From the IMG/VR virus record IMGVR_UViG_3300042291_000228, positions 1 to 64,000 of that record: a stretch of 64,000 nucleotides of DNA; one strand, written 5' to 3'. Within the stretch, counting starts at the first letter, position 1, and every line of letters begins with the position of its first letter. The notes beneath the pieces were generated by a model. It searched no databases and was not told the DNA's origin. It worked only from the letters and a program-made list of their open reading frames with translations. The position numbers were made by a program, and so were the translations under genes. This stretch comes from a virus. Shown here piece by piece: positions 1 to 64,000 of this stretch.

Positions 1-46
1 CTACAGTTGTAATAAAACTGTGTTAAATGGTAGTTTTTTGATTGAT

Positions 47-673
47 TTAGTTATTGTAAATAACTTCTGGGTAATTTAATTTAAACTCGTGATAGTTGAT
101 ATGTTTGAGATTGGGATGCTGATACCCCAATTGATCAGGCACAAATGCACCATCTTCAATAACTCTAACAAACTTGATTTGTCTAAATTCTTTGATAACT
201 TTTTCAGTTTGACTCAACCAGTTGCCGTGGAATGTAGGAGCATCTGTGCTTTTCTTGTAGTTGAATGTGTCTGCATACACATTATTAAATTTTCCAGCAG
301 CTCCTTGATAATCAAACCCTAATATATAGATAGTTTGATAGGTGTGTGTGCTAGCAAACCATAATGCAGTGGGACCACTGCTCCAACCTTTGTGCGGGCT
401 AAAAAAATTTATATTTGTTTTTGATGTTATGCCTTTGTTGGAATTAGTCCATACCTGATGTGTTCTATGATAGCCCGAAGCTATAATTTCATTCACCATT
501 TTGACATCAACTGCTACTAGATAATCTGGGGCAAATTCGCGGTACAAGGCGTTACACCCGTATACAACGCCACGTTCTTGAAAGTTTCTAGGATCTACGT
601 TTAGTCTGCTTTTGCCATTGCCTAGTACAAAAGCTACATCACTCCGCTGGCGCTGCTTCAACTGGTGTTCCAT
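47..673 (-). CDS. Maf/DUF115/GT29-like glycosyltransferase-family protein
   Basis: Motifs AFVLGNGKSR, YGCNALYR..PDYLVAVD, WSSGPTALW, IYILGFDY resemble the sialyltransferase/Maf-like Rossmann fold; overlaps the upstream ORF by 35 nt. Confidence 0.6.
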   Translation of the reverse strand: MEHQLKQRQRSDVAFVLGNGKSRLNVDPRNFQERGVVYGCNALYREFAPDYLVAVDVKMVNEIIASGYHRTHQVWTNSNKGITSKTNINFFSPHKGWSSGPTALWFASTHTYQTIYILGFDYQGAAGKFNNVYADTFNYKKSTDAPTFHGNWLSQTEKVIKEFRQIKFVRVIEDGAFVPDQLGYQHPNLKHINYHEFKLNYPEVIYNN

Positions 674-884
674 ACATTTGTCTTATGAATTCTTGTTCTG
701 ATTGTTCTTCAAATTCGTGTGCTTCACTTTGTTGACGCAATTGATTTATTTGTCTAAGTGTTAGTCGAATCTTTCGTGTGTCACTTTTTTTGACCACAGA
801 AGAATCTCTGGAGCTGTCGTATCTACGATCAACAGCAAAATCATTGTTATTGTCGTTAAAATATAAAAATTCTAATAGGAGCAT
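639..884 (-). CDS. hypothetical phage protein (possibly head-associated)
   Basis: 81-aa ORF directly behind the portal gene, with TATAAATA 4 nt upstream of its ATG. Confidence 0.65.
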   Translation of the reverse strand: MLLLEFLYFNDNNNDFAVDRRYDSSRDSSVVKKSDTRKIRLTLRQINQLRQQSEAHEFEEQSEQEFIRQMYGTPVEAAPAE

Positions 885-888
885 ATTG

Positions 889-896
889 TATTTATA
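889..896 (-). promoter_or_regulatory. T4-type late promoter TATAAATA
   Basis: Exact T4 gp55 consensus upstream of the ORF starting at 884; gp55 is encoded in the window. Confidence 0.7.
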
Positions 897-898
897 TT

Positions 899-2605
899 TT
901 AGACTGCGGCAGGTGCTGGTGCGGCCTGATCTGCTGGGGCAGCAGCCTGCTGTTCCGCTGCCGCTGCCATAGCTGGATCAGCTTCTTGATCTTGCGCTGT
1001 AGTTTCTGCTCCTAATGTACCCGGTGTAATACCTATGCTACGCATTTGACTAGAAGCATCTGCTACAGGTGTTAAGTTTCCGCCGTTTTCTTCTCTCCAC
1101 ATACGTTCGTTTTCTTTGATTTCTTCTTCTGATAGTCCCAAGAATCTCTTTAGAGCAAAACGCTTGCTGAGGTGCGGCATCTCTTGGACCTGCGAAAATA
1201 TTGCTGCCCTAGTGGTGTCTAGTTCAGCCTGACGATAGGCTGCAAAATTCTGTGGCTCGTTGAATTTTAATTCGAATAAACTGGAATCAATATTGATGCC
1301 ATTGTTGTTCATCCAATATTTAAATTCAACATCAAAAGTTTCTACTACCATGGCCTGCAGTCGTTTGCAGTATTCATTGAACCTTAGTTCTTGAATATAT
1401 GCTGTGCCCACTTTGCCATCTGCTAGACTGTTTGGGGCTTCGTCAACTGCTGTGGGCAAATATGCACTGGGGATTCTTAAAGCACGGAATAATTTGTTAG
1501 TAAAATAACGCAGGTCAGTGATTTCGCCTAGATTAGTACCGCCTGGTAGTGTTTCTACTTTTGAACCACGCCCTTCTGCTGTCTGCGGGAAAAAGTAGTC
1601 TTCACTTGCACTAAGTGGATTATAACTAGCATCAACCATGTTTTGTCCGCCACCTGTACTACTAGGAATGCGTCTTTGTTGTATTTCGTTTTTGACACGT
1701 TCAACAAAGCTCATGGCCATGTGTGCTGGCATATTTCCAACGTCGACATAAAAAATACGTCTTTCTGGGGCACGTTGTATACGATAGATAATAATCGCAT
1801 CTTCAAGCAATTCTTTTTGCTTGTAGACTTTAAATACGGATTCTAACAAACTGTTGCCGAAGGGATAGTTGTTATCTAATCCTTCACTGAGTGTGATATG
1901 CACTACGTGTTTAGCATCTACTGTAACTTCATTGGTTTGATTATGAAATCTAGTACCTGGTGGTTGTGCGACTGAACCAACCATGCCACGACCTAATCCG
2001 CCGCCACTGGAATAGCTGCTTGTACCGCTGGGTGCAGTATTAGTTGTGTTGTGAGGAGTAGTTGCAATTAATTCTTTAAAATTAAAATTAATGTCTTTGA
2101 TCACATACTGTTCAGGTATCTTGCCTTCACTTTCATTGACGATAATTTTTGTAACTTTGGCTGCATCTACAAACAACCATTTTTGTGTTTGGGGATCTCT
2201 AACAAAAAAACAATCTCCGTACTTAAATGTGTTCCGCACAATTCGGAATATTCTTGTTTCAAATTGTTGTTGTTTTGTCCACTTTTGCAGACTGTCTTTT
2301 AGTAATTTTACTTCTGTTGAAGTAGGCTTGCCTTTAAAATAAAAATGAAATGGTGTGGCATTCTCTTTGTCTTTTTGTGTGCAGAATTCTGCAAGTATGT
2401 CTAAGGCAGCATTGACTTCTGAATCCATGTCCATAGTATCATACTGCATATATCGTTCAACACGATTAGGGCTTCCTGCATAAACATCAGGTAAAAAACT
2501 AGAATAGTTTGCACGGGCTGGCCCTGGTCGACCACCGCCAATGGGACTCATAGATCCTGTTTGATTTTCTATTTTTACCGGTGTGAAGTACTTTTTCCAG
2601 CTCAT
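899..2605 (-). CDS. gp20: portal protein, T4 gp20-like
   Basis: LLEDAIIIYRIQRAPERRIFYVDVGNMP, EDYFFP..EGRGSKVETLPGG, LFRALRIP are hallmark T4 gp20 motifs. Confidence 0.95.
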   Translation of the reverse strand: MSWKKYFTPVKIENQTGSMSPIGGGRPGPARANYSSFLPDVYAGSPNRVERYMQYDTMDMDSEVNAALDILAEFCTQKDKENATPFHFYFKGKPTSTEVKLLKDSLQKWTKQQQFETRIFRIVRNTFKYGDCFFVRDPQTQKWLFVDAAKVTKIIVNESEGKIPEQYVIKDINFNFKELIATTPHNTTNTAPSGTSSYSSGGGLGRGMVGSVAQPPGTRFHNQTNEVTVDAKHVVHITLSEGLDNNYPFGNSLLESVFKVYKQKELLEDAIIIYRIQRAPERRIFYVDVGNMPAHMAMSFVERVKNEIQQRRIPSSTGGGQNMVDASYNPLSASEDYFFPQTAEGRGSKVETLPGGTNLGEITDLRYFTNKLFRALRIPSAYLPTAVDEAPNSLADGKVGTAYIQELRFNEYCKRLQAMVVETFDVEFKYWMNNNGINIDSSLFELKFNEPQNFAAYRQAELDTTRAAIFSQVQEMPHLSKRFALKRFLGLSEEEIKENERMWREENGGNLTPVADASSQMRSIGITPGTLGAETTAQDQEADPAMAAAAEQQAAAPADQAAPAPAAV

Positions 2606-2617
2606 TATTCTTCCAAA

Positions 2618-5600
2618 TTATACAGGTGATTTAAACACATCACCAAAACTAAATCCTTTTTGCACACGTAATTGGTCGCTATTAATATTGGCCAATTGTC
2701 CATTGATAGATATTAGTTGGTCCATCTTGTTATTTAACGAAGATAGCAGCGATACTGCACTTTCTTGACCAGACCCACTGTCTGCACTAGAAGATGCACT
2801 GGTAGCAGTAGTATCAGCTGTTGATTGAGTTGATGCATCAGCGCCGGCTGCTAATGCTGATAAACCTCCTTGTGCGGACGATACTACAGATTTAAAATCA
2901 GACATTCCGTTTACAGTCACTGGAATTTTTTTCCCGTCAGGCAATGGAACTACTGCTTCTGTGCCGTGTAAGTTTGCTCCATACCCACTCATCGGTCCTT
3001 TTATAACTCCTCCGTTTTTTGCCGAAGGTTTACCCGAATCCGGACTTGTTGCTTTTCCGCCAGCGCCTGCGACCATTACTCCTTTGCCAGGTGCTGCTGG
3101 ATTATCGGGAGATCCTCCTCGGGCTTCTCTAGCTTCAACGTGCCAGGCTTCTGCACTAACCGGACGAGCAAATCCAAATTTGTCAAATAGTCCTAGACCC
3201 ACTGCTTTGTTAGCATCTGCAGAATTCATATCAAATGCTAGACCAACTTCGTGCTTACTGCGTCCCGGAGGTGCAGCTCTAGGTGATCCGTACTTTTTAA
3301 ATAGTTCTGCTTGTTCTTTTGAATCTCTATAGGCAGTGTTAATCTGAATCTTTTGACCAGTGGAATTAAAATATTCCGATGCCATTCCGGCAAGACGTTT
3401 TTGAACTCCAGGTTCTAGACCTTGTAGATTTACGCCAGGTTGAAGTTTTAGATATTTTGATAGATCGCCAACATCAGCCTGCATGCTGTCTGGTGATGGT
3501 CCAGTTGGTTGTTTATCACCTACAGCTGGTAATTTTGGACCGCTCATATCTCCACTAGCCGATCCACCACCTCCACCACCTCCACCACCGGAAGATGATG
3601 CGGCACCTCCACCACCTCCACCACCTCCACCAGATGACGCTTTTCCGGGAGCCGATGTAGCTTTGCCACCACCTCCACCACCTCCAGCAGCTTCTATTTT
3701 CTTGCTAAGAAATCCATTTTGTTGATCACTAAATGATTTAAGCATGGCCTGTGGACCAGACATATCCACTTCTTTAGTTTCTTTTTTGGCTTCTTCTGCT
3801 TTTTTCTCAGCTTCGGTTTTGTCTCCAACAGCTTTTAATTCAGCCTGCTTTTTACGTTCAATGGCATCTTTTTCACGCTGTTCGCTACGTTTTGTTCTTT
3901 CTGCATCACGTTTATCTCTGTCGTCTAGTTTCTTGGCTTCTTCTGGATTTGTTTTTCTAAGATCTTCTCTTTCAGCTTTGGCTTGAGCAGCTTTGTCTGC
4001 TTTATCTTTATCTTGATTGTCTTGCATACGCTTACCCATATCGTCGGTAAGCTGACTACGTTTTTGACCTTCGGACGTTAATTGTTCATCAACACCTTTG
4101 ATAGCTTCGTCAAAGTCTCCTCTCATTCCGGGAATTTTATTCAGTAGACTAAACAATCCCTTTTGAAATTGCAAGAATACAGTTTTAATAAGACTACCAA
4201 CAAAACTAGCAGCATCGCTTAACACTTTGAAATCAACGCCTAACTTTTTAGCACCGTATACTAATAATCCTATAGCAGCCACTGTGAGAAGCACAGGAGC
4301 AGCAAGTGCTAGAAAAGGAGCCACAGTAGCCCAAACACTAGCAGCCATAGCTATCATTGATGCAATAAACGGAACTGATGCCGCGGTTTTTGCCATGTCA
4401 GCTGCTGAACTGGCCCAGGCAGAAACAGTAGATACAACTTTAGCAGCAGTAAGACCAATAACTGCTCCCATAAGCACCGCCATCACAGGTTCTAGATTGT
4501 CTTCAATAAAATCACTAATTCCATAGAGTGCAGGTTCAAGAACTCCCGAAATAACACTGCCTGTGCCTTCCATCAATGGATTCAACATAGTTCCAATAAT
4601 GTTCCCCAATTTCATCAGTATTGGTAGAACACCTTCTGATATCCAAAATCCTAAAACTTGAATTGCTGGGACTAGAGTATCAGAGATAAACGGCGTAACT
4701 GATTTTAGCACACTTGCAAACACATTAAACACAGGTATAGCCACAGCAGTAATTACAGCACCTAATGTTTCTAAAGCTCCCATCATAACTTCAATTAGGC
4801 CGCTGCCTGCCAAGAAGTTGGTAAATGCATTGCTAAATTCAGCTAGTCTTTGTTTAGATTTTTCCAGTGCGGCTGCTTGATCAGCGTTTTTAATTGTAGT
4901 AGCTTGTTCTGCTGACGCTTTAGATAATCCATCAATACTTTGCCTTGCTAATTGCGCACCGCCAGCATATGTATCTCCCATTTCTTTGTTGAACTTACCA
5001 ACACTACTAAGATTTTTATTTCGTTCTCTAGCTTCTGCAATAGCACTGTTTTTAGCAGTGTTCATTGCTTCTTTGCTAATGGTTCCACCAGCAGCTAGTG
5101 TTCTACCAAATGCCTGAGACTGTCTTGCCAGTTCAGGATACATGGCAGCCATTTTCACGCCTTCTTCTGTAGTAATAGTACCCGTGGCCAACATGTCTTT
5201 AATAGCACCTTGTTGAGCTTTTGGAAAACTGGTAATGTAACTCAACATCTGCTGACGTTGTTTGTCATCCAGATGCTGCATGGCAGCTTCAACCTGTGCA
5301 TCTTTGGCCAATGCTTCCATTTCTTTTTGTTTTTCTTCTCTAGTAGAACCTGTGATCTTGGCCAGGCCATCCAGTTCTTTCATATAGGTTGCTGATCCTT
5401 GAGCCAGTTGTGCTGTACTGGCATTTTGCAATCTGCCGTTAGATCCCATTACTTGAATATAACTGGCCATACCTTGGTTTACACCTTCAGTTGAATATCC
5501 CATTCTCAGCAACTCGTCTCCAAGTCCAGAAGTTTTCATTTTCTTACCTAGGTCAGCAAATCGCTTGGCACCTTGTTCTGTGGTGCCACCTAATGCAACC

Positions 5601-6235
5601 ATGGCTTGACCGTTGGCAGCTACAATCTTACTGAACTGTTCTACTGTTAATCCTGCGCCACTTGCAGCATTAGTCATAGCATTCATACTGCCGCCAAACG
5701 TAGCGCCAGAGTTGGCCAATGCTTGATAAGATCCCAGTTGTTTTTCAGCAGCGGCTGCTACTGCGCCAAACACTCCAGCAAGTAATCCTCCGACAATTGG
5801 TATTGAATTAAATGTCTGTGCGGCGCTGGTTAGACTGTTGCCCATATTGGCAAACTGATTTATTAGTGCAGTTGCACTACCAGCAAGACCCAAGAAACTA
5901 CCAGTGACTATTCCTGTTCCTGTTGATAGTTTGTCAAAACCTTTAGCAGCTACACCTGTGGCTATTCCCAGTTTAGTAAAAGCCTGGCTGCTTTTTCCTG
6001 TTTGTTGTGTCTGCTGTTGTTGAACTTTATTTTGAGCAGCAGCTCCGGCAGCAGGTTTAGCTGCGCCGCCAACAGCTCCGGCACCGGCAGATCCACCAGG
6101 TCCTGTACCTGATTTAAATTGTTTTTGGATGCCCTGCATCACTTTTAACAATTCATTTAAAGTATGTTCTGATGCGGCATTGTCAGCAGTGACTCTGCCA
6201 ACGCCAGGGATGTCAATTTCTACTTTTTGGGCCAT
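2618..6235 (-). CDS. tail tape measure protein with C-terminal M15/VanY-like peptidase domain
   Basis: 1205 aa, long Ala/Gly-rich helical region, hydrophobic middle, charged coil; TAYRD..Q, SKHEVGLAFD, EAWHVE zinc-peptidase motifs (~3134-3430); adjacent to the gp26-like gene. Confidence 0.8.
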   Translation of the reverse strand: MAQKVEIDIPGVGRVTADNAASEHTLNELLKVMQGIQKQFKSGTGPGGSAGAGAVGGAAKPAAGAAAQNKVQQQQTQQTGKSSQAFTKLGIATGVAAKGFDKLSTGTGIVTGSFLGLAGSATALINQFANMGNSLTSAAQTFNSIPIVGGLLAGVFGAVAAAAEKQLGSYQALANSGATFGGSMNAMTNAASGAGLTVEQFSKIVAANGQAMVALGGTTEQGAKRFADLGKKMKTSGLGDELLRMGYSTEGVNQGMASYIQVMGSNGRLQNASTAQLAQGSATYMKELDGLAKITGSTREEKQKEMEALAKDAQVEAAMQHLDDKQRQQMLSYITSFPKAQQGAIKDMLATGTITTEEGVKMAAMYPELARQSQAFGRTLAAGGTISKEAMNTAKNSAIAEARERNKNLSSVGKFNKEMGDTYAGGAQLARQSIDGLSKASAEQATTIKNADQAAALEKSKQRLAEFSNAFTNFLAGSGLIEVMMGALETLGAVITAVAIPVFNVFASVLKSVTPFISDTLVPAIQVLGFWISEGVLPILMKLGNIIGTMLNPLMEGTGSVISGVLEPALYGISDFIEDNLEPVMAVLMGAVIGLTAAKVVSTVSAWASSAADMAKTAASVPFIASMIAMAASVWATVAPFLALAAPVLLTVAAIGLLVYGAKKLGVDFKVLSDAASFVGSLIKTVFLQFQKGLFSLLNKIPGMRGDFDEAIKGVDEQLTSEGQKRSQLTDDMGKRMQDNQDKDKADKAAQAKAEREDLRKTNPEEAKKLDDRDKRDAERTKRSEQREKDAIERKKQAELKAVGDKTEAEKKAEEAKKETKEVDMSGPQAMLKSFSDQQNGFLSKKIEAAGGGGGGGKATSAPGKASSGGGGGGGGGAASSSGGGGGGGGGSASGDMSGPKLPAVGDKQPTGPSPDSMQADVGDLSKYLKLQPGVNLQGLEPGVQKRLAGMASEYFNSTGQKIQINTAYRDSKEQAELFKKYGSPRAAPPGRSKHEVGLAFDMNSADANKAVGLGLFDKFGFARPVSAEAWHVEAREARGGSPDNPAAPGKGVMVAGAGGKATSPDSGKPSAKNGGVIKGPMSGYGANLHGTEAVVPLPDGKKIPVTVNGMSDFKSVVSSAQGGLSALAAGADASTQSTADTTATSASSSADSGSGQESAVSLLSSLNNKMDQLISINGQLANINSDQLRVQKGFSFGDVFKSPV
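3560..3690 (-). repeat. poly-Gly linker (GGT/GGA codon runs) in tape measure
   Basis: Repeated ccaccacctcca on + strand encoding three Gly7-9 runs. Confidence 0.8.
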
Positions 6236-6260
6236 TAATTTTTTCCGGAAAAACTGCGTA

Positions 6261-6291
6261 TATAAATAAGATACCGTTAATAGTATTTATT
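6261..6291. promoter_or_regulatory. pair of face-to-face late promoters
   Basis: TATAAATA (+, 6261-6268) towards gp26 and AATAAATA (-, 6284-6291) towards the tape measure. Confidence 0.6.
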
Positions 6292-6304
6292 GGAGATCAA
6301 ATCT

Positions 6305-7165
6305 ATGGAAAACAACCAACCCCTACAGCCCAAGAAGACCATGTTGTCTAATTGGTACAGACAGCCTAAAATTTATATTAGGTTGCCTTCTAAGGGTGAA
6401 TACTACGCTAAAGATGCTCTGGACATAAGTACCACAGGCGACTATGCTGTCTATGCAATGACTGCCAAAGATGAACTGATGTTTAAAACTCCAGATGCAC
6501 TGTTGAATGGTCAAAGCACTGTAGAAGTTCTCAAAAGTTGTATTCCTGCAATTCAAGATCCTTGGAAGATGCCTAGCATTGATGTTGATGCGGCATTGGT
6601 AGCTGTACGTATTGCAACCTACGGTGAAAAAATGGAAGTCAGCACAAATTGTCCAAATTGCAATGCAGAAAATGATTACGAAATCAATCTCAACACTTGG
6701 TTAGAAAAATTAAATCAATTTCAGTTTGATCCCAAAGTTGTTGTAGATCCATTAACTGTTTATGTTAGACCCTATACCTATCTAGAGATGACACAGACCA
6801 GTTTAAAAAGTCTAGAGCAACAGCGTATCTTTGGAGTGATCAACGACGAAACACTCAGCGATGAAGAAAAATTAGACAAGTTTGGCAAGAGTTTTAGCAA
6901 ACTTACACAGTTAACAGTTGATGTAATTGCTCAATGTGTAGCACAGATAGAAACTCCAGATGGTATTGAAACCGATGAAACCGAAATAAAAAACTTTATT
7001 CACAATTCGCCTAAAGAAATTTTCAATGCTATTTCAGATCATGTTCAGGCATTAAAAAGCAAGATTGATATTCCTGCTCAAGAAGTCAAATGTACTAGTT
7101 GTGAAACAGAATTTCTGATGCCAGTAACTATGGATCAATCAAATTTTTTCGCAGTAAGATCTTAA
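6305..7165 (+). CDS. gp26: baseplate hub assembly protein, T4 gp26-like
   Basis: RQPKIYIRLPS, MTAKDEL, IDVDAALVAVRIATYGE, CPNC and CTSC, C-terminal NFF; ATG 6305 has a GGAG RBS. Confidence 0.8.
   Translation: MENNQPLQPKKTMLSNWYRQPKIYIRLPSKGEYYAKDALDISTTGDYAVYAMTAKDELMFKTPDALLNGQSTVEVLKSCIPAIQDPWKMPSIDVDAALVAVRIATYGEKMEVSTNCPNCNAENDYEINLNTWLEKLNQFQFDPKVVVDPLTVYVRPYTYLEMTQTSLKSLEQQRIFGVINDETLSDEEKLDKFGKSFSKLTQLTVDVIAQCVAQIETPDGIETDETEIKNFIHNSPKEIFNAISDHVQALKSKIDIPAQEVKCTSCETEFLMPVTMDQSNFFAVRS
7144..7150 (+). other. putative -1 programmed frameshift site T TTT TTC
   Basis: X XXY YYZ heptamer in the correct phase at the end of gp26; -1 frame is open to 7377. Confidence 0.6.
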
Positions 7166-7203
7166 AACTTTCCGTACCGGAGATCTTACAGGAAGCCGAA
7201 AAG

Positions 7204-7377
7204 ATGGAAAAAGAGGTACGGAAGATCAAGAAAGAAGCCCTCCAACTGGCTTGGTATATGCGAGGTATGAGCTATGCCGAAGCAATGAATCTTAGTTGGG
7301 ATGAAAGAGAAATTGTTGGCGAGATTATTAAAGACAATCTAGAAACTACCAAGAAAACAAACTTACCGTTCTTCTAA
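7204..7377 (+). CDS. gp51-like small baseplate assembly protein (probably the frameshift extension of gp26)
   Basis: Not in the ORF track (57 aa): MEKEVRKIKKEALQLAWYMRGMSYAEAMNLSWDEREIVGEIIKDNLETTKKTNLPFF; fills the gap up to the terminator. Confidence 0.7.
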   Translation: MEKEVRKIKKEALQLAWYMRGMSYAEAMNLSWDEREIVGEIIKDNLETTKKTNLPFF

Positions 7378-7378
7378 C

Positions 7379-7409
7379 AAAAAGGACTCTTAGGAGTCCT
7401 TTTATTTTG
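7379..7409. terminator. bidirectional intrinsic terminator
   Basis: AAAAAGGACTC-TTAG-GAGTCCTTTT between convergent genes, with A and T tracts on either side. Confidence 0.85.
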
Positions 7410-7410
7410 T

Positions 7411-8535
7411 TTATTTCTTTCTAAAAAGACTAAACCCTTCAAGTACCATACTGCCAGTATTAATTTTTCCGGCTGTCTGAACTTGTTTGGTCATTTGACC
7501 AAATGCTCCTGCACCTGCTGTTTTAGCAGAAGCTGCTGCTGTGCGTTTAGCACGTTTAGCAATAGCGCCTGGTGTTTGACTTAGTTGTCCTGCTACTTTA
7601 CCACCTGTTTTTGTAGGTGCGGCAGGCGCTGCTGGTGGTTCTGCGGCAGGTGCTGCATTTGGATTTCCAGGTTTAGCTGTATTTGTTTTGCTTACCGGTG
7701 CATTAGCCATTGTATTAGCTGGTGCTGCCGCTGTTGGTTCAGCTGCTGGTGCTTCAGGAGCCGCTGCCGCAGGCGCTGTTGGTTCTGCTGCTGGAGCAGG
7801 TGTAGCTGCTGGAGCTGCTGCCGGCGCAGCACCTGCTGCGGGTTTTGCTGCTGGAGCTGCCATTGATTTTTGTAGCAACTGTAAAATTCTTTGCTTGCCT
7901 TTTTTATCTAGCTTATCAATATTTGCTTTTACTTGAGTGTACATTGTTTGACCAGCCTGTGCTTGATCTTGACCTGCAAGTGCAGCGCCAGTTTTAGCAG
8001 CTGCCTGTTTTGCAACCGTACCTTGTATTGGCTTAGCTTGCGCTGTGCCTTTTGGTCCGGCCTTGTTGATATCTGTAGCACTAGGTGGAGTTGTAGCTCC
8101 CGCTGTTGGTGCTGGATCTTCATCGTCTGCTGCTCCAGCAGAACTACCTGCTGGTGTAGAACTGCCAACTACATTTGGATCGTTAAATGCTGATAATCCT
8201 TGAGATTGACCTGCTTTTACTCCCGCTAAAAAACCTTTGGGTTTTGTAGAAGTTCCGCCACTTCCTGCAGCAGGTTTTGCACCTGCTGCGCCACCGGCAC
8301 CTGCTGCTGCACCACCTGCTGCTGGATCTGCATCATCCCCTGCGCTGGCCACAGTAGCTTTACCTGCCTGAAATCCTTTTTTAGCTGCTGCGCCAAGTCC
8401 AGCAACACCACCTGCTACTGCTCCGACACCTTTAGCCAACGCACCTACACCTTTGCCCACAGCAGATCCAATTTTATTTAGAATTGGACCTTCGTCAAGT
8501 TGATGTGATTCAATTAATATTTCTTGTATTCTCAT
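7411..8535 (-). CDS. Ala/Pro/Gly-rich protein, probable internal head protein
   Basis: N-terminus MRIQEILIESHQLDEG resembles a T4 capsid-targeting sequence and L-x-E protease sites; low complexity. Confidence 0.5.
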   Translation of the reverse strand: MRIQEILIESHQLDEGPILNKIGSAVGKGVGALAKGVGAVAGGVAGLGAAAKKGFQAGKATVASAGDDADPAAGGAAAGAGGAAGAKPAAGSGGTSTKPKGFLAGVKAGQSQGLSAFNDPNVVGSSTPAGSSAGAADDEDPAPTAGATTPPSATDINKAGPKGTAQAKPIQGTVAKQAAAKTGAALAGQDQAQAGQTMYTQVKANIDKLDKKGKQRILQLLQKSMAAPAAKPAAGAAPAAAPAATPAPAAEPTAPAAAAPEAPAAEPTAAAPANTMANAPVSKTNTAKPGNPNAAPAAEPPAAPAAPTKTGGKVAGQLSQTPGAIAKRAKRTAAASAKTAGAGAFGQMTKQVQTAGKINTGSMVLEGFSLFRKK

Positions 8536-8536
8536 A

Positions 8537-10039
8537 TCATGCTTTTCCTATTTGTTTGGTGAGATATTGTATCATGCGTTGTCGATCTTTAGTATTTAAC
8601 TGCATTATTGACTTTTTAATTTCTGCATATCCGCCAGTTGCCGCTTGAGCTGCAGGCTCAGAAGAGATTTTTAAATCTGCGTAGACTTTTTTCACTACAT
8701 CGTCGCCGACTCCAGCGCCAGTTAAAATTTTGGCTACTTCTTCGCTGTCTGTAGGGCTTCCAGCTTTTTGCCAGGCTGAATTTAATTTGTCAGCAGTGAA
8801 CTTAGTTGTTAAATTTTTACCAACAGTTTTTAGTTTGTTCATGCCTTTGGCGGCAGCACCTTTGATAAAATCCAATGGGCCTTCGTTCAATTGTTGCTGT
8901 GCGCAAACTCGATTGAACACCATGTAGATCTGACCTTCACTTAATTTTTTACCATTAGTAGTAAATCCTTCTTTTGCTGCTGGTTTTTCGCCTGCTGCGC
9001 CTGCTGCTTGACCAGCGGCTGCTCCACCAACAGCTGATGCTGCCTGTGTTAGGCCTTTGATCCACTGTAATAAACTATCATTGTTTAATGCAAGATCTTT
9101 TGCAGCACCTGCAATATCTTTCATTTGTGCTTTATAATCCGCAGAATGCACCATTCTGCCAAGTCGTTGAAGTTCAGTAAATGCTGTAGTATCTCCATTC
9201 TGCATGGCCTTTATTGCTGATCTAATTCCCGATGCTGCATCTGCATCAACAACAACATCGAACCCTTGAGTCATTTCAGTATGTTCCATACCAAACGAAC
9301 TCAACTTTCGTGTTGCCTTATAACTTATTGTTTCAAGTCCAGTATCACCAATTGGAATAGACTTTTCACGTAGGCCCGCAGCCCACTTACCAACACCAGC
9401 CATTGCGGCTGCTGTAATACCTGCAACAATACCTGCTGTTGCTCCACGTCCGATCGCGGTTGAAGCTTTTTGACCTTGTAGCAACCGGTCAGCAATATTA
9501 ACAATGCCCACGGCAATTGCAGTTCCTGTTCCAATGGCCAACACGCTTGCACCTACACCGCCTGCTACTGCAACACCCAATGCTGCGGCAACAGAGCCTG
9601 CAATACCCAGTAAGAATTTGTGTAGTTTAGGATTATTCTTGGCATACTCACCGTACTTGGCCAAACTAGCAGCTAGTTTTGGATTTTCAGCAGCAATCTT
9701 TGATTTGATCTCTTCAAATTTTTGATCAAATGCTTTAACTGGACTACTGTCCTGTAGCATGCCTCCAAACTTATTAAACCAAACATCACTGATTTTACCT
9801 GGAGCAGCTTTGGCAGCATCTAGGCCTTTGCCCAACATACTACGATCAGATCCTTTTTCAACAGCCGTGAATAGCTGTTGTATTTGATCAGGAGTTAATG
9901 CAACTTCACAAAGAACAGGATGTATTTCTTTTTCCCATTTAGTAAAGTAAGTATCTCCTTGACCAATGCTTTCAAATATACTTTTACGAGAAGTATATTC
10001 AGAAGTATCAGATGTCAGTAGTAGATTATGAATTTTCAT
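8537..10039 (-). CDS. probable internal head / ejected protein with hydrophobic segments
   Basis: 500 aa, late promoter upstream, LSEG/LNEG motifs, Gly/Ala hydrophobic stretch, C-terminal module shared with the neighbouring gene. Confidence 0.5.
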   Translation of the reverse strand: MKIHNLLLTSDTSEYTSRKSIFESIGQGDTYFTKWEKEIHPVLCEVALTPDQIQQLFTAVEKGSDRSMLGKGLDAAKAAPGKISDVWFNKFGGMLQDSSPVKAFDQKFEEIKSKIAAENPKLAASLAKYGEYAKNNPKLHKFLLGIAGSVAAALGVAVAGGVGASVLAIGTGTAIAVGIVNIADRLLQGQKASTAIGRGATAGIVAGITAAAMAGVGKWAAGLREKSIPIGDTGLETISYKATRKLSSFGMEHTEMTQGFDVVVDADAASGIRSAIKAMQNGDTTAFTELQRLGRMVHSADYKAQMKDIAGAAKDLALNNDSLLQWIKGLTQAASAVGGAAAGQAAGAAGEKPAAKEGFTTNGKKLSEGQIYMVFNRVCAQQQLNEGPLDFIKGAAAKGMNKLKTVGKNLTTKFTADKLNSAWQKAGSPTDSEEVAKILTGAGVGDDVVKKVYADLKISSEPAAQAATGGYAEIKKSIMQLNTKDRQRMIQYLTKQIGKA

Positions 10040-10062
10040 TATTATTCCAAAGCCTTATACGT

Positions 10063-10070
10063 TATTTATT
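10063..10070 (-). promoter_or_regulatory. late promoter AATAAATA
   Basis: Same motif as at other structural operons, 23 nt upstream of ATG 10039. Confidence 0.6.
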
Positions 10071-10074
10071 ACAG

Positions 10075-10585
10075 ATATGAGCTAAAGCTCATATTCGTTT
10101 TCGCTTGTCGCTCAACGAATTTTCTTTCTCTTAACATTGATTACATTAAGTGCGAAGCACTTTAAATATTATCTAGATTGTTCAGTCACACTTAGCCCTG
10201 ACGGGCTAAAAATGAACATTATCTGAGTTGCACAATGTCACATAGCGTTACAGCATTACCAAGGCGGTCGTCCGGTACCTTTAGCTGCGTCTTAATACGA
10301 CGGCGGGTCTGCAAATATACGCTAACATACTTACAGCCGTGGGTTCTTCACCCTCTTTTAGCCTTGAATAACTTTTTCTTGTACAGTAAACCGGTTCTAT
10401 TAGGCATATCCGATCATGGTCCTGTTAAGGATACTACTGTTACAACCCCTCTACCAAGTAGGGAATTCCATTGACTGCGATCCGAGATCCAGCTTTAAGG
10501 GCACACTTGCAACGCCGGTGCGGGCTTATTTGGCAGTTATTTGCCTGGATTTATTGAGCCTAGGTGTGCCTTGCGGCAGTGTGTG
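10075..10585 (-). ncRNA. candidate large structured non-coding RNA (boundaries approximate)
   Basis: Only long intergenic region in the window; visibly GC-richer; many hairpins; G-U pairs and a GNRA loop favour the - strand; a long-range helix joins 10278-10287 and 10490-10500. Confidence 0.6.
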
Positions 10586-10589
10586 TTTG

Positions 10590-11024
10590 TTAAATTTTAG
10601 GTTTTTTGAGGATGTGTGAGCCGTGAACTCGAACCTGTATGTGACCGTTGTACCAGTCAGTTGATTCTAGAACTTTGTGTTTAAATTGTTCTCTTGCCTC
10701 GATGTAGCTGCATTCTGATTTGTTTTTGCAGTAGAATAGAATTTCTCTGGTGAAGTTTTCTTTGCCTAAGGCCTGTATGTCTGCTGTTAAAGCATCACTA
10801 GAACCATAATAGTCCTTCCAATCGCTTTCAATTTTGCCTCTAATTTTCTTTTTCTTCTTTTTGCCGTTCTTCAAAGTCACTGTTTTATAAGTGGTCTTTG
10901 CAAATTTAGCTAGTTTTTTGCCTATATATTTGCGCCCAGAGACGACATTTGTAATAAGATATACGAATCCGATATACTCTTCCGAGATTTCATCAACGAT
11001 TTTTTTCTTATATAACCATGTCAT
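10590..11024 (-). CDS. GIY-YIG endonuclease, catalytic domain only, with Lys-rich insertion
   Basis: GFVYLITN..RKYIGKK, YYGSS, FTREIL, conserved E (YIEARE) and N (WYNG). Confidence 0.85.
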   Translation of the reverse strand: MTWLYKKKIVDEISEEYIGFVYLITNVVSGRKYIGKKLAKFAKTTYKTVTLKNGKKKKKKIRGKIESDWKDYYGSSDALTADIQALGKENFTREILFYCKNKSECSYIEAREQFKHKVLESTDWYNGHIQVRVHGSHILKKPKI

Positions 11025-11254
11025 CCCTTATGTATCTTAGGGGGCCTTCCTACCATGCCTTTTCTGGCTTGTTTTCGTATTTCTCGTTTTTCCTGTATTT
11101 CTACTCGTCGTATACTTGCCTGATCTCTAATTTCTGATAGTGCGTTTCTTGCCTTAATGCCTGCTTCGTCTGAATTTTTATATTCAAAACGATCCTGCCA
11201 TTTGAAATATTCCTGAAAGGCCTGGATCATTTTGTCGTGCGCTTCTGTGGTCAA
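11021..11254 (-). CDS. small basic helical protein, possibly Hc1 (histone H1-like) family
   Basis: AGIKARNALSEIR..RRVEIQEKR helical-hairpin pattern with a basic tail; coupled to both neighbours. Confidence 0.4.
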   Translation of the reverse strand: MTTEAHDKMIQAFQEYFKWQDRFEYKNSDEAGIKARNALSEIRDQASIRRVEIQEKREIRKQARKGMVGRPPKIHKG

Positions 11255-13029
11255 GCAACAATCTCCACATCGTTGCTGTAACTTGTAAATCCGTTCTCCT
11301 TGATAACTTTGAGCACGTGATTAACACGACTGGTTAGATCATCTCTATGCGAGATTAGGAAAACATTCTTGTTGCGTTCACGAGTCATCTTCTTGAGCAC
11401 AGCAATACTTGATTCAACTCCGCTGGCATCCATACCTGAATCCACAAGTTCGTCAATAAACAATAGATTAATAGCCTGGTATAGGTTTTCCCACACATCG
11501 CGGAATGCCCACGATAAGGATAGAATCAGTCTGTTACGTTCACCCCTACTGAGATTGTCAAAGTCTAGATCCTGTCCCAACTGTGTGATAATTACAGTGA
11601 GATCATTTTGAAATTCTACAGTGTGCGGCAGGCCAATCTTGTCTAGATAATAGGTCAATCGTTGATTGAGATAGGCTAAGTTTTGATCAATTATGCGTTT
11701 ACGGATAAAACTGTCTTTGTTGGTTAACAACTTGTGTAAAAACTCTTGATGATCTTTGATTCTGATTATCTCATTAAGATTGTCATAGTCAATGACCTGA
11801 ACTGCGGTGTGTTTTAATTCTTCAATCTGTTCAAGATAGGGATTGGTTTCGCCTGCTTTGATCTCTATGTCACGTTCGAATCCGCTGAGTGTATTTTTGT
11901 GATTCAACGCCTGTTCTAGATTGTCGTAGATCACTGCGGGCATTTCACCTAGTTCACCTAACTTTTTAACAGCATCAGTATGTTCCAACAATTGTGTATT
12001 AGTTGCTAATGCCTGCAAGGCAGTTTCTTGCAGATCTTTACGTTTCTTTTCTAATAACGCTACCTGTTTGTCATCGTGAAAACCTTGTCCACAACTATAA
12101 CAGGTATGATTTTCTAAACTAGCAATGTCTGCTTTAAGTTTATCCATCTCTTTGATTTCTCTAGATTCGTCTAGCTCGCACCGTTTGATCCAGCTAGTGA
12201 GATCGTTGATAGCCTTACGTTTCGTGTTGTAGACATCTAATGCTCTATGTGCGGCAATTTCTTGATCGATATCTATGTCTAGAAGCTTTTCAATTGCTCT
12301 GGCAAGATTAGTGATGCTGGTTTCATTTTGCTCTTCCCACATCTTTTGTTTACGTTCTAGTGACTCTATGCTTTGTTGTATGCGATCGTTAGATATTTTT
12401 ATAGTTTCAATCTTGGTATTTTCTGTAACTATAGAATCCTTGCTGATCTTGATTAATTCTTTAAGAGCCTCGGCTTTTTCACTCAACAAGGTAATACCTA
12501 GTAGTTGTTCAATGATGGCTCGTTGATCCGCAGCCTTCATCGACAGAAACGGTTCTGTGTAAGTGTTTAAGGCCACAAGATGTTTAAACATGTCATGAGT
12601 CATACCAAATACATCTTCGATGGATTTTTGTGTTTCTCTACTGTCGCCTTGACTTTCATCTTGATCTAGATTTTCTTGTTCTCGTCCATTAACAGTAAAC
12701 TTTAAAACGTTGGGCTTACGACCTCTTTCTATGTGATAGTCAACTCCATCCTTTTCAAAACTCATAGTAACCAACATGCCTTTGCCGTTGATTTTGTTTA
12801 CAAGATTATCTTTCTTGATGTTTGTCAGTGCATTGCCGTAGATGGCATAGCTGAGACCGTTGATAATAGTAGTTTTACCTGTGCCATTTCGAGCTCCACT
12901 GTCGTCGCCACCTAGGTCAAGGTTTTCGCCTAAGACCAAAGTAAGTTGTCCGCGATCAAAATCAATAGCCTGTGTTTGTGCGCCCACACTCATGAAATTG
13001 CGCACGGTTAAATTTTTAATCTTAATCAT
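11251..13029 (-). CDS. gp46: recombination ATPase, T4 gp46 / SbcC-Rad50
   Basis: Walker A NGTGKTT, coiled coil, zinc hook CYSC, signature LSRGE, Walker B LFIDE, ISH. Confidence 0.95.
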   Translation of the reverse strand: MIKIKNLTVRNFMSVGAQTQAIDFDRGQLTLVLGENLDLGGDDSGARNGTGKTTIINGLSYAIYGNALTNIKKDNLVNKINGKGMLVTMSFEKDGVDYHIERGRKPNVLKFTVNGREQENLDQDESQGDSRETQKSIEDVFGMTHDMFKHLVALNTYTEPFLSMKAADQRAIIEQLLGITLLSEKAEALKELIKISKDSIVTENTKIETIKISNDRIQQSIESLERKQKMWEEQNETSITNLARAIEKLLDIDIDQEIAAHRALDVYNTKRKAINDLTSWIKRCELDESREIKEMDKLKADIASLENHTCYSCGQGFHDDKQVALLEKKRKDLQETALQALATNTQLLEHTDAVKKLGELGEMPAVIYDNLEQALNHKNTLSGFERDIEIKAGETNPYLEQIEELKHTAVQVIDYDNLNEIIRIKDHQEFLHKLLTNKDSFIRKRIIDQNLAYLNQRLTYYLDKIGLPHTVEFQNDLTVIITQLGQDLDFDNLSRGERNRLILSLSWAFRDVWENLYQAINLLFIDELVDSGMDASGVESSIAVLKKMTRERNKNVFLISHRDDLTSRVNHVLKVIKENGFTSYSNDVEIVA

Positions 13030-14036
13030 AGGTCGTTGTATATCTCCAACAGCAGACTCTTTTCAAAGGTACCGCTGTCAATGGCGTTTATCTGATTCAT
13101 CACAATGGTATCTACACTTTCAAAATTAATATCGATGGGTGTTGAGTTGGCATCAACTTCAACTTTTTCCGGAATCAACATAAGCTCTCGCAGTTTGTAC
13201 TGGGGCACAAATGTTTCTTTGATGAAATTTGCTTCTTCAAAACTGAGAGGCAAGTCAATGGTCACACGACAGTGCATACGTTCTCGTAGCAATTGATCTG
13301 GCTTGTCAATAATTTGACTCAGTTTATATGTTCTAAAGGTAGGCTGTCCGGGCCAAGACTTAAACTCAGGTGAGCCCCCCCACTCTAGCATCATCATACC
13401 ACGATCATCGTCACCTGCATCTGCATAGTTGTGCGGAAAAGCATTACCAATGTAATGAATATTTCTACTGTGTTGACGTTTGTGAAAGTGCCCTGTAAAC
13501 ACATATTCCTGATTTACAAAATGTCCAGATTGAATTGTGCCGTGATCAGGCATCTGTATCATGGCATTCATATAAAAGCTAGGCAATTCCAAATGTCCGA
13601 ACATATATCTGCTTTTGATATTAGGAATATCTCGCCACTCGTCAGCAACTAGCCAAGGCATAATAGTAACATCGCCTAGAGTTAGTGTTTCTCTAATTGG
13701 AATAATATTAGGAAACAGGCGCATAAACTCTACTGAGTTAATTTCACGCTTGTCTTTGTAGAACAGGTCGTGATTGCCTAGAATGAAATAGACTTTTTCA
13801 AAACTTTGACTTAACTTTTCTAAGTTGCTGACAGTATAGTTCATAGTACTAACATCTGTAGTGCTACGATTATGATGCCAGTCACCTAGAAAGATTGCAG
13901 TTTCGCAACCTTGTGCTTTTGCAGTATCACAAAACCAAGAAACAAAATCTTCGCAATCTTGATTATGTGTGCGACTGCCACCTTTTAGTCCAAAATGTAT
14001 ATCAGTAAAACAAGCTACTTTTTTAAATAGGTTCAT
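13026..14036 (-). CDS. gp47: recombination nuclease, T4 gp47 / SbcD-Mre11
   Basis: Metallophosphoesterase motifs DIHFG, GDWHH, GNHD, GHFH; AAGGAG RBS; coupled to gp46. Confidence 0.95.
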   Translation of the reverse strand: MNLFKKVACFTDIHFGLKGGSRTHNQDCEDFVSWFCDTAKAQGCETAIFLGDWHHNRSTTDVSTMNYTVSNLEKLSQSFEKVYFILGNHDLFYKDKREINSVEFMRLFPNIIPIRETLTLGDVTIMPWLVADEWRDIPNIKSRYMFGHLELPSFYMNAMIQMPDHGTIQSGHFVNQEYVFTGHFHKRQHSRNIHYIGNAFPHNYADAGDDDRGMMMLEWGGSPEFKSWPGQPTFRTYKLSQIIDKPDQLLRERMHCRVTIDLPLSFEEANFIKETFVPQYKLRELMLIPEKVEVDANSTPIDINFESVDTIVMNQINAIDSGTFEKSLLLEIYNDL

Positions 14037-14051
14037 AGAATCTCCTTAGTT

Positions 14052-14081
14052 ATTGTAACATATATACAACAACTAGGTCAA
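14052..14081 (-). promoter_or_regulatory. sigma70-type promoter for gp47-gp46 operon
   Basis: TTGACC-18 nt-TACAAT with TG extension. Confidence 0.65.
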
Positions 14082-14935
14082 TCCCAATCACTACCATCCA
14101 CTGAACTAGTACTCACTGCACCGCTGACTCCGTTTCCGCTGTTCTGTCGAGTCCAACTTGGATTCATTCCATTCATTTCTAAAATATCATCTCGGATATT
14201 TTGATTGCGTTTTTCAATGTTGATGATCCTAACAAAACTGTTGGTAACAGCAGCAGTATAGTAGGCAAAAGGATTGTCCGATTTACTTTCATCGAACTGT
14301 AGGCCGATTTGAGTAAGCTGTAAGATGGCCTGCCCACGCATTTCGTCGTTGTAGGTATACCCTCTAACATTGCCACGAGTGGCATATCTTTCACAGAGTT
14401 TAATAAACATACGAGCTAGATTGTTAGTCATTTGTCCATGTTCTTTGTTGAACTCGCCATCGAGTAATCCACCTTTCCAATGGCTTTTTCCCACGCAGAT
14501 TAAATTATCGTTGTCATCAAACTTCCAATGTTGGAATGGTGGAAAATTTACCTTGTCGTGACTGTCTGCGGTATTTTTCAAAGTCTTTTTACGACCTGGC
14601 GCTAGCGGAATATGATCAAAGGTCATTACACGAAATACCAAATCTTGCTTTTGTACCTTGCGATAGTCCACTTCGAATTCTTTAATGGATATTTTCTTAC
14701 CACCTGCAATCACTGCTGCTTCGTGAGCCTGTTTTGCCATTTTTATAGCTCTATTTCTTTTGGCTTCTGCCACGGTTCTTACATTGATTTTTGCAAGATT
14801 AACAACAATAAGATCGTATTCGCTGTATTCGGGCAGAGTAAAACTACAGTAGGTATTTTTACTAAGATGTATTTCTCGGAGCAAATCCTTGTTGGTAAGG
14901 TATTTGATCTTGGGAGGCTGAGCAATGATAGTCAT
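14078..14935 (-). CDS. gp55: late-transcription sigma factor, T4 gp55-like
   Basis: YLTNKDLL, NVRGYTYNDEM, FDESKSDNPFAYYT, FVRIINIEK; T4 synteny 55-47-46. Confidence 0.9.
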   Translation of the reverse strand: MTIIAQPPKIKYLTNKDLLREIHLSKNTYCSFTLPEYSEYDLIVVNLAKINVRTVAEAKRNRAIKMAKQAHEAAVIAGGKKISIKEFEVDYRKVQKQDLVFRVMTFDHIPLAPGRKKTLKNTADSHDKVNFPPFQHWKFDDNDNLICVGKSHWKGGLLDGEFNKEHGQMTNNLARMFIKLCERYATRGNVRGYTYNDEMRGQAILQLTQIGLQFDESKSDNPFAYYTAAVTNSFVRIINIEKRNQNIRDDILEMNGMNPSWTRQNSGNGVSGAVSTSSVDGSDWD

Positions 14936-14979
14936 TAAATGTTATTCCTTTTAGTAATATAATAGCACATTTTATAAAG

Positions 14980-14987
14980 AATAAATA
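14980..14987 (+). promoter_or_regulatory. late promoter AATAAATA of baseplate operon
   Basis: 19 nt upstream of ATG 15007. Confidence 0.6.
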
Positions 14988-15006
14988 GACAAAACGGATA
15001 TTAATT

Positions 15007-16032
15007 ATGTCATTATCTATAAACCCAATACAAAATCTTGCTTCAAAGATCGGCAGTGAGCTAGGCAATCTGGCCAATGCTGCAAATCAGTCTGCTGGCA
15101 ATTTCAGTATGCCTAATTCAAGTCTTGCCAAACAAAGTTTAGATGCCACTGTAAATAGACTTAGTGGCGGATTTGGCAGCAACTTAAATGGCATTACTGG
15201 AAAATTAAATTCATCTGGTGTTAGTAATTTATCCGGAACTGTGCAAAATTTTGCACAAAACGGTTTATCATCTCTGTCAGATGCTGCCAGCAGTTTTGCC
15301 ACAGCCGGAAAGAGCGTCATTGACAATATTGCATCAGGAGGCAGTATTGCTGGACTGGCCACAGGATTGTTAAGCGGACCAGCACAACAAGCGGCTGCAT
15401 TAGCAAATATAGGACTTGATTTAATTAGTGCTGCCAGAGCAAAAAATATTCCCAGCACCGCCACGTTAGCACTAGGCGAAGAAGCTTCGATAGTGCAGGT
15501 ATATCCCAGTAACGAAGGTGATTGGCGTATAAAAATTGATTCAATGTTCGGACAAATTATTTTTCCAACAACACCCTCTTTCAGTCTATCAAATAAAGCA
15601 AACTACAACAATCAAGAACTAGTCCACGCAAATTTCCCTCATCCTGTGTATAAAAATAGTACTTCAGATGATATTAGTATTAGTGGAGAATTTCCAGTTG
15701 AAACTGAAGAAGATGCTGCTAATTGGCTGCGCACAATTGCTCTAGGTCGTGGGTTGACTAAGATGTTTTTTGGGAATAGTTCTCCGCAAGGAAATCCTCC
15801 TCCAATTTGTACCTTGTCTGGATATGGTGAAGTATTAGGATTTATTCCTGTGGTGATAAAATCTTTTCAGGTTGATTTTAAAGATGATGTTCACTACATA
15901 CTTGCAGCAGGCGCATCCGTGCCTAGACTCAGTACTATACAAATCACTTGCCAGCCTGTGTACAGTAAAAGTTCTCAAAGAGGATTTAATCTTAGCGCAT
16001 ATGTTAATAACGGCGGCAGCATTTCTTTCTAA
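15007..16032 (+). CDS. probable tail-tube initiator / baseplate protein
   Basis: Gly/Ser/Ala-rich N-half; C-half IIFPTTP..Y..H.NF..YKNS..ISISGEF..GNPPPIC resembles tube-fold initiators; first gene of the baseplate operon. Confidence 0.5.
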   Translation: MSLSINPIQNLASKIGSELGNLANAANQSAGNFSMPNSSLAKQSLDATVNRLSGGFGSNLNGITGKLNSSGVSNLSGTVQNFAQNGLSSLSDAASSFATAGKSVIDNIASGGSIAGLATGLLSGPAQQAAALANIGLDLISAARAKNIPSTATLALGEEASIVQVYPSNEGDWRIKIDSMFGQIIFPTTPSFSLSNKANYNNQELVHANFPHPVYKNSTSDDISISGEFPVETEEDAANWLRTIALGRGLTKMFFGNSSPQGNPPPICTLSGYGEVLGFIPVVIKSFQVDFKDDVHYILAAGASVPRLSTIQITCQPVYSKSSQRGFNLSAYVNNGGSISF

Positions 16033-16035
16033 TAT

Positions 16036-16347
16036 ATGGAAATTTATAAAAAAACTAGTCCTTGGTACATAACCAAACAAAATACACTGTATTTGGAATT
16101 ACTGACTCTACGGACGATTCCAATCTCTGATGATGATTTTAAATATGTTATTGAAAATCAATACAAGCATCGTCCGGATCTATTGGCATTTGATCTTTAT
16201 CAAGATGCAAAATTGTGGTGGGTATTTGCACAAAGAAACAGATCAATACTAAAAGATCCTATCTACGATTTTTCGCCCGGAACTACAATTTTCTGTCCAG
16301 CTAAGGCCAATATTAATGCTGCGTTATCAACCACTGCTGGAAGTTAA
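16036..16347 (+). CDS. gp53: baseplate wedge protein, gp53/LysM-like
   Basis: HRPDLLAFDLYQDAKLWWVFAQRN motif. Confidence 0.8.
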   Translation: MEIYKKTSPWYITKQNTLYLELLTLRTIPISDDDFKYVIENQYKHRPDLLAFDLYQDAKLWWVFAQRNRSILKDPIYDFSPGTTIFCPAKANINAALSTTAGS

Positions 16348-16349
16348 TC

Positions 16350-18251
16350 ATGGCACTACCTAATATCTTAGAACAATTTGTTTCATACAATTGTTTGTTT
16401 ACGTTTTCTTGTGCTAGTCCAGCTCAGCTAAATTCTCAATCTTATCGCAGCGGTCAGTTGCCAAATGTCATTGTATCAAGTGCAGGTCGAGATGGTGCTG
16501 CAAGAGTACAAACAGCCTACGGTGCCCCTGAATATTTTATTGACAATCTTTCGATAACAAATTTTGTAGTTCCTACCAATGGCACAGGGTCGGGACCTTG
16601 GTCAAAACTTGAATTTGAAGTATTTGAACCTTACAGTATGGGACTATTTCTTCAGAGCTGTCAGGCAGCAGCGGTGAATTCCGGATACAAGAGTTATCTT
16701 GATAATGCTGCCTATGTGTTGAGATTGGAATTTGTAGGATGGACCGGACCAGGAGAGAGTATGACTGTAGGACCATTTAATTGGTTAGTAAAACTAATGA
16801 ATGCAAATTTTACAGTCAATGAAGCAGGCAGCACCTACAAGGTAGAATGTTTCCCCTACAATCATGTGGCATTATCTCAGCAGATGAACAAAGTTTTTAA
16901 CGACGTAAAACTTGTGGGCAAAAACAGCAACGAAGTGCTAGTAGATCATCCTGAGTTTAGTTTAGTATCTTTTTTAAACAAGAGAGAAGATCAACTTGTA
17001 AAAGATCAGAAAAAAACCTATCCGGACAAGTACAATATAGAATTTGTAGGAGATAATCCCTATGGCCGCAGTCCCGGTAATGATCTAGAATTTACACCAG
17101 AAAGCCAAGGCGGAACTGAAAAACCCAAACGTGCAGGAGACATCTACGACGAAGCCAGCGGAAAAATTATTAGGGGAAAAATGTCTATCAATCCTAAAGA
17201 AAAGTCTCTGCAATTTAGTCAAGATACCAGCATCACAAACATCATTGATCAGGTGATTCTCAGCACTAGAGAAGCTAGAGATCGAGCAACCAACGAAGCA
17301 TTAATTGACGATCAAGGTAGAGTAACTTGGTGGAAAACCAACGTTGATGTAAAACTATTAGATCTTGATCCCAAACTTAAGGATTTTTCTAAAGAAATTA
17401 CTTTTAGAGTGCAGCCTTATAAAATACATCACAGTGCTTATCTATCGCCAGAAGCCACAAGTAAAGGAATAGCAGCCTGCAAAAGTGCCGCACAAAAAGA
17501 ATACAACTATATATACACAGGTCTAAACACAGATATCATTAAATTCAACATTGAAATAAAAAATATGCTGTTTACAGCTATTGATCCTAACAAGGTTGAA
17601 GACTCGGGGGGTGTTGCTAATAATTCTACAAACACATCTAGACCTAGCCCCACAATGACTAGTAAACAGGCACAAGGAGCCTCAGCTCCATCGGTAGGAG
17701 GAGGTGCTGCTTCTGCAAAATTTGATATGGCCACGGGAAATATTCCGTTCAAAGGCGGGTCAGGTCAAACCAGTACCGAACAAAAAATCGCCAATGAATT
17801 TTATATGGCTTATCTTAACAGTGTAGGAAATCAAATAAATCTAGATTTAGAAATTTTAGGCGATCCCTATTTCCTTCCTGAAGTTGGATACAGTAATTTT
17901 CATAGTGACAGTGACGATCAAGTAACTGAAAATGGAACCATGAATCACGAAGCCACAGATATTTGGGTGGTGGTAAATTTTAGAACTCCTGCAGATCCAG
18001 ATGCTGGAGGCGCGGCCGCTGCTGATCCCGGCGGTTATTATTTTCCTGAAGGACAAAGTCCCAGTCCGTTTAGTGGATTGTTTAAGGTTACAAAAGCAGA
18101 AGCTAGATTTAAAGGCAATTTATTCACACAGGTAATAGCAGGTTTTAGGATACCTGCTCAAGATCAAAGCGGCAGTGGAGATGTATTCCCAACAAAAACA
18201 GATAAACCAGAACGAGATACCGGAACATATATAAACGCTCCGGGAGCATAA
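16350..18251 (+). CDS. baseplate hub protein (gp27/gpD-like)
   Basis: Located between gp53 and gp5; LEILGDP and FSGLFKV..F.Q C-terminal motifs. Confidence 0.6.
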   Translation: MALPNILEQFVSYNCLFTFSCASPAQLNSQSYRSGQLPNVIVSSAGRDGAARVQTAYGAPEYFIDNLSITNFVVPTNGTGSGPWSKLEFEVFEPYSMGLFLQSCQAAAVNSGYKSYLDNAAYVLRLEFVGWTGPGESMTVGPFNWLVKLMNANFTVNEAGSTYKVECFPYNHVALSQQMNKVFNDVKLVGKNSNEVLVDHPEFSLVSFLNKREDQLVKDQKKTYPDKYNIEFVGDNPYGRSPGNDLEFTPESQGGTEKPKRAGDIYDEASGKIIRGKMSINPKEKSLQFSQDTSITNIIDQVILSTREARDRATNEALIDDQGRVTWWKTNVDVKLLDLDPKLKDFSKEITFRVQPYKIHHSAYLSPEATSKGIAACKSAAQKEYNYIYTGLNTDIIKFNIEIKNMLFTAIDPNKVEDSGGVANNSTNTSRPSPTMTSKQAQGASAPSVGGGAASAKFDMATGNIPFKGGSGQTSTEQKIANEFYMAYLNSVGNQINLDLEILGDPYFLPEVGYSNFHSDSDDQVTENGTMNHEATDIWVVVNFRTPADPDAGGAAAADPGGYYFPEGQSPSPFSGLFKVTKAEARFKGNLFTQVIAGFRIPAQDQSGSGDVFPTKTDKPERDTGTYINAPGA

Positions 18252-18252
18252 T

Positions 18253-19734
18253 ATGATTGAAAAAAGAGAAGACCAACGAGAAAATTCACAAGGTAGTCTT
18301 ACCGGTGCTCCTTATTTGGCTAAAATTATAGGGCATGCAGATCTGTTGTTTCAAGGCGGCCTTGAAGTTGTGCTTATTCGAGACTCTGGAAATCAAATAG
18401 GTAATGAAAGTCAAACCTATTTTGTAAAATATGCCAGCCCGTTTTATGGATGTACACCTTTTGAGTTCACTGGACAAAATGTCACAGCAGATGATTCTCA
18501 GATGAGCTATGGATTCTGGGGTGTTCCTCCAGACACCGGCGTAACCGGCATTGTGCTTTTCATAGACGGAAAACCAGATCAGGGCTATTGGGTGGCAAAT
18601 GTTCAAGATAAATTTCAAAATCACATGGTCCCTGCTATTGGCGGAACCACTGCGTATAAAACAGACGAAGACTATCAGCAGGAGGAACATCCGCTACCTG
18701 TGGTTGAACATAATAGAAAAGCCAACGAAGGCGACAAAAATTTAGAAATTGATAAAATACCTAGAGCTGTGCATCCTATTGCTAGACGATTTAAAATTCA
18801 GGGACTAACTAGAGATGAAGTAAGGGGAACCAGTACTTCTACGTCAAGACGAGATGTGCCAAACATGGTGTTTGGAATGAGCAGTCCTGGTCCTGTAGAT
18901 AGAAATGGCAAGAAAAAGTTTTTGGGAAATAGAGAAAGTCCAACACCAACACCAGTTCCGGTTCAAAGACTCGGAGGAACACATTTTGTTATGGATGACG
19001 GTGATGACAGATACTATAGAGAAACAAAGCCCACTGACGGAGCTCCTACCTATGTAAAAAATCCCGAAGGACTAAAAGATATTCCCTACAACGAACATTT
19101 TAGAATTAGGACTAGAACAGGACATCAATTGTTATTTCATAATTCTGAAGATTTGATTTATATCGGAAACAGCAGGGGCACAGCCTGGATTGAATTTACC
19201 AGCGACGGTAAAATTGACATCTATGCCGAGGACAGTATTAATATTAGAACTAAACAAGATTTTAATTTTGTTGCTGATAGAGATTTTAATCTAGAAGTTG
19301 GCCGTAATTTTAACCTTAAAGTAAACGGAGAAATGCAAGTTGAAACTGGTGCAAACTACAATGTGATTGTAGGTACTAACGGTAAAATTACCGTTGGCGG
19401 AACCATGGATTTAAATGTAACAGGTAGTTATAAAGAAACTGCCGCAGAAATTCATATGAACGGCCCAGTAGCAACAAAAGCGTTAAGATTAAAGACACAC
19501 AGTCTACCAGACCTTCCAGCACCCAACGAAGATGATGTAGACAGAACAGTTATAGTAAGAAGGATGCCCACAGCTGAACCGTATCCTTTCCACGAAAATC
19601 TAGATGCTACAAAAGTCAAACCAGATCTAACAGATCGAGACGTTGACGGTCGATATGAAGGCGAAAGTGCTAGTATGCGAACACCACCTAGTGATTGGCG
19701 CAAATACAAAAAACCCAGTGATACTCCGTTCTAA
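18253..19734 (+). CDS. gp5: central spike, gp5/VgrG-like, without a lysozyme domain
   Basis: OB-fold with SYGFWGVPPD, RIRTRTGHQ, beta-helix repeats, IHMNG. Confidence 0.8.
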   Translation: MIEKREDQRENSQGSLTGAPYLAKIIGHADLLFQGGLEVVLIRDSGNQIGNESQTYFVKYASPFYGCTPFEFTGQNVTADDSQMSYGFWGVPPDTGVTGIVLFIDGKPDQGYWVANVQDKFQNHMVPAIGGTTAYKTDEDYQQEEHPLPVVEHNRKANEGDKNLEIDKIPRAVHPIARRFKIQGLTRDEVRGTSTSTSRRDVPNMVFGMSSPGPVDRNGKKKFLGNRESPTPTPVPVQRLGGTHFVMDDGDDRYYRETKPTDGAPTYVKNPEGLKDIPYNEHFRIRTRTGHQLLFHNSEDLIYIGNSRGTAWIEFTSDGKIDIYAEDSINIRTKQDFNFVADRDFNLEVGRNFNLKVNGEMQVETGANYNVIVGTNGKITVGGTMDLNVTGSYKETAAEIHMNGPVATKALRLKTHSLPDLPAPNEDDVDRTVIVRRMPTAEPYPFHENLDATKVKPDLTDRDVDGRYEGESASMRTPPSDWRKYKKPSDTPF

Positions 19735-19745
19735 GGAAATAAATT

Positions 19746-20180
19746 ATGGCAAAAATATATACCAACACAGTTATTGCAAAAAACAAAGCCAGTCTAGGAA
19801 ATGCAAATTCAGGCAATTTTCGATACAGGGGATTTAGTTCTAAGGAATTTAAAAGAAACTACAAGTTGTACGATGCAGAATTGATCAAACAAGATCTCAT
19901 CAACCATTTCTATATTAGAAAGGGTGAAAAATTAGAAAATCCTAAATTTGGAACTATTATCTGGGATACGCTATTTGAGAATTTTACCCCAGAAATAAAA
20001 GCAGCAATTGCTAAAGATGTTGAAGAAATTATTAATTTTGATAAACGTGTAAAAGTAAACTCAGTGTCTATAGATAGCACACAACAAGGCATACGCATAG
20101 AAGCAGAAATAGTGATACTACCATTTGATATCACCGATACACTGCGTTTAGACTTTGATAGAGATAACACAATAACATAA
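19746..20180 (+). CDS. gp25: baseplate wedge / sheath initiator gp25
   Basis: LIKQDLINHFYIRKGEKLENPKFGTIIWDTLFE, DKRV. Confidence 0.9.
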   Translation: MAKIYTNTVIAKNKASLGNANSGNFRYRGFSSKEFKRNYKLYDAELIKQDLINHFYIRKGEKLENPKFGTIIWDTLFENFTPEIKAAIAKDVEEIINFDKRVKVNSVSIDSTQQGIRIEAEIVILPFDITDTLRLDFDRDNTIT

Positions 20181-20200
20181 AATACGCATTTTATTTTTAC

Positions 20201-20208
20201 AATAAATA
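20201..20208 (+). promoter_or_regulatory. late promoter AATAAATA
   Basis: 18 nt upstream of gp6 ATG. Confidence 0.6.
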
Positions 20209-20226
20209 TCAGTATAGGGAACGAAA

Positions 20227-23200
20227 ATGACAACTACGTCTAGACAGAACAATTTAATTTTAAACCAGGACTGGAAAAGAATTTATCAGACCTTTAAAAA
20301 TGCTGACTTTAAAAGCTATGATTTTGAAAATCTGCGTAGGGTTATTATCACCTATCTTCGTGAAAATTATCCAGAAGATTTTAACGATTATATTGAAAGT
20401 TCAGAATATCTAGCACTGATAGATGCAGTTGCGTTTCTAGGACAGAGTCTAGCTTTCCGTACTGACCTAGCCAGTAGAGAGAATTTTTTAGAACTAGCAG
20501 AAACCAAAGAGTCTGTACTTCGATTAGCCCGATTGATTTCCTACAACAGCAGAAGAAATATTCCTGCACAAGGCTTAATTAAATTTGACACAGTGTCTAC
20601 CACAGAAGGGGTACTAGACAGCAACAACAAGAATCTTGCCAGCCAAACAATTATTTGGAATGATCCTACCAATTCAAATTGGTTAGAGCAATTTATTTTA
20701 GTTATAAATTCTGCAATGGCAGACAACACTGAATTTGGCCGCAGTCAGGGGACTGACACAATTCAAGGCATTGATTCACAACAGTATAGATTTAGATCTA
20801 ATTTTACAGATGTACCAATTTTCAACTTTGAAAAAATAGTGGCCAGTAGAAAGATGCCGTTTGAATTGGTAAGTACCAGTTTTATCGGCGCAGAAGATTA
20901 CTATGAAGAACCGCCTATTCCCGGCAGTCAATTAGGATTTATTTATAGACAAGACGGCAAAGGCAGTGCCAGTGCTAACACTGGTTTCTTTATGCTGTTG
21001 AAACAAGGCAGTCTAGAATTAACTGATTTTAGTGTTGATGTTCCTACCACAAACGAAGTTATTTCTGTTGATGTTACCGGAATCAATGATTCAGATGTTT
21101 GGTTGTTTGCCACAAATTCAGATGGCACACAAGGATCTGCGTGGACCAAGGTTAGCAGTATCACAGGCAGCAATATTGCCTACAACAGTATCAATTCAAA
21201 TATAAGAAATATCTATAGTGTGATTACCAAAGAAGATGATAAAATTGATTTGGTATTTGCAGACGGCACTTATGGCAACTTGCCCCAAGGAGCTTTCAAA
21301 GCATACTATAGAGTCAGTAACGGTCTCAGCTACACAGTTAGTCCTGCTGAAATGCGAGCAATCAATATTTCTGTGCCTTATATAAACAAAGCAGGTGTAA
21401 GACACGACTTATTGATCAGTTGTAGTTTGAAATATACCATTAGCACTGCAACAGCCTCTGAAGACATTGACAGTATCAAAGCCCGTGCTCCTGCAATTTA
21501 TTACACACAAAATCGCATGATCACTGGGGAAGATTATAATCTAGCCCCATTGTCCAGCAGTCAAGATATTTTAAAAGTCAAAGCTATCAATCGAACCAGC
21601 AGCGGCATCAGTAGAAATTTTGACGTAATTGATGCCAGCGGAAAATACTCAAGTGTAAATGTTTTTGCAGACGATGGAGTGATATACAAAGAACAAACAG
21701 AAAGAACAGAGTCTTTCAAGTATACCAACAGAATTGATATTATAAATTACATCAGAAACAACATAGAACCCCTGTTGACCAACACAGATGTGTATAATTT
21801 TTATCTAACAAATTTTACAAAAATACAATTCACAGATTCAAACACACTTTGGACGCAAACTACCAACGATGTAAATTCATCCACGGGCTATTTTATCAAC
21901 AACATAGATCAGTCATTATTCAAAGTTGGAACATATACCACTAACTCTTTGAAATATGTGTTTGCAGGAGCACTGATTAAATTTCAACCTCCTGCCGGTA
22001 AGGCCTTTAAAAAGGGTGCGATCGTCAACGTCAGTGCCGCAGATGTAGAACAGACAGATAGAATTTGGGTTAAAGTTGTTAAAATTACAGGAGACGGAAC
22101 TAACGCTGGCCGCGGAGCATTGGCCAACGGACTTGGTCCTATTGTGTTCAATGATGTTGTACCTACAGGAGCAATTGCGACACGGATAGTTCCTAGATTC
22201 GTCAACAACTTGCCAACTGCTCTAGAAAATGAAATGACCAATCTCATTAGCTTGAATGTGAATTTTGGTCTAAGATATGAGTCTATAGAAAGTTCTTGGA
22301 AAATTATTACCTCTGCAAATATTGATCTATTAAATGATTTTAGTCTAGGTCGTGCCGGAGATACTACTAACAGTAATCTAGACACGTCTTGGATAGTAGC
22401 GTTTGTAAGACAGCCAGACAGTTATAATGTGAGAATCAGAGGACTAGATTATATTTTTAGAAGTCTAGAACAGAACAGATTTTATTTTGATGTAAATCAA
22501 AAAACTTTTGATAGAACAACTGGAAAAACAGTCAAAGACAAAGTTAATATTCTTGGAATAAATTCCGATAACGGCTTGATAAATGCTTTGAAAAATGACA
22601 AAACATTTGAAGTCAGTGATGTAATCAAATTTGAAGATGGTTATCAAAGTGCCAATGAAATAAAACTATCATTTGCCGACAGCGACGACGATGGTGTTAT
22701 TGACAACCCTGATTCGTTTGAACAGATAGTTGGTCAAGATCTAGATCTAAAATACTTGTTTTTTTATAAAACAACAGATGCTTCCGGATACACAACGTAT
22801 TCTTATGTTGATAACATCAACGATACTATTCTAATTAGACAAACTGAAAGCAATATTATTATTTCTGATTATGTCAACGGACAATTAATTTATTTTTATG
22901 CCAGTAATGAAAATAGAATAAAGCGTGTTGACCTAGGCACTAATACCTTGATAATCGAATCTGATTACAAAGCAGTGATAGGTCGAGCCGATCTCAAATT
23001 TCAATATATTCATAATGCCAACATTGATCGAAGAATAGATCCTAGTGTAAGTAATATAATGGATATTTTTCTTTTAACAAGAACCTACGATACTGAATTT
23101 AGAAAGTATATAGCAGGAGCCATAAGCCAACCTGAAGTTCCAACTAGTGACGCATTGAGAATAGCATTCGGAACGCAGTTGAATTTAATTAAATCTATCA

Positions 23201-23628
23201 GTGATGAATTAATCTATCATCCTGTAAATTACAAAATTCTATTTGGTAGTACAGCCGATCCTAAACTACAGGCACAATTTAAAGTGGTCAAAAATCCCTA
23301 CAAAACAATCAATGATAATGATCTAAAGGTAAGAATAGTTTCGGCAATCAACAGTTTCTTTGATATTAACAATTGGGATTTCGGAGACAGATTTTACCTA
23401 GGAGAATTAATTACATACATTACCAACGAAGTTGCACCGGATGTTAGTAATCTTGTGATCGTACCTAGACAACCAGACCAAACATTCGGTAGTCTATTTG
23501 AAATACAAAGTCAACCAGAAGAAATTTTTATCAGCGGCGCAACAGTAGATGATATCGTAATTGTTACAGCAATTACTGCGGTTGAAATACGTGCAGATGT
23601 GGCATCTATAGTAAACTCAACACAATAA
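20227..23628 (+). CDS. gp6: baseplate wedge protein, T4 gp6-like
   Basis: DFENLR..FNDYIESS, ENFLELA..SVLRLARLISY, FADGTYG..P, QNRMITGEDY; follows gp25. Confidence 0.88.
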   Translation: MTTTSRQNNLILNQDWKRIYQTFKNADFKSYDFENLRRVIITYLRENYPEDFNDYIESSEYLALIDAVAFLGQSLAFRTDLASRENFLELAETKESVLRLARLISYNSRRNIPAQGLIKFDTVSTTEGVLDSNNKNLASQTIIWNDPTNSNWLEQFILVINSAMADNTEFGRSQGTDTIQGIDSQQYRFRSNFTDVPIFNFEKIVASRKMPFELVSTSFIGAEDYYEEPPIPGSQLGFIYRQDGKGSASANTGFFMLLKQGSLELTDFSVDVPTTNEVISVDVTGINDSDVWLFATNSDGTQGSAWTKVSSITGSNIAYNSINSNIRNIYSVITKEDDKIDLVFADGTYGNLPQGAFKAYYRVSNGLSYTVSPAEMRAINISVPYINKAGVRHDLLISCSLKYTISTATASEDIDSIKARAPAIYYTQNRMITGEDYNLAPLSSSQDILKVKAINRTSSGISRNFDVIDASGKYSSVNVFADDGVIYKEQTERTESFKYTNRIDIINYIRNNIEPLLTNTDVYNFYLTNFTKIQFTDSNTLWTQTTNDVNSSTGYFINNIDQSLFKVGTYTTNSLKYVFAGALIKFQPPAGKAFKKGAIVNVSAADVEQTDRIWVKVVKITGDGTNAGRGALANGLGPIVFNDVVPTGAIATRIVPRFVNNLPTALENEMTNLISLNVNFGLRYESIESSWKIITSANIDLLNDFSLGRAGDTTNSNLDTSWIVAFVRQPDSYNVRIRGLDYIFRSLEQNRFYFDVNQKTFDRTTGKTVKDKVNILGINSDNGLINALKNDKTFEVSDVIKFEDGYQSANEIKLSFADSDDDGVIDNPDSFEQIVGQDLDLKYLFFYKTTDASGYTTYSYVDNINDTILIRQTESNIIISDYVNGQLIYFYASNENRIKRVDLGTNTLIIESDYKAVIGRADLKFQYIHNANIDRRIDPSVSNIMDIFLLTRTYDTEFRKYIAGAISQPEVPTSDALRIAFGTQLNLIKSISDELIYHPVNYKILFGSTADPKLQAQFKVVKNPYKTINDNDLKVRIVSAINSFFDINNWDFGDRFYLGELITYITNEVAPDVSNLVIVPRQPDQTFGSLFEIQSQPEEIFISGATVDDIVIVTAITAVEIRADVASIVNSTQ

Positions 23629-23632
23629 AATT

Positions 23633-26600
23633 ATGGCAAAAGATATTTTCCCTCAAAGTCAGTTACCAATTCGCAGAACTGTAGAACTTCTACCAGAAGT
23701 CTTTCAAACTGAAACTAATGCAAAATTTATGTCTGCAGTTGTTGATCCCTTGGTTCAACCTGGTACGTTATCTAAAACAGTTGGTTATGTAGGCCGTAGA
23801 TACGGTAAAACTTATAATGGTTCGGACGTATACTTAGACACAGATGCAACTCTTAGAAGTAGATATCAATTAGAACCTGGTGTTACAATCAAAGAAAAAG
23901 ACAAAGTAGAAAATTTTTATGATTATATAGATTTTAAAAATCAATTGAAATTTTTTGGCAACAATCTAGAAAGAGATGATTTAATCACAGATCAAGATCA
24001 CTATTCTTGGAATCCTCCGATCGATTGGGACAAGTTTGTAAATTTTCGTGAATACTATTGGGTGCCGGATGGTCCTCCACCTATCACAGTATTTGGTCAA
24101 CGACAGTCTATAACCAGCACATATAGAGTAAGATTAGGAGTAGGATCATCTTGGGTATTTTTCCCAGACGGTCTGTCGTTAAATCCCTCTCTCACACTCT
24201 ATAGAGGACAAACCTACAAATTTCAGGTCAATGCACCGGGCGAAGGGTTTGTTATTAAAACTGCCTATGATACTGGATCATTAATTTACAAACCTTATCT
24301 ACCATATCAGCAAGGTCAATTTGCAGTATTCAATAACAAGTTATGGAAAGCTAAAACTTTTATTCCTGTAACTGATGGAAGTACCATAGACGAAGATAGT
24401 CAAGATTGGGAATATATCGAAGCAGCTAGTCAAGCTACTGCATTAGACTATAATACAGGAATTACCGGGCAAGGAGCAACTAATGGTACTTTGACTTTTA
24501 CTGTACCGTTAGATGCACCCGATGTATTATTTTATCAAAGCGCCACAGATATTAATAGATTTGGTAGATTCCTTGTTGCTGATATTGAATCAAATACCAA
24601 AATTGATATCACTAACGAAGTTATTGGTAAAACCACATATGTCAGCAGTAATGGTATTACATTTACCAACGGTATGAAAGTTAGATTTTCTGGTCTAGTA
24701 ACACCTACAAAATATTCCGCAGACACTTGGGTAATAGAAGGTGTTGGAGAATCTATTAGATTAATTAGATTTCAAGATTTATCTCCCCCGACCCTTAGCA
24801 CAACAAGTCTAGAAGTGTTGTTTGACGATGGCGGATTTGACACAGAGCCCTTTGATGATGCGGCCACATATCCAGAATTCAAAGACTATATTACAATTAA
24901 TAGAGCCAGCCAAGATTCAAATCCTTGGAGTAGATACAACAGATGGTTTCACCGATCGGTTCTAGAACAGGCACACAGTTTTAACGATAGCGAGTTTGAT
25001 TCGATTGAAACAGCGAGAGCCAAAAGACCTATTATTGAATTTTCTTCAAATCTGCAGTTATTCAATCACGGTAGCCTAGCAAAAACGCCAGTTGATTTTA
25101 TTGATACTTTTACCACCGACGTATTTTCAACCATAGAAGGCAGTATTGGATACAATGTCGACGGTGAAGAATTATTTAATGGTGCTAGATTATTGGTCAC
25201 AGCAGATACCGACACATTAGCCAATAATAGAATTTACACAGTGAACTTTATAATTCACAATAACCGTAGACAAATCAATTTAGTAGAAACTACCGACGCA
25301 ACTTCTACCATCGGTGACGGAGTGTTTGTTAGACGCGGCCTATTAAACAAAGGAATAATGTATCACTTTAACGGTACATCTTGGGTAGCCAGTCAAAAGA
25401 AAACCGCAGTAAATCAAAGTCCGTTATTTGATGTATTTGACGATAATGGTGTCAGTTACGGAGACATGGACACATATCCTGTTAGCAGTTTCTTAGGAAC
25501 TAAACTAGTAAGCTATAAAGTTGGAAACAGTATTGTTGATACCGAATTAGGATTTAGCTTAAGTTATCTAAATATCAACAATGTAGGAGATATTGAATTT
25601 AATTTTGACTGGGATGTAGATACATTTAATTATAATTTTGACAAAAAAGTATTCAACAAGACAATTAGACAAGGTTATTACAAATTTACACATACTGGAA
25701 GTTATGCCAACGGATGGCTTAAATCTGATCGAACATACTTACAACCGGTAATTTACAGTACCACAGTTACTGAAGTTTCAACACAAATTGTTAGCAATGG
25801 TATCAAATGGACAGACGTTCAAGACGATGAGATTTCTAAAATTTTAATCTACGTTAACGGAATAAAATATTCTGGAAGCTACACTAGAAATCAGAATATT
25901 TTTACGTTTCCTACCAGTTTTAAAATAAATGACATTGTTACAATTAAAGTTTTTGCAGATGCAGATCCTCACTTGGGATATTATGAGATTCCAGTAGGAC
26001 TTGAAAAAAATCCTCTGAACAGCGAAGTAAAAACATTTACTCTAGGACAGGCAGTCGATCATGTTTCAACGGCGCTAGACTTATTTGATCAATTTAACGG
26101 ATCATATCCAGGCTCGAGTAATCTAAGAGATCTTACCGGATATCAAAATCTTTCAAGAAGATTTCTAAAACATTCAGGAATTACTCCTACAGCAATAATG
26201 TTACTGTGCGACAAACACGTAAACGTTATTAAATCTATTCAGTACGCAAAAAAATCTTATACAGAATTTAAAAATAACTTTATTAAATTTGCTGAAACCG
26301 CCATATATAATCTAGATCCTGTTGGATTTGTTGATGAAATATTGGCCACTATGTCTAAAGTTAAAACGCAAAAAGATGCATTTGCAGATTCTGATATGGT
26401 GGGCAGCGGCGCCTACAATCTCAAAGAATACGTTGTAGAAGACACAGAAATTATAACTTTTGCATTAAACGCAAAATTTAACTTAACCCAACTTAGCAGA
26501 ACAGCAGTATATATCTATATTAACAATGTGCAGTTGATTCATGGTATCGATTATACATTTAATGATACGTTTGGATTTGTTAGTATTTCCAAAGCACTAA

Positions 26601-29600
26601 CACAAGGAGATATTATTCAAATAAAAGAATATGTTTCTTCAAGTTTCTGTTTTATTCCGCCAACTCCTTCAAAATTAGGTTTATATAAAACCTATATTCC
26701 GTCTTTGTTTTTAGATGATACCTACGTAACTCCTATCAATGTTATTCGAGGTCACGATGGCAGTATCACAGTAGCCTACGGTGATTTCCGAGATGATGTA
26801 TTATTAGAATTAGAAAAACGAATCTACAATAACATTAAACAAGAATATACAGAAGATTTGTTTAGTCAAGATAATATTCTTGGAGGATACTACGGATCAT
26901 CTACATACACTAAACAAGATTTAGACAGCGTAATCAGTTCTGAATTTCTAAGATGGTTTAGTGAAACAAATGTAGACTATCTAACTAACACATTTTTTGA
27001 TAGTGAAGATTCTTTTACCTACACCTATTCAAATATGGGGGATCCTACCGGGCAGTTAAATTTACCTGGATGGTGGAGAGGAGTGTATACTTGGTTGTAT
27101 GATACTGATAGACCACATCGTTGTCCCTGGGAAATGTTGGGATTTAGTCAACAACCTAGCTGGTGGGAAGACCAATACGGTTCAGCACCATATACAAAAA
27201 ATAATTTACTACTGTGGGAAGATCTAGCTGCTGGTATAATCCGCCAAGGATCTCGAGCAGGAATTTATGATAGATACAAAAGAGCTACACTGCTAAATCA
27301 TATTCCTGTAGACGGAGACGGTAACCTATTAAGCCCATTTGAATCGGGAGCAGCTACTAATTTTGTTTTATACAACAATAAAGGCACATTTAAATTTGGT
27401 GACATAGCCCCAGTGGAATACGCCTGGCGTAGTAGCAGTGATTATCCATTTGTTATTATGCTGGCACTATGTCTAATGAGACCTTACGAATTTATCATTG
27501 AAACTCTTGATAAATCTAGAATCAAAGTTAACAAAATTGGTCAAACAGTTAATAAAAATACAAATTTATTCTTTAAGAATTCGGATATTATTGTTCCAAC
27601 ATCTGGAGGCAATCAAACTTCTGGCCTTGTAAATTATGTTGTAGATTATTTAAGATCGAGGGGACTGACTGAATCAGTGCTGCAAAAGAAAATAGATAAT
27701 TTAGATGTTAATTTGTCTACTAGATTAAGTGGATTTGTAGATCAAAGTCAACAAAAATATATTTTAGATAGTAAAAATCCCAGCGCCAGCACTAGCAATA
27801 TTTTTCTTCCTCAAGAAAATTATGATATTAATTTTAACATTAGCGCACCAATTTCTAGTCCAAGTTATAGTGCAGTAGTGATTGAAAAACTGGCTGGTGG
27901 TTTTAAACTTTTTGGTTATGACATCAGTGAACCTTACTTTAAATATTTTGAAGCTGTTAAAAGCACCAATGATCCTTTGCTATCAGTAGGTGGTGTCAGT
28001 GAAAATTTCATCGACTGGGAATCTAACAAGATTTTTGGCAATGGAACAATAATTAGAGTAGCCGATATTTTTTACAGATGTATTAAATCTCACACCAGTG
28101 GCATAGATTTTGATGTACAATTTTGGCAAAGAATAGCAAAATTGCCGTTGGTAGGTGCAGTAGAAGTTTTTAGAAGAAGAACTGTAAATACAGCCACGGT
28201 ACAAGAAATACCCTACGGAACAATATTTTCAACTCTACAAGAAATCGCAGATTTTATCATAGGTTATGATGCATATCTACAATCACAGGGATTTGAATTT
28301 ACCGGTTATGATGGCAATCTAGAATCAGCCAAAGATTGGATTACTTCAATAAAAGAATTATTGTTTTGGTCAAAACACCAATGGGCTGACAGCTCATTAA
28401 TCACGTTGAGTCCTGCTGCTGCAAAAATAGAATTAAACATTGACATCGGAGTTGCTGACAATCTGCTCGATAGCTTTTATGATTATAATATTTTAAAAGT
28501 TGATGGGACCATTCTGCCTGTGGAATTTATAAATGTCAACAGAGAGTTTAAAAAATTAACGGTGGATGTTGTCAACGACTCGGACGGCATATACTTTTTT
28601 AGATGTTATTTTGTTTTGAAAGAACACGTAACAATTTTTGATGATCGTACAGTGTTTAATGATGTGTTATATGATAAGCCAACGGGCTATCGTCAAGAAC
28701 GTATCAAGAGTCGTGGATTCCGCACAGTTGACTGGGACGGCGATTATACAAGTCCGGGATTCTTATTTGACAATGTTAATATACAGATCTGGCAACCCTT
28801 TACTGATTATAAACTAGGCGACATCGTCAATTACAAATCTTACAATTGGACCAGTCTAGTAAATCAACAGGGATCTATTCAATTTAATGACAGTAATTGG
28901 ACCAAATTAGATACAACCCCTGCCAAAGGACTGATCAGCAATTTTGATGTTAGAGTTAGTCAATTTGAAGATTATTATAACGTAGACGCTGACGGAGCCG
29001 GCGCCAGTCAGCGAGAGCTAGCAAGACATCTAATAGGATATCAAACTAGAGAATACCTACAGAATCTTGCAGAAGATAATGTCACTCAATTTAAATTGTA
29101 TCAAGGCTTTATCAGAGAAAAAGGCACAGCTAACGCTGTGGTCAAAGTTTTTGACAAGCTCAGTAGAATCACTGCCGATAGTATTGTACTAGATGAAGAA
29201 TGGGCTTTTAATGTTGGTAGACTAGGGGGCCTAGACCAACTCAATGAAATAGAATTTGAAATTGTCAAAGATAATCTGTTGGTAAATCCACAGGCCATAG
29301 TTATTACTAACGGCCCAATTTCTAAAAATTTATCGGACAAATATCTAAGAGTAAATCAAACTAATTTTACTAGGTCCTTGATTCCTTACAGTGTTGACAT
29401 TAATCCGTTGACCAACTATCAAGGAATTACTAGAAATGCCGGATATGTTAAAACAGATCAAATAGAGTTATTTGTTAGATCAAGAGACGACATATTATCA
29501 CTGGATATTTCATCCTTGGTTGAAAATTCTCACATATGGGTTACTTTTGATAATGCATCTTGGACAGTGTTGAGATTAAATCTCTCTACTGCTCTAACAA

Positions 29601-32600
29601 TTGAAGACATTGTCAAAGATTCTGCCACGAACGTAGTTACTGTAACCGTGAACCAAAAACACGGATTAGTCTTGGATGAAATTGTAGGCATAAAAGACAT
29701 TGAAAATTTTACTGGATTTTACAAAGTTGTAGCGGTGACTGATTATACCTTTGCTGTTCAAGCAGCCGCTGGACCTACGCCAGCCGCCCCAGACATCAGC
29801 TCTATACAATACAACATATATTTGTTGACGCAATCTAGATTTGATTCTTATCAGGATATTGGAGATCAAACCGCTGCCCTGTTAAAGCAAGGATCAAAAT
29901 TATGGATCGACAACGCCGACGAAACTGTGGGCAATTGGGAAGTTGTTGAAAAACAAAGATTGTACGCTGAAAAAACAATCACCAATTTTGGAGCCACAGA
30001 TCCTAGAAATACAGGAAGAGCTGTGGTATATGCTGCCAACCTCAAACAGGTTATCACAGGTATACCATCTGCCAACTCTGTAATGGTGTACTCGGAAACT
30101 GCCACAGGATTGTCTGTAAAAGAAATACTACAACCAGAGACTGAATTTACAAATACAACGGCAAATAGTTTTGGAGACGCCATTGCTATCAGTCCTGATA
30201 ATGTTTGGTTAGCAGTAGGAGCTCCTTTGGCTTCTGGAGTACCTAGTAGATTCAAAGGAATTTACGAGGACAGCTATATAGATCCACTTATACCAGCAGC
30301 ATCTTATCGTGCCGGCGATATAGTGTTGCAAAATGGAAAATTATGGGAAGCCACAAACGATCAACAGCCCGGTGATGGCAGCACCAATACTCTGAACACA
30401 TTGTCTGTGAATTTTAGAAATGAAGATTGGAAACTGGTTGATATAGTCTATGCTAATGCATCGGGAGCAGTAGGCCCAATACATCAAGGCATGGTAGTTT
30501 TATACAAACGAAAAAATAATGCATGGGAATTGCAACATACAATCCTTAGCCCTCGAATTGAGGCAAATGAAAAATTTGGATCAAGTATTTCTATTGGAGT
30601 TTCTGGAGCAAATTATTATATGTCAGTCTCTGCACCGGGATCTCTCAACGACCTAGGTAGAGTTTATCTTTACAAATACACTGGCACAACAGCAGGATCA
30701 ACCACACAGATTCTAACGTTTAATGGAACTAGTGCTGTAAATTATGCAGTGAATACAATTACATTTTCAAGAAATCATAATCTTATAACCGGACAACTGG
30801 TAAGATATCTCAACGGCACATATGCCGGAGATGATAAATCTCTAGCTACATCTCCTCCTCCACCTGAAGATTACACAATCTTATATGCAATAAGAATTAC
30901 AGATACTGTTATACAATTAGCAACTTCAGTGGTAACCGCTACGGCTGGAACAGAAATCGATCTTAAAGATTTTGGTATAGATGATTCAAGTTCGCATACC
31001 TTAATTAGCACAGCAACGGTTGGTTGGAAACAGTTGGGAGATCCTGAGTATCGAGGACTGTATACCAATAGTGCTAGTTCTATTTACAGTCAAGGATCTA
31101 AAGTTTGGTATGAAGGAAGAATATATCAGGCACTAGAAGACACCTACGGTGACGGAACATCACTTGATTTATCCACTAGTAATTCTTGGCAAGTCTTAGA
31201 TGAATCAGTAACTGAAGTTTCACTGCCATCAAACATTGCCTTGATTGACAGTGGAAATATTCTTCCAATTTTACAAGACAGTTCCACAGCTATTCTAGGA
31301 TCAGTATATCCTTTAGTCACAGCTGGAAATTTTATAGTAGGAGAAATTTACACTATTGAAGATTATGGAACTACAAATTTTCAACTTATTGGTAATAATC
31401 CTGCATCCGGAGACGGTCTTACATTCAAAGCTACTGGAGTTGGATCTGGCACAGGTAAAGCAAGATGGAAATCATACCAGTTTGCAGAATTAATTAAAGC
31501 CGGAGATAAGTTTGGCCAAAGCCAAGCCATGAGTCGAGATGGTGGGATTTTAGTAGTCGGAGCTCCTGAAAGTGACGGAATTTATATTGCCAACTATAAA
31601 GGATTATGGGTAAATTATCAAACCTATTACGAAGATGATGTAGTTAAATATCAAAATGTTTACTACAGATTAACTGACGTAGTTGAAGAAAATACAGCAG
31701 ATTCTGCCCTGCAAGATAGTACTTTAATAGTTTCTAGTAAAGGTCAAAGCCCAGCTACTTACAATCAATCGTTTAACGTTTATCTAACAGATGAACAAAA
31801 CAATCCATTTAGATTATGGTTTGAAATTGATACGGTATCCACAGACTCTTCTGGCAAGATCTTTATCTATAAACGAAATTCTAGCGATGTCTATGAACTA
31901 GCGCAAACAATTACCGCCGGGTCATTAACTGAAATTAGTGATGTTTTAAATATTGACAATCTAAATACTGGAGACAAATTTGGAGCAGCAGTAGACATTG
32001 ACTATAACGGAACTACAATTATTGCCAGCAGTCCGTTGGCAGATGTAAAATCTACTGATCAAGGTGCAGTGTTTGTGTTTAAGTCAGATCAATTAGATAG
32101 CGTTTCTTATAGATTAAAACAAAGATTAATTAGCCACGAAAATTATACCAACGAATATTTTGGTTCTGCTATCAGTATAAGTCCTGCAACGGAAAAAATA
32201 GTTGTTGGCGCCACAAATGCCAGTTTCAACCTGTTTACAATATATGATCAAGGTTCTACTTCCTTTGATAATACAAACACCACATTTAGTTCCGACGAAG
32301 GTAATACAGGACAGGTCTATGTGTTTGAAAGAAAAGATCAAACATATCACCTAACAGAAAAATTATATGTTACAGACCTGCAAGACTGGGAATCATTTGG
32401 TTCTAGTGTAGACTGTGTCGGATCAGTGATAGCCGTAGGATCTCCAACCTATCGCGACACAGTATATAGAATAGGTGTTGGTTTTTTAACTATTATTCTA
32501 CCGGGTGCTAGCGGAAACAATGCACTTACAGTAGATGTAGTAATACAAGACGGAGTCATTGTATCTGCCATAGCCAAAGATTCTGGAGCTGGATATACGG

Positions 32601-35600
32601 TCAGCGACTTCAATGATGATACTGATGCTATTGAAATTAATGGATCTGCAGACAAGGCTCGTATTAAAGTGCAAGAAATGTCGGGTAGCACCATAACTAA
32701 GTTGTTTGTGTCCTATGGAGGCAGCGGATATACAGGCAGTGCAGAAGTTATTGAAACTGGTCAGGTTAGATTGTTTACTAAAGACATTACTAAAAATTCT
32801 TGGAATATTATTGCCTCAAAGCAAGACCTAACTGATATAGAATTGTTTAAAAACATTTCAATATACGATAATGAAAATAATGTAAAAATTTCAGACATTG
32901 AAATAGTTGATCATTACAAATTAAAAATACTAGGTGCAGCCGAACAAGAATTAAAATTTAAAACCTTGTACGATCCTGCTACATATACCAACGGTACTGA
33001 TCAACAAGAAGTTGATGAATCTCAGGCTTGGTTTGAAAAACACGTCGGGGAACTGTGGTGGGACCTAAGTACAGCTAAGTGGTTGCTCTATGAACAAGGT
33101 GATATTTCCTATCGAATCGGTAACTGGAATCAATTGGCCTACGGCGCAAGTATTGATGTGTATGAATGGGTAGAATCAAAATATTTGCCTAGCAGATGGG
33201 CCACGTTAGCAGATACAACTGAAGGTCTTGCACAAGGAATTTCAGGACAACCGTTATACCCGGATAACACTGTGTATTCTGTAAAAATCTTAACCAATCC
33301 GTCAACTGGGGAAACCACAGATACAAAATATTATTATTGGATCAAGAATAAAAATATAGTGCCAAAAAATGTTCCAGGCAGAAGAATTACAGCTTCGGAT
33401 GTAAAGAGTTATATTGAAAACCCAATAGGCACAGGACAGCCTATATTAACTCCGATAGCCGCTGATACACTATTGGCGTTCAATTTTGAATCTTTAATCT
33501 CGTCAAATACTGCGTTGGTTAACATTCAATATAGAAAAAATCTAAAAGCCTTGAATTCTATCCATAATGAATATCAGTTGTTGACTGAAGGTGTTGCAGA
33601 CAGTCTTCCCACAGAGACACTAGAAGCCAAATGGATAGACAGTTTAGTAGGGTACGACCTTGCTGGTAACATAGTGCCAGATGCTAGCATACCTATTAAG
33701 CAGAGATATGGTATAAGTTTTAGACCTCGTCAAACAATGTTTAAAGATAGATTTTCTATCTTAAAAACAGTGATTACTAATATCAATTCAGTATTGAAAA
33801 CTCGAGCGTTTTCCGATACTTTGAATTTTATCAATCTTGGATCTGTTGAGCAAGAACCTTCTAATGTGTTAAATCAATACGACATACGTGTAGATACACT
33901 AACTGATCTTGCAGAAGTAGGAACAACAAGAGTAAAAAAAGCTGTATTAAGAGCTAATATTGTTGACGGAGAAATTGATACTATTGATATTATTGATTCG
34001 GGATTTGGCTACAGAAATGCCCCATTCGTTAATATTGAAGGAAACGGACAAGGTGCCACAGCACAAGTAACTATTGACAGTCAAGGCAGACTAAATTCTG
34101 CTACTGTGTTGTCCAAAGGTCGACGTTATACATCTGCTGTAGCAGAGATAAGATATTTTTCTGTGCTAGTAGCGCAAGATTCTAGTATCGATAATTACTG
34201 GAGTATCTATTCCTGGGATGATATAAGAAAAACTTTCTTTAGATCTAAGTCCCAGGCTTTTAATACCAGCAAATATTGGGAATATATTGATTGGTGGCAA
34301 GACGGGTATGGAGAGACTTCGAGAATAGTTAAAGAAATAGCCGATCTTTACCAAGAGCCTTCAATTTTTGTAAATGTGGGAGACCTAATTCGAATTCAAG
34401 AATTTGCTAATGGCGGTTGGGCAGTTTTAGAAAAAACTGAACCTACTCAGGGTAATATTTTAGATAATTATATTCTTGTTGGTAGAAAAAATGGTACTAT
34501 CAATTTAATAATTGATGATCTAGTGTCGGTACAAAATATAGGATATGACAACACAGTTTCTTTTGATGCTGATGTGTATGATATAAATCCTACACAAGAA
34601 CTGCGTAACATTTTAAAAGCAGCTAAGGAAGATATTTTTACTGAAGATCTTAGAGTAGAATGGAATAAATTATTCTTTACTAGTATTCGATATGCGTTTG
34701 TAGAACAACCATATATTGATTGGGCTTTCAAGACAAGTTTCTTAAATGCCACTCACAATGTTGGCGATTTAGAACAAAAAATAAATTACAAAAATGATAA
34801 TTTAGAAAACTTCCAAGAATACATAGAAGAAATCAAACCCTATAGAACCACAATTAGAGAATATATTTCTAAATATACAGATAGAGATACTTCGTATTCG
34901 GGAACTACTGATTTTGATCTCCCTCCAGTGTATTCGACCCAAGATGGAAAAATACTACCAATTAGATCAACCAGCGACAAATTCACTAGTTATCCTTGGA
35001 AGTGGTGGACTGACAACAACGGATACGTTGTTACCGGAATTAGTGTGTCTAACGGCGGCGCCGATTACACAGAAGTTCCTAGTGTAATAATTGAAGGCAA
35101 CGGCACCGGAGCAACAGCACAGGCATTTGTAGCTAATGGCAGCGTGGTTGCTGTGAAGATTCTAAACAAAGGTCAAGGTTATACACAGGCTCCTACTATC
35201 AGTCTAGTTGGTGGTAATGGCACTAGTCAAAGTATTGCCAAGGCTGTAGCCATAATTGGTGAAACTGCGGCAAGAACATTTGATCTCACTGTGAAATTTG
35301 ATAGACTTGCTAAACAAGGAATATACCAAAAATTTACTAAATCTGAAATTTTTACGGCCACAGGATTTTCTGCGGTCTTTCAATTACAATACGCTCCTAA
35401 CAGAGACAAGAGTAAAATTTCAATCACTAAAAACAATCAAATTGTATTGAACAGTGAATATACAATTACATTGTATACTTCCACAACAGACACATACAGC
35501 TTGATCAAAGGTAAATTAATTTTTAATACAACTCCGGCCCTAGGTGATGTAATAGAAATAAACTATGAAAAGAATGTAGAATTATTTGACAGCATAAACA

Positions 35601-38389
35601 GAATTCAAAACTACTATGCACCTACCGAAGGAATGCGTGGCAACGAACTAGCACAATTAATGACCGGCATTGACTTTGGCGGTGTACAAATTCAAGGAAC
35701 GACCTTTGATGTCACTGGTGGTTGGGATGCTCTTCCGTGGTTCACTGACAGTTGGGATAGTGTGGAATCAAACAGTGATTTTTATTATGTGGCAGACGGA
35801 AGTACTATTGCAGTAACACTGCCATTTATTCCTGCGGCAGGCGAACAAATTTCTGTATATTGGAAACCTTCGGGAACTAGAATTCCTGGCGATATACAAA
35901 CACTGGGAACTCAACCTGACGGATATACTGTGATTGTAGCTGCAAACAATCCAGCAGTAATAATAGAATCAGAAATTGCTGCTCCTAAAACAATCAGAGT
36001 AGATGATCCTAACTGGATTCAAAATTGGGACAGCTCAAACGCTACTAATCCTAACGCACAAATGCCTACATTTGTAGGAGACGGTTCTACTAGAGTAGTT
36101 GAAATAGGTCAATATATCAGTGTAGAACCAGGCGATACCTTGATCTTCCGCAAGTTAGACAGTGACGGATCAGTGACTATTACCGACGTAAATCTTTTAG
36201 ATACTAGACTAAGTGGTGGATCTTTATCAAATATCAGCGGTGCGTATCAAACAGCCAACGGGCTTACCGCCGAAGAAATTGTTATAGACGGTGATAAATT
36301 TATTAGTCCAGATCAAGTACCGGCACCTGAAGAAAACATTCCTGGCCAAGTGCTAGAAAGTGTCAGTATCAAAGTGTTCCACACCTATCCTCAAGGATCC
36401 GCCTTGATACAAAACACTATTGTATATTCAGACGGTGTAAAATTTAGATATGCTATAGGTATTGATATATTAGAAAATAATTCAGTGATTGTTTATATTA
36501 ATAAAATCAAACAAGAACCTTCTCAGGATTATATTATAGACTATGAAACTAATGAAGTGGTGTTTAATTCTGCTCCAACCAGTGCTACTATAATTGAAAT
36601 ACTGGCATTTGGCCTGGGTGGTATAAATTTATTAGACTATCAAGAATTTGTTGCAGACGGTGTAACCACATTGTTTTTAACCAAAGCAATTTTTAGTCAA
36701 ACCTCATCAATATTAGTTACGGTCAACGGTGATGCTATTGATACTGGATTCCTAGACAGTGTTGATTTTACAGATACTCCGGATAAAACTTTAGTACAGT
36801 TTGGTATTGCTCCAACTATTAACAGTGTGGTCAAGGTAGTATGCCTAGGCCCTGGCCTAGACACAGACTCCACAGGACAGAGTATAATTAGAGTTAATAA
36901 TCAAACCATAGTCTACGACGGATCAACTACTAGATTTGTAGTAGATAAATTTGTTAATTTGTCCAGAGCATCAGCTATATCTAATCTACTAGTAAACATT
37001 AATGGACAACAAGTTAACGGACCCGATACTGTTTTAACAGTCTACGACGGAACTAATAATCAAATTACTATTGGAGTAGATCCAATAAGATTTCCAGGTT
37101 CGATAACTTATCCTGATATTGAAGTTTTTGTAAACAACAATCCAACAATTCAGGTGGTAGACTATACACTTAATTCTGGATCTAATATTATCACTGTGCG
37201 TTCGGACATTCTGGATATAGGTGATGTTATTAGAATTGTTGTTACAGCATTTGCAGATTATCAAATTGACAGTGACGAAATAATTTTTACTGACGCAATA
37301 ATGGCAACATTAGAAAATAATGATGACAGCACCACTAAAGATATGATTGAAATTGTTTGGTTTAGCGAATATCCTAGCATGGATATTGTAGCTGATCAAT
37401 TTTTAGGAGGAAAGGTTCAATATCAACTTTCTAGAACGCCTATAAATTCTAGTTATGTATGGGTCTATGTAAATGGAGTGAGACAAACGCAGGATCGTGA
37501 TTTTAGTGTATCCTTGCCAAGAGGTGTAGTATATCTAAATGTTGAAACAACTATTGACGATGATGTAAAAATTGTTGAATTTGGCAATGACGTATATAGA
37601 TTTCCTAGCGCATATGAAATTTATAAAGATATGTTGAATATATACCATTTCAAACGCTATAGTAGAAATGATGTTAAACTAGCCTTAGCATTGAATTATT
37701 ACGATCAAAGTATCACAGTGATCAACGGTGATCAATTATATGATCCCACTGACCGATCAGTGTCGGGTATTGTATACATTAATAATGAAAGAATAGAATA
37801 TTTGCAAAAGTCTGGAAATGTACTTACACAACTTCGTAGAGGTAGCTTAGGAACTGCCATTGCAATGATTCACGCTGTAGGAAGTTATGTGACAGATAGC
37901 GGCCCGTTAGAAACTATTCCTTACAACGAAACACAACACCGATTGGATTTTGTTAGCGACGGTAGTACGCTATTAGTTGGTCCTTTAGATTTTGTTCCTA
38001 CACAGGGAACTAGAAATTCATGGTTCCGTGGAATTGATACTGTAACAGGTGACCCTAACATTCCTGTAACACACGGACCGTGCGATCAAGTAGAAATATT
38101 TGTGGCTGGCACTAGATTACGTAAAAATCCTGTTGATGTATTTGATGAAGATTTAGGACCTAACGGTAGTAAAGAAATAGAAGCAGAATTCAGTGTGGAC
38201 GGAACAAGTCCTTATATAAGGTTAACAAAATCAATACCAGCAGGCACACGTATCACCGTAATAAGAAAAACAGGAAGAACTTGGTATGATCGAGGTGTTA
38301 CAACCGCATCAGCAGGAAGACCTCTACAGAAAAATTCCACTGCAATCAGCAATTTTATTTTACAAAAGACAACGTTCATACCAGAATAA
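23633..38389 (+). CDS. giant multidomain baseplate/structural protein (gp7 position)
   Basis: 4918-aa uninterrupted ORF after gp6; FG-GAP-like blades (FG..I.IS..LxVGAP), aromatic carbohydrate-binding-like modules, GxGY repeats, VYVNG Ig-like repeats. Confidence 0.7.
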   Translation: MAKDIFPQSQLPIRRTVELLPEVFQTETNAKFMSAVVDPLVQPGTLSKTVGYVGRRYGKTYNGSDVYLDTDATLRSRYQLEPGVTIKEKDKVENFYDYIDFKNQLKFFGNNLERDDLITDQDHYSWNPPIDWDKFVNFREYYWVPDGPPPITVFGQRQSITSTYRVRLGVGSSWVFFPDGLSLNPSLTLYRGQTYKFQVNAPGEGFVIKTAYDTGSLIYKPYLPYQQGQFAVFNNKLWKAKTFIPVTDGSTIDEDSQDWEYIEAASQATALDYNTGITGQGATNGTLTFTVPLDAPDVLFYQSATDINRFGRFLVADIESNTKIDITNEVIGKTTYVSSNGITFTNGMKVRFSGLVTPTKYSADTWVIEGVGESIRLIRFQDLSPPTLSTTSLEVLFDDGGFDTEPFDDAATYPEFKDYITINRASQDSNPWSRYNRWFHRSVLEQAHSFNDSEFDSIETARAKRPIIEFSSNLQLFNHGSLAKTPVDFIDTFTTDVFSTIEGSIGYNVDGEELFNGARLLVTADTDTLANNRIYTVNFIIHNNRRQINLVETTDATSTIGDGVFVRRGLLNKGIMYHFNGTSWVASQKKTAVNQSPLFDVFDDNGVSYGDMDTYPVSSFLGTKLVSYKVGNSIVDTELGFSLSYLNINNVGDIEFNFDWDVDTFNYNFDKKVFNKTIRQGYYKFTHTGSYANGWLKSDRTYLQPVIYSTTVTEVSTQIVSNGIKWTDVQDDEISKILIYVNGIKYSGSYTRNQNIFTFPTSFKINDIVTIKVFADADPHLGYYEIPVGLEKNPLNSEVKTFTLGQAVDHVSTALDLFDQFNGSYPGSSNLRDLTGYQNLSRRFLKHSGITPTAIMLLCDKHVNVIKSIQYAKKSYTEFKNNFIKFAETAIYNLDPVGFVDEILATMSKVKTQKDAFADSDMVGSGAYNLKEYVVEDTEIITFALNAKFNLTQLSRTAVYIYINNVQLIHGIDYTFNDTFGFVSISKALTQGDIIQIKEYVSSSFCFIPPTPSKLGLYKTYIPSLFLDDTYVTPINVIRGHDGSITVAYGDFRDDVLLELEKRIYNNIKQEYTEDLFSQDNILGGYYGSSTYTKQDLDSVISSEFLRWFSETNVDYLTNTFFDSEDSFTYTYSNMGDPTGQLNLPGWWRGVYTWLYDTDRPHRCPWEMLGFSQQPSWWEDQYGSAPYTKNNLLLWEDLAAGIIRQGSRAGIYDRYKRATLLNHIPVDGDGNLLSPFESGAATNFVLYNNKGTFKFGDIAPVEYAWRSSSDYPFVIMLALCLMRPYEFIIETLDKSRIKVNKIGQTVNKNTNLFFKNSDIIVPTSGGNQTSGLVNYVVDYLRSRGLTESVLQKKIDNLDVNLSTRLSGFVDQSQQKYILDSKNPSASTSNIFLPQENYDINFNISAPISSPSYSAVVIEKLAGGFKLFGYDISEPYFKYFEAVKSTNDPLLSVGGVSENFIDWESNKIFGNGTIIRVADIFYRCIKSHTSGIDFDVQFWQRIAKLPLVGAVEVFRRRTVNTATVQEIPYGTIFSTLQEIADFIIGYDAYLQSQGFEFTGYDGNLESAKDWITSIKELLFWSKHQWADSSLITLSPAAAKIELNIDIGVADNLLDSFYDYNILKVDGTILPVEFINVNREFKKLTVDVVNDSDGIYFFRCYFVLKEHVTIFDDRTVFNDVLYDKPTGYRQERIKSRGFRTVDWDGDYTSPGFLFDNVNIQIWQPFTDYKLGDIVNYKSYNWTSLVNQQGSIQFNDSNWTKLDTTPAKGLISNFDVRVSQFEDYYNVDADGAGASQRELARHLIGYQTREYLQNLAEDNVTQFKLYQGFIREKGTANAVVKVFDKLSRITADSIVLDEEWAFNVGRLGGLDQLNEIEFEIVKDNLLVNPQAIVITNGPISKNLSDKYLRVNQTNFTRSLIPYSVDINPLTNYQGITRNAGYVKTDQIELFVRSRDDILSLDISSLVENSHIWVTFDNASWTVLRLNLSTALTIEDIVKDSATNVVTVTVNQKHGLVLDEIVGIKDIENFTGFYKVVAVTDYTFAVQAAAGPTPAAPDISSIQYNIYLLTQSRFDSYQDIGDQTAALLKQGSKLWIDNADETVGNWEVVEKQRLYAEKTITNFGATDPRNTGRAVVYAANLKQVITGIPSANSVMVYSETATGLSVKEILQPETEFTNTTANSFGDAIAISPDNVWLAVGAPLASGVPSRFKGIYEDSYIDPLIPAASYRAGDIVLQNGKLWEATNDQQPGDGSTNTLNTLSVNFRNEDWKLVDIVYANASGAVGPIHQGMVVLYKRKNNAWELQHTILSPRIEANEKFGSSISIGVSGANYYMSVSAPGSLNDLGRVYLYKYTGTTAGSTTQILTFNGTSAVNYAVNTITFSRNHNLITGQLVRYLNGTYAGDDKSLATSPPPPEDYTILYAIRITDTVIQLATSVVTATAGTEIDLKDFGIDDSSSHTLISTATVGWKQLGDPEYRGLYTNSASSIYSQGSKVWYEGRIYQALEDTYGDGTSLDLSTSNSWQVLDESVTEVSLPSNIALIDSGNILPILQDSSTAILGSVYPLVTAGNFIVGEIYTIEDYGTTNFQLIGNNPASGDGLTFKATGVGSGTGKARWKSYQFAELIKAGDKFGQSQAMSRDGGILVVGAPESDGIYIANYKGLWVNYQTYYEDDVVKYQNVYYRLTDVVEENTADSALQDSTLIVSSKGQSPATYNQSFNVYLTDEQNNPFRLWFEIDTVSTDSSGKIFIYKRNSSDVYELAQTITAGSLTEISDVLNIDNLNTGDKFGAAVDIDYNGTTIIASSPLADVKSTDQGAVFVFKSDQLDSVSYRLKQRLISHENYTNEYFGSAISISPATEKIVVGATNASFNLFTIYDQGSTSFDNTNTTFSSDEGNTGQVYVFERKDQTYHLTEKLYVTDLQDWESFGSSVDCVGSVIAVGSPTYRDTVYRIGVGFLTIILPGASGNNALTVDVVIQDGVIVSAIAKDSGAGYTVSDFNDDTDAIEINGSADKARIKVQEMSGSTITKLFVSYGGSGYTGSAEVIETGQVRLFTKDITKNSWNIIASKQDLTDIELFKNISIYDNENNVKISDIEIVDHYKLKILGAAEQELKFKTLYDPATYTNGTDQQEVDESQAWFEKHVGELWWDLSTAKWLLYEQGDISYRIGNWNQLAYGASIDVYEWVESKYLPSRWATLADTTEGLAQGISGQPLYPDNTVYSVKILTNPSTGETTDTKYYYWIKNKNIVPKNVPGRRITASDVKSYIENPIGTGQPILTPIAADTLLAFNFESLISSNTALVNIQYRKNLKALNSIHNEYQLLTEGVADSLPTETLEAKWIDSLVGYDLAGNIVPDASIPIKQRYGISFRPRQTMFKDRFSILKTVITNINSVLKTRAFSDTLNFINLGSVEQEPSNVLNQYDIRVDTLTDLAEVGTTRVKKAVLRANIVDGEIDTIDIIDSGFGYRNAPFVNIEGNGQGATAQVTIDSQGRLNSATVLSKGRRYTSAVAEIRYFSVLVAQDSSIDNYWSIYSWDDIRKTFFRSKSQAFNTSKYWEYIDWWQDGYGETSRIVKEIADLYQEPSIFVNVGDLIRIQEFANGGWAVLEKTEPTQGNILDNYILVGRKNGTINLIIDDLVSVQNIGYDNTVSFDADVYDINPTQELRNILKAAKEDIFTEDLRVEWNKLFFTSIRYAFVEQPYIDWAFKTSFLNATHNVGDLEQKINYKNDNLENFQEYIEEIKPYRTTIREYISKYTDRDTSYSGTTDFDLPPVYSTQDGKILPIRSTSDKFTSYPWKWWTDNNGYVVTGISVSNGGADYTEVPSVIIEGNGTGATAQAFVANGSVVAVKILNKGQGYTQAPTISLVGGNGTSQSIAKAVAIIGETAARTFDLTVKFDRLAKQGIYQKFTKSEIFTATGFSAVFQLQYAPNRDKSKISITKNNQIVLNSEYTITLYTSTTDTYSLIKGKLIFNTTPALGDVIEINYEKNVELFDSINRIQNYYAPTEGMRGNELAQLMTGIDFGGVQIQGTTFDVTGGWDALPWFTDSWDSVESNSDFYYVADGSTIAVTLPFIPAAGEQISVYWKPSGTRIPGDIQTLGTQPDGYTVIVAANNPAVIIESEIAAPKTIRVDDPNWIQNWDSSNATNPNAQMPTFVGDGSTRVVEIGQYISVEPGDTLIFRKLDSDGSVTITDVNLLDTRLSGGSLSNISGAYQTANGLTAEEIVIDGDKFISPDQVPAPEENIPGQVLESVSIKVFHTYPQGSALIQNTIVYSDGVKFRYAIGIDILENNSVIVYINKIKQEPSQDYIIDYETNEVVFNSAPTSATIIEILAFGLGGINLLDYQEFVADGVTTLFLTKAIFSQTSSILVTVNGDAIDTGFLDSVDFTDTPDKTLVQFGIAPTINSVVKVVCLGPGLDTDSTGQSIIRVNNQTIVYDGSTTRFVVDKFVNLSRASAISNLLVNINGQQVNGPDTVLTVYDGTNNQITIGVDPIRFPGSITYPDIEVFVNNNPTIQVVDYTLNSGSNIITVRSDILDIGDVIRIVVTAFADYQIDSDEIIFTDAIMATLENNDDSTTKDMIEIVWFSEYPSMDIVADQFLGGKVQYQLSRTPINSSYVWVYVNGVRQTQDRDFSVSLPRGVVYLNVETTIDDDVKIVEFGNDVYRFPSAYEIYKDMLNIYHFKRYSRNDVKLALALNYYDQSITVINGDQLYDPTDRSVSGIVYINNERIEYLQKSGNVLTQLRRGSLGTAIAMIHAVGSYVTDSGPLETIPYNETQHRLDFVSDGSTLLVGPLDFVPTQGTRNSWFRGIDTVTGDPNIPVTHGPCDQVEIFVAGTRLRKNPVDVFDEDLGPNGSKEIEAEFSVDGTSPYIRLTKSIPAGTRITVIRKTGRTWYDRGVTTASAGRPLQKNSTAISNFILQKTTFIPE

Positions 38390-38392
38390 ATA
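38385..38392 (+). promoter_or_regulatory. late promoter AATAAATA
   Basis: Overlaps the stop of the giant gene; 4 nt before in-frame ATG 38397. Confidence 0.55.
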
Positions 38393-38396
38393 CACT

Positions 38397-39059
38397 ATGA
38401 ATAATAATTTCAACGAGCTCAATATGCCCAACGAACAAAAACAACCAGAAAAAACTCCCAACGAAAGTGGTGGATTCCACGTCGAAGGCCACATAAAAAT
38501 ATTTGATCCCAAAACTGGAGAAGTATTCCAAGATAAACGCAATGCCATTCATTATGAAAATATGAGTGTTGCAATGGTTAGTAGCCTAAGCAACCAAGGG
38601 CAGGGCTGGATTTATCAAATGGTTTTTGGCAACGGTGGAACCACAGTAGATCCAACTGGGCTGATTAGTTATCTAACCCCAAACACTGTGGGAGTTAATA
38701 CTAGTCTGTATAATCAAACCTATGCTAAGATAGTGGATAAAAATGCTACAGAAAATACAGATCCTATTAGAAATAAAATGGAAATTAGGCATATAAGTGG
38801 TTCTACTTACAGTGACATTATTATTAGTTGTTTGTTAGATTACGGTGAACCAGACGGACAGGATGCATTTGACAACAGTCAAGATATGAGTGGCAATTTT
38901 GTTTTTGATGAACTAGGTCTACGGTCTTACAGCGACACGGGTACAGGCAAATTATTAACTCACGTGATCTTTCACCCTGTTCAAAAATCTCTAAACAGGC
39001 TATTACAAATTGATTATACGATTCGTGTACAGAGTTTAACTGGATTCACAGAGGTTTAA
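38397..39059 (+). CDS. baseplate/fibre-attachment structural protein
   Basis: GHIKIFD, FGNGGT, FDELGL, HVIFHPVQKS..IDYTIR resembles fibre-anchoring N-terminal domains; start may be 38397 or the next Met. Confidence 0.55.
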   Translation: MNNNFNELNMPNEQKQPEKTPNESGGFHVEGHIKIFDPKTGEVFQDKRNAIHYENMSVAMVSSLSNQGQGWIYQMVFGNGGTTVDPTGLISYLTPNTVGVNTSLYNQTYAKIVDKNATENTDPIRNKMEIRHISGSTYSDIIISCLLDYGEPDGQDAFDNSQDMSGNFVFDELGLRSYSDTGTGKLLTHVIFHPVQKSLNRLLQIDYTIRVQSLTGFTEV

Positions 39060-39062
39060 TAA

Positions 39063-41144
39063 ATGCCATATATTGTAAATTTTACCGATAATGAAAATAA
39101 GACCCCAATCACGGTCTATGATAACACCTCAAACACAGATACCAGTTTGACATTTCCAGGCAGAAATGTTACTGGCTATGGTCAAACTATTGGTCAAAAT
39201 TTCCTAGCTCTGTTAGAAAATTTTGCAGGCCCGTCTGAACCAGTTAATCCTATTGAAGGTCAGTTATGGTTTGATACCAACACAAGAACACTACAAATCT
39301 TTGATGGTGTTGCTTGGAAAGCAGCCAGTGACATTCAAAAAAGTGTTGTAGCTCCCTCTGTTGAACAAAGCAAAGTTGGCGAACTTTGGGTAGATACTGT
39401 AAATCAGCAACTATATGTTTTTTCAGGCACAGACTGGATTTTAGTCGGACCTAATTTTTCAACAGGACTGTTAAGTGGTCCCTTAGTCGAACAGATCATA
39501 GATACTAATAACGACACTAAAGTAGTTTTAACTTTTTATGTAGAAGATAAACCAGTTGTAATTATCAGCAAAGATAGTTTTACTCCAAAAAATTCTATTA
39601 CAGGATTCCTTGCAATTAGATCAGGAGTGAACATATCGGCCACAACTGATCTTGGATTAGGAGGATTTGCTCCCAAGCTGTACGGAACAGCTACATCAGC
39701 AGATGGATTAAATGTCGGCGGTGTAGTAATCGATAGTGGTAAATTCCTCAGATCGGATATTACCAATACTACTGAATTTGGATTAAACATAAGAAATAAT
39801 TCAGGAATTAATATCGGAGTAGATAGTTCATTTAATCTTTCTAACTCAGCCACTGCTGCTAAAATTTATAATTCTTCAGCAGGCAGCAGTATTGATATTC
39901 AATTGAATTCTGACGGTATACCTAACACAGTATTAAGAGTAATTGATAATAAAGTTGGAGTGAATAATCTCAGTCCACAAGAATCGCTGGACGTAATTGG
40001 TAATACTAAGATTAGTGGAAACCTAGTTGTTGATAGCACAGTGGCTACTAGCAATCTCAGTAACGGCTCAATTAGAACTGCTGGAGGACTAGCAGTAACT
40101 AAAAATGCATTAATCGGAACAACTTTAGAAGTAGTTGGAACCACAACCACACGTAATATTGATCCAGCATTGAATGATACTTTTGAATTTGGTAGTGTTA
40201 CTAAACGTTGGAAAACAATTAGAGCACAGACTATTATTGCAGAAACCGTAGAAGGAGTTCTAGGAGGAGACATCAGCGGTAATGCTGTAACTGCTACTAG
40301 TTTACAAAATACCACAGCATTCTCTATTACAGGAGATATAGCGTCAACAGCTCCAGTAACCTTTAACGGTAGCACGGGTGGCTACACAAAAACATTTAAT
40401 ACAACACTTTCTTCTTCTATTATCAGTAGCAAAGCAGAACCTAGTCCTAACAGATCCAAAACAGATGATTTTGTTTTGGTTTTTAGATCAAGTACCAGCG
40501 GATTGCTTAAACAATCTAGAGATACTTTTATAGCTGATTTAGGATTGCCAATTGGTGCTATTCTGCCTTATGCAGGTTCTAGTGCTCCTTATGGATTTTT
40601 GTTCTGCGACGGCGGCGAAGTAGAAAGAGGAAAATTTTCTGATTTGTATGATATTATTGGCACAACCTACAACGGTGTTGATCCGTTAGTCGGAGTCAAT
40701 ACTTTTAGAATTCCCGATCTAAGAGGTAGATTTGCCCTAGGAAGAGATAATATGGACAACGGTATCACAGTGCCTAACAGTACTGGTGGATATGTAGAAG
40801 GCGGTGGCGGAATAGCAGGAAGAGTATCTGGAACTGAACCTCAAAACGTCGGACAATCCAGCGGCACATCGACTCAAACACTGTTGGTTAGGAATCTTCC
40901 AGATCATGAACACGATATGGTGGGTAGTACCGGTGGCCAATATGCTGCTGTAAAATTAGACTCTGCCTTGCCAACTGATTTCGGAGCATTTTTAGATGCA
41001 GGCCCGACGGCATCAGGTAAATTTAATTATCTTCCAAATTCGGGGGGTATCAAAACCACTAGTCCGTTAAGTGACGCATTTTCATTAATGAATCCGTTTC
41101 TAACTATAAACTACATTATTAGGTCAGGACCACCTGCATTCTAA
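39063..41144 (+). CDS. tail fibre with tail-collar domain
   Basis: Shared fibre N-module (GYG..NF..LLENFA..GQLWFD); collar PIGAILPYAG..APYGFLFCDG..PDLRGRF; HEH metal motif; NPFLTINYII. Confidence 0.85.
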   Translation: MPYIVNFTDNENKTPITVYDNTSNTDTSLTFPGRNVTGYGQTIGQNFLALLENFAGPSEPVNPIEGQLWFDTNTRTLQIFDGVAWKAASDIQKSVVAPSVEQSKVGELWVDTVNQQLYVFSGTDWILVGPNFSTGLLSGPLVEQIIDTNNDTKVVLTFYVEDKPVVIISKDSFTPKNSITGFLAIRSGVNISATTDLGLGGFAPKLYGTATSADGLNVGGVVIDSGKFLRSDITNTTEFGLNIRNNSGINIGVDSSFNLSNSATAAKIYNSSAGSSIDIQLNSDGIPNTVLRVIDNKVGVNNLSPQESLDVIGNTKISGNLVVDSTVATSNLSNGSIRTAGGLAVTKNALIGTTLEVVGTTTTRNIDPALNDTFEFGSVTKRWKTIRAQTIIAETVEGVLGGDISGNAVTATSLQNTTAFSITGDIASTAPVTFNGSTGGYTKTFNTTLSSSIISSKAEPSPNRSKTDDFVLVFRSSTSGLLKQSRDTFIADLGLPIGAILPYAGSSAPYGFLFCDGGEVERGKFSDLYDIIGTTYNGVDPLVGVNTFRIPDLRGRFALGRDNMDNGITVPNSTGGYVEGGGGIAGRVSGTEPQNVGQSSGTSTQTLLVRNLPDHEHDMVGSTGGQYAAVKLDSALPTDFGAFLDAGPTASGKFNYLPNSGGIKTTSPLSDAFSLMNPFLTINYIIRSGPPAF

Positions 41145-41154
41145 AGGATAAAAA

Positions 41155-42981
41155 ATGGCGTATTCGATTAATAAAACAGACGGAACACTATTAGCTACTG
41201 TAGCTGACGGTCAGGTTGATGACTTAACAACTGACATTACCTTGATAGGAAAAAATTACAGCGGCTTTGGTGAATCGTTAAATGAAAATTTTATAAAACT
41301 TTTAGAAAATTTTGCAAGCACCAGTAGACCCGAAAACCCAATTAGAGGTCAGATATGGTTCGATGCCGGCGAAGCAAAACTAAAAGTTTACACAGGTACA
41401 GGATTTGTTCCAGTAAGCTCGGCTAGTATTTCGAATTCTCAGCCTGCTCAACCAGGTGCTGGCGATCTATGGTTTAACAACATCAGTAAACAACTATATT
41501 TCTATGATGGTACTGGATTTATTTTACTTGGCCCTGCCTACTCTCAAGCACAGGGACTTAGTGGATTTAAAGTTGAAACTATTTTAGATTCTCTAAATGC
41601 ATCCCGTGTTGTAACTTACTTATACAACAATGGAATTTTGCTAGGAATATTTGCCAAAGACACATTTACACCTAAATTAAACATCGAAGGTTTTAGCGGA
41701 AGTATTGTTCCTGGATTTAATGCCGGAATACTAGTAGGCATGAAATTTAATGTTACCGCAACCAACGCAGATCAACTCGACACTGTTATTGCATCTCTTT
41801 ATGCCCGTCGCGACCAAGCAAATAATTTTGCAGAACCATTAATTATTACCAACAACAGCGGACTTAATGTGGGAGCTGGTACTGAAGGGGCATTCAATGT
41901 TGCCGCTGGCAATGTAAGATTATACAACACAGCTTCAAATAAGAATCTTAGTTTTGCTGTACAAAAGGGAGTTGTTAGTGAAACAGCAGTTAATATTATC
42001 GCTCCAACTAGAGAAGTAAAAATTTATGACGGATTCACAGACAGTTTAACCACAGTGGGCGGTAGTCTTACAGTGGTAGGCGATCTTGTGGTTCAAGGAA
42101 ACACAACTACTATCAATACCAGTGTGCTGACAATTGAAGACAAAAATATCGTGTTGGCCGCCACAGGTGACAGTTCAGCAGGAACTGATGTAAATGCAGA
42201 CGGCGGGGGAATTATTCTTAGAGGAGATAGTGACCATGAATTTTTGTGGAACGGCCCTCAAACTTCATGGGATAGCACTGAACACATCAATCTAGTTACA
42301 GGTAAAGCATTTAAGATTAATGGTAACGCTGTTATAAATGCAACACAATGTTTTTCTAGTAATTTTCCTAATTTAAACAATGTAGGAACTTTGCTACAGT
42401 TGTCAGTAGACAATATTTTTATAGACAATCAAAGAATATCTACCACAAGTTCTAACGATCTAGAACTAGCACCAGATGGTAGTGGAAATATTGTATTAAT
42501 TGGTTCTCCGTTGCTGACAGGATTGATTACTACTAGTCAAAATTCACCTGTACAAACCACTGAAAATACTGGATCAATTGGCACTGCATTGGGTGCTACT
42601 GAATTATCTGAAGCTACAAACAAGAAATATGTTTTGAATGTGGTAAGAACTCGATCGCTAGTATTCAGTATAGATATATCAGATTTTCCAACAGATGGCG
42701 ACATTGCTATAATTTTAACAAGTTTAGCTCCTGTAAACGAATACGAAAACGGCACATTAGCTAGGATTTTGTGTACAAGACTGTCAAATATAAGTTCTAC
42801 TGCTACTACCAGTCTCGGAGCGCCATCTACTGCTGAATTTGTTACTCCAACAGGTACTGCATTTGCTATAACAAATCAAACAATTGTAAGTCCTATTACT
42901 ATTGGTGCACAACCTATCAGCGTTTTTAGAACTGTTAAAACTTTTATACTACAGGCAGGTGTCTGGACATTTAGCTCTTAA
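41155..42981 (+). CDS. tail fibre protein
   Basis: Same N-module; GDLVVQGNTTTINT..IEDKNIVL fibre motif. Confidence 0.75.
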   Translation: MAYSINKTDGTLLATVADGQVDDLTTDITLIGKNYSGFGESLNENFIKLLENFASTSRPENPIRGQIWFDAGEAKLKVYTGTGFVPVSSASISNSQPAQPGAGDLWFNNISKQLYFYDGTGFILLGPAYSQAQGLSGFKVETILDSLNASRVVTYLYNNGILLGIFAKDTFTPKLNIEGFSGSIVPGFNAGILVGMKFNVTATNADQLDTVIASLYARRDQANNFAEPLIITNNSGLNVGAGTEGAFNVAAGNVRLYNTASNKNLSFAVQKGVVSETAVNIIAPTREVKIYDGFTDSLTTVGGSLTVVGDLVVQGNTTTINTSVLTIEDKNIVLAATGDSSAGTDVNADGGGIILRGDSDHEFLWNGPQTSWDSTEHINLVTGKAFKINGNAVINATQCFSSNFPNLNNVGTLLQLSVDNIFIDNQRISTTSSNDLELAPDGSGNIVLIGSPLLTGLITTSQNSPVQTTENTGSIGTALGATELSEATNKKYVLNVVRTRSLVFSIDISDFPTDGDIAIILTSLAPVNEYENGTLARILCTRLSNISSTATTSLGAPSTAEFVTPTGTAFAITNQTIVSPITIGAQPISVFRTVKTFILQAGVWTFSS

Positions 42982-43005
42982 GTTAAATACATAAGGAGCG
43001 AATCA

Positions 43006-44817
43006 ATGCCATACATCATAAACAAATATAACGGGTCAGAACTTGTTGTTCTTCAAGACGGAACTTTAGATACTTCTACAAGTATTGGTTTACTTGGTAG
43101 AAATTATGTGGGCTACGGTGAAGTACAGAACGAAAATTTTCTATTTCTTTTAGAAAATTTTGCTGGAACAAATCCTCCTGCTCGTGCTGTAGAAGGGCAA
43201 ACCTGGTACGACAGCGTCAACAACAAATTAAATACCTATGATGGAACCAATTGGGTGCCTGTTGGGGCTGCTACTTCTTCAGAAAATGCACCATCCGGCC
43301 CAACTGAAGGTGCTCTTTGGTTTAAAATATCAACCAAACAATTGTATGTTTATTCCACTATATCAGGATGGATACTTGTAGGACCTGAGGGAGTATCTGG
43401 TTTTGGTGAAACAAGAATCAAAGCAGCAATTTTAAGAGATATTAACAGTGTTAATCATGCAGTATTATTAGTATTAGTTAATGATGAAGTATTGTCTATC
43501 CACAGTTCAGATACTTTTACAATCAATACTTTAGATGCTATTACGGGTTTTAATGAGTTACAAAAAGGTGTTACACTATCAACAAACACACTTATCTCTG
43601 GTAACCTTTTAGGCAATTCGACTACCGCTACTAGATTGCAGACTGGTAGATTTATCAATGGTGCATACTTTGACGGTAATAATGATATTACTATTACTGC
43701 TAATACGGCTGCTATCCTTACTAGGGGTACATATTTAACAGGCAGTAATTTCAACGGTAGTGCCGCTGTTACTTGGGAAGTAGATGCATCGTCAACTAAC
43801 ACTATAGGTAAGGTAGTTGCTAGAGATAGCACAGGTAGTTTTGCCGGCGGAACAATAACAGCAGATCAATTTATTGGTCCATTAACAGGTAATGTTACTG
43901 CAATATCTGGCACCAGCACATTTTATAGTCTTGTAGCCAACAATATACAGGGTTTTACTTTTAGCGGACTTGCATCACAAGCCAGTACATTGGCGCCAGG
44001 AAGAGCCATTAATGGAGTACAGTTTAACGGATCACAAGACATCACGGTCACAGCCTCTGCCAGTACTTTAAGTGGAGCAACGTTGGCTTCTGGAATAGTA
44101 AATTCTTCATTGACATCTGTGGGAACATTGACAGGAGTTTCAGTTACGGATGCAGGAGCAACCATAGGAGATGCAGGAGAAATACATTTGTTTATAAATG
44201 GCAACTCTCCTACCCTGGCTATTACCAACGGTCTAGGATTTGCCATCACTATCAATGATGCATTTCAAACTGGAGATGAAGCAAGTTTTGAATTTATCTC
44301 AAGTTCAGTAGCTCTAGCAAACGGTGGCACATCAGATCCTACTTTTGTAGGAGATGCTAATAGTAAATGTAATATAGGACTACCAGGACGAACGTTTGGC
44401 AGTGTATACGCAGACGTTTTTAACGGCGTTGCTACCAGCGCACAATATGCTGACTTAGCCGAAAATTACACAGCAGATGCAGAATATGTTCCGGGTACAG
44501 TGTTAGAATTTGGCGGAGAATTTGAAGTTACACTTGCACAAGACGGTACTAACAGAGTAGCAGGAGTTGTCACCACAAATCCTGCTTATTTGATGAACAG
44601 TAACTGTCAAGGAACATATGTGGCAGCAGTGGCGTTACAAGGAAGAACACCTTGTAAAGTTAAAGGACCTATAAGAAAAGGTGATATGTTAATTAGCGGA
44701 GAAAACGGTTTCGCTAGAACTACTCAAACCCCACAAATAGGTACTGTAATAGGCAAAGCACTTGGTGATTTTGATGGCACAGAAGGCGTAATCGAAGTCG
44801 CAGTGGGTAGATTATAA
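43006..44817 (+). CDS. tail fibre with C-terminal intramolecular-chaperone-like domain
   Basis: Same N-module; ATSAQYADLAENY..VAGVVTTNPAYLMN..ALQGR. Confidence 0.78.
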   Translation: MPYIINKYNGSELVVLQDGTLDTSTSIGLLGRNYVGYGEVQNENFLFLLENFAGTNPPARAVEGQTWYDSVNNKLNTYDGTNWVPVGAATSSENAPSGPTEGALWFKISTKQLYVYSTISGWILVGPEGVSGFGETRIKAAILRDINSVNHAVLLVLVNDEVLSIHSSDTFTINTLDAITGFNELQKGVTLSTNTLISGNLLGNSTTATRLQTGRFINGAYFDGNNDITITANTAAILTRGTYLTGSNFNGSAAVTWEVDASSTNTIGKVVARDSTGSFAGGTITADQFIGPLTGNVTAISGTSTFYSLVANNIQGFTFSGLASQASTLAPGRAINGVQFNGSQDITVTASASTLSGATLASGIVNSSLTSVGTLTGVSVTDAGATIGDAGEIHLFINGNSPTLAITNGLGFAITINDAFQTGDEASFEFISSSVALANGGTSDPTFVGDANSKCNIGLPGRTFGSVYADVFNGVATSAQYADLAENYTADAEYVPGTVLEFGGEFEVTLAQDGTNRVAGVVTTNPAYLMNSNCQGTYVAAVALQGRTPCKVKGPIRKGDMLISGENGFARTTQTPQIGTVIGKALGDFDGTEGVIEVAVGRL

Positions 44818-44829
44818 TAAATCTACTCA

Positions 44830-44837
44830 GATAAATA
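44830..44837 (+). promoter_or_regulatory. late promoter GATAAATA
   Basis: ATAAATA core upstream of a GGAG RBS and ATG 44862. Confidence 0.5.
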
Positions 44838-44861
44838 ATAGAATAAAATTGGAGTAGATTG

Positions 44862-46610
44862 ATGGCATATCAAGTAGACAGATTTAATGGCACGTTTTTA
44901 GTCTCAGTAGAAGACGGTACCATTGATACCACTACTGATCTACGCTTCTTAGGTAAAAATTACGCAGGCTATGGCGAAGTACAGAACGAAAATTTCTTAC
45001 ACCTTTTAGAGAATTTTGCCAATACTTCTGCTCCACCAAGAGCTGTGTTAGGTCAAGTTTGGTACGACAGTGCAAATAAAAAGATTAAATTTTATGATGG
45101 ATCTAGATTTAGAACATCTGGCGGATCTGAAGTTAGTGCAACGGCTCCCTCTGGGCTTGTTGCAGGAGATTTTTGGCTAGACACTACCACTGAACAACTG
45201 TATGTATCTAATGGTACATCCTTTGTGTTAGTAGGACCTCAAATAGCAGAAGATCCCGGTGCTACTGCTGTAGAAGTTGTGGTAGTAAAAGACGTTAGTA
45301 ATGTAAATCACACAATTATTAAATTTACTGTTAGCAGCGATACGCAATATATAATGAGTAAGACTGCATTTACATTAAACCCTTCAGTAAATCCTATTAC
45401 TGGTTTTAGTGAAATCAAGAAAGGTCTTACTTTAATTAATACTCCGTCAACAGGAGTAACCACAGATGATCATATTCATTGGGGTACAGCATCTAATGCA
45501 GCTAAACTAGGTGGATTTGCTGCCAGCGAATATCTTAGAAATACCAATGCACTATTTCCAAATGGTGCAAAATTTTATGACGTTGGCTACACCTTAGGTG
45601 ACACTGATGATTTAAAAGTATTTGTCGAATCCGGCGATAGTCCAATAATTTCTAATCAATTAGGATCTTCTGGGTCTCAAACAATTACGATGAGAATTGT
45701 TACATCCGGCGGCGATAGAGACTATGTGTTTGGTGCAGATGCTATCTATCCAGCAGCAAACAATGCAAGAAATCTAGGTGCTACATCTGCAAGATGGGCC
45801 ACAGTATTTGCCACTACATTTAATGGAGCATTAACTGGTAATGTAACCGGCAATGTTACAGGAAATGTAACTGGAAATGTCACTGGTGCAGTCAACGGAT
45901 CGTTAACTGGTAATATAATTTCGTCCACAGGAGTCACTGTATTGAATTCTGGCTCCGGCCCAGGCACAGCGGTATATGTGGGATCAGTCAACGGAACTGC
46001 CAGTAACGCTTTGCAATTAAACAGTAAAATTCAAGACGCTGCTGCCGTTGCTGATACTATTGCTCTGCGAGATGCTAGCGGTAATCTAGTGGCCAATCAA
46101 TTCACTGGAACGGCTACCCAGGCAAACACATTGTTGTGGAGCGGATCGTATAGAACAGCAGCTAGTACTTCGACAGCTAACACCGTTGTGATTAGAGATG
46201 CAAGTTCTAACATTTACTGTAATGTTTTAAATGGAACTGCTACCTCAGCACAGTATGCTGACCTTGCAGAAAAATATCTAGCAGATCAAGAATACGATAC
46301 CGGAACGGTAGTAGTTGTAGGCGGAGAAAAAGAAGTCACTGCCAGCACCTGGGGTAAACGTGCCATTGGAGTAGTCAGTGCTAATCCTGCATTTATGATG
46401 AATCGAGATCTAGAAGGCGGCACTTACATTGCCCTTAAAGGCCGAGTTCCAGTAAAAATAATAGGATCAGTTAAAAAGGGAGACAATCTAATAGCAGCTA
46501 ATGACGGTTGTGCTTCTGTAGCAGTTCACCATTCTAGTGAAGCGTTTGCAGTTGCATTAGAATCTAATAGCGATACAAGTGTAAAACTTGTTGAAGCTGT
46601 AATATTGTAA
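44862..46610 (+). CDS. tail fibre with C-terminal intramolecular-chaperone-like domain
   Basis: Same N-module; ATSAQYADLAEKY..GVVSANPAFMMN..ALKGRVPVK. Confidence 0.78.
   Translation: MAYQVDRFNGTFLVSVEDGTIDTTTDLRFLGKNYAGYGEVQNENFLHLLENFANTSAPPRAVLGQVWYDSANKKIKFYDGSRFRTSGGSEVSATAPSGLVAGDFWLDTTTEQLYVSNGTSFVLVGPQIAEDPGATAVEVVVVKDVSNVNHTIIKFTVSSDTQYIMSKTAFTLNPSVNPITGFSEIKKGLTLINTPSTGVTTDDHIHWGTASNAAKLGGFAASEYLRNTNALFPNGAKFYDVGYTLGDTDDLKVFVESGDSPIISNQLGSSGSQTITMRIVTSGGDRDYVFGADAIYPAANNARNLGATSARWATVFATTFNGALTGNVTGNVTGNVTGNVTGAVNGSLTGNIISSTGVTVLNSGSGPGTAVYVGSVNGTASNALQLNSKIQDAAAVADTIALRDASGNLVANQFTGTATQANTLLWSGSYRTAASTSTANTVVIRDASSNIYCNVLNGTATSAQYADLAEKYLADQEYDTGTVVVVGGEKEVTASTWGKRAIGVVSANPAFMMNRDLEGGTYIALKGRVPVKIIGSVKKGDNLIAANDGCASVAVHHSSEAFAVALESNSDTSVKLVEAVIL
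45834..45887 (+). repeat. 12-nt coding tandem repeat (TGNV x4)
   Basis: ACN GGN AAT GTN repeated with synonymous variation. Confidence 0.8.
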
Positions 46611-46619
46611 GGATTTAAA

Positions 46620-47531
46620 ATGGCTGCAGGTACAGGATTAATAATTGAAGCAGTAGACTATAATTCAATAAGAACAAAAATTATTAGTATTATGGGAACA
46701 GGAGCCGGCCAATCAGGCTACGGCCAAACACTGCTGAGTTCACCTGTAGCCCTTGGCAATACAGTGACAAAAGCACAATGGGACAATTTGAGATTTGATA
46801 TATTCAATGCTAGGCTTCATCAAGATGGATTATCGCCAACAATTGTTACTGCCACTTCAGGTCAACCTGTGCGATACGGTGCAGGACATCCCAACAATCA
46901 ATACAACACTCAAGCAGACACCGCAATTGCAAATAAATTTAACATAGGCACAGGCCAATTTGTTATTGAGTCAGCTACGTCAGCTACTCGAACTACAGCA
47001 TGGAATTCCAGTCTTACAGCAACAGTAACAGTAACATTCGGCACCGCTGATCAAGCTCGTTATTTCTTTAACAGCGGCAGCAAAATAAGATGCTCAAGTT
47101 CTAGAATAGGCGGCTCAGCAAGTCCACAGAATTCTTCGTGGTCAAACGTATTAGATTCTGCCGGTACAGTAGCATTTGGTGGAAATACCGCAGGATTAAA
47201 TTTTTATAATTTAACAAATAGCTATCAAACATTTTTTAACTTGACCTCTAGTGCTCCGTATTCAGCAAATCAATATAGAATTGAAGTAGTATCAAATATA
47301 GCCGATAATACAATAGGTGGTGCTACTACTTTAACTTTTAGAGTTACATATTCTGATACATATACATACACTGGCACCGGTAGTCCAAGTATTCCGGATA
47401 ATGTTGACGGCACTTTAACTCTCACAGTAGATGAACTAAGAGCATCTGGTACATTACAACCGTTAGGCACCGGCCCATTTGTTATAACAAGCCCTACTAG
47501 CTACTCCATATCTGGCATATCTGGCTCTTAA
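46620..47531 (+). CDS. virion structural protein (paralogue A)
   Basis: Thr/Ser/Gly-rich; GYGQ, W..LR.DI.NAR.HQDG, R.FFNSG, D.VDGTL shared with the next gene. Confidence 0.6.
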   Translation: MAAGTGLIIEAVDYNSIRTKIISIMGTGAGQSGYGQTLLSSPVALGNTVTKAQWDNLRFDIFNARLHQDGLSPTIVTATSGQPVRYGAGHPNNQYNTQADTAIANKFNIGTGQFVIESATSATRTTAWNSSLTATVTVTFGTADQARYFFNSGSKIRCSSSRIGGSASPQNSSWSNVLDSAGTVAFGGNTAGLNFYNLTNSYQTFFNLTSSAPYSANQYRIEVVSNIADNTIGGATTLTFRVTYSDTYTYTGTGSPSIPDNVDGTLTLTVDELRASGTLQPLGTGPFVITSPTSYSISGISGS

Positions 47532-47537
47532 CTCCCG

Positions 47538-47545
47538 TATAAATA
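47538..47545 (+). promoter_or_regulatory. late promoter TATAAATA
   Basis: Exact consensus in the intergenic gap. Confidence 0.7.
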
Positions 47546-47572
47546 GTCTTATGAAAAGGATTAAGGACTACC

Positions 47573-48487
47573 ATGGCGGTTAATGACATTATTACAATTG
47601 CAGACTATAGTACATTAAGGTCTTCTGCAATTTCGATCATCGGTAACGGCTCTGCTACTTTTGGTTACGGCCAATCAATACAAAGTGTTGAAAAAATAGC
47701 ACACGAAAAAATTAGTCAGACTGATTGGGATTTACTTCGATACGACATCGTTAATGCTCGAACACATCAAGATGGAGTAGCGCCAACAATTACCGATATT
47801 AACGAAGGTCAGATTCTTTCTTTTACCAATAATGCACAGTACAGCGGCCTTGCCTCAACTGCGGTATCAAATAGATTCAACATAGGCTCGGGTAGATTTT
47901 TAACAGAAAGTGCAGTGAGTTCTACTAGATCTACATCATGGAATACTTTAGTGGTGTGTGAAGTCACAGCAACTTTTGCTAATGCCGATCTATGCCGTTG
48001 GTTTTTCAACAGTGGCGGTCAGATTAGAATTCAATCTTCACGAACTGGCGGAACTAGTAATGCTCAAAATAATGATTGGTCTAGTTTAACTACTGCCGCT
48101 GGGATGCAGGCATTTGGCAGTCAAACTCCATCTGCCGGATTTAGTCCAATGAATGGTCAAAATTTTTATAGATTAACTAATTCTTATCAAAATTTCTATT
48201 CCTTGTCTTCATCTGCACCGTATTCTGCAAACAGTTATAATTTAGATGCCAAGTGCGATGTTGCAAATAATTCTAGTGGAACAGCTACTACTGTGTTTAT
48301 TCGAGTTAGATTTGTTGACAATTATACTGATCCAGGGCCGGATGGTCCACCTTTCACCGGTGATGATGTTGACGGGACACTAACAGTCACCGTTACTGAA
48401 AAAAGAGCCACAGGACCTTTAGTTCCATCCGGAACTTTTACCATCACTAGACCTACATATTCAATTACTGCAATCGGCGGAACATAA
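47573..48487 (+). CDS. virion structural protein (paralogue B)
   Basis: Colinear paralogue of 46620-47531 (e.g. NFY.LTNSYQ.F..L.SSAPYSAN). Confidence 0.6.
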   Translation: MAVNDIITIADYSTLRSSAISIIGNGSATFGYGQSIQSVEKIAHEKISQTDWDLLRYDIVNARTHQDGVAPTITDINEGQILSFTNNAQYSGLASTAVSNRFNIGSGRFLTESAVSSTRSTSWNTLVVCEVTATFANADLCRWFFNSGGQIRIQSSRTGGTSNAQNNDWSSLTTAAGMQAFGSQTPSAGFSPMNGQNFYRLTNSYQNFYSLSSSAPYSANSYNLDAKCDVANNSSGTATTVFIRVRFVDNYTDPGPDGPPFTGDDVDGTLTVTVTEKRATGPLVPSGTFTITRPTYSITAIGGT

Positions 48488-48509
48488 TTTTTCATCAATA
48501 ACAGCAGCA

Positions 48510-48517
48510 TATAAATA
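48510..48517 (+). promoter_or_regulatory. late promoter TATAAATA heading the enzyme cluster
   Basis: Exact consensus upstream of a GAGG RBS. Confidence 0.7.
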
Positions 48518-48543
48518 ATATGCTACTATAACTGAGGATGATT

Positions 48544-48894
48544 ATGGACGACCGTTTACAAACCGCATTGGATTTTTCAAAGTACCGTCAAACACTTGCA
48601 ATACAAAGAAAGCTTCTAAAAGAAAAATTACAAACTAAATTAACATATGGTACCGCCGGCGGTATTTTTCATATTGACAGATCTTTAATTTCTTTTGTAC
48701 AATTATGTATTGACCTGGGAAGAGTTTCTAATATACCGTTAATTGACAGCAATGAAAATCCTGTTCTGATTGACGATCTAGTTCAATTTCGAGATGAAAT
48801 TTTTGATAGATATTTCTCGGCTAGTTTTCAATATATGAGCGAATATGATGCTATTAAAAAAAGCAGAACGGTTGAAAAATTAGTAGATTTATGA
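48544..48894 (+). CDS. hypothetical protein
   Basis: GAGG RBS 6 nt before ATG 48544; ATGA-coupled to the next gene. Confidence 0.65.
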   Translation: MDDRLQTALDFSKYRQTLAIQRKLLKEKLQTKLTYGTAGGIFHIDRSLISFVQLCIDLGRVSNIPLIDSNENPVLIDDLVQFRDEIFDRYFSASFQYMSEYDAIKKSRTVEKLVDL

Positions 48895-49748
48895 AAAGAG
48901 GAATATTAATATTTGCTCATAATAGCAGAGATATTGATTATGCTTTAATGTCTTTAGTATCTGCAAAGTTTGCAAAAGCAAATTTACAAGTTCCGGTGTC
49001 TTTAGTAGTTGATAAGTTCACTGTGGAATGGATGCAGACATCCAATATCTATGACCTTTCTAAAGAAATTTTTGATAAAATTATAGAAATTGAAAAACCC
49101 GTTACTCAAAATATTCGTGTACTCAACGATGGATATACTTCAAAAACAGTTCCTTTTGTAAATTCAAATAGGGCTTCAGTTTGGGATCTTACCCCATATG
49201 ACAGAACGTTATTAATAGACAGTGATTTTTTAATAATGTCTGATAGACTTAACGAGTATTGGAACATTGATTCAGGTGTAATGTTATCTCCGTCTATGAA
49301 AGATGTTAGAGGAGATAGAAAAGGTATTTTAGATTCTTGGGTATCTGAAACTGGAATTCCCTTATACTGGGCTACCACAGTGATGTTTACTAAAAACAAT
49401 GAATCTAAAATATTTTTTGATCTAGTAGATGTTATTAGAACAAACTATAATTATTTTGCAGATTTATTTAGATTTAATCCTAAACAATACAGAAATGACA
49501 TTTCTTTTAGCATAGCAAAGCATATGCTAAATGGTTTTGAAAATAGAGGAGAAGATCTTCCTCCAATATTAACATTACTAGATAAGGATCTAATTCATTC
49601 TATTGCTGAGAATCAACTACGGGTTTATCTAAATGACAGTGCAAGTGAAGATCATGTAGTTATTGCATCGATCAAAGATTTAGATGTTCATGTAATGAAT
49701 AAACAAAGCATAATCAGAAATGCAAAAGAATTCTTGGAGATACTATGA
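48891..49748 (+). CDS. GT-A fold nucleotide-sugar transferase-like protein
   Basis: TPYDRTLLIDSDFL DxD motif, RND(I)SFSIA. Confidence 0.65.
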   Translation: MKRGILIFAHNSRDIDYALMSLVSAKFAKANLQVPVSLVVDKFTVEWMQTSNIYDLSKEIFDKIIEIEKPVTQNIRVLNDGYTSKTVPFVNSNRASVWDLTPYDRTLLIDSDFLIMSDRLNEYWNIDSGVMLSPSMKDVRGDRKGILDSWVSETGIPLYWATTVMFTKNNESKIFFDLVDVIRTNYNYFADLFRFNPKQYRNDISFSIAKHMLNGFENRGEDLPPILTLLDKDLIHSIAENQLRVYLNDSASEDHVVIASIKDLDVHVMNKQSIIRNAKEFLEIL

Positions 49749-50584
49749 CTTTTGGATACCTCATTGTAATTTCTAAAAACGATTCAGTTAACTATTTGAA
49801 ATTGGCCTATGCCCTAGCACTAAGCATTAAAAATACTCAACAAGAAGGATTTGATAACGTAGCATTAGTAACTGATAATATCGAAGACGTTAAAAAACTA
49901 AAAAGTTCTTGGGTATTTAATGAAATTATTGAATGGAATCAAGAAACTTTTTGGGATGGTCGAAGTTGGATGGATAAGTTAAGCCCCTGGGATAATACCA
50001 TATGCCTAGATGCAGACATGTTGTTTTTTAGAGACTACAGTCATTGGGCTGAATACTTTATTGATAACTCTGAATTATATATTCCCAATAAGTCATATAC
50101 CTATCGCGGAGAGATTGTAAAAGATTTGTATTATAGAAAAACATTTGAACTTAATGATCTCCCTAATCTGTATTCATTTTATACTTTCTTTAAAAAAGAT
50201 TCTGAAATAGCAGAAGAGTTTTTTTCCCTAGGTCGATACATTTTAAAAAATCCTAACGAATTTAAAAATCTATTTCTAGAAAAGTATATTCCAAAAGTTG
50301 TAGGCACAGACGAAGCATTTTCTCTAGCTGCAAAAATTTTAGACATTCAAGATGATATAAGCTATGATTTAGAATTTCCTAAAGTAGTACACTTAAAACC
50401 AATGATACAAAATTGGCCTTGGCCTGCTGATAAAGTTTCTGATCATGTCGGATTTTATTTTGATCTGCAAGGTAAATTAAAAATTGGAAATTATCAGCAA
50501 CAAGATATTGTTCATTATAACGAAAAAAATTATGTAACCGACGAAATCATCAGCATTTTAGAGGAAATACTATGGAAGAAATAA
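49745..50584 (+). CDS. GT-A fold nucleotide-sugar transferase-like protein (paralogue)
   Basis: AYALALSIK, SPWDNTICLDADMLF DxD, TDEAFSLA, VHLK, VHY. Confidence 0.65.
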   Translation: MTFGYLIVISKNDSVNYLKLAYALALSIKNTQQEGFDNVALVTDNIEDVKKLKSSWVFNEIIEWNQETFWDGRSWMDKLSPWDNTICLDADMLFFRDYSHWAEYFIDNSELYIPNKSYTYRGEIVKDLYYRKTFELNDLPNLYSFYTFFKKDSEIAEEFFSLGRYILKNPNEFKNLFLEKYIPKVVGTDEAFSLAAKILDIQDDISYDLEFPKVVHLKPMIQNWPWPADKVSDHVGFYFDLQGKLKIGNYQQQDIVHYNEKNYVTDEIISILEEILWKK

Positions 50585-51162
50585 TTGATTTTGACAGTTG
50601 GTTACAGCAATATACTGCGCCACAGGTAGAATACTGGGCAATTTTTGAACCTACTACCGGTGAAGTTACTGGAATTTATCCTGATATTGCTGCCAGTGAC
50701 AAACAATATAAAATAAAAATTGATAGAGATCTAGCAGAAGATATACATAATGGAATAGTTCAATTGAATTCTTGTTTTGTAGACATGGATTCTGAAACAG
50801 TTGAAATTGTCACTAGGCACAGTCTTGTTAAGATTGACGATGTATTGCATAGAGTAATTGATAAAAAATATGTGCCCGATCAAAAAAATGATATTATTAT
50901 TCAATATAATGAATTAGAAAATAAAATAATTGTTGTTTTACACAATTCGATTAAAACTAGAAAGATTCAATGGGACGGAAGTACTGAAATGCAGTTTTTT
51001 ATCACGGCTTACAATGATCCACATAATCTTTACCAAACAATAGTTTTTCAATTAAAAGATTTAGAACAAGGTTCTAAAGAATTTATCTATACTGCTCCCC
51101 ACAAAAGATTTAGTATTTTTACAAGAAGAATATTAAAAAATTATGTTTTTGAAAAAATATGA
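50572..51162 (+). CDS. hypothetical protein
   Basis: 196-aa ORF, GAGG RBS, overlaps both neighbours. Confidence 0.65.
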   Translation: MEEIIDFDSWLQQYTAPQVEYWAIFEPTTGEVTGIYPDIAASDKQYKIKIDRDLAEDIHNGIVQLNSCFVDMDSETVEIVTRHSLVKIDDVLHRVIDKKYVPDQKNDIIIQYNELENKIIVVLHNSIKTRKIQWDGSTEMQFFITAYNDPHNLYQTIVFQLKDLEQGSKEFIYTAPHKRFSIFTRRILKNYVFEKI

Positions 51163-52034
51163 AAACCGTAGAACTAGACATTGTATTTTTAAGCTATGAT
51201 GAACCTAATGCAGATCTGCATTATGCAGACTTATGCAATAAAGTTCCTTGGGCCAAAAGAGTACACGGCATAAAAGGCAGTGATGCTGCTCACAAGGCCG
51301 CAGCAGAACTAAGCGAAACCGAATGGGTAATTACAGTTGATGCCGATAATATAGTAGATGTTAATTTTTTTAACTTAGACATTAAAGAAGATCCTAAAAT
51401 TGAAGTATGTAGTTGGACTGCAAAAAATCGTATCAACGGATTGTTGTATGGTAATGGCGGCCTAAAAATGTGGAAAAAAGATTTCATTTTAAATATGAAA
51501 AGTCACGAAGCTAGTGATAGTGATAGAGCGCAAGTAGATTTTTGTTGGGAATCAGGATATCACCAATTTAAAGATTGCTACAGTGAAACAGTTATCACAG
51601 GTAGTCCATTCCAAGCATGGAGAGCAGGATTCCGCGAAGGTGTTAAAATGACACTGCATGACGGAGTTCGAGTGCCTCCTCAAGAAATTAAAGAACGAGT
51701 GTGGTGGCATAATTTACATAGACTGCGTATGTGGTCAACTGTGGGCATGCACGAAGAAAACGGTGCATATGCAATTCTTGGCGCACGTATGGGAACATGG
51801 ATGACCAACTGCACAAACTGGAATTATGTTGATGTGAGAGATTTTGAAATCTTAAAAAATATTTACGAACAAAATGTTAATCATGAATCAATAGAAGATG
51901 ACATAAAAGACTTAGGAATAAAAATTAAATATTCTTTAGGGTTTGATTATCCATACTTTGATACACAACACAGTAAGTATATGTTTGACATGTATACCGA
52001 ATCTTTCCGGTTGTTCAACACATATCATAGGTAA
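51159..52034 (+). CDS. GT2-like glycosyltransferase-family protein
   Basis: FLSYDEPNAD, RVHGIKG, ITVDADN (DxD), YGNGG, AWRAGFREGVK. Confidence 0.55.
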   Translation: MKTVELDIVFLSYDEPNADLHYADLCNKVPWAKRVHGIKGSDAAHKAAAELSETEWVITVDADNIVDVNFFNLDIKEDPKIEVCSWTAKNRINGLLYGNGGLKMWKKDFILNMKSHEASDSDRAQVDFCWESGYHQFKDCYSETVITGSPFQAWRAGFREGVKMTLHDGVRVPPQEIKERVWWHNLHRLRMWSTVGMHEENGAYAILGARMGTWMTNCTNWNYVDVRDFEILKNIYEQNVNHESIEDDIKDLGIKIKYSLGFDYPYFDTQHSKYMFDMYTESFRLFNTYHR

Positions 52035-52038
52035 TATA

Positions 52039-52734
52039 GTGTTTGAGATATTTTTTATCAGTTATCAAGAACCTAATGCAGACGAAAATTGGACAAAATT
52101 AAAATCTAGGTTTCCTATAGCTCAAAGAATTCATGGAGTTAAAGGAATTCACCAAGCCCATATAGCAGCAGCAAAGCAGTCACTAACAAAAATGTTTTAT
52201 GTTGTTGACGGAGACTCAGTGATTGCAGATGATTTTAATTTTAACTATGAAGTAAACAAATTAGAAAAAGAACATGTGCATGTATGGCACAGCCAAAATC
52301 CTGTTAATGGATTAGTCTACGGATACGGTGGTGTAAAACTATTACCTAAGTTAGAAACAATTAATATGGATGTTACCTGTCCCGACATGACCACTAGTAT
52401 ATCTAAACATTTTAAAGAAATGCCAACGATATCTAATTTCACTGCATTTAACACTGACCCGTTTAATACTTGGAAGTCTGCATTTCGAGAATGTGTTAAA
52501 TTGTCTAGTAGAATAATCGATAGACAACAAGATTATGAAACTTCTGAAAGATTAAAAATATGGTGTTCTGAGGGGAATGACAAACCATTTGGCAAATTTG
52601 CAATATCGGGAGCGTTAGCTGGTAGAAAATTTGGTTTAGCTAATCGAAATATTTTAAAAGAACTTAAAAAAATCAACGATTTTGAATGGTTAAAGGAACA
52701 ATATGAGCAACGAGCAAAAGATATTTGTTCTTAA
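52039..52734 (+). CDS. GT2-like glycosyltransferase-family protein (paralogue)
   Basis: FISYQEPNAD, RIHGVKG, VVDGD, YGYGG, TWKSAFRECVK; GTG start at 52039 inferred from alignment with the upstream paralogue. Confidence 0.55.
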   Translation: MFEIFFISYQEPNADENWTKLKSRFPIAQRIHGVKGIHQAHIAAAKQSLTKMFYVVDGDSVIADDFNFNYEVNKLEKEHVHVWHSQNPVNGLVYGYGGVKLLPKLETINMDVTCPDMTTSISKHFKEMPTISNFTAFNTDPFNTWKSAFRECVKLSSRIIDRQQDYETSERLKIWCSEGNDKPFGKFAISGALAGRKFGLANRNILKELKKINDFEWLKEQYEQRAKDICS

Positions 52735-54076
52735 CGATAAAAGAGATAAAATAAATTTAATTAGTCCTAGCTTCTGTACGGCTAAATGGTTACAAACTAC
52801 CTTATACCTACAGAACGGATATAATCACAGTTGCCATCATCCTAGTCCCCATAAAATTCCTATTGAAGAAGTAAAAAATAATCCAGCAGCATTACACAAC
52901 AGCCAACATAAGAAAAAACAAAGAGAAATGATGTTGGCAGGCGAACGTCCTGCTGAATGTGATTATTGTTGGAAGATTGAAGATTTAGATAAAAAATACT
53001 TTTCGGATAGACATTATAAGTCAGCTGATTATTGGGCCTGGGACAGAATCGATGAAATTGCAACCAGTGATCCTACAACCAACATTTTTCCTAGTTATTT
53101 AGAAGTTAGCTTTTCTAATGCTTGTAATCTTAAATGCAGCTATTGCAGTCCGGAGATTAGTAGCAAATGGTTGGAAGAAATTAATCAATACGGACCTTAT
53201 CCTATCGCCGAAAGTAATAATGATGTTAGTCAGTATAAGAGTATTGGTAGATATCCGTATGCACACAATGCCGACAATCCCTATGTTGATGCATTTTGGA
53301 AATGGTTTCCCGAAGCATTACCTCATTTGCGAGTATTTCGAATTACTGGCGGCGAACCGTTGATGAGTAAAGATACATGGAAGGTACTAGAATATATTAG
53401 AAATAATCCACAGCCTAATTTGGAAATTGCAATAAACACAAACTTGTCAGTTGAAAATAAACTTATTGATCGATTTATTTCTGAAGTTAATTTAATAAAG
53501 CCTTTAGTTAAAAAGATAGACATATATACCAGCCTCGAAAGCATTGAACATCGTGCAGAATATTCTAGATACGGATTAGATTACGCTCGTTGGTCGCATA
53601 ACATTCGACGTTGTTTATCTGAAACACAATCAACAGTAGCAATAATGACTACTATTAACATATTAAGCATATCTAGTTTTACAGAGTTTATTAATATGGT
53701 TATGCAGCTACGAAAAGATTACAATCCTAGTTGCGAATTTAATAGAGTGCCAATTAGCATAAACTACCTCCGCTGGCCAGCGCATCTTAGTTCTACATTA
53801 ATGCCTTTGGAAATGAGGCAAAAATATGCTAAAGAAATTTTAGAAATTTCAAAAAGTTGGCTAAAATATAACAGTACAGAAAAATTTGCTAGACTTTATT
53901 TAGAAGAATGGGATCAAATAAAAAGATTTTGTGATTATTTTATTACAGCATCTAGCGATTTAGAAAAAAGAAAAGATTTTGTTAAATTTATTAACGAATA
54001 TGATCGTAGGAGATCTACAAATTTCTTAACTACCTTTCCTGAATACGCAGAATTTTTAAAAGAATGGAATGCCTAA
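52703..54076 (+). CDS. radical SAM enzyme with N-terminal Twitch/SPASM-like Cys cluster
   Basis: CNLKCSYC, ITGGEP, INTN; N-terminal FC..KW..SCHH..ECDYCW. Confidence 0.88.
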   Translation: MSNEQKIFVLNDKRDKINLISPSFCTAKWLQTTLYLQNGYNHSCHHPSPHKIPIEEVKNNPAALHNSQHKKKQREMMLAGERPAECDYCWKIEDLDKKYFSDRHYKSADYWAWDRIDEIATSDPTTNIFPSYLEVSFSNACNLKCSYCSPEISSKWLEEINQYGPYPIAESNNDVSQYKSIGRYPYAHNADNPYVDAFWKWFPEALPHLRVFRITGGEPLMSKDTWKVLEYIRNNPQPNLEIAINTNLSVENKLIDRFISEVNLIKPLVKKIDIYTSLESIEHRAEYSRYGLDYARWSHNIRRCLSETQSTVAIMTTINILSISSFTEFINMVMQLRKDYNPSCEFNRVPISINYLRWPAHLSSTLMPLEMRQKYAKEILEISKSWLKYNSTEKFARLYLEEWDQIKRFCDYFITASSDLEKRKDFVKFINEYDRRRSTNFLTTFPEYAEFLKEWNA

Positions 54077-55568
54077 GAAATCATACGAAACATTAGTTGA
54101 TTATCGTAAGCGAGTAATTGACATCAAAAGCGAAAGTTTTTGTGCAGCCAAATGGTTAAATGCCACAATATGGTTAGGCAGTGGTTCAACAACCAGTTGT
54201 CATCATCCACCTGCACACAATATTCCTTTAGAAGAATTGAAAGATAATCATACTGCAATTCATAATACCAAGCATAAAAAACTTATGCGAAAAATGATGA
54301 TCGAAGGCGACAAGCCAGCGGAGTGTGAGTATTGTTGGAAAATTGAAGATATTGGTAAGGATAATATTTCAGATAGGATATTTAAGACTGTTATCTATAA
54401 AGACCAAGAGATAGAATCAATATATAACAACCCATGGGATCACAATACAGAACTTAAAACTCTTGAAATTAGTTTTGACAGAGTATGCAATTTAGCATGT
54501 TCATACTGTAATGCAAGTTTTAGTACCACGTGGGCTAAAGATATAAAGAAAGTTGGAGCATATCAAAATTTAGTCAGCGATGGTGCAGCAGCCTTCCAAC
54601 AGGATGGGTCGTGGGTAGAACCTTACAGTAACGATGCCGATAATCCGTACATACAGGCATTTTGGAAATGGTGGGATGCTGGACTTAGTCAAAGTCTAGA
54701 TGAATTAAGAATCACTGGCGGCGAACCCCTAATGAGCGGACATACTTGGAAATTGATAGATTGGTTCAATAATCAAAACAGTAAAATGCGTTTTGCTATT
54801 AATAGCAATCTTATTGCCAAAGATGATATTATAGATAAACTTATAGAAAAAACAAAAAACATCAATCAATTTCATCTATATACAAGTTGCGAAGCAGTTG
54901 GCGATCATGCAGAATATATTCGAGATGGATTAGATTATAAAGTATGGAAGAAAAATGTTATCAGAGTTTTAGAGGAAGGAAACTATCAAGGAGTTCATGT
55001 CATGATGACAATCAACAGTCTTTGTCTTTTCAGTATCACTGACTTTTTTGATGAAATGTTAGAACTAAAAAAACAATATAATAACAATCCTACCATTAGT
55101 GTTAACCTATTGAGATTTCCTAGTTTTCAAAGCCCGCTTGCATTACCTGACCATATAAAAGATCATTGCAGAATTAATTTAGAACAGTGGTATAATCGAC
55201 ACAAGGATACTCAATTATTACACGAATTTGAAAAAGCCAGTATTGCTCGATTGATAGATTACCTTATAGTAGTTGATGCTCCGCACCGAAGAACTAGTAA
55301 CAAGATTACGCTATGGAGAGATTTTAAAAGTTTTTATCAACAATATGATCAACGACGTAAAAAAACTATACAAGTTTTTCCTCAGATATTGTTAGATTGG
55401 TTAGATAAAATTCCCGAAACTAAATTAGATAAGATACAGAGTCTAGTTAATGGTAATAGTACCAAACAGTACGACAATGATCAAGAATTAAAAAAATTGG
55501 CCGAAAGCGAAGGCTGGATACTAAATCCTGACAATAAAAATATCAATACTCCACTGGCTAAATATTAA
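54069..55568 (+). CDS. radical SAM enzyme with N-terminal Twitch/SPASM-like Cys cluster (paralogue)
   Basis: CNLACSYC, ITGGEP, INSN; FCAAKW..SCHH..ECEYCW. Confidence 0.88.
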   Translation: MPKKSYETLVDYRKRVIDIKSESFCAAKWLNATIWLGSGSTTSCHHPPAHNIPLEELKDNHTAIHNTKHKKLMRKMMIEGDKPAECEYCWKIEDIGKDNISDRIFKTVIYKDQEIESIYNNPWDHNTELKTLEISFDRVCNLACSYCNASFSTTWAKDIKKVGAYQNLVSDGAAAFQQDGSWVEPYSNDADNPYIQAFWKWWDAGLSQSLDELRITGGEPLMSGHTWKLIDWFNNQNSKMRFAINSNLIAKDDIIDKLIEKTKNINQFHLYTSCEAVGDHAEYIRDGLDYKVWKKNVIRVLEEGNYQGVHVMMTINSLCLFSITDFFDEMLELKKQYNNNPTISVNLLRFPSFQSPLALPDHIKDHCRINLEQWYNRHKDTQLLHEFEKASIARLIDYLIVVDAPHRRTSNKITLWRDFKSFYQQYDQRRKKTIQVFPQILLDWLDKIPETKLDKIQSLVNGNSTKQYDNDQELKKLAESEGWILNPDNKNINTPLAKY

Positions 55569-55599
55569 CCATAATAACACATATTTCTAATAGACTATA

Positions 55600-56391
55600 A
55601 TGTCAAATAAATTTCAAAAATTACATATAACTCTTGATAATATTTGTGAGCTAAATCATTTTGTCTATACTCATTCTACAAAAGAAAAAATGCTAGGAAG
55701 AGAGTATTCAACAGTGTATTTGCATTCTGCAGAACCAGGTGCTATAAACGATCTTTGGCAATATCACATAAACAAATATGGCTACCGAGGTAACAATTGG
55801 TCTTTTAATAAAGATGCCATTGCTTTTTTTGGATGTAGTGTTACGTTTGGAATCGGAGTAGAAAAAGACATAGCAACTGTGGTACAGGAGAATATAAAAA
55901 CAGAATGTTATAATATTGGGCAGCCCGGCGCATCAGCTATAAACATACTCAAGACGTTTAGTAATTTTATTCAATATTGTCCTGTAAAAACAGCAATTAT
56001 AACTCTTCCTACAGCCGACAGGATTCATCGTCCAGAATTTAATAATTCTTTTTCAGCATGGGCTTATTTGAATTTAATTCCTAATTGGATAAATCCAAAT
56101 AACAAAGAATTACACCACCACGCCTATAGCTTTTTTAGTACTGATACTTGTTTAGCATACCTATATGATTACATAAGAATGGCTGAATTAACAGCTAAAG
56201 TATTCGATGTTGAAATAATATGGTCTTCGTGGGATAAAGAAACTTTAGATTTTTTAAGGTCAATTGTTCATAATCAAAAAACTATACCGATAGGAAATTT
56301 TAGTGTTGATTGTGGTAGAGACAATCTACATCCAGGACCTATTTTTGTAAAAAATTGGTCGGATATAATTATTAATAATTTACCCCAATAA
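55600..56391 (+). CDS. SGNH/GDSL-fold hydrolase or acyltransferase-like protein
   Basis: FFGCSVTFG (block I), NIGQPGAS (block II), RDNLHPG (DxxH). Confidence 0.65.
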   Translation: MSNKFQKLHITLDNICELNHFVYTHSTKEKMLGREYSTVYLHSAEPGAINDLWQYHINKYGYRGNNWSFNKDAIAFFGCSVTFGIGVEKDIATVVQENIKTECYNIGQPGASAINILKTFSNFIQYCPVKTAIITLPTADRIHRPEFNNSFSAWAYLNLIPNWINPNNKELHHHAYSFFSTDTCLAYLYDYIRMAELTAKVFDVEIIWSSWDKETLDFLRSIVHNQKTIPIGNFSVDCGRDNLHPGPIFVKNWSDIIINNLPQ

Positions 56392-56396
56392 ACTGT

Positions 56397-56702
56397 TTAA
56401 AACAACTTTTTAGTTTTATCAGTTATGTCTTGTTTTAGACGCTGAATGTCAATAGAAAAATCTACTTTAGTAATATCTTCTCTATATTCTTGAAATGTGT
56501 CTAACAGTTTTTCAGCAACAATGTCGTTAGTTGCATTATCCAGCTGCTCTTGAATATCGATTTCCCATATTCTACCATTGTTAAATTCTAACCGGACGCT
56601 TTTTAAATATGCTACTGGCATAGTATTCATATACATATCTTCAAAAACTTCCGGCCATTCCTTGATCAAATGAATGGGCGGCCTAAATAAATGTTTAGGC
56701 AC
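56397..56702 (-). CDS. hypothetical protein
   Basis: 101-aa ORF, last gene of the - strand run. Confidence 0.6.
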   Translation of the reverse strand: MPKHLFRPPIHLIKEWPEVFEDMYMNTMPVAYLKSVRLEFNNGRIWEIDIQEQLDNATNDIVAEKLLDTFQEYREDITKVDFSIDIQRLKQDITDKTKKLF

Positions 56703-57303
56703 TTTCGGCTTCTTTGGCCTTTGCCGCTTTCTTTGCTGGAGGATCTAAATCGTCTGCTTGCTTTCGTAGTCTTGCTGCTTCTTTGTACATAGCATCTGCC
56801 TGACTTCTAAAATTGCGAGCTATATCACGATCAGTAAGCACTTCATTGGTTGAGGCAGCTGCGCTAACAGTTTCTTGAACTGATGTTGCAGTTTCTTTCT
56901 TAGCAGGAGCACCTTTGGTAAACGTATACAAATCATCTATTGCACAATTTTTTTGTTCTGCAATAAATGAATTTAGCTCATGCAGTGAAATTTCTGAATT
57001 TGGAGTAGGTGTCATGATAATAGTATCAGTGGCTACTTTTATCAAACGATTATCTGCCTGTAATGCCTGTAACATAGGGCGTCCGTCAGGGAATGGTCGA
57101 GTGAAAAGGATTTCTCCAAATTCCCATGCATCCTGTGCAACATCTTGGTCCACAAGATCAATAATTGCATTATGATATTGGTCTGGCAACGGAGATGTTT
57201 GCACAACCAATGCCATATTTGACTCACCAGGTAACGTTCTAAAAACTACAAGAACTTTTGATCCTGTGTTTTTTATCTTACCTACGTGTTTAAGATTTTT
57301 CAT
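56695..57303 (-). CDS. hypothetical protein
   Basis: ATG 57303 with AAGGA RBS; C-terminal coiled coil. Confidence 0.7.
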   Translation of the reverse strand: MKNLKHVGKIKNTGSKVLVVFRTLPGESNMALVVQTSPLPDQYHNAIIDLVDQDVAQDAWEFGEILFTRPFPDGRPMLQALQADNRLIKVATDTIIMTPTPNSEISLHELNSFIAEQKNCAIDDLYTFTKGAPAKKETATSVQETVSAAASTNEVLTDRDIARNFRSQADAMYKEAARLRKQADDLDPPAKKAAKAKEAESA

Positions 57304-57304
57304 A

Positions 57305-57526
57305 TTATTCCTTTTTAGCTGCAACAGATTCTAGAAAAGTATTTAACTTATTAAAAGTCTTACCAACAGCTTCTAGCTCTGCTGCTTTGAATGCACCCCT
57401 ACTAGATGCAACTTCCAAAATACTTCTAAGAGATGCAAGATCGCTTAGATTAAGATCTGGTGCTGCTGGTGCTGCTTGTGGCTCTGTAGCTGGCGCCGTT
57501 TGCGCTTGTGTAGTTTCTTGGTCCAT
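57305..57526 (-). CDS. hypothetical protein
   Basis: AAGGAG RBS, TAATG coupling; DL..L..I..VASSRGAFKA.E helical domain. Confidence 0.7.
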   Translation of the reverse strand: MDQETTQAQTAPATEPQAAPAAPDLNLSDLASLRSILEVASSRGAFKAAELEAVGKTFNKLNTFLESVAAKKE

Positions 57527-57798
57527 TAGTTTCTCCTTAGATATGGGCATGCTAACATAAAATATGTCAGTTCTTTATGATCTTCAAATCCCGCAAATAT
57601 TGCGGATTTCAATTTGCTATCGTTTTCTATACTTGAAAGTTTCACGACAGCATATCTACCTTTTAATTTGATTCGAATCCAGTTTTCAACTTCACCTGTA
57701 AAAAAATCTATTTCTTCGAGTTTAATTTTTCCAAAATGTGGAGGCATCACTCGAAGTGATCTTTTCTTTAAAATGTCTAAAGGATTATATTCGATCAT
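57526..57798 (-). CDS. hypothetical protein
   Basis: ATG 57798 lies 8 nt downstream of TATAAATA. Confidence 0.6.
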   Translation of the reverse strand: MIEYNPLDILKKRSLRVMPPHFGKIKLEEIDFFTGEVENWIRIKLKGRYAVVKLSSIENDSKLKSAIFAGFEDHKELTYFMLACPYLRRN

Positions 57799-57806
57799 TG
57801 TAAAAA

Positions 57807-57814
57807 TATTTATA
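57807..57814 (-). promoter_or_regulatory. late promoter TATAAATA
   Basis: Exact consensus in the intergenic gap. Confidence 0.65.
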
Positions 57815-57831
57815 GATAACAAATAATTTGA

Positions 57832-58224
57832 TCAGGATTCTTGGCTAAGCCTTTGATGCATTGCTTTGGCATAACCCATTTTTCTTACATCTCCTGAAAA
57901 CAAATACAGTTCAAAGGCAGATTTTTCTCTTAAAACAACAATATGTTTTTTAGTTAAATGGTATGGGGACTCGATAAATTGATCTAACCAAACTAGTATT
58001 TGTGGAGTTATACTAATTTCTTTTAATATTTCAACTTTATATGTTTTGATTTGAGAATAAGTTTCTACAAATTCTAACCCTTGATCTGTAAGTCTTAAGC
58101 CGCCGCAGTCTTTACCTCTGACATTTTGCCACCAGGTACTACGAAATTTTTTTATGATATTCTCGTCAAAGGGTTGACCAGCGGCTTTGAGGAATACCGA
58201 AGTATAGGTATCCTTTAAATCCAT
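57832..58224 (-). CDS. hypothetical protein
   Basis: 130-aa ORF abutting the upstream gene; WW.N.R..GGLRLT..G motif. Confidence 0.65.
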   Translation of the reverse strand: MDLKDTYTSVFLKAAGQPFDENIIKKFRSTWWQNVRGKDCGGLRLTDQGLEFVETYSQIKTYKVEILKEISITPQILVWLDQFIESPYHLTKKHIVVLREKSAFELYLFSGDVRKMGYAKAMHQRLSQES

Positions 58225-58509
58225 TTAGTCTACTCGTTCTCCGGCATTTAATTTAAACACTGCAAAGTCTGTGGTCTTAAACAACTTGTTCAGTTTCTTG
58301 GCTAAATTTCTTGCGTGTCCGGGATTACTAAAACTAACCTTTTTGTACTTTGGGCCAGGATAACTGGATACCATACTACCACTTTTCAAATTAAAAGGCT
58401 GATCTTTGTAAAACACAGCCCAAATGGCATCACTGTTGAGAATTTGCTCAACTTTGTAGGTTTCCTTGTCAGTGTATTCAAGAATAACTTTGGGTTTAGG
58501 TCGACTCAT
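58225..58509 (-). CDS. hypothetical basic protein
   Basis: 94 aa; CATAAATA motif upstream (58540-58547). Confidence 0.65.
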   Translation of the reverse strand: MSRPKPKVILEYTDKETYKVEQILNSDAIWAVFYKDQPFNLKSGSMVSSYPGPKYKKVSFSNPGHARNLAKKLNKLFKTTDFAVFKLNAGERVD

Positions 58510-58548
58510 ATCTATACGTGTTATTATAAAGCACGTATATATTTATGT

Positions 58549-58800
58549 CTAATTAAAGTTGCCACCATCAAATTTAACATTGATGTTGGTAGTAGATTCA
58601 CGTATTTCCGCCAGCATTGTGTGTATTTCTAGAACGGTTTTTCCTAATCTAGAAGTCATCACAGCTAATTCTTGAGTAAGCTCTCTTGCTTCTTGAATTG
58701 TTATTCTTATATCTTTTTGCTGACCACGCTCTGCAACTGCTATGCGTTGAATAAGTTTTTCAACACCTGGTAACGTATTTGGAATATTATTTTGAGACAT
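58549..58800 (-). CDS. hypothetical protein
   Basis: 83-aa helical ORF with GGTG RBS. Confidence 0.6.
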   Translation of the reverse strand: MSQNNIPNTLPGVEKLIQRIAVAERGQQKDIRITIQEARELTQELAVMTSRLGKTVLEIHTMLAEIRESTTNINVKFDGGNFN

Positions 58801-59263
58801 TAGCCAACACCTGTTTCATCTCAATTTCGGATTGAAACGGCCCTTGATACTCGTATCTTTGTAATGTTATCAATTTAGGACAAAAACTTTTTACCCATCC
58901 TTTATCGAACCTTATCACATAAAAGCCTGCACAGTATAAACTCTTGCTATCGCCGCTCTTTGTAAACAACGGTAACTTTCTTTTTATATCATACATTGCA
59001 TTATGCGGCTCGGCACTTGTGGCGTAACCGTGAACTTCGTTAGGTAATGCATCGTTGGCTTCTTTAATAATTTTAGCCACAAAGAAATTTTTACCAAATT
59101 GTCTAGTAAGACTTTCTTTTGTATCATAGATTTGAACCCCTAATTCGTTACTCATAACAAATCTATTATCCTCATTCTTTCTTAGAGTGGCAAATTTTTC
59201 ACCGTCTCGTTCAACAATCCAGAATTTGTTTTCTATAATTGGTTTAGCGTGTAAGTCTGTCAT
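58787..59263 (-). CDS. hypothetical protein
   Basis: ATG 59263 with GGGAG RBS. Confidence 0.65.
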   Translation of the reverse strand: MTDLHAKPIIENKFWIVERDGEKFATLRKNEDNRFVMSNELGVQIYDTKESLTRQFGKNFFVAKIIKEANDALPNEVHGYATSAEPHNAMYDIKRKLPLFTKSGDSKSLYCAGFYVIRFDKGWVKSFCPKLITLQRYEYQGPFQSEIEMKQVLANVSK

Positions 59264-59306
59264 AGTGTTCTCCCAACAGTTATTAGTTTTTGATTCACAA
59301 GTATCT

Positions 59307-60314
59307 TCATACGGACAAAGTTTTAATTTCATTCGAATACCTTGCATTCAGTGGCTCGGCATAGGCCTGTGCTTGATCGGCAATCTTTTTAAGATCATAT
59401 AGATTGCAAAATTTCATTAATCTAATACCAACTTGACTAATATTCTTATTTGCACTTGTTGCTGTAGCAATAGTTTCTGTAATGATGTTTTTAATTTCTT
59501 CGGGCTGTGCAGAAAGATCAATTAAAATACGATTACGTTCGTAATCATCTAGCACACGATGTTCTTTACCTTCGTGGTCGGACCAGCGCTGAAGCATGAG
59601 ATTGTTCCACGCATAGCCTTTTAAATCTCTGTCACCGTAAGCCTCACGGAGACCAACCTTATTTTTTGTGCCTTTTTCCCGTACTCCCGGATATGCAGAG
59701 AATACATTGTCTGAGGTATCGCCTCGCATACACTTCTCAAAGAGTAACCACTGGGGGTCCGGAATGGCTTTTGGTTCTTGAGTCTTTTTATCAATAACTC
59801 TCTTACCTTTTGCATCAAAAATACCTTCATGTGTAATAGTAGTTTCCATAACGCCGTTAAATTGGCGTACATTAGGTGCAATCAATTGTACAAAGTCTGT
59901 ATCGGTTGAAATGATAACATGGTCATCGTTTGGATGTGTCTGTATCCATCCAGCAATTAAATCATCTGCTTCTAGGCGTGAATGTTGTAGTACTGTGCAG
60001 TTTGTCTTTTCTGTTACAAACTCTTTGAATGTATCAAATGCTTCCCAAAACACTTTCTCTTCTTCTGCTTCACGTTCTGTATGTGCGGCACGACTAGCGG
60101 CTCTTTGTGCCTTGTAAGGCTTATAATGATCTTTACGCCAGCTACGTCCCTCGAGGCAGAACACCACATGACTTCCACCAAAGTCTTGCCACGCTTTTTT
60201 AATACTGTTTAAAGTAATATGAAAGGCCATACCTAGTTTGATATCAGCGTCACCGTTGATAACGTGCCTAGCACGAAAGAAAGTGTTTGCAGTATCAACT
60301 AAAATATATGTCAT
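59307..60314 (-). CDS. rnh: RNase H / 5'-3' flap exonuclease, T4-like
   Basis: ILVD, SWRK..Y..YK..R, LEADDLIA, ISTDTDFVQL, GDTSDNV. Confidence 0.9.
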   Translation of the reverse strand: MTYILVDTANTFFRARHVINGDADIKLGMAFHITLNSIKKAWQDFGGSHVVFCLEGRSWRKDHYKPYKAQRAASRAAHTEREAEEEKVFWEAFDTFKEFVTEKTNCTVLQHSRLEADDLIAGWIQTHPNDDHVIISTDTDFVQLIAPNVRQFNGVMETTITHEGIFDAKGKRVIDKKTQEPKAIPDPQWLLFEKCMRGDTSDNVFSAYPGVREKGTKNKVGLREAYGDRDLKGYAWNNLMLQRWSDHEGKEHRVLDDYERNRILIDLSAQPEEIKNIITETIATATSANKNISQVGIRLMKFCNLYDLKKIADQAQAYAEPLNARYSNEIKTLSV

Positions 60315-60778
60315 AGATTCTTTTTTCTAATTTGATTAATGTCAACAACGCCAGTGTTTACAGCGCCACCAAAATCACCGTCAACTACCACATTAGCACA
60401 TAGTTCACGGAACCAACGATCTACAATTTCTTCGTCTTTGTCTCCGTCAAAACCATATCCCTCTTGCTTTAATTTTAACACAAAATGCTCGTTCCAGTCA
60501 AGCTCAAAAAAGCCATTACGTATGTTATCTTTATTAATATGTGTATTGAGAACACCTACCCAGGGTTCTTTTAATTTGGTTGCACGATCTTTTGGTGCTA
60601 ATTTTATTAATGCTTCTTGTTCTAGAGCAACGGTTGTCTTTTGTTCTACGATTGCAATCTCATCAGTTTTTTGATCAGCTAGTTTTGTAGCTTCTTCAAT
60701 GGCTGTTTTAGTATCGATAAGTTGTTGCTCTAATTTATCGATACCCATTATTTTTTTAAAGAATTTTGTTAGCATCAT
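60311..60778 (-). CDS. hypothetical protein
   Basis: ATGA-coupled to queE and rnh; GFFELDWN..VDRWF motif. Confidence 0.65.
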   Translation of the reverse strand: MMLTKFFKKIMGIDKLEQQLIDTKTAIEEATKLADQKTDEIAIVEQKTTVALEQEALIKLAPKDRATKLKEPWVGVLNTHINKDNIRNGFFELDWNEHFVLKLKQEGYGFDGDKDEEIVDRWFRELCANVVVDGDFGGAVNTGVVDINQIRKKNL

Positions 60779-61629
60779 GTACCCCACTCATTTTTAAATA
60801 GTGGCACTTGTAGTCTATCGCTATAACGCCAGCCACGTTTCATAGCTGCCAATGCTACATTCTTTGCGTTAAGTGTATAAACACTTTCTACACCACCTAC
60901 TGGCATTAGATATATATGACCGGTAAACCCAGCATGTCGAAATGCACCTGCCGCACACTCTGCATCTTTAATATCTTCTTCCGTTGCCACTACAAATTTC
61001 AAATATGCTGTACCAACTTGTTCGTACTCGCATACAATCTCTGGACAGATAGCTTCTTCCCACTTCTCACCACTTGCTGGCAGTTTAGCACTTACACTAA
61101 ATGTAACTTCTCTGCCTACTACGCTATTCCATTTAGCCAAGTATGCTTTAAATTCTGGTGTAAGCTTCTGAGTACCGTTTGTTTCGAAGGTAATCTCTTT
61201 CAAGTCACGCATCTTAGTATTGTTTAACAAGTCTGGGTAAGCACGTTGCCAGCCTAGCAACGGCTCTCCGCCTGTGATGACCAAGTGTTCATCGACCCAG
61301 TAATCCTGTGGAAGAATTTCCATAATGCGATCTGTGATAGCTTCGCTTGTAAGCATCGGCGACAAATCTTTAAAGTCTGGATGCCAACTAGCATAACTGT
61401 CACAGCCTGTGCTAACTAGGGGTAAGTCTTCATACTTCTGAAAAGACTCTATTATTGTATGTGTAGCCGCAATGTCAGTTGCTTCGTGACTAACTTCTCC
61501 ACGCGGCATACCAAAGCCAGCACATTTGAAATTACAACCAAATGTGCGCAGAAACACACTCGGTACACCCATATATCTACCCTCTCCTTGTATAGAGTAG
61601 AAAAGTTCCGCTATCTTAATCTTTGACAT
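60775..61629 (-). CDS. queE: 7-carboxy-7-deazaguanine synthase (radical SAM)
   Basis: ELFYSIQGEG..G.PSVFLRTFGCNFKC, CDS, VITGGEPLL, ETNGT, LKFVV, YLMP, SDRLQ. Confidence 0.88.
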   Translation of the reverse strand: MSKIKIAELFYSIQGEGRYMGVPSVFLRTFGCNFKCAGFGMPRGEVSHEATDIAATHTIIESFQKYEDLPLVSTGCDSYASWHPDFKDLSPMLTSEAITDRIMEILPQDYWVDEHLVITGGEPLLGWQRAYPDLLNNTKMRDLKEITFETNGTQKLTPEFKAYLAKWNSVVGREVTFSVSAKLPASGEKWEEAICPEIVCEYEQVGTAYLKFVVATEEDIKDAECAAGAFRHAGFTGHIYLMPVGGVESVYTLNAKNVALAAMKRGWRYSDRLQVPLFKNEWGT

Positions 61630-62818
61630 CTGTATCCTTTATTATTTCTAAGTTTAACATATTATTCGATAAATGTAAATTCTTTTGGAGAGTTTTACAA
61701 TTATCCCCGTGCCATCTATTATAGTTGGCTGTATTTGATAAAACTTTACCACAGTGTTTACAAGTTTTTTTTGGTTTGTCTAACATTCTTTGTCTTCGCA
61801 TTTCTAACATTTCAGGAGATAATGTTTTACCTAATCTGCGTTCACTCATTGCTTTGCGTTCTTCTTCAGATTTTTTCTTTCCAAAATTAGGATTGTTTTC
61901 TCCTCTTGTCCACCACCTATCTACTTTCTTGTTACTTTCAGAAATCTTCCTTCTGTGTTCTTCGGATTTTGGGCGTTTTCCTACTTCTCTGGATGCTTCA
62001 CGCTGTCTGTCTTTACCTTCCGGAGTATATACTTTGTTTTTAGCCGATGCTCTCATATGTTCAATCTGCTCCGGCGTGTAAATTTCTTTCCAACTTTTGC
62101 CTTTTCGAGCAGATGCCGCTTCTCTCATTTTTTCTGTATGGGCAGGATCTCGTTTTACACCTTTTGTTCTACCACTAGTATTTTTGCGTTGTTTTATCCC
62201 TTCAGGTGAATTAAAAAATGCTTGACGTTTAGCTATCATCATTTCTTTGTATTCTGGATCAGCCCAACGTTTAATGATCGCGGCACGTTGTCTTTCTTTT
62301 CCTTCAGGAGTTACTTTAGACGGTTTACCCCAATTAGGATTTTCTGGGCCGCGTTTAAACTCTTTTAACTTACTTTTCTCGCCAATCTTCTTTTTAGATT
62401 CTTCTGAGTGTTTTCGTCCTACCCAAGTGCCGCCTTCTTTGGCATACTTCTCTTTTAACATTTGAGAATAGTGTTTTCTAAATGTTTCATACATCCTACT
62501 GGAAATTGTATAGGTATGATTTACGCCGCGTTCCTTAGTAGTCATTTTGTTAATGAATGTATTAAACGCAAATGCCATTTTGCTACCGTATATACCTTCA
62601 AACTTCATTTTCCATAACAATGCGTGAGCAATGTAATGTTCGCGGGCAGTTAGTTGGACTACGTTTGATTTGATATTATCGCCGCCGAAACTACGAGGAA
62701 TAATATGATGTGTTTCTTTATACCCTTGTATAGAACCTCGTAGTTGTGCTTTGTGTATGAGGGATTCATACCACTTACTATATTTGCTTTCTACAAATTT
62801 TACGGGCCAGTTTATCAT
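61616..62818 (-). mobile_element. free-standing HNH homing endonuclease with NUMOD3-like repeats
   Basis: ETHHIIPRSFGG....N.V.LTAREHYIAH; HSEESKKKI, KSEEHRRKISE repeats; CKHC..RWHGDNC zinc finger. Confidence 0.88.
61651..61679 (-). promoter_or_regulatory. sigma70-type promoter for queE inside the 3' end of the HNH gene
   Basis: TTTACA-17 nt-TAAACT with TG extension, followed by an AAGGA RBS. Confidence 0.55.
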
Positions 62819-62861
62819 CAATGTTAAGCAGAATTAGAACAGCATACCTATATAGTGTTCT

Positions 62862-62888
62862 TCACTCTGTAATTTTAATCTTACTCAT
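62862..62888 (-). pseudogene. orphaned original 5' end of queE (MSKIKITE*)
   Basis: ATG AGT AAG ATT AAA ATT ACA GAG TGA matches the QueE N-terminus MSKIKIAE at 7 of 8 residues; ATGA-coupled to the upstream gene. Confidence 0.75.
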
Positions 62889-63172
62889 AAGTTAATTTCA
62901 CTTTCAAATATGTTTGACCATTTTTTTAATTTAGCAATTTTGTTATCTGCTGATACAAGCACTTCTTTTTTGTCTACTAGATTGTACACAATACAAAGAT
63001 CAATCATGGCCTGTAAATCTCCTAACTCTTCTGCTAGATGTTGTCTATTAGTAAGTGGCTTACCAGGTTTGACATTATCTAAACCGAATCGACTAATCTT
63101 GCTGATAGCAACAATTACTTCTGCACATTCCTCTTGAGTAATGTCTAGAATTTCTTTTTCTTTATTATTCAT
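62885..63172 (-). CDS. MazG-like NTP pyrophosphohydrolase
   Basis: QEECAEV..SK..RFG, LAEELGDL. Confidence 0.75.
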   Translation of the reverse strand: MNNKEKEILDITQEECAEVIVAISKISRFGLDNVKPGKPLTNRQHLAEELGDLQAMIDLCIVYNLVDKKEVLVSADNKIAKLKKWSNIFESEINL

Positions 63173-63178
63173 ATTACT

Positions 63179-63207
63179 ATTATACATTCTTTTTTGATAA
63201 AGACCAA
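63179..63207 (-). promoter_or_regulatory. sigma70-type promoter, probably leaderless transcript
   Basis: TTGGTC-17 nt-TATAAT, then 6 nt to ATG 63172. Confidence 0.6.
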
Positions 63208-63344
63208 GAGCCGTCTTGATTATCTTTCCAAACTAACTCATCGCCTTCTTTCCAACCTGTTTCTTCGAGCATATCTTCAGGGAAGGGTAATATCAAGTCA
63301 CCTGTTTCAGGATCGTCTTGTAGTTCAATTGTCCAATTTTTCAA
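63180..63344 (-). CDS. AbrB/SpoVT-like small DNA-binding protein
   Basis: GDLILPFPEDMLEETGWKEGDELVW; TTG start with AGGAG RBS. Confidence 0.6.
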   Translation of the reverse strand: MKNWTIELQDDPETGDLILPFPEDMLEETGWKEGDELVWKDNQDGSWSLSKKNV

Positions 63345-63846
63345 TGTTAACTCCTGATTTTTTAAGGAACTCAATTCCTGAATCATCTCTATAGTTTTCA
63401 CTATAGTAGACACCATTTATGCCAGTCTGATATATAAGTTTGGCGCATTCAATACAAGGGGCATGAGTAATGAAAATATCAGCACCATTGCCGCTGTCAT
63501 TCGACTTTGCTAATTTTGCAATAGCATTTGATTCAGCATGAAGTACCTCTGGCTTGGTTTTTAAAGCATATCTCCTAGCATATCCTATATCGGGATCAAA
63601 GTCTTCCTCTTCAAAAGGCCAACGTTCGTAGATCTCATCGGGGTCTAGCCAGCCGCCTGCATCTCGGCTCATATAATCTCGGTATTCACAATCGTTATCC
63701 CAACCTGCCGGCATACCATTATAGCCAATAGAGATAATACGATCATCTTTAACTACAATAGCACCTACGTGAAGTCTACGTGCTGAACTGAGTTCCGCGA
63801 ATATCTTTGCGGTCTTCATATACGTTTGTTTGAACTTTTCCTTCAT
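63325..63846 (-). CDS. cd: dCMP deaminase
   Basis: VGAIVVKD..IISIGYNG.P, HAESNAI, PCIEC. Confidence 0.92.
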   Translation of the reverse strand: MKEKFKQTYMKTAKIFAELSSARRLHVGAIVVKDDRIISIGYNGMPAGWDNDCEYRDYMSRDAGGWLDPDEIYERWPFEEEDFDPDIGYARRYALKTKPEVLHAESNAIAKLAKSNDSGNGADIFITHAPCIECAKLIYQTGINGVYYSENYRDDSGIEFLKKSGVNIEKLDN

Positions 63847-63988
63847 TTTCTTTTTTCCATTGTTGGTGTTTGAGTTCTCGACATTGTTTTTTTACTTCTA
63901 GAGGAATATCAGGATGCCATTCAGCCATACCGCAATCGTATACTCTATACTCGGGCATTGGTGTTAGACTGAGCACTAATACCCACAT
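63776..63988 (-). CDS. hypothetical protein (may start outside the window)
   Basis: Hydrophobic N-terminus then YDC.MAEWHPDIP..VK.QC. Confidence 0.45.
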   Translation of the reverse strand: MWVLVLSLTPMPEYRVYDCGMAEWHPDIPLEVKKQCRELKHQQWKKENEGKVQTNVYEDRKDIRGTQFST

Positions 63989-64000
63989 TAAAAATCCTAT

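What the first reader, a model, noticed from the sequence alone, without database searches (positions are those of the whole stretch)
10075..11024. Large structured ncRNA directly downstream of a minimal GIY-YIG nuclease: candidate RNA-protein system
Seen: this is the only ~550-nt gap in a tightly packed genome, and it begins right after the GIY-YIG stop codon. On the - strand it contains UGCC-GCAA-GGCA (GNRA loop, 10567-10578), GGCA/UGCC (10532-10545), UCCU-UAAC-AGGA (10420-10431), GGGU-GAAGA-ACCC (10341-10353), CGUC/GACG (10288-10302) and an 11-bp stem CUGUAAGUAUG/UAUAUUUGCAG (10309-10336) whose three G-U pairs only work on this strand. A long-range helix, CCUU..AGCUG (10490-10500) with CAGCU..AAGG (10278-10287), closes a ~200-nt domain. 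The 144-aa nuclease lacks the C-terminal DNA-binding domain typical of GIY-YIG homing enzymes but has a KNGKKKKKKIRGK insertion. Known: large phage RNAs (GOLLD, ROOL) and nuclease-linked RNAs (HEARO, omega RNA) exist. I do not recognise tRNA, tmRNA, RNase P or intron cores here. Inference: an undescribed ncRNA co-transcribed with gp47-gp46-GIY-YIG. It could be a guide or scaffold for the nuclease, or an R-loop primer for origin or recombination-dependent replication.
Basis: partly seen in the sequence, partly recalled or inferred. Interest (0 to 1): 0.85.

Follow-up and report, generated by a model that had tools for sequence, protein, structure and literature searches.

The report
Full-length twin-box Polynucleobacter-1 phage RNA
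The gene-free 550 bases behind a small nuclease gene of this uncultured T4-like phage encode a real, knotted non-coding RNA of about 470 bases; its first third is an orphan RNA motif catalogued in 2010, the rest is uncatalogued and carries one 7-letter word twice, and nothing shows that it guides the nuclease.

Summary
Window 10076-10545 (- strand) is a conserved, strand-specific, pseudoknotted RNA. On an unbiased alignment of 82 relatives, 83.5% of cells pair, against 69% shuffled and 37-44% slid.

It is not wholly new. Positions 10379-10526 match Rfam RF01718 (Polynucleobacter-1) at 71.4 bits (cut-off 37). Weinberg et al. 2010 already noted these RNAs lie behind PSSM2_218-like genes, which is this GIY-YIG family.

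The 3' two-thirds are not in Rfam. They hold two pseudoknots and two boxes (10218-10229 and 10168-10179). The 7-nt word in the boxes changed about 31 times on the tree, yet the two copies are identical in 80 of 81 aligned relatives; the odd one, L172, is misaligned and by eye also carries its word twice.

The guide-RNA idea is not supported:
- The nuclease family occurs without the RNA in the cultured phages examined (P-SSM2, Melnitz, Variovorax phage); no cultured-phage record matches the RNA.
- The RNA occurs without it, behind a PDDEXK nuclease in some phages.
- In bacterial islands the RNA sits between a DUF6641 gene and a miniature tyrosine recombinase.
- No target for the word was found.

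This scan has reported the same RNA family several times on other DNA. Its function remains unknown.

The parts
10076..10545 (-). Full-length structured RNA, about 470 nt. The 5' end is uncertain within 10545-10589. The 3' end lies after hairpin P14.
   Evidence: Conserved over its whole length in 64 of 76 loci behind GIY-YIG homologues, and through its 3' domain in 10 more. 16-helix model: 83.5% of cells paired vs 69.2% shuffled (0/500) and 37-44% slid. Fold z -3.0 on this strand only.
10379..10526 (-). 5' domain, the Rfam Polynucleobacter-1 motif (RF01718). Helices: P1 10517-10521/10501-10505, P2 10475-10492, P3 10447-10463, P4 10435-10440/10383-10388, P5 10420-10431, P6 10410-10415/10389-10394.
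   Evidence: cmscan 71.4 bits (gathering 37), model 1-141 of 141. P1, P4 and P6 are 96-100% paired with compensatory changes.
10148..10365 (-). Core domain B, not in Rfam. Holds P7 10341-10353, P8 10309-10336, P9 10284-10287/10251-10254, P10 10278-10281/10261-10264, P11 10191-10210 and P12 10148-10162.
   Evidence: The most widely conserved part by blastn and nhmmer. It is present even where the Rfam motif is not detected. Covariation.
10320..10325 (-). Pseudoknot PK1, 5' strand: the UUAGCG loop of P8 pairs with CGCUAU at 10242-10247.
   Evidence: 97.1% paired; 6 of 6 pairs change on both sides; mutual information.
10297..10301 (-). Pseudoknot PK2, 5' strand: GUCGU pairs with ACGAC at 10267-10271, in the loop of P10.
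   Evidence: 99.8% paired; 3 of 5 pairs change on both sides (UA 47 / CG 35, and so on).
10218..10229 (-). Box 1 (A-ACUC-AGAUAAU). The 7-nt word AGAUAAU is at 10218-10224.
10168..10179 (-). Box 2 (A-AUCU-AGAUAAU). The same 7-nt word is at 10168-10174, 50 nt downstream of box 1.
   Evidence: The word is identical to box 1 in 80 of 81 aligned relatives, despite at least 31 changes on the tree; in the odd one, L172, box 2 is misaligned and by eye carries the same word. In bacterial-type RNAs it is identical in 89 loci, differs only at the last letter in 10, and box 2 was not found reliably in about 20.
10094..10119 (-). Hairpin P13, with the loop GAGCGACAAGCGAA (two AGCGA motifs).
   Evidence: The loop motif GAGCGnnAGCGA is nearly invariant in phage copies and also present in the bacterial copies read by eye. 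MAFFT aligns the stem poorly (58% paired).
10076..10093 (-). Terminal hairpin P14.
   Evidence: Present in all relatives with varying stem sequence. Bacterial copies follow it with a U-rich tail.
10063..10070 (-). T4-type late-promoter-like AATAAATA, 23 nt before the ATG of the next gene (8537-10039).
   Evidence: TAAATA is conserved about 20 nt before the downstream ATG in related loci. A gp55-like late sigma factor lies at 14078-14935.
10590..11024 (-). 144-aa GIY-YIG nuclease gene (SegE-type catalytic domain only).
   Evidence: PF19835 E 2.8e-33. phrog_447 E 3e-37. 39% identical to P-SSM2 PSSM2_218.

Best explanation
Shown: the gap encodes one long (about 470 nt), strand-specific, doubly pseudoknotted non-coding RNA. 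It is a full-length member of the family whose 5' 141 nt are catalogued as Rfam Polynucleobacter-1.

The RNA has three parts:
- a 5' domain, which is the Rfam motif and is replaceable in some relatives;
- a universal core with two homologous units, each a helix followed by GUGAC, a short spacer, CAA-YYY and a 7-nt word;
- two 3' hairpins.

The two words are essentially always identical to each other, yet they differ between lineages.

Inferred: the RNA is a free-standing, trans-acting RNA or RNP scaffold. It is probably made as the tail of the gp47-gp46-nuclease transcript or from a promoter of its own. Its two exposed words are read by base pairing with one nucleic-acid partner, met twice. 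That partner has not been identified and is not encoded nearby.

The adjacent GIY-YIG is most likely an ordinary recombination or repair nuclease of the gp46/gp47 module. It is a neighbour by synteny, not a protein that needs the RNA.

My odds: real RNA and family membership 0.95; words read by base pairing 0.4; any functional partnership with the nuclease below 0.1.
For: RNA and structure:
- RF01718 match at 71.4 bits, full model.
- Whole-gap conservation in 74 of 76 informative loci.
- Covariation well above shuffled and slid controls on a MAFFT alignment not fitted to the structure.
- Many G-U pairs, and a fold z-score on the - strand only.

Free-standing rather than a leader:
- A late-promoter-like TAAATA lies between the RNA and the next gene.
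- In loci such as L054 and L060 the next genes are convergent.
- Bacterial copies are separate genes, divergent from DUF6641 (82 of 84 loci).

Words read by pairing:
- 80 of 81 aligned phage RNAs have identical words, across at least 31 parsimony changes. L172, the odd one, is misaligned.
- More than 20 different words exist across phage and bacterial types.
- The fixed differences CUC vs UCU sit directly beside the word. This argues against gene conversion, and a protein reader would hardly tolerate change at nearly every position.

Nuclease independent of the RNA:
- The protein family matches 501 cultured-phage records.
- No RNA was found in the three cultured phages checked: Melnitz, Variovorax phage and P-SSM2. 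Blastn of the gap matches no cultured-phage record.
- In some RNA-bearing phages a PF24608 PDDEXK nuclease (phrog_244, 'RusA-like resolvase') replaces it at the same place after gp46. This looks like displacement of a recombination nuclease.
Against: - No transcript data could be obtained, so the RNA's ends, abundance and timing are unknown.
- No pairing partner for the words was found in the RNA itself, within 3 kb either side, in the 64-kb window, or in the flanks of 80 phage and 86 bacterial loci.
- About 31 concerted changes with no box1-unequal-to-box2 intermediate among 81 sequences is hard to achieve by stepwise selection alone. A copying mechanism is not excluded.
- In every setting the RNA lies beside a small DNA-cutting or DNA-joining enzyme that has only a catalytic domain: GIY-YIG, PDDEXK, or a roughly 210-aa tyrosine recombinase. 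That could be more than synteny.
Confidence: 0.5

Rival explanations
1. The RNA programs a DNA enzyme. It supplies DNA recognition to the neighbouring catalytic-domain-only enzymes: GIY-YIG or PDDEXK nuclease in phages, and a miniature tyrosine recombinase in bacterial islands. The twin words would pair with two identical 7-bp cores (cleavage or crossover sites), in the manner of IS110 bridge RNAs.
For: - Three unrelated small DNA enzymes are the immediate co-oriented neighbours: GIY-YIG in 74 of 76 loci; PDDEXK_15 in L106, L118, L127, L155 and L196; and a roughly 210-aa tyrosine recombinase downstream in 59 of 62 bacterial loci.
- The GIY-YIG lacks a DNA-binding domain.
- The words are freely variable but must match each other. 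From general knowledge, the overlap regions of tyrosine-recombinase sites behave the same way, and 7 bp is a typical overlap length.
Against: - The GIY-YIG family works without the RNA in the cultured phages checked; the family matches 501 cultured-phage records and blastn of the RNA matches none.
- Own-word counts in the flanks are not above those of other loci's words. Phage loci: 1.36 vs 1.17 per 10 kb for the commonest word. Bacterial loci: 34 vs 47 expected in sense and 63 vs 51 in antisense.
- No covarying site lies after the recombinase gene.
- The 8-mer matches around two bacterial copies lie in non-homologous genes and are taken as chance.
- There is no Rfam similarity to HEARO, omega or other guide RNAs.
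Confidence: 0.07
2. The RNA is a cis-acting regulatory element. It would be either a leader or riboswitch for the gene that follows (the 2010 classification), or a 3'-UTR or insulator element for the early operon that precedes it.
For: - Weinberg et al. 2010 scored the motif as probably cis-regulatory (table).
- In bacteria, a hairpin with a U-rich tail and then an ORF or the recombinase follow in the same direction.
- In phages, the RNA starts within a few nt of the GIY-YIG stop codon.
Against: - In phages, a late-promoter-like element separates the RNA from the next gene, and some loci have convergent genes downstream.
- The genes that follow differ widely.
- A roughly 470-nt RNA with two pseudoknots and fast-changing twin words is unlike known ligand-sensing leaders, whose pockets are conserved.
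Confidence: 0.13
3. The RNA is a decoy or sponge, for example an anti-defence or regulatory RNA. It would sequester a host or mobile-element factor, with the repeated AGCGA-type motifs and the twin units as binding sites. Phages would have captured it from bacterial islands.
For: - The same RNA architecture occurs in sporadic bacterial islands (4 of 151 Burkholderiales genomes sampled, 1 of 33 in one family). These islands sit beside defence genes such as Zorya ZorC and ZorD.
- The bacterial copy read in L329 carries the motif AGCGAAA or AGCGAUA five times.
- The P13 loop GAGCGnnAGCGA is nearly invariant across phage copies and is present in the bacterial copies read.
Against: - The twin words vary while the P13 loop does not, so the two are not read by one factor.
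- No cognate protein is known.
- The location in defence islands was seen in only two or three genomes.
Confidence: 0.1
4. The function lies in the DNA, not in an RNA product: a replication origin with an R-loop primer, iterons, or a recombination site.
For: The two boxes are direct repeats 50 bp apart, and the region lies beside recombination genes.
Against: - Helices rely on G-U pairs that would be A-C mismatches on the other strand.
- Pseudoknot covariation is present, and folding is strand-specific.
- There is no AT-rich unwinding element, and no repeats beyond the two boxes.
Confidence: 0.04

Closest known systems
Polynucleobacter-1 RNA motif (Rfam RF01718; Weinberg et al. 2010, Genome Biol 11:R31, PMC2864571)
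   Same: Window 10379-10526 matches the whole 141-position model at 71.4 bits. The source is an uncultured IMG/VR phage record; the family was described from freshwater and estuary samples. The position behind a PSSM2_218-like gene was noted in the 2010 supplement. The flanking sequences printed in the 2010 alignment already show the conserved 3' extension.
   Different: The catalogued motif covers only the first third. The pseudoknotted core, the twin boxes and the 3' hairpins are not modelled or described. The 2010 paper found no copy in any purified phage and read the motif as probably cis-regulatory. Here, a late promoter or convergent genes downstream argue against that reading in phages. 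Some relatives keep the core but lack a detectable RF01718 domain.
IS110 bridge RNA, and HEARO/omega RNAs of IscB and TnpB (RNA-guided DNA enzymes)
   Same: A structured ncRNA is encoded next to a small DNA enzyme. Short segments vary freely between lineages while the scaffold is conserved.
   Different: There is no sequence or structure match in Rfam. The neighbouring enzymes are of other families. The GIY-YIG family exists widely without the RNA. No DNA target matching the words was found. Both variable segments are identical, rather than specifying two different DNAs.
GOLLD and ROOL large phage-associated RNAs
   Same: Large, intricately folded RNAs of unknown function, found in phages and prophage-like islands.
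   Different: No Rfam match. This RNA is smaller. The related loci scanned had no tRNA genes except L172. The twin-word feature is not described for GOLLD or ROOL.
Free-standing GIY-YIG homing endonucleases of T4 (SegA-G, I-TevI)
   Same: The protein carries the SegE-type GIY-YIG catalytic domain (PF19835).
   Different: At 144 aa it has no C-terminal DNA-binding domain. Within its own clade it keeps a fixed place after gp46 and stays 66-99% identical, and the wider family matches 501 cultured-phage records. It therefore behaves as a resident gene, not a sporadic selfish one.

Membership tests
Rfam RF01718 Polynucleobacter-1 RNA | Covariance-model score above the curated gathering score, over the full model | tested here: met
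   71.4 bits against 37, model positions 1-141 of 141, at 10379-10526 on the - strand.
Rfam RF01718 Polynucleobacter-1 RNA | The model's helices are kept by compensatory changes in relatives | tested here: met
   P1 97.8%, P4 96.1% and P6 99.8% paired, with changes on both sides. P2 and P3 are weaker on the MAFFT alignment.
Rfam RF01718 Polynucleobacter-1 RNA | Lies behind a gene of the GOS11034 / PSSM2_218 family (2010 supplement) | tested here: met
   The upstream 144-aa protein is 39% identical to PSSM2_218 (E 9e-23).
RNA-guided nuclease or recombinase systems (omega RNA/HEARO, bridge RNA) | Protein and RNA occur together obligatorily | tested here: not met
   The protein family matches 501 cultured-phage records. 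Melnitz, Variovorax phage and P-SSM2 have the gene but no RNA. The RNA occurs with PDDEXK or with no nuclease upstream.
RNA-guided nuclease or recombinase systems (omega RNA/HEARO, bridge RNA) | A variable guide segment with a matching nucleic-acid target | tested here: inconclusive
   Variable words exist. No matching site is enriched or positionally conserved in the flanks. Host genomes and distant sites were not testable.
RNA-guided nuclease or recombinase systems (omega RNA/HEARO, bridge RNA) | Similarity to a known guide-RNA scaffold | tested here: not met
   No such Rfam hit, even at E up to 10.
Cis-regulatory leader or riboswitch | Sits in the 5' UTR of a consistent downstream gene, with no promoter in between | tested here: not met
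   Late-promoter-like TAAATA lies between the RNA and the next ATG. Downstream genes are convergent in L054 and L060. Downstream ORFs vary. In bacteria a recombinase follows in 59 of 62 loci, often after another ORF.
GOLLD / ROOL / other large Rfam RNAs | Covariance-model match | tested here: not met
   No hit at gathering or E-value thresholds. Weak manA (20 bits) and cow-rumen-2 (21 bits) hits in the window did not recur in 11 relatives.
GIY-YIG homing endonuclease (Seg / I-TevI type) | GIY-YIG catalytic domain | tested here: met
   PF19835 E 2.8e-33.
GIY-YIG homing endonuclease (Seg / I-TevI type) | C-terminal DNA-binding domain and sporadic, mobile distribution | tested here: not met
   144 aa, with the profile covering residues 3-129. 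Fixed position after gp46 in nearly all related loci. The family matches 501 cultured-phage records.
Type III toxin-antitoxin RNA (ToxI-like repeats) | Tandem near-identical repeat units directly before a toxin gene | tested here: not met
   Only two units, alike over about 35 nt and embedded in a roughly 470-nt fold. No conserved downstream protein in phages.

The most novel reading that the evidence does not exclude
The twin-box RNA is the programmable specificity subunit of minimal DNA enzymes. In bacterial islands it would direct a roughly 210-aa tyrosine recombinase that has only a catalytic domain. In T4-like phages it would direct the domain-poor GIY-YIG or PDDEXK nuclease. The two identical 7-nt words would each pair with one of two DNA sites that must share the same core. 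That would be a bridge-RNA-like principle in enzyme families not known to use RNA guides.
Probability: 0.05. Interest if true: 0.95.

Novelty: new variant of a known kind. Interest (0 to 1): 0.6.

Why it matters
A motif that has sat as a function-less orphan in Rfam since 2010 turns out to be the first third of a much larger, doubly knotted RNA. That RNA is common in uncultured T4-like phages (IMG/VR records) and in small mobile islands of bacteria recovered from metagenomes.

Its two copies of one fast-changing 7-nt word are kept identical through about 31 independent switches. This is a rare and sharp evolutionary signal that something reads the word, most simply by base pairing.

For annotation:
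- The RF01718 model should be extended.
- The neighbouring 'NAD synthetase' label on 145-aa phage proteins should read GIY-YIG nuclease.

Tried and rejected
- Pattern scan of genome contigs: it returned only chance matches in high-GC genomes, and none is the RNA by nhmmer.
- blastn of the gap against cultured phages: nothing.
- Weak Rfam hits in the window (manA 20 bits, cow-rumen-2 21 bits) looked suggestive, but they did not recur in 11 relatives. I dropped them as chance.
- Search for a partner of the twin words. None of these found one:
  - mutual information inside the RNA;
  - 12-nt complements within 3 kb either side;
  - the whole window;
  - 7-nt complements inside the RNA, where the only recurrent site is a G/U-rich strand that pairs with any purine-rich word;
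  - own-word enrichment in the flanks of 80 phage loci, where an apparent two-fold excess vanished under a composition-matched control;
  - the same test on 86 bacterial-type loci, where a cluster at -553 is a coding segment of DUF6641 in one lineage;
  - the region after the recombinase gene.
- Matching 8-mers about 7 kb and 4 kb from the RNA in two bacterial genomes lie in non-homologous genes and are taken as chance.
- Box-to-box pairing, self-complementarity, a full match to an anticodon loop, twin mini-ORFs and -10 promoter readings were considered by eye and do not fit the variation.
- tRNA clustering: none, except in L172.
- Sequence search of solved structures with the nuclease: no useful hit.
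- No DUF6641 in this phage record.
- Literature: only the 2010 paper names the motif, and nothing was found on DUF6641 or on an RNA linked to a GIY-YIG gene.
Full report
**What is there**

All genes around the finding lie on the - strand:
- a gp55-like late sigma factor (14078-14935; phrog_12791);
- gp47 (13026-14036) and gp46 (11251-13029);
- a 77-aa ORF;
- a 144-aa GIY-YIG protein (10590-11024; PF19835, E 2.8e-33);
- 550 ORF-free bases (10040-10589);
- a 500-aa protein of no known family.

The window belongs to a 102-kb IMG/VR virus record. The gap is the only sizeable ORF-free stretch. The one other stretch lacking ORFs of 100 aa or more holds two small ORFs.

**Known part**

Rfam's Polynucleobacter-1 model (RF01718) matches 10379-10526 on the - strand over its full length, at 71.4 bits against a cut-off of 37.

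The only paper in the library that names the motif is Weinberg et al. 2010. Its supplement makes three points:
- most copies lie behind genes of family GOS11034, with possible homology to PSSM2_218 of cyanophage P-SSM2;
- no copy was found in a purified phage;

PSSM2_218 is a 145-aa protein labelled 'NAD synthetase'. It is 39% identical to the window's GIY-YIG (E 9e-23). So the RNA-nuclease adjacency was seen in 2010, without the protein being recognised as a nuclease.

**The RNA is much larger than the catalogued motif**

I fetched 80 IMG/VR loci through the protein.
- 64 carry the whole gap sequence directly after the stop codon.
- 10 more carry its 3' domain.
- 2 carry none, and 4 are cut off.

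The best-conserved part is 10145-10340, which lies outside the Rfam model.

An RNA-first sample used the invariant GGUACCGGnnnACCGCC as a search pattern. It gave 89 further loci, all in the order gp47, gp46, 0-4.5 kb of variable genes, then nuclease and RNA.

I aligned 82 sequences under 95% identical with MAFFT, which knows nothing of structure. On that alignment I counted a 16-helix model with two pseudoknots:

| Measure | Model | Shuffled | Partner slid |
|---|---|---|---|
| Cells paired | 83.5% | 69.2% (0/500 reach it) | 37-44% |
| Covariation score | 0.406 | 0.165 | 0.06-0.11 |

The strongest helices are:
- P8 (10309-10336), with compensatory change in 10 of 10 pairs;
- PK1, the P8 loop UUAGCG with CGCUAU at 10242-10247, 97% paired;
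- PK2, GUCGU at 10297-10301 with ACGAC at 10267-10271, 99.8% paired;
- P9, P1, P4 and P6.

Many pairs are G-U, and only the - strand folds better than shuffles (z -3.0 vs -0.3). The product is therefore an RNA read in the same direction as the genes.

**Twin boxes**

The core holds two homologous units. Each has a helix ending in GCUA(A/U), then GUGAC, a short spacer, CAA-YYY and a 7-nt word.

In the window both words read AGAUAAU (10218-10224 and 10168-10174). Nine different words occur across the relatives. On a tree built without the box columns, the word changes at least 31 times. The two copies are nevertheless identical in 80 of 81 aligned sequences, and the single exception (L172) is an alignment slip.

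The three bases just before the word differ constantly between the boxes (CUC vs UCU). Gene conversion is therefore an unlikely cause.

Bacterial-type copies from metagenomes show the same rule with other words, including AGCGAAA, GACAAAA, ACCAAAA, AUCAAAA, AUCGAAA, AGAGAAA and GGUGAAA. Of 120 loci, 89 have identical words, 10 differ only at the last letter, and in about 20 box 2 could not be found reliably.

I noticed this before opening the scan's earlier notes, several of which describe the same twin 7-letter word on other genomes.

**Who reads the word?**

I found no complementary partner in any of these places:
- inside the RNA;
- within 3 kb either side;
- in the 64-kb window;
- as own-word enrichment in the flanks of 80 phage and 86 bacterial loci;
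- after the recombinase gene.

Suggestive 8-mers near two bacterial copies lie in unrelated genes. Base pairing with a partner encoded elsewhere, or by the host, is the simplest fit, but it is an inference.

**Is the RNA tied to the nuclease?**

Within this phage clade, yes by position. As a rule, no.
- The protein family (phrog_447) matches 501 cultured-phage records, among them cyanophages, Melnitz, phiN3 and ACP17.
- P-SSM2, Melnitz and a Variovorax phage have the gene but not the RNA.
- blastn of the gap finds no cultured phage.
- In L106, L118, L127, L155 and L196 the RNA follows a PF24608 PDDEXK endonuclease (phrog_244, 'RusA-like resolvase') instead.

A recombination nuclease just after gp46/gp47, replaceable by another recombination nuclease, looks like ordinary module synteny.

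**Not simply a leader**

A conserved TAAATA, late-promoter-like, lies about 20 nt before the next gene's ATG. In several loci the next genes are convergent.

**Bacterial copies**

Four of 151 sampled Burkholderiales genomes carry the motif, all 1.7-1.9 Mb in size. Only 1 of 33 genomes in one family does.

In 120 metagenome loci:
- the RNA is divergent from a DUF6641 gene in 82 of 84 loci with enough upstream sequence;
- a roughly 210-aa tyrosine recombinase follows on the same strand in 59 of 62 loci with enough downstream sequence;
- no GIY-YIG is present.

One genome places the module beside the Zorya genes zorC and zorD. The phage record has no DUF6641.

So the RNA moves between lytic phages and integrative islands. 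In each setting it sits beside a small DNA-cutting or DNA-joining enzyme. This keeps a small probability alive for an RNA-programmed enzyme, but every direct test I could run came back empty.

**Verdict**

This is a real, large, knotted RNA and a member of a known but barely described family. Its extended architecture and twin-word rule are not in the literature I could search. The guide-for-GIY-YIG reading is not supported, and the function is open.

Noticed in passing
L172:3911-4304 and L172:5169-5243: A related phage contig carrying the RNA also encodes a permuted (two-piece, alpha-type) tmRNA (RF04321, 92.5 bits). It also has a tRNA with a CUA anticodon, which ARAGORN calls tRNA-Pyl and which is a possible amber suppressor.
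   Followed up: no
window 10590-11024, and cultured-phage records: Many cultured-phage records label this roughly 145-aa GIY-YIG family (phrog_447, PSSM2_218) 'NAD synthetase'. Pfam shows it is a SegE-type GIY-YIG domain, so the label looks like a propagated error.
   Followed up: partly
L329:7730-10340, and metagenome loci L332-L451: Bacterial module: a DUF6641 gene divergent from the RNA (82 of 84 loci) and a miniature tyrosine recombinase of about 210 aa downstream on the RNA's strand (59 of 62 loci). In one genome it sits next to Zorya ZorC (EH_Signature) and ZorD (SNF2 plus Mrr).
   Followed up: partly
L085, L093, L097, L104, L109, L110, L114, L116, L125, L128 and others: These relatives keep the twin-box core about 200 nt after the nuclease gene, but nhmmer finds no 5' domain there; in the six also scanned with Rfam (L085, L093, L097, L110, L128, L174) RF01718 is not detected. 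The 5' domain seems exchangeable.
   Followed up: partly
window 10094-10119; L329:9255-9285: The P13 hairpin loop GAGCGnnAGCGA(A) is nearly invariant in the phage copies and present in the bacterial copies read, unlike the twin words. It may be a separate binding site.
   Followed up: no
window 8537-10039 and 7411-8535: Two consecutive Ala/Gly-rich proteins of 500 and 374 aa have similar N-termini (MKIHNLL..., MRIQEIL...) and no firm family (one borderline DUF3040 hit, E 1.6e-05). The first follows a late-promoter-like AATAAATA. Their relatives downstream of the RNA vary from 140 to 650 aa.
   Followed up: no
window 14078-14935: The gp55-like late sigma factor is 285 aa (phrog_12791, E 2.7e-79). 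From memory, this is about 100 aa longer than T4 gp55.
   Followed up: no
window 10543-10589: In the window's subgroup, about 45 extra bases separate the nuclease stop codon from the RNA. They hold the hairpin at 10567-10578, and one relative (L007) shows a compensatory change in it. The element AGGCUCAAUAAAU here resembles the sequence upstream of bacterial copies and a late promoter, so the RNA may have a promoter of its own.
   Followed up: no
L106 (between gp46 and the RNA): One relative has an RNase H gene between the PDDEXK nuclease and the RNA.
   Followed up: no

Follow-up and report, generated by a model that had tools for sequence, protein, structure and literature searches.

A homing endonuclease cassette that probably replaces the start of queE in a phage

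Phage homing endonucleases are thought to spare the host gene in three ways: by lying between genes, by residing in an intron or intein, or by splitting the gene into two working pieces. A locus in the window, the 64,000 nt of viral DNA analysed here (positions 1 to 64,000 of IMG/VR record IMGVR_UViG_3300042291_000228), raises the question of how an endonuclease gene can enter the 5′ end of queE and leave a complete queE behind. All features of the locus are on the minus strand, in the order mazG-like gene, queE stub, leader, HNH/NUMOD3 gene and complete queE. The mazG-like NTP pyrophosphohydrolase gene (62885–63187; Pfam MazG E=5.5e-5, PHROG 4856 E=1e-22) is the resident upstream neighbor, and its TGA stop shares bases with the stub ATG at 62888 in an ATGA overlap. 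As read from the sequence, the stub begins with a queE relic of 8 codons plus a stop (MSKIKITE; 62888–62862). The complete queE starts MSKIKIAE, and the two peptides are alike with 5/8 codons different (codons 2, 5, 6, 7 and 8), as the sequence-only reading had reported. That reading proposed an intron-less endonuclease cassette in the queE 5′ end, with the old start left as a stub and a new start provided with its own ribosome-binding site. Comparison of approximately 120 related loci upholds this proposal, and we place the probability that the locus is a terminus-replacement homing cassette at about 85%.

An assembly artefact was ruled out because contigs of independent lake metagenomes (X6 2020, X17 2020 and X13 2022) bridge positions 61369–63125 without mismatch. 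The occupied allele is unchanged across lake metagenomes from 2020 to 2024. Runs X13 and X17 also contain related empty alleles, in which mazG is joined directly to an AGC-type queE start. Run X18, which is labelled metatranscriptomic, yielded only short contigs of related variants. A search of GenBank phages returned no near-identical DNA for the locus; the best protein match there (49%) is to Synechococcus phage BUCT-ZZ01, which lacks an HNH gene at this site.

The HNH gene is intact, encodes 400 amino acids (61616–62818; PHROG 655 "homing endonuclease" E=3.1e-44) and is present as a single copy in the 102-kb record. Its ATG is at 62818 and its stop codon at 61618–61616, so that its last 14 nt are shared with the start of queE. 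The HNH motif lies at approximately 62609–62731, where residues H37, H38, N52, H61 and H65 are invariant in alignment A2. A profile comparison matched the McrA HNH motif (E=0.005), and the protein also matches PHROG 12434 "HNH endonuclease" (E=7e-6). None of the Pfam HNH models reached threshold with this protein and a PDB sequence search returned no match. A NUMOD3 domain occupies residues 282–325 (61844–61975; Pfam NUMOD3 E=2.7e-11), placing NUMOD-type DNA-binding repeats C-terminal to the nuclease domain. The dN/dS ratio of the gene relative to its relatives is approximately 0.3, which indicates that it is under purifying selection. The relatives of this gene in L082–L088 (61–64% identical over the best segment) are all positioned before queE. 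Around HNH relatives located outside queE (L089–L100), no flank duplication was detected above shuffled controls; L082, used as the positive control, reached a score of 62, and the highest null score was 28.

The downstream gene encodes a 284-amino acid QueE-like radical SAM protein (60775–61629; PHROG 2076 "QueE-like radical SAM domain" E=3.2e-50). Five NCBIfam QueE equivalogs match it, best over residues 3–37, with E=2e-15 to 3e-10; none of them comes near its cut-off, and the Pfam Radical_SAM match is also below threshold. The product is predicted to be a QueE-like protein of the phage 7-deazaguanine pathway. Its body is closest to that of L002 (96% amino acid and 89% nucleotide identity).

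Relatives without the insert reveal what the stub once was. Empty-site relatives with dcd-orf78-mazG-queE synteny lack the HNH gene and begin queE at the position where the window stub begins. In L016, L021, L033 and L034, mazG is coupled straight to queE by ATGA, and the starts are of the AGT/AGC type, as the sequence-only reading had expected of phages lacking the HNH gene. The first 25 nt of the window stub and of queE in L021 are identical at 24 positions, and both occupy the same ATGA-coupled position behind mazG, which rules out a chance match. Each of the occupied relatives L082–L088 combines a 69-nt queE stub (71 nt in the L082 group) with the same leader and a replacement start of the TCA type. 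In alignment A3 the window stub (62840–62888, 49 nt) is the 69-nt stub of the relatives minus 20 nt, with several point changes. It consists of the ATG, 8 codons and a TGA at 62864–62862, followed by a remnant, and contains both a stop codon and a frameshift. The 8-codon peptide is therefore what the 20-nt deletion left, and the insertion was not at codon 8, as had been assumed, but after queE nt 69, between Pro23 and Ser24, as the loci of the relatives show.

Between stub and endonuclease gene lies a 21-nt leader (62819–62839) that forms the left end of the imported cassette. Comparison of the occupied loci shows that it is identical, or different at 1 position, in all of them, including those whose HNH protein is only 38% identical. 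Approximately 12 of 19–21 leader positions match queE nt 70–90 when two gaps are allowed, a level that looks like chance by eye. A reading of the leader as a T4 MotA box was dropped since the spacing is wrong. RNA structure around the leader and the HNH start gave z-scores of -0.2 to -1.4, none of them significant. An 8-nt complement is present between stub codons 7–9 and the leader.

Insertion within coding sequence at a conserved motif is typical of many phage introns, and the stub of the relatives is an intact 23-codon reading frame. The stub could on this account be exon 1 of a group I intron or other spliced element, joined to queE after nt 69, and the NCBIfam model "group I intron endonuclease" does match the NUMOD3 region weakly (E=1.6e-4, below cut-off). 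However, no Rfam match was found at E<=1 on either strand of 60500–63500. Only 21 nt separate the stub from the open reading frame and 0 nt separate the latter from the new start, so there is no room for a ribozyme outside the reading frame. The queE that follows is a full-length gene with an ATG and a ribosome-binding site of its own, and the window stub, with its stop codon, 20-nt deletion and frameshift, cannot act as an exon. Neither a group I ribozyme core nor exon continuity across the insert was found by Rfam or in the stub and queE start. A spliced element is the least probable explanation that we considered and can be given almost no weight.

The new start of queE does not match the body of the gene. 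Nucleotides 1–60 are 97% identical to cassettes in other phages, whereas the body is only about 70% identical, and the switch to resident-type sequence occurs between nt 54 and 79. The imported segment, delimited by comparison with other cassettes, begins ATG TCA and extends from nt 1 to approximately nt 75 (codons 1–25; 61555–61629). Relative to most empty alleles it carries codon-family switches at Ser2, Ser12, Arg18 and Ser24. The sequence-only reading took such differences for purpose-made recoding, a view that the empty alleles contradict. Six empty alleles that lie behind other upstream genes have TCA at codon 2 (L014, L015, L055, L057, L060 and L063), one more has TCT there (L064), and each codon variant of the replacement copy is also present in some empty alleles. 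These comparisons indicate that the new start is a naturally occurring allele acquired from another phage lineage. The stub of L142 is of the cassette type, which argues against immunity to cleavage residing simply in nt 1–69 of the replacement copy.

Pattern scans located the left junction in 9 further IMG/VR contigs and 10 metagenome contigs, and the right junction in 27 IMG/VR contigs. The left junctions represent 13 distinct haplotypes with at least 6 kinds of upstream neighbor. As delimited by these loci, the mobile unit comprises the 21-nt leader, the endonuclease gene or genes, the ribosome-binding site and foreign queE from nt 1 to approximately nt 75–105. It is flanked by a full-length queE with a donor-derived end and by a displaced fragment of the same end. 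A 922-bp insert in L078 and the insertions that separate queE from the following gene were rejected as endonuclease genes, being ordinary accessory open reading frames.

One pair of relatives captures the insert as a presence/absence polymorphism in near-identical genomes. L062 (empty) and L145 (occupied) are 99.6% identical over the 600 nt upstream plus the stub and 99.8–100% identical over more than 1300 nt from queE nt 106 on. Apart from the insert, the only differences are short conversion tracts, at stub nt 63 and 66 and over queE nt 1–105. The occurrence of near-identical phages with and without the insert shows that the unit moves. The last 7 nt of the L145 stub are donor-type and the remainder is identical to L062, which puts the left crossover inside the stub and implies that the stub served as a homology arm. 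This holds for L145 and not for the decayed stub of the window, whose closest empty sites are only about 90% identical; the near-isogenic pair consists of relatives and does not include the window.

The junction is identical everywhere, which means that it formed once, and the window copy is old with a decayed stub. Both observations would also suit a single illegitimate insertion or duplication that was inherited vertically, without homing, and left the stub as debris. Against this, the same junction is found behind at least 6 kinds of upstream gene and before queE bodies that differ by 20–27% in amino acid sequence. L062 and L145 differ by the insert only, and the conversion tract extends into the stub. 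Furthermore, chimeric alleles without any endonuclease gene exist, for example L002. A one-off event followed by vertical descent is accordingly very improbable.

A second endonuclease gene once stood in the cassette. In relatives, a Seg-like open reading frame of 216 amino acids, ORF216, sits between the HNH gene and queE. The last 25 codons of the window HNH gene (61616–61693) share nucleotide-level homology with the 3′ end of ORF216. Alignment A1 and direct comparison identify this segment as a deletion scar, indicating that a deletion in the window lineage fused the HNH gene with the ORF216 tail, and this tail now forms the C-terminus of the HNH protein.

The right end of the cassette carries possible expression signals for queE. 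An AAGGA ribosome-binding site lies 5 nt before the queE ATG (61635–61639). It is invariant in alignment A1 and falls within the conserved right end of the cassette, inside the pattern present in the 27 IMG/VR contigs. The sequence-only reading also assigned queE a promoter, TTTACA-17-TAAACT. The sequence is indeed present (61679–61651), with an extended-minus-10 TG before the second hexamer, and its hexamers and spacing are invariant in five cassette sequences although 7/17 spacer positions vary. As a consensus match by itself it is weak, agreeing at 9/12 positions, and 16 such sites occur in the region versus 7.2 expected. It derives from the 3′ end of the deleted second endonuclease gene. 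A promoter function is plausible from the match to consensus, and the assignment stands only in that form.

The presence of two endonuclease genes raises the question of which one drives the spread. ORF216 could be the nuclease that targets queE, with the HNH gene a passenger or second invader and the window cassette a fossil. In ten IMG/VR contigs, which represent four distinct upstream contexts, ORF216 stands without the HNH gene immediately before a TCA-type queE start, and ORF216 always lies nearest to queE. The nearest Atlas clusters of ORF216 carry SegE_GIY-YIG (score 0.93), which serves as a lead only. Both endonuclease genes were co-transferred in L062/L145, and because they moved together the HNH enzyme is not proven to be the driver. 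Conversely, HNH-only cassettes with the same two deletions follow different genes (mazG in the window, a phosphoribosyltransferase gene in L082–L084), which suggests spread after the loss of ORF216. The loci with ORF216 alone retain traces of the HNH 3′ end and spacer and for this reason look derived. Purifying selection on the HNH gene, and the failure of ORF216 to match any Pfam or PHROG family, also weigh against ORF216 as the driver. We regard this alternative as unlikely, though it deserves more weight than either of the other two.

Under the terminus-replacement reading, the free-standing HNH/NUMOD3 gene interrupts the most conserved QueE motif, after nt 69 of queE. The cassette supplies its own queE codons 1–23 from another phage lineage, and the resident first 69 nt are pushed upstream as a non-functional stub. 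Since queE is re-started downstream of the insert, splicing is unnecessary. During mixed infection the endonuclease would cut an unoccupied queE near nt 63–105, and the occupied genome would be the template for repair of the break. The queE body would be the right homology arm and the donor stub the left arm, making the cassette independent of the upstream gene. Cleavage and its probable position are deduced from the conversion tracts, which run from stub nt 63 to queE nt 105 in L145 and end by nt 79 in the window. The replacement copy would presumably be immune. The window copy is an older derivative, in which the Seg-like gene was deleted and the stub lost 20 nt and acquired a new stop codon. 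Its stub, short and diverged, would now make a poor homology arm, and this copy may be immobile. By nt 79 the functional window queE has returned to resident type, which makes it hard to see what would shield it from cleavage and counts against the homing-cassette reading. A more ambitious version holds that the stub is a working portable left arm, allowing homing into any queE, and that the differently spelled replacement copy both blocks self-cleavage and prevents recombination between the 69-nt repeats from excising the endonuclease gene. The cassette would then be the phage counterpart of the yeast WHO elements in a widespread, undescribed class of 5′-end replacements, still active in the lake against co-occurring empty alleles. 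We hold this version tentatively, at slightly worse than even odds.

No published phage case of 5′-end replacement was found in the literature. The nearest published counterparts are the WHO elements of yeasts, the mORFs of fungal mitochondria and the MobA cassette of phage T4. In Torulaspora and Lachancea yeasts, FBA1 is the homing target of WHO elements (Coughlan et al. 2020, PMC7282813). Their model is experimentally supported, with the displaced gene fragment as recombination arm and the replaced end giving resistance (PMC7282813). As in the queE locus, neither an intron nor an intein is involved, the endonuclease gene adjoins the gene that it targets, and a donor variant replaces one gene end per homing event (PMC7282813). 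The displaced end stays as a homology-arm fragment that is free to decay, the target gene evolves as a chimera, and the elements cluster and then decay (PMC7282813). The geometry is mirrored: WHO elements replace the 3′ end and the queE cassette the 5′ end (PMC7282813), and for this reason the queE cassette must bring translation start signals. The WHO enzyme is a eukaryotic intein-like LAGLIDADG protein rather than an HNH protein, and its allele-specific cleavage was shown experimentally (PMC7282813), whereas that of the queE cassette is predicted.

Mitochondrial mORFs are found in Allomyces atp6 and in Glomus atp6, atp9, cox2 and nad3 (PMC3630166), and duplicated gene fragments are found in Tremella (PMC7315562). 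In these cases too a gene terminus of foreign origin moves together with the endonuclease reading frame. The native end survives as an unexpressed duplicate, and this displaced native copy is nearer to the alleles of relatives than is the imported copy (PMC3630166, PMC7315562). They differ in being organellar, in using LAGLIDADG or GIY-YIG enzymes and, for the mORFs, in replacing the C-terminus, with the reading frame often in frame with the host gene (PMC3630166, PMC7315562).

The T4 MobA cassette consists of mobA, an N-terminal extension of gene 60 and the bypass (Bonocora et al. 2011, as summarized in bioRxiv 10.1101/2022.08.31.505936). According to that summary it likewise places a phage HNH homing endonuclease inside a conserved gene, carries a short region homologous to the displaced target segment and inserted independently in many phages. 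The same summary describes a topoisomerase gene split into two polypeptides and the need for a 50-nt translational bypass, whereas queE remains a single gene that needs no bypass, with its old segment still present as a stub. The free-standing Seg and Mob endonucleases of T4 perform "intronless homing" (SegB, PMC2330249; MobE, PMC2790892; review, PMC2988022). They belong to the same enzyme families, HNH with NUMOD3-like DNA-binding repeats and Seg-like (PMC2988022). Their spread also proceeds through the repair of double-strand breaks, in which flanking markers are co-converted, and they are found at mosaic boundaries beside conserved genes (PMC2330249, PMC2790892, PMC2988022). Unlike the queE cassette, they sit between genes and use homology in both neighboring genes (PMC2330249, PMC2790892, PMC2988022). 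No part of the target gene is duplicated, and the T4 review mentions no such duplication (PMC2988022).

The queE locus would represent a fourth solution in a phage, in which the gene start is replaced and the displaced start becomes a homology arm. Comparable arrangements have been described from the nuclei of yeasts and from fungal mitochondria. Such a cassette would be freed from gene order, the 5′ end of queE would turn into a chimeric region of fast turnover, and short stub reading frames would arise as a source of annotation errors. Among the relatives there are near-isogenic alleles with and without the insert, crossovers whose positions have been mapped and several stages of decay: truncation of the stub, deletion of the second nuclease gene, and chimeric alleles from which the endonuclease gene has been lost. 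With these the life cycle of the element is directly testable. Because the locus belongs to the 7-deazaguanine DNA-modification pathway, exchange at the queE site may move alleles of that pathway between phages.

Every gene in the examined part of the window lies on the minus strand. The dCMP deaminase gene (63846-63325) is followed by a 78-aa ORF (PHROG 661; 63416-63180 as listed) and then by a mazG-like gene (63187-62885). As listed, the 78-aa ORF shares 92 nt with the deaminase gene end (window 63325-63416); its true start is probably a later codon. A short ORF, MSKIKITE-stop, extends from an ATG at 62888, which overlaps the mazG stop, to 62862. This is the stub, a displaced 5' fragment of the resident queE. 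A 400-aa HNH ORF begins at the ATG at 62818, stops at 61616 and overlaps by 14 nt the start (MSKIKIAE) of queE (61629-60775), after which comes a virion-protein-like gene (60311-60787). Stub and queE, both read on the minus strand, differ at 5/8 of their first codons, exactly as the sequence-only reading had stated.

The 400-aa protein matches PHROG 655 (E=3e-44) and Pfam NUMOD3 (E=2.7e-11), its HNH residues are invariant in an alignment with relatives, and the profile of its family matches the McrA HNH motif. It is thus a homing endonuclease. The gene is intact, is present once in the 102-kb record and has a dN/dS of ~0.3 against the related loci L082 and L085. The queE product matches the phage QueE-like family (E=3e-50). 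Bacterial QueE models match it below their cut-offs, the best stretch being residues 3-37, the segment concerned. No Rfam family was found in the region at E<=1.

The stub was compared with those of loci L082-L088, which were found by HNH protein search and are 61-64% identical over the best segment. In all of them the HNH gene lies immediately 5' of a queE whose start reads ATG TCA and is preceded by a queE relic of nt 1-69 (codons 1-23) and a 21-nt leader. Leader and stub recur in the window, the stub with several point changes, mostly G to A. Because its stub aligns with theirs apart from a 20-nt internal gap, the insertion is placed after nt 69 (Pro23|Ser24); insertion in the queE 5' end was correctly proposed, codon 8 was not. 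The 8-codon peptide of the window is the leftover of a deletion within the stub. Leader, endonuclease gene or genes, ribosome-binding site and foreign queE 5' copy are together called the cassette, and alleles with or without it occupied or empty.

Exact-pattern scans detected the left junction, which has 13 haplotypes, in 9 contigs from IMG/VR and 10 from metagenomes; 27 IMG/VR contigs have the right junction, made up of the ribosome-binding site and the TCA-type start. Upstream neighbours of the left junction include three diverged mazG-like genes, a phosphoribosyltransferase gene, two other ORF families and a promoter region. The stubs vary among themselves like resident alleles, whereas the replacement copies are alike. 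No such duplication was observed in relatives of the same HNH family outside queE. A terminator-like hairpin of 11 pairs including G-T (window 61537-61564, minus strand) lies inside queE at nt 66-93 and spans the insertion site exactly, which may be coincidence or part of the nuclease target.

GenBank phages contain nothing close to the window locus. Related queE loci number in the hundreds in IMG/VR, and none of the best 80 (77-96% protein identity) has a close homologue of the window HNH gene at the site. In L053 (= L109) a distant HNH homologue, 30% identical, lies upstream of queE. The order dcd-orf78-mazG-queE is common to seven loci, and the direct mazG-queE coupling predicted for relatives lacking the HNH gene was found as an ATGA overlap in L016, L021, L033 and L034. 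The window stub matches the L021 queE start at 24/25 nt. Inserts of 0.3-2.4 kb lie between queE and the next conserved gene in L004, L043, L054, L068, L077 and L081, and L078 has one (2013-2935) between mazG and queE. They encode ordinary accessory ORFs and no endonucleases.

A near-isogenic pair from different data sets, L062 (empty) and L145 (occupied), gives direct evidence of mobility. Their identity is 99.6% across the stub together with 600 nt upstream, and 99.8-100% from queE nt 106 on for >1300 nt. Differences are limited to the leader, the HNH gene, a second ORF, queE nt 1-105 and stub positions 63 and 66, which lie at the very end of the stub and are donor-type in L145. Because the differences are confined in this way, the left crossover lay within the 69 nt of stub homology, and the right one directly followed nt 105. 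Such a pattern is what double-strand-break repair leaves when an occupied genome is the donor and the stub serves as left arm. Were the target the same for both cassettes, the break would fall roughly between queE nt 63 and 79, where the insertion lies. We hold the proposed homing mechanism with moderately high confidence; cleavage, immunity and current activity are putative. The original observation was confirmed and the core of its interpretation, a homing cassette in the queE start, was upheld; its insertion point, its "recoding" and the origin of its promoter-like site were revised.

Over nt 1-60, window queE shares 97% identity with the L085, L086 and L109 cassettes, and identity beyond is ~70%. 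Cassette-specific markers end at nt 54, and by nt 79 the sequence is clearly of the resident type. The rest of queE is closest to L002 (85-97% per 60-nt window; 89% nt, 96% aa), the upstream dcd-orf78-mazG genes to L005 (91% nt), and the gene after queE (60311-60787) to L016/L021 (89% aa). Window 60311-63846 is mosaic with breakpoints at both queE ends. Since the closest relatives differ for the upstream genes, the queE body and the next gene, the endonuclease gene lies at a mosaic boundary.

At 4/4 six-fold-degenerate codons of the segment (Ser2, Ser12, Arg18, Ser24), the replacement copy draws on the codon family that the commonest empty haplotype does not use. Every one of its codon variants is also present among empty alleles. 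TCA is codon 2 in six empty alleles behind other upstream genes, and 4/6 of these (L014, L015, L060, L063) lie behind one particular upstream gene family, a lineage that is probably the donor. The left-junction stub of L142 is cassette-type, not resident-type. Because the variants and TCA occur in empty alleles and the L142 stub is cassette-type, the replacement copy is a foreign allele; the codons do differ, but recoding does not explain them. By analogy with the yeast WHO elements, it is plausible that the copy is immune to its own nuclease. Divergence of stub and copy would also lower loss of the endonuclease gene by repeat recombination.

The relatives take several forms, which together make up a decay series. 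Some have stub-HNH-ORF216-queE, ORF216 being a second ORF of 216 aa; in L085 and L128 a remnant of ORF216 is left; the window and the L082 group have HNH only; others retain ORF216 alone beside traces of the HNH 3' end. L120 and L135 have a cassette-type start and no endonuclease gene. Chimeric alleles such as L002 have resident-type nt 1-27 and cassette-type nt 28-75. In L139 the stub is 5' truncated, lacking its first ~25 nt, and is fused to unrelated upstream sequence. Neither this stub nor that of L142 is accounted for by simple homing in one step. In the window HNH ORF the final 25 codons have nucleotide-level homology to the ORF216 end, with a 57-nt gap; therefore the window form arose by deletions fusing two genes. 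In many relatives the 216-aa ORF (L086:1583-2233, L109:1356-2006; also L121, L119) separates the HNH gene from queE; in others it stands by itself in front of queE. Upstream of it is a TATAAATA or CATAAATA motif similar to late promoters of the T4 type. ORF216 has no family in Pfam or PHROG. Its nearest Atlas clusters carry SegE_GIY-YIG, a relationship that is a lead only.

A promoter and ribosome-binding site for queE had been proposed in the HNH 3' end. Both sites are present, and AAGGA belongs to the right end of the cassette, which is invariant. The TTTACA-17-TAAACT match is 9/12, and the region has many matches of this kind. Neither its hexamers nor their spacing varies among five cassette sequences while 7/17 spacer positions differ, but this conservation lends only modest support for a promoter because the site lies in coding sequence. 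No Shine-Dalgarno sequence precedes the HNH start. In intact stubs the stub stop is 13 nt before the HNH start, so translational coupling of the two is possible. An 8-9-nt perfect inverted repeat pairs stub codons 7-9 with the leader (L085:903-911 and 958-966, with equivalents in other intact stubs). Its predicted folds were no better than those of shuffled sequences, and no significant RNA structure was found. In the empty alleles L013 (660-712), L017, L031 and L036 a TTGACA-17-TATAAT consensus promoter lies just upstream of queE, ending ~7 nt before the ATG. If used, it would give a leaderless or near-leaderless queE mRNA.

In seventeen lake-water metagenome runs from 2020-2024, 90% or more of the words sampled from the stretch are present, and contigs bridge both junctions with 0-2 differences in three of the runs whose contigs were examined. 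In runs X13 and X17 related contigs join 61623 to 62899 through 15 nt that comprise the mazG end and an AGC-type start. These contigs are empty alleles from related phages that share the water. Run X18 is labelled metatranscriptomic and contains contigs ~96-97% identical to both HNH gene ends (61619-61715, 62425-62840). One of them runs into different sequence at 61715, which suggests another cassette variant in a different lake sample.

Comparable elements are known elsewhere. WHO elements home into yeast FBA1 and replace its 3' end; the displaced fragment is a recombination arm, resistance comes from the replaced end, and cleavage has been demonstrated to be allele-specific (PMC7282813). Fungal mitochondrial mORFs bring a foreign C-terminus and keep the native one as a remnant (PMC3630166), and Tremella has related duplicated fragments (PMC7315562). 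Phage endonuclease genes within genes are known to split them, as in Aeh1 nrdA, T4 genes 39/60 and gp43 (PMC2988022). The MobA element combines a short region homologous to its target with bypass (bioRxiv 10.1101/2022.08.31.505936). Whereas WHO replaces the 3' end of FBA1, the window cassette replaces the 5' end of queE, and our literature search turned up no phage in which a 5' end is replaced and the stub kept. As an instance of this design, the queE locus is distinguished by its near-isogenic pair and mapped crossovers.
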